This document shows positions 1 to 25,251 of a DNA stretch of 25,251 bases, piece after piece. The DNA comes from a virus (Duplodnaviria; Caudoviricetes). Position numbers and translations under genes: made by a program. The stretch is taken from IMG/VR virus record IMGVR_UViG_3300020151_000454, positions 1 to 25,251 of that record. The stretch is one strand, 5' to 3'. Each line of letters starts with the position of its first letter. Position 1 is the stretch's first letter. The notes under the pieces are model-generated. The model did no database searches, had not been told where the DNA came from, and was given only the letters and a program-made list of their open reading frames with translations.

Positions 1-238
1 AATCAAGGCTTGCGGATAGCGTTCCCTTGGCGTTCACATCCTTGCCGTCCTCCCGACCCGTGAGCAGGTTCTTTTGTGCAAGTTTGATAATATTCTTCAA
101 CCAATCAATCAGCACCTGTTGCCGTGGGTCAACGCCTCCACCTTTCGAGCCTACGGTTATACCAAGGGATTGAAGGTCGGCGATGTTGACTTCCTTCAAA
201 CTACCGCTTCCGAACTTGGCAAGTACTTTGGTTTCCAT
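1..238 (-). CDS. Putative tail completion/neck protein (HK97 gp10-like), 5' part only
   Basis: Manually translated ORF missing from the track: METKVLAKFGSG...DVNAKGTLSASLD, running off the window. The NAKGTLSASL motif resembles gp10-like proteins. ACATTTA motif lies 5 nt upstream. Confidence 0.5.
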   Translation of the reverse strand, partial: METKVLAKFGSGSLKEVNIADLQSLGITVGSKGGGVDPRQQVLIDWLKNIIKLAQKNLLTGREDGKDVNAKGTLSASLD

Positions 239-270
239 GCTGGTAAATGTCCAGCCACCGAAATTGTGTC

Positions 271-534
271 CTACCGCCTCCGCATCCGCTCTGCCTCTTG
301 CCTTTCGGCTTCCAAGATGTCGTGGATGAGCAGCGCATAGTTCAGGAACTCCACCGCCTTCATTGCGAAGATGGCCTCAAATTTCAGCACATCCTTGTTA
401 GCCATTCGCCATACTACCATCAGCCAACCGTACCCAGCAAGCGGGTTGGTTACTGGCCCTGCATCCCCTTCGTCAGGTGCTTGGAATAGTCGCTCAAAAC
501 TTTCAAGTAACTTTCTGAACTTAGCAAAAAAAAA
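271..534 (-). CDS. Tail assembly chaperone T-extension (-1 frameshift product)
   Basis: No good independent start. Entered by a -1 shift at a T9 run (526-534) from ORF 450-1016: FFFAKFRKLL...AERMRRR. Confidence 0.65.
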   Translation of the reverse strand, partial: FFFAKFRKLLESFERLFQAPDEGDAGPVTNPLAGYGWLMVVWRMANKDVLKFEAIFAMKAVEFLNYALLIHDILEAERQEAERMRRR

Positions 535-1016
535 CTGACCACCCCCCAAACATCACCAATCTTGGCGTTTGCTTTGAGCAGTTCGGCCCGCTCTTGGTGC
601 GAAGCCCCGTCGTATTTCTTGGGGAAGTGGCCGAGGAAGCCGCCCTCCCTGCAAAGGGTCGCCATTATCCGGTGCAGGTTTTGGACCAACTTCTTCTCGT
701 CCGTGGTGTCGGTGTCCATGAGGTCTATCAGTTGGCCAGCGGTCAACTCATCCGTGAACACGGTGGGAATCCACCACTTGCCACCCGCTTTGAACCGCCT
801 GCGATATGCCAATGTAGGCAGTTCGTTCCACTCTGCGATGATGGTCTTGTAACGCTTAGTAAGCCCCTTGGCGGGCATATCTCGGACGATCGATACATCC
901 ACCCCCTCAACGATCGCCACGACCCCTGCACGCTTGTCGTAGTCCGTGAGGACGGGCGAGAACTCCAGCGCAGCGATGCGTTGAAATTGGTCGATGGTGA
1001 GGTCTTGGAGTTTCAT
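450..1016 (-). CDS. Putative tail assembly chaperone (G protein)
   Basis: 188 aa with VSFFL near the C-terminus over a slippery T9 run, and an overlapping -1 ORF; classic G/GT layout. Confidence 0.65.
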   Translation of the reverse strand: MKLQDLTIDQFQRIAALEFSPVLTDYDKRAGVVAIVEGVDVSIVRDMPAKGLTKRYKTIIAEWNELPTLAYRRRFKAGGKWWIPTVFTDELTAGQLIDLMDTDTTDEKKLVQNLHRIMATLCREGGFLGHFPKKYDGASHQERAELLKANAKIGDVWGVVSFFLLSSESYLKVLSDYSKHLTKGMQGQ

Positions 1017-1558
1017 AACTTAACGAGCCAACTGGTATCCGTGAAAAAGTGGTCGGGTTCATCAAGGCAGTCCCGAACCGCTTGCAATACTTCGGGCATG
1101 TACGAATCGTGGCCCGCTATAAACCCGCCCTGCTTGACCTTGTTCTTCCAAGCGTTGATGTCCTCCACCACCGAAGCGTAGGCGTGGTCAGCGTCCACAT
1201 ACACGAAGTCAAGCGAATGGTCCGCATATTGCTGGGCCGCTTGGACGCTGGGCAACTTGACCTTGGCGATGTTCGGGTAATCGGGGAGCATAGCGTCAAA
1301 TATCATCTCGCCTTGGCTGACTACACCCCCTCCAAACCAATGGTCAACGCAATCCAACCGCCCACAATGCAGGGAAAGAACCCTGCTACTAACCCCCGAA
1401 AAACTACCAACCTCAACGCCGTGGTCAGTCGGCTTGATGTACTTCTCGCACAAATCAACGAGGCCATCAATGCGGTTGTTGCCGTTCAAGTAGTCAAGAG
1501 GCAAAAAAAACATTCTTGGAACCAACCGCAAGGCGGCAATCTTTTCTTCAAGTTTCAT
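1013..1558 (-). CDS. Class I SAM-dependent methyltransferase (Methyltransf_24-like)
   Basis: Motifs VEVGSFSGVS, DFVYVDADHAYASVVEDI, VKQGGFIAGHD. Confidence 0.85.
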   Translation of the reverse strand: MKLEEKIAALRLVPRMFFLPLDYLNGNNRIDGLVDLCEKYIKPTDHGVEVGSFSGVSSRVLSLHCGRLDCVDHWFGGGVVSQGEMIFDAMLPDYPNIAKVKLPSVQAAQQYADHSLDFVYVDADHAYASVVEDINAWKNKVKQGGFIAGHDSYMPEVLQAVRDCLDEPDHFFTDTSWLVKL

Positions 1559-2289
1559 CGTCTAAAAATTTGTTTGATGTCCATGCTCACATTTGCGTAG
1601 TTATTGGTCAAGTGGTAAACCTTGCATTGATCCGCAAGTTCGCCCTGTTCGGTCATCTCCAGCATGGGGGCAAATCCCAAAGACCAAATCGGCAGGGAGG
1701 CCATTGATTCACGATAGAGGTCCGTATTGGCTATCATCTGCAACGCTTGCGGGTTGCGGCTCAACACCTCGGCGAGCCGCTTGGTGCTGAACATCCAAAA
1801 GGCGTGGTAATTATTGCAAAACGGCAGGCTTGCGTAGGTCTTCCCGTTCCACTCCCTCCACATATTCGGTGTCAAATTGAATGAGATGTCGGGGCTAAAT
1901 TCGCCTTCCCTATTCGGGTAGGTTTCAATCCGAGTGAAGGACGGGTACAAGTTGTCCTCAAACATCGCATCGAACTGCTTGGTGAAATTGACGAACCCTT
2001 CCTTGGGGAGCATCATGTCATCCTCAAAGTAAGCCACCCAGTCAAAGTGCTGGTACACCTCTGCAATCCTGTAGCGGTGCTTGCTCGTCAGTTCCCAAGG
2101 GTGTCCCATCGCCGTGTGAGCGTGGAAGGTAACGGGAAGGTGTGCGAGTTCTTGGGCCGCTTGGGGGTCGTTGGTGTCCACAAAGATTTCAGCCTGCACG
2201 GGGTAGGACTTGATGGCTTCAATGACCTTAATCAAATTCTCCACCCTGTTCGGATGGTGGTGGTATGCGATGTTGGCGAGTAGTTTCAT
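1555..2289 (-). CDS. Putative GT-A fold glycosyltransferase
   Basis: N-terminal beta-alpha layout and YQHFDWVAYFEDDM (DxD-like) motif; adjacent to the methyltransferase. Confidence 0.55.
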   Translation of the reverse strand: MKLLANIAYHHHPNRVENLIKVIEAIKSYPVQAEIFVDTNDPQAAQELAHLPVTFHAHTAMGHPWELTSKHRYRIAEVYQHFDWVAYFEDDMMLPKEGFVNFTKQFDAMFEDNLYPSFTRIETYPNREGEFSPDISFNLTPNMWREWNGKTYASLPFCNNYHAFWMFSTKRLAEVLSRNPQALQMIANTDLYRESMASLPIWSLGFAPMLEMTEQGELADQCKVYHLTNNYANVSMDIKQIFRR

Positions 2290-2291
2290 TG

Positions 2292-2951
2292 CTAAAAAGT
2301 TGTGACGAATTTATCAGGCGATGGCCAACCTGGGTTGGGGTCGTACACGGTCATTCCTTCCCGCTTCCCTATCCAATGCTCTGCCTGCCAGCGGTGTTCC
2401 CGAACTGGTTCTCCGAGTTCACGAATGTGGGACGACTTGGCCCACCAAAAGTTGCCTGCGAAGTAGGGATATCCGTCGGGGTTGTTGTGGTCCCTGATTT
2501 CGGGGAATTGCTCGGTACAAAGCCAATGGCATCCAACCGCATCCACTTTCTCCAGTTCCACAAGGGTGCGTTCCCATGCTACTATATTGAAGAATATCAT
2601 GGACCTGCACCACATCTGCTTGACCAGCGATGGGTCGCTGCCGCCCTTGGTGTGAGCGTACAGGTAGGCCGCATCCTCGGTTTGGCTCGCCTTGTACATC
2701 TCGGTGAGGGTTGCTTGCTCCCAAGCGTTGGTTCGGGTGACTACCACCTTAATCTTTGCCGCCACGAGCGAGTTGTCCAGTATCTCCTTGACCAACTTCC
2801 GCTGCTCTGGTGGGCCGACGATGCCGACACGGATTTCGTCCAGTTGTTCTATCAGCCCGTAATTGCAGAGGGCCATCATGTGTTGGTGCATGATCAACTG
2901 CCATTGCCCGCCTCCGCCGCAATAGATGTGGTAGTAGTGGATGAGTTTCAT
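2292..2951 (-). CDS. Putative glycosyltransferase-like protein (HTKG family)
   Basis: YLYAHTKG, FAGNFWWAKS and AEHWIG motifs, as in phage/giant-virus glycan-synthesis-associated proteins; assignment is an inference. Confidence 0.45.
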   Translation of the reverse strand: MKLIHYYHIYCGGGGQWQLIMHQHMMALCNYGLIEQLDEIRVGIVGPPEQRKLVKEILDNSLVAAKIKVVVTRTNAWEQATLTEMYKASQTEDAAYLYAHTKGGSDPSLVKQMWCRSMIFFNIVAWERTLVELEKVDAVGCHWLCTEQFPEIRDHNNPDGYPYFAGNFWWAKSSHIRELGEPVREHRWQAEHWIGKREGMTVYDPNPGWPSPDKFVTTF

Positions 2952-3190
2952 GGCTCTATGGTTTGGTTTCCTTGTATTTTGTCACGCATCCATTGTGCGC
3001 CATAAACGAAGGACGGAAGGAATGTACATTGACCTTTTCCTGCTTCGTGAATTTCCTCGTCCGTTGGCAGTTCAATGGGTTTAGTAGGCATTTCATCTCG
3101 CGCTACTCGAAAAGTAATTTCTGCGTTATTTTGGTAATTTCTACCACATTCAAAAAAATACTTTATTTGTTCTTCTGTGTATAGTTTCAT
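2948..3190 (-). CDS. Hypothetical protein, MKLYTEEQ family (copy 1)
   Basis: ATGA-coupled, AT-rich, paralogous to 7112-7348. Confidence 0.7.
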   Translation of the reverse strand: MKLYTEEQIKYFFECGRNYQNNAEITFRVARDEMPTKPIELPTDEEIHEAGKGQCTFLPSFVYGAQWMRDKIQGNQTIEP

Positions 3191-3285
3191 TGCATGAGGA
3201 GGGTTAAGATGCAGCCGATAAACACCAAGGCCAGTACGACCCGACCGACGGCCAAGGCGAGGTCAAGGAGGGATTCGAGGTTCAT
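3187..3285 (-). CDS. Small membrane peptide (32 aa)
   Basis: MNLESLLDLALAVGRVVLALVFIGCILTLLMQ; single hydrophobic helix; fills the gap after terL; stop overlaps the next ATG. Confidence 0.55.
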   Translation of the reverse strand: MNLESLLDLALAVGRVVLALVFIGCILTLLMQ

Positions 3286-3295
3286 GGGGGTAAAG

Positions 3296-4474
3296 TTACA
3301 CCACCAAGTACTTCCCCGAGTTACTGACGGCCAATTTGTTGAGGGCCACATAGCGCAGGGCATCGCAGGCGTGGTTGTAGGAATCAATCGGCACCCCCGT
3401 GTCCTTGCCGTCCTTGTCGGTGGCCCAAGTGTACGAGCGGAGTTCTTTGATGAGGTTGACCGAATCCTTGGTCACATGGAGGTTGAATCGCTTGACCACA
3501 TCTATCCCCTGCCTTACGCTATCGGGTCCCTTGCTCGCTGGCTTGATGTTGAACCCCAGCCGATAGATTTCCTCAATGCTCTTCGGTTCTGCTGAATCGG
3601 CCACAATCTCCCAAGCCCTTGTAATGCCGAACTCTTTCAGTCTTGTGGCGATGTCGGAGTTGGTCAGTCCACGGTGGTAGAGCAGTTCGTGGATGAAGAG
3701 GTCATCACCCCTGCGGTACACGGCGACCAAGGCGGTTGGGTCCGTGCTGAACCCCCAGTCAAGCCCGTAGGCTACGAACTTCATCGTGGATGGGTCTATA
3801 CCCTCAACCACCGTGTAATCCCCGTATATCGCCCCTTGGAGCGTCCCGACTTGACCCAACCCGTACACCTTCCACCAGTTCGCCCAATAAGCCGAATGCT
3901 CCGCTTTGGCTCGGTTTAGTTCGATGTCGTTGCGGATGGTGTCGGGCAGGGCTTCGTTGTCTTGGTAGGTCAGGATGAGGAACTCTGCATCCTTTTCGGG
4001 CAAGACCTCGGTATGCGCCCAAAATTCGTGGGTTGGGTTGAAGTCAATGTAAATCTCCTGACTTGTCCGGATGGCCAACTGGTAGTACGAATCAAAATCA
4101 ATGTTGTTCGCCTCGTTGATGTAGAGAACCTGCCTCCTTGCCCCTCGGAGCCGTGCTTCCGAATCAGCCGAAAAGAACTCAATCGTGGACCCGTTGGCGA
4201 AGTTGTACTGCAGGAGGGTCTTGTTCCAGCGATCGGGAACCCACCTGTGGGTCCATTGCATAATCTTGGCAAAGTCCTTGATGGCTCCCCTCCGTAGGTG
4301 AGGGACGGATTCGGACACCACGGAAATCTCCGACTTGGGGAACCGAGCGGCGTGGTCAATCAGCACCGCAAGGATGCCGAAGGTTTTCGACGCACTTGTC
4401 CCGCCTTGTATCACCTTCTTCCGAGCGGTCATCGCCCGAATTTTCTTGATAGCGGTGGTGTACTTAAAGTCCAT
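3296..4474 (-). CDS. terL: Terminase large subunit (PBSX/Terminase_3 type)
   Basis: Walker A QGGTSASKT, Walker B LYINEA, coupling motif DFNP, nuclease motifs GLDWGF and NHACDALRY; start refined to MDFKY. Confidence 0.95.
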   Translation of the reverse strand: MDFKYTTAIKKIRAMTARKKVIQGGTSASKTFGILAVLIDHAARFPKSEISVVSESVPHLRRGAIKDFAKIMQWTHRWVPDRWNKTLLQYNFANGSTIEFFSADSEARLRGARRQVLYINEANNIDFDSYYQLAIRTSQEIYIDFNPTHEFWAHTEVLPEKDAEFLILTYQDNEALPDTIRNDIELNRAKAEHSAYWANWWKVYGLGQVGTLQGAIYGDYTVVEGIDPSTMKFVAYGLDWGFSTDPTALVAVYRRGDDLFIHELLYHRGLTNSDIATRLKEFGITRAWEIVADSAEPKSIEEIYRLGFNIKPASKGPDSVRQGIDVVKRFNLHVTKDSVNLIKELRSYTWATDKDGKDTGVPIDSYNHACDALRYVALNKLAVSNSGKYLVV

Positions 4475-4880
4475 CCCCGAAGAGGGGTTGCTCAATGGTT
4501 ACGCTGGTCTCCTGTTTTTCCACCAACCCGTTCAACCGCTGGGTGATGGAGGGGTTGTAGATGCCCGCCATGCCTCCCTTGATTTGGTCGGCTCGGATGG
4601 CTTCCTTTATGCGCTGGCAGATTGCGGTAAATTCTTCGTATGCTCCCCCTTTGTTGTTAAAATAGTCCCTCCCCCCATCAGCAATACCCTTGTCCCAAAG
4701 GTGCAATTTAAACCCCTCCATGGTCAATGGGGCTTCTTTTTCCCGAAAGACCTCCACGGCTTTGGGGCCAATCCAATCTTTTACAAGGATGGGTTGCTTC
4801 TTTGTATTGACGCAATACTCGCTGAAATCTTCCCAAAGTTCTTGGGGGGTCGCAAATACCCGTGGCCTTCCTGCTCCCAT
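4464..4880 (-). CDS. terS: Terminase small subunit (P22 gp3-like DNA-packaging protein)
   Basis: GRPRVFATPQELW, PLTMEGF and AGIYNPSITQRLNGL; immediately upstream of terL. Confidence 0.85.
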   Translation of the reverse strand: MGAGRPRVFATPQELWEDFSEYCVNTKKQPILVKDWIGPKAVEVFREKEAPLTMEGFKLHLWDKGIADGGRDYFNNKGGAYEEFTAICQRIKEAIRADQIKGGMAGIYNPSITQRLNGLVEKQETSVTIEQPLFGDGL

Positions 4881-5020
4881 CAGTATTCTATTTTGTCAAT
4901 CAGTTCGTCAATCTTGTCCACGATTTTCATCTTCACAGCAAAGGCGTTCGGCGAGTTGGAATCCTCCACCGCTCCGATGCAGTCGCAGAGGGTCGTGATG
5001 ACCATCATCAGCGAATCCAT
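4880..5020 (-). CDS. Small hypothetical protein (start uncertain: ATG 5020 or ACG 5056)
   Basis: MDSLMMVITTLCDC...KIDELIDKIEY; amphipathic C-terminus; stop abuts the terS start. Confidence 0.55.
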   Translation of the reverse strand: MDSLMMVITTLCDCIGAVEDSNSPNAFAVKMKIVDKIDELIDKIEY

Positions 5021-5045
5021 GCGGGCTTGGACTTGCGCTTCGGGG

Positions 5046-5393
5046 TCAGCCTTCGTTGAGTTCGCCAAGTTCTCGGAGTTTATTCCTGCTCCAGCCAAGG
5101 GCCGCTTTGCCACCCCAAAGGAGGTAACTGATGTAGCCGCAGTCGCTGGTGGAATCAGCGTTGTCGTAATAGGTTTCTGCACGGGATAGATAGGAGTGCA
5201 TCCGTTTAATCGTGGAAAGCGATACCCCCTCACCGTTGGCGAGTTGCTGCGCCCTGACCTTACCCGTCTGCGTGGCGCACTTGTTGCCGTTGCGTTCGTT
5301 GAGTTCAATCCCCCGCTTGGCGTTGTTGCGTACCCCTTCGCCATAGTCGGCATAGGTTTGGAACTGGTCACGGGTTGGGGTTGTTGAGGGCAT
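5046..5393 (-). CDS. Conserved phage hypothetical protein
   Basis: GKVRAQQLA...IKRMHSYLSR...YLLWGG pattern, recalled from phage head-morphogenesis-linked proteins; function unknown. Confidence 0.7.
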   Translation of the reverse strand: MPSTTPTRDQFQTYADYGEGVRNNAKRGIELNERNGNKCATQTGKVRAQQLANGEGVSLSTIKRMHSYLSRAETYYDNADSTSDCGYISYLLWGGKAALGWSRNKLRELGELNEG

Positions 5394-5628
5394 GGGTAAC
5401 GGTCTGCTGGTTGGCTTGGGCGAATAAGTCCGCCTCTTGGTAAATGTATTGGAGAGCGGATTTTACGCAGTCAGCGCACCACCAATTTGTATTGGGTCGT
5501 CCGTGGGCGACGAGGATGGTCTGCAAATCATGGACCGCTTCGGGGGACAACCGCATGAACAAGGCCGCTTGGTACTGCTCCCAATAGTGGCGGTGCTTGG
5601 TTGCAAGAATGAACTCGTCTTGGGTCAT
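5368..5628 (-). CDS. Hypothetical protein with CxxC
   Basis: Start refined to MTQDEF (ATGA overlap); WWCADCVK motif. Confidence 0.7.
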   Translation of the reverse strand: MTQDEFILATKHRHYWEQYQAALFMRLSPEAVHDLQTILVAHGRPNTNWWCADCVKSALQYIYQEADLFAQANQQTVTHALNNPNP

Positions 5629-5876
5629 CGGTTGGTCAGTTGCAGGATGACAACGGTTAACCCCGCCGATGCGAGGCCGTAAACAGGGGCAAGGACCCAA
5701 CCGCAGGTGGGGAGGGTCAGGGCCACCGCCACCCAAAAAGTGAGGCAGGTCACGCAACTGAACGGCTTGTGCCTTGCGAACCAGGTGCTATACCAAGCCT
5801 GCGGCAGGACATGGTATTCCGCAATGGCAAGGGCGGTCAGCGAACTAATCAGCAGGGGAAATATCAGCGTGTCCAT
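5625..5876 (-). CDS. DUF1360-like membrane protein
   Basis: Start refined to MDTLIF; hydrophobic segments; KPFSCVTCLTFW motif. Confidence 0.65.
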   Translation of the reverse strand: MDTLIFPLLISSLTALAIAEYHVLPQAWYSTWFARHKPFSCVTCLTFWVAVALTLPTCGWVLAPVYGLASAGLTVVILQLTNR

Positions 5877-6396
5877 GGTTTTGTATTGCGGCCTTGATTT
5901 TGGCCTTGGCTTGGTCGATTGAGTAAATGATGCTGCGGTACGGAATACCCGTGTCACGGGATAATTTCTTCATGTTCCCCGTCCGGAGGTGGAGGCGGAG
6001 CAGTTCCTTGTCATAGGGGAAAGCCCCGTCCTTAGCCCAAGTGTCCATTTCCGCTTCGGCGATGGCCCACAGGTCGTCCATGAGGGAATCATATTCCGCT
6101 TGGGGGATGGGGGAATCGGGGTCCAGTTCTTCGAGCAAGTCGTGGTGGCGGTACTTTTGGGCAAATTGGTTGTTCTTGCCTCGGTACAAGTTGAGCAGCA
6201 ACCGAACCACATAGAACTTAAAATACCCCTGCGAGTGGATTTGCATAATCTTGGCGGGGTCTTTTTCCAGCAGGATAAGGACGCACTCCTGCTCCAAGTC
6301 CCTCCAAAGCGGGTCGCCTCCTGTAATCGTTAGGCAGGCTTTTCGGATTTCGCCCGTGCGATAGAGGTCGAGGATGATGGTGTCTGCGGATGCCAT
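5845..6396 (-). CDS. Phage RNA polymerase sigma-70/ECF-like factor
   Basis: Region 2-like DLEQECVLILLEK...FKFYVVR and region 4 HTH MKKLSRDTGIPYRSIIYSI; start MASAD lies 3 nt after AATCTTTG. Confidence 0.75.
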   Translation of the reverse strand: MASADTIILDLYRTGEIRKACLTITGGDPLWRDLEQECVLILLEKDPAKIMQIHSQGYFKFYVVRLLLNLYRGKNNQFAQKYRHHDLLEELDPDSPIPQAEYDSLMDDLWAIAEAEMDTWAKDGAFPYDKELLRLHLRTGNMKKLSRDTGIPYRSIIYSIDQAKAKIKAAIQNHGHADISPAD

Positions 6397-6399
6397 GCA

Positions 6400-6407
6400 C
6401 AAAGATT
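6400..6407 (-). promoter_or_regulatory. Bacteroidota-type -7 box variant (AATCTTTG), leaderless start of the sigma gene
   Basis: 7/8 match to TAnnTTTG, 3 nt before the ATG, directly after a terminator U-tract. Confidence 0.5.
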
Positions 6408-6409
6408 GC

Positions 6410-6441
6410 AAAAAAAAGGGGGATGCAGTTAAGCACCCCCC
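6410..6441 (-). terminator. Intrinsic terminator
   Basis: GGGGGGTGC-TTAACT-GCATCCCCC followed by T8. Confidence 0.85.
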
Positions 6442-6464
6442 AATGGCAGGCAGGCGGTTTGGCC

Positions 6465-6815
6465 CTATTCTTTGCTCGGAAGTTGCAGAGTATCAGTAAT
6501 ATAAGCCCCCTCGGCGGTCTGCAAATACTCTTGGGCGTTGTTGAAAACTTGCCTGCGAAGGTAACGGAGTTGGGGCTTCGCCTTGCAGTCGTTGTGGAAG
6601 GATTCCAAGTTTATAATAATTGTGCTATAGTGGCGGTTGAGTTCCTTCCCGATAGCCATGAAGGTGAATAGGTACTCATTGTATGCGATGTCGGCCACGA
6701 TGTTCCGAGCGATTACGCAGGGCCGTTCCCGTGACGGGGACCGCACCTGTTCGGGGGTGATGCCGAATATCGCTGCCGTGGTGTCAACGAGGTGGTGGAT
6801 GAGGGCTGGGGTCAT
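6465..6815 (-). CDS. DnaA C-terminal (domain IV-like) HTH protein
   Basis: FGITPEQVRSPSRERPCVIARNI...MAIGKELNRHYSTII matches the Bac_DnaA_C pattern. Confidence 0.8.
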   Translation of the reverse strand: MTPALIHHLVDTTAAIFGITPEQVRSPSRERPCVIARNIVADIAYNEYLFTFMAIGKELNRHYSTIIINLESFHNDCKAKPQLRYLRRQVFNNAQEYLQTAEGAYITDTLQLPSKE

Positions 6816-6818
6816 GGC

Positions 6819-7115
6819 TTAAACGATTTCGGGGATGGGCATCCAGTAGGTGACTTCGCTGGTAAACCAAGTGTAGTTCTCGGAGTGCCACATATTGTTG
6901 CTTACAGAATACCAAGCGACGATTTGCCGTCCTAACACATCGGTAATCAGCACGGGTTCGCCATCCTTGGGCATTTGGTCTTGGGGTCTTATCCAGGACT
7001 TGCGTGATGCGGCATACTCATCCATTGCCTTAATTAACCATTCTCGGTCAACTTGGTGGAAGTGCATTTCGTTCGCATCCTCGTGTTCTTTAAGGATTTG
7101 GTCTGCGGTTTTCAT
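6819..7115 (-). CDS. DUF551 domain protein
   Basis: WIRPQDQMPKDGEPVLI...VTYWMPIPE. Confidence 0.8.
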   Translation of the reverse strand: MKTADQILKEHEDANEMHFHQVDREWLIKAMDEYAASRKSWIRPQDQMPKDGEPVLITDVLGRQIVAWYSVSNNMWHSENYTWFTSEVTYWMPIPEIV

Positions 7116-7348
7116 TGGTTGGTGGTTGTTTTTTCTTGTATCTTATAACGCATCCATTTTACGCCTGATTCAAACCCCGTGTCAAATTCCAAGCTACATA
7201 CACTATCTTCTATTTTTTTTTCCACATCATCATCACTTGGCAGTTCAATGGTGGTTAACGTTCCTATAAATTGAGTATCACTCATTCTATGATGACCTCT
7301 TGCAAAATCCATTGCTTGCCTTACTTGTTCTTCTGTGTATAGTTTCAT
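7112..7348 (-). CDS. Hypothetical protein, MKLYTEEQ family (copy 2)
   Basis: Paralog of 2948-3190; AT-rich. Confidence 0.7.
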   Translation of the reverse strand: MKLYTEEQVRQAMDFARGHHRMSDTQFIGTLTTIELPSDDDVEKKIEDSVCSLEFDTGFESGVKWMRYKIQEKTTTNQ

Positions 7349-7429
7349 TCGTTCGGGGGTTTAGGTGGGCATATATTCTTCAAAATCCTTTTTTGCTTTT
7401 TCCATCTTTTAGGGGGTTGTGGTTTATGG

Positions 7430-7582
7430 TCAGGCGTTTTTGGCTTGAAGGATTCTACCGAGCAGGGTCCAGTTCACGGACCAAGGCTTGATGGTTTCGG
7501 AGCGGTCGGGCTTGCTGCAAGACACGCACTCCTTGCGGATGTGAATCTGCCATCGGCGAAAATCGGTGGGGGTTGGTTTCAT
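7430..7582 (-). CDS. Small hypothetical protein (50 aa)
   Basis: Start refined to MKPTPTDF, after an A/C-rich leader and a TATGTTTG box; CxxC motif. Confidence 0.6.
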   Translation of the reverse strand: MKPTPTDFRRWQIHIRKECVSCSKPDRSETIKPWSVNWTLLGRILQAKNA

Positions 7583-7602
7583 TGAGTTTGGTTTAGGTTC
7601 AG

Positions 7603-7610
7603 CAAACATA
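7603..7610 (-). promoter_or_regulatory. Bacteroidota -7 promoter box (TATGTTTG)
   Basis: Exact TAnnTTTG, intergenic, 20 nt before the ATG. Confidence 0.65.
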
Positions 7611-7618
7611 TACACAAC

Positions 7619-7945
7619 CTACCCACATTCAGCCAACACCCTTTGGAAATCCTCCACGCTTCGGATTATCTCGTACCTGTACCCCGCCTCCTGAACCACC
7701 CCCTGCCACCACTTTTGGGATAGGGACTGCTTGCCCTTGGGGTCTTTGAACTCCAAGAACACGGCACCAGCGGCGGATAGGTATATCATGTCGCTCACCC
7801 CCGCAACCACGCCCATGGCCTTCATGACGCTCCCAGCATAGGCAGACGGGGCGTTGTTGTTGACGGTAAACAATCGGCCACGCTGGTCGGGGAAGTTATT
7901 CCAGTGCCATTGGAAGCACTCGGCTTGAATCTTGAACTCTTGCAT
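7619..7945 (-). CDS. VRR-NUC domain nuclease
   Basis: GVVAGVSDM...FLEFKDPKGKQSLSQKWW (PD-(D/E)xK). Confidence 0.9.
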   Translation of the reverse strand: MQEFKIQAECFQWHWNNFPDQRGRLFTVNNNAPSAYAGSVMKAMGVVAGVSDMIYLSAAGAVFLEFKDPKGKQSLSQKWWQGVVQEAGYRYEIIRSVEDFQRVLAECG

Positions 7946-7949
7946 GGAA

Positions 7950-9377
7950 TTATTTGAGGATTGGAAAACGGTCTTTGTTGTGAAAGGCCCAGCCTGGCTT
8001 CCATCCCATGAAACGAATGAACTCCAAGGCTTCGGCTTTGCTCTTGCATTGGTTGTGCAAGACCCAAAAGGGCGAAATTACTTTGGCCTTCGCCAGTTGT
8101 GCCTTTTGGTACATGCTGCTGGTCGTGGCCAACTGCATGCCCTGGGCTTTGGTCATCAGGTGCAGGTCCACCATTTCGCCCTGCTCTTGGGGCTTGCGCT
8201 GGTACTCGTAGCCGCAATGCTTGCACTTCATCGCCCCAACGGGGATAATCGCCTCGCATCCCTTGCAGTTCTTCGCCCCGCCAACGCCATCGGATTTCTT
8301 CTTGCGTTTCTTTTTGAGGGACCATTGCTGCCGGTTCTCCCAAAAGCCATGGGTCTGCACGTTGTTCCCGAAGTCAAGGATGGTGAACTCCTTCTTGGTT
8401 GGGGTTACCCTGGAACCACGGCCCACCATCTGCATGAATAGGGGAAGGCTTGCGGTTGCCCGGTATAGGATAACTACCTCGATGGTTGGCTCGTCAAAGC
8501 CCGTGGTCATAAGGTCGCAGTTGCAAAGGATGGCATCGGGCGCATGCTTGAACCACGCCAACACATCGGCCCGCTCCTACTTGCCCATGGTCCCGTCTAC
8601 ATGGCGGGCGTTGTGGCCTGCAATCTGCAAAGCGGCGCAGACCTCTTGACTGGATGCAATATTGCTGGCAAACACGATGGCCTTCTTGCCCCTGCAATGC
8701 CTCCCGTAGTTTTGGACCACCCCGTCAAATACCCTTCGCTTGGAATAGACCGTTGCCATTTGCTCCGTGTCGTAGTCATTCCCCTTCATGCGGATTCCGG
8801 AAAGGTCTTGGTTTGCGCCATAGGTCACGGGGTTGGCAAGGAACCCTTGGTCAATTAATTCCTGCACCTGAACTGGCACATGCAGAACCTCGTAGAACTT
8901 GGACAGGCATTCTTGGTTCCCACGACGCAGAGGTGTTGCGGTGGCTCCGATGACCACGGCCTTGGGGTTGATGTATGGCAGCAATGGGTTGAAGGTCTGC
9001 TTGTGGGCCTCGTCGATGATGACCAGGTCCATTCGGTTCAGCAAATCCGTGTATTCGGTTGCGTCCTTCCTACGGCTGAAGGTTTGGGCCATGGCTATAA
9101 AACAATTACCCGAAACATCCAGTCGGGTCTTGCTGGCTTCGATGAGGGTTGGCTTGATTCCGAACAGGTCCAAGGCTCCGTTGGATTGTTTCAGCAGTTC
9201 CACTCGGTCCGTGAAGATGATGGCCTGCTTGCCTTTCTCCAAGGCTCTTGCGACCATGTAGGTAAACATGACGGTCTTCCCGCTTCCGGTCGGGGAGCAG
9301 AGTATCAAGCGTTTCTTGCCCTGGGCAAGACTTGTCCGCATTTGGTCAATAGCGGCTTGTTGGTAGGGTCTTAGCAT
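7950..9377 (-). pseudogene. SF2 DEAD/DEAH helicase with C-terminal Zn finger, interrupted by one in-frame TAG (8577-8579)
   Basis: LRPYQ, SPTGSGKT, DEAH, TATP, TTGFDEP, QMVGRGSR and CKGC..CKHC all lie in one frame; the junction reads MGK*ERADVLAWF. Could be a pseudogene, read-through or a sequence error. Confidence 0.8.
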
Positions 9378-9646
9378 AGTTACTGATAGTTACTGCAAAA
9401 TTTGAGTAGTGACTATAAAAATCTTCGTTTTTGATAGCGTGGGGGCCACTTATAGTCACATAGTCACTACATTCACTACTTTTCTATAGAGAATATATAT
9501 ATATACATACACGCACACACGCACACGCTTATATATCTCTTAAATGAAAATTGCATTTTTAGTGACTATGTGACTATATCAGTACGGATGTCGCTTATTA
9601 TCACCGCCTTGCGAATAGTTACTACTATTTGATTTAGTGACTATGT
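9376..9646. repeat. Putative replication origin (iterons, 19-bp inverted repeat, AT-rich core)
   Basis: TATAGTCACATAGTCACTA (9451-9469) and its perfect reverse complement (9560-9578); many TAGT(G/T/C)ACT copies; (TA)n and CA/CG tracts in the core. Confidence 0.7.
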
Positions 9647-11816
9647 AGTAGCATCCACGGTTGTTTCGCTCGGACCGGCTCACCTTTTTGCAGCCAATGG
9701 ACTTTAAAACCGCCCCAAGTTTGTTCGGGTTAATTTTTTGCTCGGTGTAGGATTCAAGGATATTTTTGATTTCGGAGTTGGTCAGCCACTCCGCCCCGAT
9801 GCCTTTGTTCTTTTCGTTTGGCATCTCAAAGTAATTAAAGAGCAATTCCTTCTCAACCGCTGGCTGGACGTTGTTTATGGTCTTTTCGTTCAGCATGGTG
9901 ATTTCGGCCTTGGACAGTTGCCAGGCATCCGCTCCGTTGGTCTTGTAGGCGTGATAGGCTTCAATGAACAAGTCCGTCTTATCGATGGCAGCATAGGCAT
10001 CCCAATCAATGTGGCCCACAACGATAGGCAGAATCCTGCGGTTACCCGTGAGGTCGTTTATGACTTCCTCGTCGTTGGATGTGCCGCAAAGAACCGCATA
10101 CCGGGTAAGTTCTTCGTGTACCCGTCCGTAAGGCTTGCGGATGCTAAAGGTCTGCTTGGAGGACAGTTCCTTCAGTTTCTTGGCCTCCTGCTTGGATTTG
10201 CCGCCGAACTCGTCGTCGCACAGGATAATCTTCTTGCACATGAGAATCTCGTCGTCCTTACCGGCATCCAGTTTGGATTCCCCGTAGTAGGACCGCAGTT
10301 CCGATGGGAGCAGGTTGCGGAAGAAGTTGGTCTTGCCGATGCCTTGGTCCCCGCACAAGACCAAGATGGACAACGAATACTCCCCGTGCATGCTTGCAAC
10401 CACCGAGCAGAGCCACTTGTAGATGCAGAGTTGCATAAATGCGTGTTCCACATTTGTGGCAACGATGGTGTCGGTCAGGGCTTTTATGCAGCCAGTTGGG
10501 GTCCGGTGTCCGTTCTTGGCAAAGAACTGCATGAACGGGTTGTACGTTGGGGTATGGCTTGAATCAATGATTGAGTTGATTAACTGCATGTTGACCTCCT
10601 TCTTGCCGAATTGCTCCAGGCAGTCCGTGAACAAATCATTGATGTCAACGTCGGTGATGGGTTCGCCTTTCAGTTCAATGCAACGGGTCACCTCGTTGCG
10701 CTTTAGGTCAAATGACCTCAAGTAAGCCTTGATTTGCTTTAGCGGAGTGTCCTCGGTGTCAGCGGATTTCAGTTCCGTAGTATCAAGAGCCATGGTGTTG
10801 GCGACGATTTCTTCCAACTGCTCCACATTTATTTGGTCAATCTCTCGAAGAATCCGGATTGCAGTTTCGCTGGCTGCGTTGATGTCCTTCGGTCCTCCGT
10901 TGGTTCCCACCCGCATGCGGTGGGACTTGGCCGTGGACACGATGTGCTTGGTCTGCTTGGTTTGGATTTCAACCCCTGCGTTCTTGGCAAGCCACATAAA
11001 CGATGCGAAGGACACCTGGTTCTGCTTGGACTGGCAGAGTTGCTTGTACTTGCGGTCGCATGCTTCGGGGTTGTACTTTGGGGATAGTGCCGAAACCCGA
11101 TGGAACAGGTCCGCCCCCGGCTCATGGTACTTTGCAGCAATGGCGAATCCAATCTTGACCCAATCGGCATACGAATCCGTAAGGTCAATCCGCTTGGCCT
11201 CCAGTTGTTGGAGGATGTGTTCGACATCGTGTTCGCCGTGTGGATAGAACTTAGGGACGGGTGCGGCCTTGACCTTGGGTAAGTAAGTCTTGAACACCTG
11301 CACATTTTTGGCGGTGATGAATGCGTCGGGGTCAAAACTCACAAACCGCAGGCGGCTTACGTCCTTGCATGCGGGGTCCACGATGATATGGAACTTGTCC
11401 GCAAGTCGTTTCTCCAGGGCGAAGAACGCCTCCAGGTGGCGGTCCGGCTCGATACGGTAGTAGGCCGCATAGCCTTCGCCTCCCGTGGATTTGTGCAGAG
11501 CGTAGAGAAACTCATCTTCACGGATTGCCAGCACGTCAACGCCTTCGTTGTCTTTCGCATCGATGTCAATGCACAGGATGCCCGAATGCGTTTCAAGCCC
11601 TTCTTTGCCCTGCTTCTTGAACTTGCCGCTGGGCGTTACGGCGGTGAGCCTTCGTTTGGTTTCCTCGGTTTTGGCCTTACGGTAGGCCATGACCTCGGTG
11701 TAGAAGATGCCGTCCTTGATGTCTTGCATGTACTGGACGAACTGCATGTGGCTCTCCGGGACGTTGTTTCGTACACCGCTTCCCGTGGAGGCTTTGAAGA
11801 TTGATATTTCTGCCAT
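9579..11816 (-). CDS. Primase-helicase (BT4734-like/VirE N-terminal + PriCT-2 + VapE/VirE P-loop)
   Basis: HSGILCIDID, VDPACKDVSRLRFVSFD, YADWVKIGFA, GDQGIGKT, ILCDDE and DLTGNRR; start refined to MAEIS. Confidence 0.9.
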   Translation of the reverse strand: MAEISIFKASTGSGVRNNVPESHMQFVQYMQDIKDGIFYTEVMAYRKAKTEETKRRLTAVTPSGKFKKQGKEGLETHSGILCIDIDAKDNEGVDVLAIREDEFLYALHKSTGGEGYAAYYRIEPDRHLEAFFALEKRLADKFHIIVDPACKDVSRLRFVSFDPDAFITAKNVQVFKTYLPKVKAAPVPKFYPHGEHDVEHILQQLEAKRIDLTDSYADWVKIGFAIAAKYHEPGADLFHRVSALSPKYNPEACDRKYKQLCQSKQNQVSFASFMWLAKNAGVEIQTKQTKHIVSTAKSHRMRVGTNGGPKDINAASETAIRILREIDQINVEQLEEIVANTMALDTTELKSADTEDTPLKQIKAYLRSFDLKRNEVTRCIELKGEPITDVDINDLFTDCLEQFGKKEVNMQLINSIIDSSHTPTYNPFMQFFAKNGHRTPTGCIKALTDTIVATNVEHAFMQLCIYKWLCSVVASMHGEYSLSILVLCGDQGIGKTNFFRNLLPSELRSYYGESKLDAGKDDEILMCKKIILCDDEFGGKSKQEAKKLKELSSKQTFSIRKPYGRVHEELTRYAVLCGTSNDEEVINDLTGNRRILPIVVGHIDWDAYAAIDKTDLFIEAYHAYKTNGADAWQLSKAEITMLNEKTINNVQPAVEKELLFNYFEMPNEKNKGIGAEWLTNSEIKNILESYTEQKINPNKLGAVLKSIGCKKVSRSERNNRGCYYIVTKSNSSNYSQGGDNKRHPY

Positions 11817-11825
11817 AGCATTAAG

Positions 11826-11860
11826 AAAAAAACGCCCCAACTGTTCCGGCAGCTGGGGCG
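11826..11860 (-). terminator. Intrinsic terminator directly upstream of the primase-helicase (attenuator-like)
   Basis: CGCCCCAGCTG-CCGGAA-CAGTTGGGGCG + T7, ending 9 nt before the ATG. Confidence 0.8.
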
Positions 11861-11944
11861 AGGGGTTACGATGGATTGAACCCTTTATCTAAACACCGCA
11901 TGGCCGGAAACATGAGGTGGTTATTGGTAAATGTAATTAGTTCA

Positions 11945-11952
11945 CAAAGTTA
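11945..11952 (-). promoter_or_regulatory. Bacteroidota -7 promoter box (TAACTTTG) heading the primase leader
   Basis: Exact TAnnTTTG just after the stop of 11955-12200. Confidence 0.6.
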
Positions 11953-11954
11953 CA

Positions 11955-12200
11955 CTAAAAAGGCATATCACCATCTTGGGGGGCAAAATTCCCGCCGCTG
12001 GTCTGCTGCTGCATGGGTTCCACTTTGCCTGACAAGAATTTTCTCTCGCCGTTTCTTGATTCTCGAATCCATGCGGAGAGCCGCATCTTGGTCCCGTCGG
12101 GGAGAATGATGTCGCCCTTGTAGTCGGGGCGTTTCGGATTGTCGCCCTTATCGTTGGCGAACAGGGAGAAGGTGTTGGGTTGGGGGGTGTAATCGCTCAT
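11955..12200 (-). CDS. DUF736-like putative single-stranded DNA-binding protein
   Basis: NPKRPDYKG...LSAW...FLSG and an SSB-like acidic tail DGDMPF. Confidence 0.7.
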   Translation of the reverse strand: MSDYTPQPNTFSLFANDKGDNPKRPDYKGDIILPDGTKMRLSAWIRESRNGERKFLSGKVEPMQQQTSGGNFAPQDGDMPF

Positions 12201-12637
12201 GGGTTTTGGGTTGGGGTTTGGTTTTGGTTGGGATTTAAAAGGTTTCGTAATGCGATGATAAACTCTTGCTCTTCCTTGGTTGTTTGGAATACGCTGGATA
12301 AAGATTCAAATAATTCAAGACGAGTAGCCTTTGGTACTTTGGCGGTCTTTGCGGGGGATTTTTTGTGTTTATTCCGTCGCTGCATCACCAGTTCGTTTGC
12401 TAACTTTAAACTTGGGGTTAATCCAGTATGAAAATATAAATACCCCTTTTTTTCAAGAAAACCAATAGCAACAAGATATTCATTGATGTGGGTGGTAGTG
12501 TTAAACTTTTGCGAAATATTGCGCTTTATCCAACTGTAAGTGACGCCTTTGTGGCAATCGGGCCAGCACAATCTTGACATGATATGGAGAATGTTTTCCT
12601 GTTGGTTTGCGGCTCGTACTCTTGTTTTTGTTTTCAT
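12197..12637 (-). CDS. Hypothetical protein (AT-rich, basic)
   Basis: 146 aa, AAACCATG start, coupled to the next gene. Confidence 0.65.
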   Translation of the reverse strand: MKTKTRVRAANQQENILHIMSRLCWPDCHKGVTYSWIKRNISQKFNTTTHINEYLVAIGFLEKKGYLYFHTGLTPSLKLANELVMQRRNKHKKSPAKTAKVPKATRLELFESLSSVFQTTKEEQEFIIALRNLLNPNQNQTPTQNP

Positions 12638-12640
12638 GGT

Positions 12641-12868
12641 TTAAAGGTTTTGGGTTGGGTTTTGATTGGGTTGAATTGAGTATTTGCAATTTTCTTGTAC
12701 GAGCCAATTCGAGACCCGTAAATCGCTTAGGATTCGATAGGTGGTACGGATGGTCACCCCAAGCACTTCGGCGAGTTCTGATGCCCTGTATGGGCGTGAG
12801 GCGAGGTACGACACGGCGTAGATGGTGGCGACTCTTCGTTGGATTTCTTTTCCTTTAGGTTTGGGCAT
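12641..12868 (-). CDS. Winged helix-turn-helix regulator (HTH_11-like)
   Basis: YRASELAEVLGVTIRTTYRILSDL. Confidence 0.8.
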   Translation of the reverse strand: MPKPKGKEIQRRVATIYAVSYLASRPYRASELAEVLGVTIRTTYRILSDLRVSNWLVQENCKYSIQPNQNPTQNL

Positions 12869-12870
12869 GG

Positions 12871-13320
12871 TTAAGTGGTCTTAAAAGTTACTGCGATGCT
12901 TGGTTTTGTCCCTTTGGCGGGACATACGGGGATCGCTTCGCCCGTCGCTTCGTCGTACACCGTTGCCTTGCCAGCGTTGCGGAATGCCATCTTGAGCAGT
13001 TCTTCACGGGCTTTCATCGATGCCTGCAGGTCGCTCCAAACTTGGTCATGCGAGTAGTCGGGAGTCAACGCCCCCTCCTTGACTTGGATTTCTGCACCGA
13101 AGGCGGAGAAGGTTTTGCCGTGCTTTTCGGCTTCGTCCCGTACGATGTCCTCGGTCGCTTTGAGGACTTGCTCCAGGGCTTTGACGACCGCCTTCAAGCG
13201 TACATGGGCGGCGATGGGGTTGACCTCGCCTTCCTCAATGCGGAGGATAAGGCCAGCGGCGATGTCGGCGATGTCAGCCTTGCTGATGTCCGACTTGGGG
13301 ATGGTGACTAAGTGGTTCAT
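12871..13320 (-). CDS. Conserved phage hypothetical protein (recombination module)
   Basis: 149-aa helical ORF in the Sak operon; codon usage matches core genes. Confidence 0.7.
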   Translation of the reverse strand: MNHLVTIPKSDISKADIADIAAGLILRIEEGEVNPIAAHVRLKAVVKALEQVLKATEDIVRDEAEKHGKTFSAFGAEIQVKEGALTPDYSHDQVWSDLQASMKAREELLKMAFRNAGKATVYDEATGEAIPVCPAKGTKPSIAVTFKTT

Positions 13321-13556
13321 GGCATTGTGGTTGTTTGTTGGGATTTAAAAAGGAATTGGAAGGTGTGGACTTTGTTGTCCCAAATTTGGCGAGGAAGATG
13401 GGCAGCGAACCACAGCATATCGGAGCCAGTTAAATCAAATGGCCATTCGTGCTTTTGCAGGATAGCGATGAGTTTCTCCCCCATTACGGGTTGGCTTGCT
13501 TTGATGTCAAGAATGGCTTTATAGACATCGGCGTTGCAGGTTTCTAATAAGGTCAT
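13317..13556 (-). CDS. Hypothetical protein
   Basis: 79 aa, tightly packed in the operon. Confidence 0.65.
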   Translation of the reverse strand: MTLLETCNADVYKAILDIKASQPVMGEKLIAILQKHEWPFDLTGSDMLWFAAHLPRQIWDNKVHTFQFLFKSQQTTTMP

Positions 13557-13559
13557 GGC

Positions 13560-14198
13560 TTATTTTTTAGACAGTTGGTTTTGGATGAATTGAATGCCTT
13601 TCTCATAGCGGGCGGGGGTCATTTGGTCGATGTCCTTCATGAACCGCTCCTGCTGGTCGGCGGGCAGTTTCTGCAACAATTTGAGGAAGTCGGCTTTGAG
13701 CGTTGCGGCGGTGAGGTCGTCGTAGGCGGGAACGAGGCCGAGTTTGTCGTTGAGGTCCAGCAGGTTGGTGTTGGCGGGCTTGGGGGCCGCTCCGTGCTTG
13801 CCTTTATAGACATCAATGCCGATTCCAATCCACGAAGCAATCTTGGTAATCGCATCCGTGGTCGCACCCTTGGCGGCATCGCCTGGGTCGGAGTTGGTGC
13901 TGGATGCAATACACTCGTAGTAGATGTCGTGGGCGGGAGCCGTGAAGATGGTCTTGGCCACGGCGGTGTACTCAATCCGCTCACGGCCAGCGTTCGTCGT
14001 GGTGTGGACGGTTGCAATAGGGGAAGACAGGTCGGTCTTGACGACCCATCCACCGACACCAAAAACTTGGTTGAGGCGTTCGGTCACGAAGATGCCCTTG
14101 ATGGTTGAGAGGCCCGCCATGCGGGGATGAGCAGCAATGGCTTCGGGTGGAAGTGGCTCGGCAATCTTGGCGAGTTGTTCGGGGGATAGTGGTTTCAT
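13560..14198 (-). CDS. Rad52/Sak-like single-strand annealing recombinase
   Basis: VTERLNQVFGVGGW and DAAKGATTDAITKIASWIGIGIDVY. Confidence 0.85.
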   Translation of the reverse strand: MKPLSPEQLAKIAEPLPPEAIAAHPRMAGLSTIKGIFVTERLNQVFGVGGWVVKTDLSSPIATVHTTTNAGRERIEYTAVAKTIFTAPAHDIYYECIASSTNSDPGDAAKGATTDAITKIASWIGIGIDVYKGKHGAAPKPANTNLLDLNDKLGLVPAYDDLTAATLKADFLKLLQKLPADQQERFMKDIDQMTPARYEKGIQFIQNQLSKK

Positions 14199-14210
14199 GG
14201 TTTGGGGGGT

Positions 14211-14330
14211 TTAGTTGGTGATGATTGCAAAAAAGAATCTGCCGAAAAATGCGATGCCGAGGCAGGTGGTCAGCACGATGTAGCCCGTCGCAAGGGCGGC
14301 TTTGAGTTTGGTTTTGGTTTCGTGGGTCAT
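14211..14330 (-). CDS. Small membrane peptide (39 aa)
   Basis: MTHETKTKLKAALATGYIVLTTCLGIAFFGRFFFAIITN, after the leader ACCACCAACC. Confidence 0.65.
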   Translation of the reverse strand: MTHETKTKLKAALATGYIVLTTCLGIAFFGRFFFAIITN

Positions 14331-14340
14331 GGTTGGTGGT

Positions 14341-14577
14341 TTAGTTTCCGGAGAATTGGTTGAATTTCGCTGCAACACAAGCATTGTGCTGACGGACGAT
14401 TTGGATGCTGATGTCGGCCAAGCCGGAAGCATCAAGGTCGCTGATGCTGCACTCCTCAAGGCGAAGCCATTGTGCGCCGAAGCCGGTGGCGGTGATTTTG
14501 CCGTTGGTCAAGTTGATAGACAAAGAATTGTCAAACAAGGTGATGAAGTTGTGGGTGGGGGTTTTGATAGTTTTCAT
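14341..14577 (-). CDS. Hypothetical early protein (first gene of the leftward operon)
   Basis: 78 aa, A/C-rich leader downstream of TATCTTTG. Confidence 0.7.
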   Translation of the reverse strand: MKTIKTPTHNFITLFDNSLSINLTNGKITATGFGAQWLRLEECSISDLDASGLADISIQIVRQHNACVAAKFNQFSGN

Positions 14578-14600
14578 GGTTTTGTGGTTGGTTTGTAGGT

Positions 14601-14608
14601 CAAAGATA
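14601..14608 (-). promoter_or_regulatory. Leftward early promoter -7 box (TATCTTTG)
   Basis: Exact TAnnTTTG; the 13-bp context AGGTCAAAGATAC is identical at 24513-24525. Confidence 0.75.
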
Positions 14609-14671
14609 CAGCGGTTTTCTCTTTTGCGACCATTGTAGTCATTTTTTTATAAATCTTTTTTTTGGCCCCTA

Positions 14672-14731
14672 CACCCGAAGCGGTATAAATTCCTAATTTT
14701 CGCCATAAATGCACCCGAAAGCGTATAAATT
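14672..14731 (+). repeat. Two 20-bp imperfect direct repeats, 40-bp period
   Basis: CACCCGAAgcgGTATAAATT (14672-14691) and CACCCGAAagcGTATAAATT (14712-14731). Confidence 0.8.
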
Positions 14732-14733
14732 TG
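14726..14733 (+). promoter_or_regulatory. Rightward promoter -7 box (TAAATTTG), leaderless
   Basis: Exact TAnnTTTG, 4 nt before ATG 14738. Confidence 0.65.
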
Positions 14734-14737
14734 CGGT

Positions 14738-14989
14738 ATGACCTACCACTCTACCCGACCGGCTAAAGCCCTCACCAACGCCTTGGAGCGGCTGATGATA
14801 GCCATATCACCCCAAGACCTGGAGCAGAACCACGCCCTCCTGTGCGAGTATCGCAGGGCTTGCGAACTGCTGGGCTACGACCCAGCAAAAGCCCAGTGGT
14901 CCGGCATTCACGAAGTATCCGCCTCCCAGTTGCCCAACGAGCAGGACCACACCGTCTGCTACTACCCCCTCCTTAACCCCGAAGAATGA
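14738..14989 (+). CDS. Hypothetical protein
   Basis: 83 aa, ATGA-coupled to the amidase. Confidence 0.7.
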   Translation: MTYHSTRPAKALTNALERLMIAISPQDLEQNHALLCEYRRACELLGYDPAKAQWSGIHEVSASQLPNEQDHTVCYYPLLNPEE

Positions 14990-15411
14990 GAAACATAACC
15001 CACCTCGTTGTGCATTGCACGGCTACCCCGAAGAACACCACCATCGCCAGCATCCGCAAACATTGGAAGGAGGGCTTGGGTTGGAAGGCGGTGGGCTACC
15101 ACAAAATCATTGAACCCAACGGGAACATCATGACCTTGGCCACCGACGACAAGGTGACCAACGGGGTTGCAGGTCACAACTCCACGAGCCTTCATGTGTC
15201 CTATATCGGGGGGAAGGATAGCGACGACCGCTCCATCCAGCAGAGGCAAGCCATCGCAGGAGTGCTGCTTTCTTGGTTGCAGAAGTACCCCAAGGCCCGC
15301 ATTTGTGGCCATCGGGACTTCCCAGGTGTTTCGAAGGAATGCCCGCAGTTTAATGCGGAGAAGGAGTACGGTTACTTGTATGTGACCGCCTCCGATACGC
15401 AGGAGGGATGA
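14986..15411 (+). CDS. N-acetylmuramoyl-L-alanine amidase (Amidase_2, T7 lysozyme-like endolysin)
   Basis: VVHCTAT, GWKAVGYH and GHRDF...KECP Zn-ligand motifs. Confidence 0.93.
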   Translation: MRNITHLVVHCTATPKNTTIASIRKHWKEGLGWKAVGYHKIIEPNGNIMTLATDDKVTNGVAGHNSTSLHVSYIGGKDSDDRSIQQRQAIAGVLLSWLQKYPKARICGHRDFPGVSKECPQFNAEKEYGYLYVTASDTQEG

Positions 15412-15561
15412 ACGAGAAACCCGTCATTAACGGGGGTTTGCAGGGATAATGCAGCGTAAGTCATGCCCGAATGTCCAGTTTATTTTGAAAAAAACGGGAC
15501 AGTTGTACGAAGGAATCGTACATCAAAAACGCCATTTTCTATACATGACCGCTTCGTCATG
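15389..15561. repeat. Cluster of short unrelated inverted repeats at the convergence of the two strands
   Basis: CCTCC/GGAGG, CCCGT/ACGGG, TGTCCAGTTT/AAACGGGACA, TGTACGA/TCGTACA and CATGAC/GTCATG. Confidence 0.6.
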
Positions 15562-15575
15562 CGTAGTTTTTGGGA

Positions 15576-16460
15576 TTAATACAACCTATCCGCAGGGGTG
15601 AAGGTGGCGTGCAGTTGCAGTTCGGGACCCTTGTTGTCCTTGCTGGAATTGCGGCTCGTTTCCAACTTCATCCAATATCCACCCAAAGGCTTCGGGCCTC
15701 GTCCTCGCTCAGTATGAAAGCCCATGTAACCGCCGTCCCATTCTTCCTTGTAAGTCGCCGTACGCAGTTGGTGAATAGGTTTTTGAAGGAGGGTCTTCGT
15801 GGAGCGGTCATAGCGATGGATGATATTTTGGTGGTAGTATAACTCATGGACATGGCCCATCCATGTGAGGTCGTAGCCTTCGGTGGATGCGAGTAGGCGT
15901 TGGTCTTGGATGACCCCCTTGGTGACGGGTCCGCCACCCCCTGCGCCGTGGTAGTAGTGGACCACGAAGTTGACCCCCCGAAGGTTGTCGTGTTGTACTC
16001 GGATGTCAATCGTGCCGCCGTAGCCACCGACCTCAACTGCTGACCCCGTAGCGTAGTTCAAGGTGCTTGCGAAGCGTTGCAGGATGTCGGTTTCTTGGTG
16101 GTGGATGATGGAGGTTTCGTGGTTGCCATATCCAACCAGCAGCAGGTTCTTGGCGTAGGGTGCAAACCATTCCACGGCGGTGTTCACAATAGAATCCAAG
16201 TAGCGGGCGTTGTTGTGTTCTTCACGGATGTCTTCCTTGCTCCTGCGTGGGTCGCCCTTGCCTTGCATCAAACAAAAAAAGTCACCATTAACGATGACTC
16301 CTGCGTTGCGCCGTTGGGCTTCCTTTAGGTGGTTGGTCAGCAGCCCCCTATCGCAGTGTGGGTTGTCCCAATGCAGGTCGGAAATAAGTAAAAACTCCTG
16401 CCCGCTTTGGCAGGTAATGTCGTGGATGTTACGGGAATGCTTGGTGAGTGGTAGAATCAT
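15576..16460 (-). CDS. Calcineurin-like metallophosphoesterase
   Basis: SDLHWD, NGD, GNHE, YHG and MGHVH motifs. Confidence 0.9.
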   Translation of the reverse strand: MILPLTKHSRNIHDITCQSGQEFLLISDLHWDNPHCDRGLLTNHLKEAQRRNAGVIVNGDFFCLMQGKGDPRRSKEDIREEHNNARYLDSIVNTAVEWFAPYAKNLLLVGYGNHETSIIHHQETDILQRFASTLNYATGSAVEVGGYGGTIDIRVQHDNLRGVNFVVHYYHGAGGGGPVTKGVIQDQRLLASTEGYDLTWMGHVHELYYHQNIIHRYDRSTKTLLQKPIHQLRTATYKEEWDGGYMGFHTERGRGPKPLGGYWMKLETSRNSSKDNKGPELQLHATFTPADRLY

Positions 16461-16732
16461 TGCATGGCTTTTAGTGTTGCGTTCTCGGATTCAAGCAAAT
16501 GGATTGTACTTTCCAAACACTCAATCCGTTGACGCAAAACTACAAGTTCATTGCGTAATTCAGTCAACTCTTTGTTTTGTGCTTCAGCGGTTGCCTGCCA
16601 CATAGCCAGCACCGCTTGGGCTTGCTTCACCTGCAACGAATCCGCCGTGAAGCGTCCTCTCGTTAGCCAAGCAATAGCACCGCCAACGATTGCGCTGATG
16701 GTGCCGATGATAGTGGTTTCAATCAAGTTCAC
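16457..16732 (-). CDS. Membrane-anchored coiled-coil protein (lysis cassette)
   Basis: GTG start overlapping the holin stop; N-terminal TM helix and C-terminal heptads. Confidence 0.65.
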   Translation of the reverse strand: MNLIETTIIGTISAIVGGAIAWLTRGRFTADSLQVKQAQAVLAMWQATAEAQNKELTELRNELVVLRQRIECLESTIHLLESENATLKAMQ

Positions 16733-16953
16733 GCCTTGGGTGCTTCGGGTTTACCCTTTACTTTCTCAACTGCCATCCAACCAACTGACAACAAGGTAAT
16801 TATCGCACCGATGATTTCGGTGAGCGTTGCGGTATCAATGACACCTTTGGCGACGAGTGTACCACCGATAAATGTTAGCAAGTGGCGAAGTAGTGCGATG
16901 ATGGCTGATTGCATAAGGTTGGGTTTGTTAGGGTTGCGGCGAAATAGTCCCAT
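16729..16953 (-). CDS. Putative holin (two TM helices; alternative start at 16914)
   Basis: ALLRHLLTFIGGTLVAKG...GAIITLLSVGW and a basic C-terminal tail. Confidence 0.75.
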   Translation of the reverse strand: MGLFRRNPNKPNLMQSAIIALLRHLLTFIGGTLVAKGVIDTATLTEIIGAIITLLSVGWMAVEKVKGKPEAPKA

Positions 16954-16964
16954 GGTTGTAAATG

Positions 16965-17228
16965 TTATTTGGTTTGCGGTGTTGCAAATTCTTTGTAGTC
17001 AGCCTCGTATTGAGCGTCCCATCCGAGGAACGAATGCACTCCGCAAGGGGCGGGCCAAACGATGTAGGGGTTGAGCGATGCAGGACAATCGTCTTGGAAT
17101 AACACATCCATGCAGACGGTGTTATCTATCTCACCGACTGGCACGGCAAAGTCCAGCGGTTGCAGGGATGCGAGCAACTTGTCAGCGGTTGCTTGGTTGG
17201 GGAATGCGAACTTGCGGAAGGTGGGCAT
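16965..17228 (-). CDS. Hypothetical protein following the fibre gene
   Basis: 87 aa, starts 1 nt after the fibre stop; HSFLGW motif. Confidence 0.7.
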   Translation of the reverse strand: MPTFRKFAFPNQATADKLLASLQPLDFAVPVGEIDNTVCMDVLFQDDCPASLNPYIVWPAPCGVHSFLGWDAQYEADYKEFATPQTK

Positions 17229-17229
17229 C

Positions 17230-18552
17230 TTAGGGGGTGGTCAGCGTTGCGAGTTCTGCGTCGGTGAGGCGGGTGGTGTAGAGGGCCTCCGAGCGGATGC
17301 GTCCATTAAATGCCTCCGTGTCCGAACCACTATTAGCCCCATACATTCTAAATTGCGTTAAACCTGCCGCATCGGGTACTTGAAATGTACCAATAGCGAC
17401 TTGACTGCCATTTACATAAGCAACAACACCACTTGCTTGCGTCCCGCCTGCCGCCGTGCCTGCTGCATCGTATGCGATAGCAACTTTGTAAAATGTTCCA
17501 ACTTGCAATGCACCCGAAACAATGTTTAATGAAGTTGTACCTGCATTATTTCGTGAAGAAAATCGTATCCCCGAAGGCGAATCAGTTGGTGCAAAATTTA
17601 TACTCATGCCCCTTGAATCTGCTTGCCTCAAGAAAATTGGCCCGCTCCTTGTTGTTGGTGTGCCAAGAAAAGCAAACTCGCAGTAAATAGTTCCAGCCGT
17701 CTGCCCGATGGACCCGCTGACCGCTCCGCTCACCGAGATAACATCTGCGCTTCGGCTTCCCGTGCCTGTGGTGGTGGGGATATAAGAAGTCGCAACCGAG
17801 CCTGTTTCAAGTTGTGCGCCCCATACATACGCAGTATTTCCGCTTGCGCTATTTATGATAGCACTTGTCATGGTTCCATCGCTCGTATTAGCACGAATAT
17901 TCCCAGCGGCCCCAAGGCCAAGAAGAACGGTCATTCTACAACGATACCATCCATTCCCGTAGTTCTCAATGCCTTGTGACTGCAATGTGTAGCCCGCTCC
18001 AACAACTCCGCTAACCGCAAGAGCGCCCGTGTTAAGATTCCAAACAACTGCGGCTCCGCTTGCAACACCGCCATTCTCCATAGTTAAGCCAAAAAACCCG
18101 CTCCCCGCTTTTGCAAATGCGGAATAGGTGTAAGTTGTGCCTGAAACGAATGTAAACGACTGAATGATTCTTGCGCTACCGCTTGCGGATGCGGTCAAAA
18201 GGTCTGCACTTGTGGTTCCATCGGGAGCCGTAAACGCAGCCGTTGAACCCGTTGTTACTGCAATATTTGTGGGGGACCAAGTTGTCAAGAAGTTCGCACT
18301 CTGCAACGCCAAGTTCGTCGCCGCAGGCTCCACCAAAAGCGCAGGACACCCCGCCGTTCCACCGCTGGTGTAGTAGTCCAACCTCGGTATGCCCGACGCT
18401 ACGGATTCAATCAACCCCGCAGAGTTGAACCTCGTCGCAGTTGTGTTGCGGGTAACGGTGAAGTCGCCCGCCCCGCTGGTGGGAATTTGGGAGTATAGTT
18501 TCCCCGTCTTGGAACGATAGGGGACAATGAGTAAAGATGGTGCTGCGGGCAT
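17230..18552 (-). CDS. Head-spike/fibre-like structural protein with carbohydrate-binding/LamG-like domains
   Basis: FTVTRNTTATR...PRLDY...LLVEPAATNL, GNGWYRC, WGAQLETGSVATSYIPTT and FNGRIR...RLTDAELATLT. Confidence 0.75.
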   Translation of the reverse strand: MPAAPSLLIVPYRSKTGKLYSQIPTSGAGDFTVTRNTTATRFNSAGLIESVASGIPRLDYYTSGGTAGCPALLVEPAATNLALQSANFLTTWSPTNIAVTTGSTAAFTAPDGTTSADLLTASASGSARIIQSFTFVSGTTYTYSAFAKAGSGFFGLTMENGGVASGAAVVWNLNTGALAVSGVVGAGYTLQSQGIENYGNGWYRCRMTVLLGLGAAGNIRANTSDGTMTSAIINSASGNTAYVWGAQLETGSVATSYIPTTTGTGSRSADVISVSGAVSGSIGQTAGTIYCEFAFLGTPTTRSGPIFLRQADSRGMSINFAPTDSPSGIRFSSRNNAGTTSLNIVSGALQVGTFYKVAIAYDAAGTAAGGTQASGVVAYVNGSQVAIGTFQVPDAAGLTQFRMYGANSGSDTEAFNGRIRSEALYTTRLTDAELATLTTP

Positions 18553-18848
18553 TAGTCTAAATTATAGGTTCGCACTTGGAGGCAGTTTTCAAAAAGAGTT
18601 TCTTTGGCGGTGGCGGAATCGGCGGTTGCACGGTTGTTGAATACATTCCACACCGTATCGGTCCACACGAAGAAATTGTAATTTTGGAAGGTGGCAATGA
18701 ATCGGGCTTGCAGGCAGTCGTTGCTTGCGGTTTCGGCAGCGGTTGCGCCGTCAGCAGACGCACGGACATTGAAGGCCGCCCAATAAGGGTTGCCCGAACC
18801 GCCAAGAATAAGCGAGCGGGGATAGCCGTATCCGTAGCCGATGAACAT
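18552..18848 (-). CDS. Putative virion protein with an internal duplicated motif
   Basis: MFIGYGYGY start; two W..FN.RA.AD.AT..ET....CL..R repeats. Confidence 0.65.
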   Translation of the reverse strand: MFIGYGYGYPRSLILGGSGNPYWAAFNVRASADGATAAETASNDCLQARFIATFQNYNFFVWTDTVWNVFNNRATADSATAKETLFENCLQVRTYNLD

Positions 18849-18851
18849 CGC

Positions 18852-19127
18852 TTACAGGAATGTATATCCGATGACGCTACCCACGCTTGGAGTTACCGCC
18901 GTAATCTTTCCGCCGTTCCTTCCGCTGATAACTATTCCAGCGGACACGGACTTGGCTGACATTGCGTAGGCGGTGAGCAGGTCTTCACCTCCTGTACCCG
19001 TGAGGGTCGTGAAGGTTGCGGCGGCATTCACCACGATGAAGTCGTAGTTCTTGCCCGAAACAAGTCCGTCCACGAATTCCATCGTGCCGCCCTGTCCGAG
19101 CATTTGTTGTAAAATAGGTGTAGGCAT
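18852..19127 (-). CDS. Small beta-rich virion protein (possible spike base)
   Basis: 91 aa, Gly/Thr/Val-rich, upstream of the fibre; role inferred from context. Confidence 0.55.
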   Translation of the reverse strand: MPTPILQQMLGQGGTMEFVDGLVSGKNYDFIVVNAAATFTTLTGTGGEDLLTAYAMSAKSVSAGIVISGRNGGKITAVTPSVGSVIGYTFL

Positions 19128-19144
19128 TGCTTGCGTATTTAGGG

Positions 19145-19172
19145 TAAATGTATCTTAGGTCGGAATTTCACA
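19145..19172 (-). promoter_or_regulatory. Putative late promoter TGTGAAATTC-N11-ACATTTA
   Basis: The same bipartite motif with identical spacing occurs at 23336-23363. Confidence 0.6.
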
Positions 19173-19658
19173 AATGCTATGGCTATACGGCAGTTGGAAT
19201 GACAAGGTTGCCACCCACCCCGCCGTGCGGTCATCACGGCTCTCTACAAAGCGAGTTAGCGACACGGAGGTACTTAGCGTCCACTCCTGCGTCGGGTCGT
19301 TTGTAAGGCTTGAAATGAAGTCCTGAGCGATTTGCAGTTGGTCGCTCAAAACCTCGTCTTCGTTATCCTGCCAACCGAGCGTCGGACTGCCCGAAACCAC
19401 TCCACCCATTGTGGCAATGGATTCCACTCGGTCAGAAAAATAGACACCCACAGTAAGAACCAAACTGCCCAAGTCCGTACTCGCACTTTGAACATCCGCA
19501 AATACCAAAGGATAGACGATTCGCTCACGGCTTGGGGTTCGCAGGTTTATCGTGTTGTCCGTTCCGATGGCAAGCGGGTCGCCCGTCCCGAAGGAGTTTA
19601 CCTGCGGGTGAGCATTTGCAAGAGCAAGGAGTGCTTGCTTTATTCGTATCCAAGACAT
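19155..19658 (-). CDS. Putative tail terminator/completion protein
   Basis: AHPQVNSFGTGD, YPLVF and DRTAGWV; acidic; follows the adaptor gene. Confidence 0.6.
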   Translation of the reverse strand: MSWIRIKQALLALANAHPQVNSFGTGDPLAIGTDNTINLRTPSRERIVYPLVFADVQSASTDLGSLVLTVGVYFSDRVESIATMGGVVSGSPTLGWQDNEDEVLSDQLQIAQDFISSLTNDPTQEWTLSTSVSLTRFVESRDDRTAGWVATLSFQLPYSHSICEIPT

Positions 19659-19700
19659 AGGCTTGTAGTTTCAAAATGTTTTTAGAGTGTGCGCCCATGT

Positions 19701-20276
19701 TCAGCAGTTGGAGCAGTAAGGGTCGTAAGGCCACGGGCGGTCAAGCCCAGCACCACGGCGCAGGGTGCGGGCGTCAAGAGCCATCCCCGTGTTGTAATTG
19801 GTCCCGTTGGGGTAGATGGTATCCAAGGCCGATGGCGGGGAGTTAAAGAGCGGATAGTTGGCTTTCTGCTCCATGAGGTATCGGGTGATTCGCTCCGAGT
19901 ACCACTCCGCATCGTTCTTCACTTTGTCGGTGAGGCGGGTGATTTCGTCCATGGACATTTGGGAACTTTCCTCGCTGGTACGGCGGACCATTCCTTTGTT
20001 CATGTACTTGAAGGCGAGCACCATCGGTAACTCGTAGTAGAGCCATTGCACCATAGCGGGTTGGATGTAGTCCTCCAAGAGCGTAGTGTTCATGGCCGTG
20101 GTTGTGCCGCTTACCACTTGCCCAACCATTTCGCTATAAAGAGCCGACCCAACGATAGGCTGAATCCGCATCTCCTGCACCTTCACGATGGTAGGCCGAA
20201 TCTGCGTAAAGGAAACATTCTCGTTGATTACGGAGTTGTCCAGCAGGGTTTGTTCGCTGATAAAGAGTGCCTTCAT
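19701..20276 (-). CDS. Putative head-tail adaptor
   Basis: Start refined to MKALFIS (ATGA overlap with the portal stop); IQPIVGSALY and LLEDYIQP; located directly after the portal. Confidence 0.6.
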   Translation of the reverse strand: MKALFISEQTLLDNSVINENVSFTQIRPTIVKVQEMRIQPIVGSALYSEMVGQVVSGTTTAMNTTLLEDYIQPAMVQWLYYELPMVLAFKYMNKGMVRRTSEESSQMSMDEITRLTDKVKNDAEWYSERITRYLMEQKANYPLFNSPPSALDTIYPNGTNYNTGMALDARTLRRGAGLDRPWPYDPYCSNC

Positions 20277-22381
20277 GCTTTCGTGATTTTGTTGCCTTTG
20301 CGGATTACCAACTGCTGCTCCCATACATGGCGGCATTGGGGGCGGTTCACTCCGCTGGCCGTGTGATACCATCCGCCACGGCGGTTCCATACGGAGTAGC
20401 CCATGATGTTGGAAATGCCGTTGATGTCGTCCCGTGTGTACACCTTCCCTTGGTCAGCGAGGTCCAGCATGACCTTGCAGAACTCACGGCTGGTCCGTTT
20501 GTCCTTGTTGCTGAAACCTGCGGCCCATGAGTATTTGTAGCGGACTTCCAGCACGGGTTCATCCGTTGGCTTGGCGCCTTCCTTGGCGATTTGGTCCACG
20601 GTACGGGCGATGGGGTAACGGTCTTTGGTAATCAAGTACGCCACCCGCTTTGCGACCTTGGCCTTGCTGACCCCGAACTCCTTGGCCATTTCTTCCACGG
20701 ATGCGTCACGGTTCTTCTTGCGGTAGGCTTCAATTTTTTTATCCAGTTCCTTTTCTTCCTCCCCCAGTTCAGCGAAGGCTTGACGGACCTGGTCGTCTAA
20801 GTCGGTGTCAAACCTCATTGGCTTGGAGTGCATGACCACATAGTCGTCGGAACTGCTTCCAAACTTGCTTGCAACGACCTCCAAGACCTTGAACTCTTCT
20901 TCCCCCCATCCGTAATCCTCGGTGTCTTCTTCGCCCCACATAGGCTCGGAAAACGCCTGCTCTTGCACTCCGAGCAGGGTGTTCACTTCTTCGGGGGTCA
21001 ACCCGAAACCAGCGGATAGCATCGTGCGGGCCATCTCCAGCGTGATTTTCTCCTGCGCATAGTGCCGAACGATACGCATGAGGTTTTGGTACTCACGGCC
21101 CGACAACTTCTTGATGTTGTCGTTGCCCATCATGGCGGGGGTTTGCGGTTGCTCGTCGGGTTGGGGATTGGGTCCAACCACATCGGCGGGTTGCTTTTCC
21201 AACGCAGGGAGGCCCGCTTTCTCACGGAGTTCTTCGGGGGTCATTATGGTCAGCAGGGCTTGCTCACTCAATCGCTCGGTGATGGGTTCCACGGGGATAA
21301 GTTCCATCCCTTCCACGCCGTTGAACGACCCCAAATAGTTAATCATCCGCTCCACCTTGCGAACTCGGTCGTTCACATAGGTCGCCTTAAATAGTTCGTA
21401 CGCCTCCACCAGTTCCTGCCGCCCTCCCAGTTGGCCTTCGGTCTTCACGCCGAATAGCATCGGGTTCACGACACGGTGCGAAATGAAGATTTCGGACTGG
21501 ATGGCCTTGTTGAGAATCTCGAACTGCTTGTCCATATCGCTCGGTGTCAGCGGTTCAAGCGTCGGGGCTTTGCTGACATCATCATTAAAAGTCACCACAA
21601 AGCGTCCAGCATTATCGGTCCCGCTGAACTTGCGTTTAATCTGCCGCTCAATGTCGCCCTGTTCTTCGGGCGTTGGGATTCCGTTGTTGAAGTTGATTAA
21701 ATACCCACCCCAAAAGTTGTTGCGGAGGTTGTTGTTGTGGAAGTTCGCCACCTGCACATCGGCTTCAATCCATGCCAACCCCCCCATGTATTCGGGGAGG
21801 GGGTAGGACTTCACGCCAGCGGCATAGACCCTGTAATAGAACAGTTGCTTACCGATTCGGTTGTCAGCATCAAAGGCGGGAATTTTTTCGACATCCCCGA
21901 TTTTGGGGTAGAGTTGGACCATAGCGTCGTCGTACCAATCGGCCACTTGGAACATCCGCTCGTCCTTGTCCACTCGGATTTTTTCAAAGGGGATGTGCTC
22001 CATTTTCGCAATGGTTCCCATCTTGTTCCAAGTCACCGCAACGGCAAACCCGTTGAATAGTTCTAAGTCAAGGACGAGTTTTTCGGTGATGTCGTTAAGG
22101 TCGTCATGCTCACTCAACCCGTCAAAAAACTTGGCGTAGCGGGCCTGCTGCTCCACGGTCATCTTCTCCCCTGGTTGCCATCCACCGCCGACGATATAGT
22201 TGACCTTCCCGTTGACGATGGCGTTGTGCTTGCTGCTCCTTCGGTAGTTGTCCAGCAGATAGTAGGGGTACTCGTTGAACGCCCCGTAGGTGATGTATTT
22301 GCCCGCCTTGTTCTCCAACATCACGGGGACCTTGTGTTCAATACCCAACCATTGGGTGAACGATTGTTTTATGCTGCTCAT
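20273..22381 (-). CDS. Portal protein with C-terminal HTH-like and MuF-like extension
   Basis: SSKHNAIVNGK, FSGTDNAGR and ISHRVVNPMLFG; C-terminal SREFC...RGGWY...QCRHVW. Confidence 0.85.
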   Translation of the reverse strand: MSSIKQSFTQWLGIEHKVPVMLENKAGKYITYGAFNEYPYYLLDNYRRSSKHNAIVNGKVNYIVGGGWQPGEKMTVEQQARYAKFFDGLSEHDDLNDITEKLVLDLELFNGFAVAVTWNKMGTIAKMEHIPFEKIRVDKDERMFQVADWYDDAMVQLYPKIGDVEKIPAFDADNRIGKQLFYYRVYAAGVKSYPLPEYMGGLAWIEADVQVANFHNNNLRNNFWGGYLINFNNGIPTPEEQGDIERQIKRKFSGTDNAGRFVVTFNDDVSKAPTLEPLTPSDMDKQFEILNKAIQSEIFISHRVVNPMLFGVKTEGQLGGRQELVEAYELFKATYVNDRVRKVERMINYLGSFNGVEGMELIPVEPITERLSEQALLTIMTPEELREKAGLPALEKQPADVVGPNPQPDEQPQTPAMMGNDNIKKLSGREYQNLMRIVRHYAQEKITLEMARTMLSAGFGLTPEEVNTLLGVQEQAFSEPMWGEEDTEDYGWGEEEFKVLEVVASKFGSSSDDYVVMHSKPMRFDTDLDDQVRQAFAELGEEEKELDKKIEAYRKKNRDASVEEMAKEFGVSKAKVAKRVAYLITKDRYPIARTVDQIAKEGAKPTDEPVLEVRYKYSWAAGFSNKDKRTSREFCKVMLDLADQGKVYTRDDINGISNIMGYSVWNRRGGWYHTASGVNRPQCRHVWEQQLVIRKGNKITKA

Positions 22382-22932
22382 AGTGTGTGGACGGTGAAGG
22401 ATAGAGCCGAAATCGTGATATTTGCGGCATCGTTGACGGCGTTGATGTAGATGGTGAACTCGTCATTGACTGCACCTTGCAGAACGGCTTCAAGCATGAC
22501 CGCATGGCCGTTGTTGTGGCCCGTGGTGATGTCAGTCATGGACTGCGGAATGATGGTTCCGTTCTTGGCGATGTAGATGATTATTTGGTTGCCGTTCCCT
22601 TGCGAAAACACCATGCTTGCCGACACCCGCAAGGCCGCACTCGTCGTCCCTGTGTAGGTGATGGCGGTGGTTGTGCGGGTAAAGTTGTAGGTAGTCAGCA
22701 GGCCCGATTTAAGCGGGGTTGTTAACTTGACGGCTTGCCCTTGGGTCGGGGTGAAGTTCTTGGATTCGTCAAGGTACAGGTTCGCCACGCCCCGCTCTCG
22801 GTCCAAGGTGGCGGTGTCGGCGAGGTCGTCGAATAGTCCACCGACACGGGCGGCGGTGTTCGCTCCTGCGGCGGTTTCGGATGTGATGGTGGCAGCAGAT
22901 GCTACCAACTGACTGCGGGTTTGTACGCTCAT
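22378..22932 (-). CDS. Putative virion protein with a C-terminal beta-sandwich
   Basis: ETAAGANTAARVG N-terminal motif; Thr/Ala-rich beta strands. Confidence 0.6.
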   Translation of the reverse strand: MSVQTRSQLVASAATITSETAAGANTAARVGGLFDDLADTATLDRERGVANLYLDESKNFTPTQGQAVKLTTPLKSGLLTTYNFTRTTTAITYTGTTSAALRVSASMVFSQGNGNQIIIYIAKNGTIIPQSMTDITTGHNNGHAVMLEAVLQGAVNDEFTIYINAVNDAANITISALSFTVHTL

Positions 22933-23327
22933 GCGAAAGAGGGGTCAAAGGTTTGGTCAAAGACACCCTCGTCGGACGAACCGAAGACGGTGTACTGGAT
23001 GGAATTGGCGAAGGTGTTGAAGGTCAGCGAAACTACTTGGACATAAGCCAAGCCCGTTTCAACCACCGCAACGGCTGCACCAACCGTGCTACTGGTATCG
23101 TAAACTTCATAACGATACGACCCCGTTTCAAGCGACCCCACGGCAAGCGAAAATTTGTCATAGCGGTTGGTGTAGGAAGAAAGGTTGGCCGATTTCAGCA
23201 GGGTGAAGTCGGTCGTGACATTCTTGGCGATGTTCGTGAGCCGCAAGATGTAACGGTCGCCCGTGCTGGCCCGCTGCGTCCAAGTGACGACGATGGTATT
23301 GGTGGTGTTGGGAGATAGGTAAATCAC
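22929..23327 (-). CDS. Putative virion protein (Ig-like)
   Basis: GTG start refined (MIYLSPN), 8 nt after ACATTTA; GSYRYEVY; ends in FDQTFDPSF. Confidence 0.65.
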   Translation of the reverse strand: MIYLSPNTTNTIVVTWTQRASTGDRYILRLTNIAKNVTTDFTLLKSANLSSYTNRYDKFSLAVGSLETGSYRYEVYDTSSTVGAAVAVVETGLAYVQVVSLTFNTFANSIQYTVFGSSDEGVFDQTFDPSFA

Positions 23328-23335
23328 GCTATCCT

Positions 23336-23363
23336 TAAATGTAGGATGCGCCCGAATTTCACA
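23336..23363 (-). promoter_or_regulatory. Putative late promoter TGTGAAATTC-N11-ACATTTA
   Basis: Twin of 19145-19172. Confidence 0.6.
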
Positions 23364-24435
23364 ATTTGCGCCCGATGCTTCGGTAGAGTTCGGCCCTTCT
23401 TTCGGCGGTCTTGCTGATGTCAAAGCGTTCCCGCACATCCTTGGACAACTGCATGGCAAGCCCCTTGGCGTAGTCGGGTTCGTTCACGAACTTCCTAACG
23501 GCCTTGTACCAAGCGTCTTTCTTCCCGTATGGGATGAGCAGACCGTTGTGGCCGTGGACGACGATGTCGGTGTAGGGGATGGTTTCCGAGGCGATGATTG
23601 CCTTGCCCATCCAGCCCGCTTCCACGACTTTCAACTCCGATTTGAGGCGGTTGAACTTGGTATCTCGGAGCGGTGCGATGGTTGCGTTGATAAAGTTGTA
23701 CCCGCCGACATAGGAGTAGATGTCAGCCGCTTGGATGCGTCCGTAGTTCTTGTTTAGCCCCTTGCAGGATAGCATCCGTTCGTAATCATCGTAAACGGCG
23801 TTCCCGTCGTTCCACCCACCGAGGTAGATTTTGTATCGCCCGTCAAGGGATTTGTCGTGGGCCAGTAAGCCGAAGGAATGTTCTACGAGTGCGATGTCCT
23901 CTTGGTGTTGCGCCCCTCCAAACCAGCCGATTTTGAACAGGTGCGGTTCGGGTTCAGCATTCGTGTCGGGGAGGTACTGCTGGTAGGCTTCGTATGGTTC
24001 ATTGGGCAGGATGGTCACGGCCTTGTTGAGCAGGCGTATCTTCTGCGCCAAGTGTTCGGTCGTCGTGGTCACATGGTCAGCCAAGCGGATGTGCTCACGA
24101 ATTTGCTCGTCCAATTTCGTGGACAAATAGTGCCGATACATGATGTGTCCCGATTCCAGCACCCAATAGTCGTCAAGGTCCAAGATTACCTTCGCCCCAA
24201 ACGCCGTGAGAGCCTCGTAAACCTTCCGAATTTGGTCCAGCGTACCTTGACACCACAAGCGGTTAAAAAGCCAAACATCGACCGTCTTTAGGTCTTCATC
24301 TTTGACATTGCCGATGTTGTCCACGCACACATAGTCAAACTCCGTGTAGTTGTCACCGAGGTAGGCGTTCGGCATTTCCAGTCGGTAGAAGGAACACCCC
24401 GTCGGGTGGGCGTTGTAAACGATGCAAATTCTCAT
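23359..24435 (-). CDS. GT-B (family 4-like) glycosyltransferase
   Basis: Start refined to MRICIV; YRLEMP, DLDDYW, IGWFGG and FNRLKSELKVVEAG motifs. Confidence 0.88.
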   Translation of the reverse strand: MRICIVYNAHPTGCSFYRLEMPNAYLGDNYTEFDYVCVDNIGNVKDEDLKTVDVWLFNRLWCQGTLDQIRKVYEALTAFGAKVILDLDDYWVLESGHIMYRHYLSTKLDEQIREHIRLADHVTTTTEHLAQKIRLLNKAVTILPNEPYEAYQQYLPDTNAEPEPHLFKIGWFGGAQHQEDIALVEHSFGLLAHDKSLDGRYKIYLGGWNDGNAVYDDYERMLSCKGLNKNYGRIQAADIYSYVGGYNFINATIAPLRDTKFNRLKSELKVVEAGWMGKAIIASETIPYTDIVVHGHNGLLIPYGKKDAWYKAVRKFVNEPDYAKGLAMQLSKDVRERFDISKTAERRAELYRSIGRKL

Positions 24436-24438
24436 GCC

Positions 24439-24446
24439 CAAAGGTA
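24439..24446 (-). promoter_or_regulatory. -7 box (TACCTTTG), leaderless start of the glycosyltransferase
   Basis: Exact TAnnTTTG, 3 nt before the ATG. Confidence 0.65.
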
Positions 24447-24447
24447 C

Positions 24448-24479
24448 AAAAAAAAGGGCCACCCCTTGCGAGATGGCCC
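24448..24479 (-). terminator. Intrinsic terminator
   Basis: GGGCCATCTC-GCAA-GGGGTGGCCC + T8; GNRA loop. Confidence 0.9.
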
Positions 24480-24513
24480 AGACCACTAAACCATGCGGCG
24501 TATGAGAACCGCA
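24448..24513 (-). ncRNA. Candidate ~65-nt trans-acting antisense small RNA
   Basis: Has its own -7 box (24517-24524), a 5' hairpin UGCGG/CCGCA, a single-stranded linker and a terminator; complementary to 12865-12881 and 11893-11905. Confidence 0.6.
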
Positions 24514-24516
24514 GGT

Positions 24517-24524
24517 CAAAGATA
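24517..24524 (-). promoter_or_regulatory. -7 box (TATCTTTG) for the candidate sRNA
   Basis: 13-bp identity to the early promoter at 14597-14609. Confidence 0.65.
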
Positions 24525-24526
24525 CT

Positions 24527-25054
24527 TTACGAACCGCTGATTTGGGTCGTGGAAGCCGAGAAAGTTGCAGCGAGGATGTTCAGCATTGCATCGGGCTCCA
24601 TGCCCGTCAGCGTCATCTCGTAGCCTGAACGGTCACCGAATGCAGTACCCGTTCCAGCAGTCCCAGCGGAGGCTTCCAAGCCATTCGCAGCACCCAACAC
24701 CCAGTAGCGGTTGTTGTTGTCTTGGACGATGACCAGCAAGCGATTCCGAGCCAAGAGGCGCAATTCATTCCGCACGGCGGTCTGCAACTTGTTGATGGTA
24801 AAGGTTACTTCGGGAGTGTAGAACAAGGTTCCGTTCTCGGTGCTTGCGTTTAAGGTTTCCGTCATGGACGAAGTGGCCTTGGTCAAGTCGTACTCGTAGA
24901 ATCCTGATGAGAAACCCGTGAAGCCTGTGACCGTTCCGCTTCCGTTGGTGTTCACGGAACCCGTTGGGTTGAAGGCTTGGACAAAGACAGTTTTGATGCC
25001 GCCGACTGAATCACGGCATCCGAGGGCGTAGCCCGTAGTTAGGGAGCAAGACAT
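24527..25054 (-). CDS. Putative major tail (tube) protein
   Basis: MSCSLTTG...CRDSVGGIK, ENGTLFY and GDRSGYEMTLTG; follows the capsid gene. Confidence 0.7.
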   Translation of the reverse strand: MSCSLTTGYALGCRDSVGGIKTVFVQAFNPTGSVNTNGSGTVTGFTGFSSGFYEYDLTKATSSMTETLNASTENGTLFYTPEVTFTINKLQTAVRNELRLLARNRLLVIVQDNNNRYWVLGAANGLEASAGTAGTGTAFGDRSGYEMTLTGMEPDAMLNILAATFSASTTQISGS

Positions 25055-25083
25055 AGTGTATTTTTAGAGGGTTATGTTATACT

Positions 25084-25113
25084 AAAAAAGTGGGGGGCAG
25101 TTACCCACCCCCC
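25084..25113 (-). terminator. Intrinsic terminator after the capsid gene
   Basis: GGGGGGTGG-GTAA-CTGCCCCCC followed by ACTTTTTT. Confidence 0.8.
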
Positions 25114-25119
25114 TTACAC

Positions 25120-25251
25120 TTAGGCCAACTTCCAATCAACAACGAGGTCTGGATACGCTATGTTCACGCCTATTTTTAGGGCACACTGAAAGCGTACTTC
25201 GTCGTTATCGCGTGACCAAAACAGTTCAAAACGCTCTTCGTCGGACAAGAG
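25120..25251 (-). CDS. Major capsid protein, 3' end only
   Basis: Manual translation LLSDEERFELFWSRDNDEVRFQCALKIGVNIAYPDLVVDWKLA*; followed by a terminator. Confidence 0.7.
   Translation of the reverse strand, partial: LLSDEERFELFWSRDNDEVRFQCALKIGVNIAYPDLVVDWKLA

Follow-up and report, generated by a model that had tools for sequence, protein, structure and literature searches.

A conserved promoter-to-terminator unit in the late region of a tailed phage, with complementarity to early-gene leaders and a possible antisense role

The locus and the phage that carries it

The window considered here, meaning the whole 25,251-nucleotide (25-kb) stretch of DNA that was analysed, is part of a tailed phage, with nearly all of its genes on the minus strand. 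Comparison with PHROGs and Pfam identified terminase, helicase, primase, SSB, Rad52-like recombinase, amidase, portal and glycosyltransferase genes. The gap between the last of these and the structural gene upstream of it is occupied by a compact intergenic unit, the parts and neighbours of which are as follows.

24527..25054, minus strand: upstream structural gene, putative tail tube (phrog_19091, function unknown), next after the capsid-gene terminator
24517..24524, minus strand: Bacteroidota -7 promoter box TATCTTTG, assigned from the sequence, with consensus and 4-5 nt spacing as reported in PMC6847099
24448..24512, minus strand: predicted small RNA of ~65 nt, deduced from promoter and terminator, which would also be the 3' terminus of the late mRNA from upstream
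24494..24513, minus strand: 5' hairpin with the near-invariant loop CUCAUAC (24506-24500)
24480..24493, minus strand: single-stranded G/U-rich linker with the invariant core GGUUUAGUGG at 24492-24483, the proposed seed
24448..24479, minus strand: intrinsic terminator (10-bp stem 24479-24456, GCAA loop, U8)
24439..24446, minus strand: second -7 box TACCTTTG, after the U-tract and 3 nt upstream of the glycosyltransferase ATG
23359..24435, minus strand: glycosyltransferase gene (GT1 family), the downstream neighbour (phrog_7162, E 1.6e-47; PF13692)

An earlier, sequence-only reading of the window had described a promoter box, hairpin, linker and GNRA terminator between putative tail tube and glycosyltransferase genes, and all of these are present in the sequence; "tail tube" is that reading's label, PHROGs assigning phrog_19091 unknown function. 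The box TATCTTTG at 24524-24517 (-) lies 2 nt past the stop codon of ORF 24527-25054. The primary sigma factor of Bacteroidota has been reported to use TAnnTTTG as its -7 element, transcription starting 4-5 nt downstream (PMC6847099, PMC7366714), and the 5' end of the RNA is predicted at 24512-24511. Thirteen TAnnTTTG boxes occur in the window, six of them just before genes or right after stop codons; a sigma-70 promoter scan was set aside as not relevant to a Bacteroidota-type host. The 13-bp identity noted earlier between this promoter and the early promoter (14597-14609) is exact, and since the same promoter-plus-ACCT string also stands at the head of other transcripts in relatives, it marks a promoter class. 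The unit as a whole folds with a z-score of -3.76, a stability equalled by none of 200 shuffles, and the GNRA loop of its terminator is not conserved, five other loop variants being found among relatives. No conserved ORF is present in the unit: both a 15-codon frame on the opposite strand (disrupted by indels, its ATG gone in 36/95 loci) and a Met-Val-stop mini-ORF (broken by indels or loss of the ATG in several variants) were considered and rejected.

Groups A, C and E of the relatives (defined below) keep the second box at a distance of 3-4 nt from the glycosyltransferase start codon, and a -7 box 3 nt before the ATG implies that the glycosyltransferase has its own, probably leaderless, mRNA. 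Boxes or near-boxes 3-4 nt before an ATG, often after a terminator U-tract, were seen at 24439-24446, 14726-14733 and ~6400-6415, pointing to leaderless mRNAs as a frequent feature of the phage. Leaderless mRNAs are rare in the Bacteroidota studied so far.

Several other features of the window deserve mention. The 183-aa ORF 5845-6396 (-) has no Pfam hit and resembles, by features only, protein clusters of which a minority carry Sigma70_r2, r4 or GerE domains; this sigma-like resemblance is a lead for separate late transcription, and the word CATTTAC, found before several late genes, may be a promoter for its product. The helicase gene at 7950-9377 (-) is split into two ORFs (8577-9377 and 7950-8564) where relative G001 has a single 476-aa ORF, which reflects a frameshift or an assembly error. 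Finally, a second promoter-to-terminator unit of ~105 nt with three hairpins lies between the SSB and primase genes (11825-11952, minus strand). Complementarity over 7-10 nt links the loop of its first hairpin (11909-11903) with the loop region of the terminator (11850-11844), and this loop-loop match was found in 20/20 genomes that possess the unit (31 examined), in nine different matched sequence pairs. No Rfam hit was obtained for it. These sequences suggest a fully covarying kissing-loop RNA, which as a structured-RNA candidate arguably outranks the unit at 24448-24524.

The closest cultured phage is Nonlabens phage P12024S/L, with a similar gene order and 33% identity in the upstream structural protein. 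Relatives of ~31-35 kb are common in IMG/VR, where they amount to hundreds of contigs. Tyrosine integrase, serine recombinase and HTH_3 proteins were found in none of the 5 complete relative genomes searched, and among 185,579 prokaryote genomes there were only two matches to the family, contigs of 1.8 kb (Clavibacter assembly) and 21 kb (Chitinophagaceae assembly); on both counts the lineage looks lytic. The 1.8-kb contig (L463) is probably mis-binned in its Clavibacter-labelled assembly.

Conservation of the unit among relatives

Protein queries fetched 293 loci, redundant among themselves, of which 233 contain the region; they were sorted into groups A-F, labels that denote intergenic type and are not based on a tree. 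In type A, to which the window belongs, the promoter box directly follows the stop codon in 95/95 protein-fetched loci, the linker core GGTTTAGTGG is likewise present in all 95, and the hairpin loop CTCATAC in 94. By comparison, only 10 of the upstream gene's 90 third codon positions show no variation, and the spacer, stem and terminator loop all vary. The exact 17-mer of the window occurs in only 18/95 type-A loci, and CAU precedes the core in 59/95. This comparison across loci shows the pattern expected of purifying selection on the linker core. The 5' hairpin folds in 32/32 pattern-found variants, which differ in stem length and sequence. Pair counting on a 15-sequence alignment, in which one structure pair was out of register, was uninformative, 88/500 shuffles reaching the real score, and support for the hairpin therefore rests on the folding of each variant.

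More distant groups have other sequences, yet they retain a G/U-rich single-stranded stretch before the terminator. The promoter box is kept in 104 B/F, 13 C and 4 E loci and is missing from 10/14 D loci, and the Chitinophagaceae-binned contig and P12024S possess the tail alone. GGTT is missing from 2/231 inspected intergenic regions (L285 and L325), as well as from one group-D variant. In P12024S, a U/G-rich tail stands at the same place, and its sole other match of at least 13/15 is the leader of gp24. That phage also has another short unit after its holin gene (L465:10170-10245), composed of a -7 box, a U-rich stretch and a terminator. In group F, two tandem paralogues of the upstream structural gene were observed (L270:4658-6401), the second extended to ~397 aa and followed by the unit; neither a pattern scan for long contigs nor a metagenome scan yielded group-F contigs with an early region.

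Complementarity of the linker to early-gene leaders

The G/U-rich linker is complementary to a C/A-rich tag in the leaders of several early genes, 10-12 kb away. The sites of interest in the window are the following.

14577..14608, minus strand: early promoter box (14608-14601) and first early leader, where the site 14588-14577 pairs with the linker at 11/12 positions, -13.9 kcal/mol
14208..14219, minus strand: leader of the Rad52-like recombinase gene (PF04098), predicted secondary target, -13.3 kcal/mol
12865..12881, minus strand: 16/17 site, covering the last codons (K-T-T-stop) of gene 12871-13320 and the ATG of HTH gene 12641-12868
12637..12648, minus strand: leader of ORF 12197-12637, predicted secondary target, 10/12 match, -11.7 kcal/mol

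Enrichment of the complement at gene starts has been demonstrated in group A. In 16 genomes searched with a tolerance of 1 mismatch, the 12-nt core had 25 complementary sites, all on the coding strand and none on the opposite one, with 20 of them in leader zones and 5 outside; leader zones make up 4.8% of positions, and 1/120 shuffled cores equalled the real one, figures to be read in the knowledge that cores were picked post hoc, after a prior look at the data, and that related genomes are not independent. The steadiest site, CACTAAACC, stands right behind the early promoter and is retained under two promoter-leader types. Once the costs of opening local structure were included, gene starts beat internal ATGs in 4/5 genomes (p 8e-5, 0.036, 0.004 and 7e-4; the fifth 0.105), whereas plain duplex energies, without accessibility terms, made starts and internal ATGs equal. 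As a further control, the terminators of 26 genomes of at least 24 kb were compared, and a leader-matching tail was found in 17/26 tube terminators and in 0/54 others; in group B only 2/8 genomes scored. Group C passes the shuffle test at two mismatches (0/120), group D fails the enrichment test (0 hits when 1 mismatch is allowed), and the B2 core does poorly, with 9/120 shuffles equal to it.

A comparison of groups A and B shows what appears to be a change in step. The group B linker is UGAGGUUU, and B leaders carry AAACCTCA: the words AAACCTC and AACCTCA occur in 15 and 13 of 365 B leaders, in 1 and 1 of 703 A leaders, and in none from C or D. Likewise, B RNAs are predicted to pair at about -11 kcal/mol with B leaders as against -8 with A leaders, a preference of ~3 kcal/mol. 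Linker and leaders would therefore have changed together in one matched change which, because the genomes are related, counts as roughly one event. The preference is not reciprocal. In each of the four groups, leaders contain 7-mers from the A linker equally often (2.2-2.8 per 100), A RNAs pair equally well with B leaders, and C and D RNAs reach -13 to -14 kcal/mol on A and B leaders. Moreover, B leaders keep CCACTAAACC though part of its complement is gone from the B linker, which argues that the leader tag has a constraint of its own.

The sequence-only reading had proposed a single target, the HTH gene, and a long match that is indeed real. Positions 24480-24496 pair with 12865-12881 at 16/17 nt, the sole such match in the window (next best 14/17); a score of 16 was reached by 0/40 doublet shuffles of the window (best 13-15) and by 1/3000 within-leader shuffles, a test run on 36 hand-listed starts of which at least one is not exactly on its ATG. 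It is also the strongest site in this genome, the top-ranked start at -18.4 kcal/mol, and is likewise seen in relative G006. Conservation tells against a dedicated pair, however. The site occurs in 6/16 group-A genomes, before the HTH gene in 2 of the 6 and before another gene in the other 4, and it belongs to the end of the upstream gene. In the paired set of 11 genomes with both the unit and an HTH orthologue of at least 80% identity, 16/17 was found in 2 and 10-13/17 in 9, with the linker the same or nearly so and no compensation; close HTH orthologues mostly have different leaders. In those 9 genomes the first early leader pairs better than the HTH start, and across all 11 it pairs at -12.5 to -19.3 kcal/mol. 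The product itself, 75 aa and HTH-like, falls below every Pfam cut-off. As for the suggestion that repression of this gene forms a developmental or immunity (lysis-lysogeny) switch, the absence of integrase, resolvase and CI-type (HTH_3) proteins from the 5 complete genomes leaves a lysogeny switch unsupported. HTH repression as a conserved function is thus largely refuted, and a dedicated trans repressor serving as such a switch is very improbable; the HTH junction may be one real site among several. What survives of the proposal is a conserved, probably transcribed, non-coding unit with its single-stranded stretch antisense to early translation starts.

The early region is itself variable. 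Within 12197-14577 the early genes are shuffled as cassettes among relatives, some of which carry a tandem pair of HTH paralogues there, and the repeated A/C-rich early leaders may serve as recombination joints.

Competing explanations and a possible mechanism

Part of the unit may have a second function, in cis. In group B and in those A variants with a UUCUCAU loop, the opening 11-13 nt of the glycosyltransferase gene find their complement in the arm and loop of the hairpin. For a read-through transcript of the window, this helix is the predicted fold, setting 12 nt of hairpin arm and loop against the gene's first 13 nt (z -3.12); in the free RNA, the hairpin hides this arm. A purely cis-acting element, in which the hairpin of a read-through RNA pairs with the glycosyltransferase start and translation proceeds only from the leaderless mRNA, would account for the invariant loop, and the loop and the second codon change together between A and B. 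The start is predicted to be paired in all 8 genomes of group B and in the 7 of group A whose loop is UUCUCAU; opening it costs 5.3-5.4 kcal/mol in those groups as against 3.0-3.7 for shuffled bodies, or ~2 extra. Real sequences exceeded all 14 shuffles in only 3/9 and 5/9 sampled regions, however; other A variants (29/65 distinct A regions, 9 sampled) gave 3.0 versus 3.5, no effect above shuffles, and the effect was nil in groups D and E (up to 9 regions sampled per group). Such an element would leave the invariant linker and the upstream promoter unexplained, and it is improbable as the whole account. As the hairpin's own job, a cis role on the glycosyltransferase is likely, if less well supported, and can coexist with a multi-target antisense RNA. 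Mimicry of a tRNA or initiator-tRNA anticodon by the loop was also considered and rejected (ARAGORN 0 genes, no Rfam hit, loops of 7-10 nt, loop absent in groups C-E); the glycosyltransferase start accounts for the loop better.

The tail could, alternatively, be a feature recognised by a protein or acting through its structure, such as a stability or pausing element at the 3' end of the late mRNA or an inverted DNA site, its complementarity to leaders arising from base composition or short-repeat conversion. Pairing of G/U-rich with A/C-rich sequence is in part generic, 3/15 terminators in a Chitinophagaceae assembly of ~190 kb have tails of at least 70% G+U, and the phage encodes a Rad52-like annealing protein which could support short-repeat conversion. 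Yet cores shuffled to the same composition almost never match leaders, other phage terminators have no such tail, the 25 other group-A copies all share one orientation with 20 of them in leaders, and a neutral inverted copy would not remain invariant, so that we regard this account as unlikely. Less likely again is an RNA whose main targets belong to the host's mRNAs or to a co-infecting rival phage with similar leaders. Its own host-type promoter would permit immediate expression, and the finding that A RNAs pair no worse with B leaders than with A leaders fits a competitor target; against a host target, the 13-mer tag with an ATG was found in only 31/301 Bacteroidota genomes, with at most 2 in each, much as for a control pattern, in a sample that may not include the true host. 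From this background level, the tag looks phage-specific.

Taken together, these considerations lead us to favour, somewhat ahead of even chances, a multi-target antisense RNA that brakes translation of early genes. The anatomy and conservation of the unit, its complementarity to leaders, the enrichment of sites at starts and the one matched A/B change are observed in the genomes; from them we infer transcription, pairing in the cell and repression. Because the predicted RNA mirrors a tag that precedes several early genes, damping of a group is indicated rather than silencing of a single regulator. The cassette would make a 65-base RNA from its own host-type promoter, and the exposed G/U-rich linker would pair with the C/A-rich tag at several early starts, chiefly the first early leader, lowering translation of the first early gene, the recombinase and their neighbours together. 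Bacteroidota mRNAs, as reported in PMC6847099, have no Shine-Dalgarno sequence and depend on unpaired A-rich leaders, and for this reason covering the leader should block ribosome loading. The RNA would also arise as the 3' end of the abundant late structural mRNA, turning early translation down late in infection. Indeed, since the terminator is common to the upstream gene and promoterless groups keep the G/U-rich tail, the oldest form was probably the 3' end of the late mRNA, to which the internal promoter would add an early, feed-forward dose.

A broader version of the antisense reading is doubtful but can be formulated. The C/A-rich early tags and a two-domain master-repressor RNA would constitute a private leader code in place of a CI-like protein, the linker shutting the early genes of the phage and of co-infecting kin while the hairpin gates the glycosyltransferase. 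If true, joint changes of tag and RNA would give rise to exclusion groups. Even the simpler multi-target brake offers a testable answer to how small, repressorless lytic phages turn down their early genes, and it could be turned into a small tool for silencing several Bacteroidota genes at once. IMG/VR samples the family well, and natural variants are thus at hand for compensatory tests.

Comparison with known regulatory RNAs

Rfam contains no family for the unit, and no hit at gathering score was obtained in the window or in three complete relatives; c4 (RF01695) was not among the 5 weak hits at E up to 10. Likewise, no member of an antirepressor family was found among the 40 ORFs of the window. 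To our knowledge, the known antisense repressors of phages (sar, c4 and CI) have one target each and belong to temperate phages of enterobacteria. No description of the unit was found in the literature searched, which took in part of the supplements of a phage RNA catalogue (PMC10690425).

The c4 RNA of P1/P7, as described in PMC12197685, is a 77-nt trans-acting RNA whose target is the ribosome-binding region in an mRNA of the phage, and the present unit resembles it as a small phage RNA of similar size with complementarity to starts, known here from sequence. C4 differs in its one target (ant), its temperate phages and its pairing through loops, whereas the unit has a seed in its linker, matches more than one early leader and shows nothing that points to lysogeny. 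The same source describes sar of P22 as an RNA of ~68 nt whose pairing blocks translation initiation (PMC12197685). Sar has one antirepressor target and lies in an immunity region; the unit has many imperfect sites 10-12 kb away, with no antirepressor identified, and it fails to show the long, near-perfect and conserved pairing with a regulator seen in sar, 16/17 being found in 2/11 paired genomes. The CI RNA of P4 has been reported to pair with short sequences in the early leader transcript (PMC4825925). CI is processed from the very transcript it controls and acts by premature termination in lysogeny, while the unit, at ~10 kb from the early leader, sits in the late region between a promoter and a terminator of its own.

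For the hairpin, a different precedent is of interest. In gene e of phage T4, the start codon is sequestered in long transcripts and an internal promoter yields a free mRNA, an arrangement that fits the hairpin and its downstream neighbour. The unit differs in that the sequence upstream comes with a hairpin, a promoter and a terminator, and in that the effect is missing from part of the variants.

Finally, the unit displays general features of trans-acting sRNAs: a dedicated promoter and an intrinsic terminator, the absence of any conserved ORF, and a conserved single-stranded seed set against several targets. Change of seed and target in step is limited to the one matched change between A and B, with group D failing and the A seed not group-specific. 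A counterpart from the same phylum is GibS of Bacteroides thetaiotaomicron, reported in PMC7366714 as a trans sRNA with a single-stranded seed that represses at starts without a Shine-Dalgarno sequence. Phylum, seed and start-region targets would be shared with the unit; GibS differs in being chromosomal, about 145 nt long and directed at metabolic targets, and no sequence relation was seen in Rfam. If the favoured reading is true, an apparently lytic phage would here use one RNA to act on several targets through a phage-specific leader tag, in a phylum whose ribosomes ignore Shine-Dalgarno sequences.
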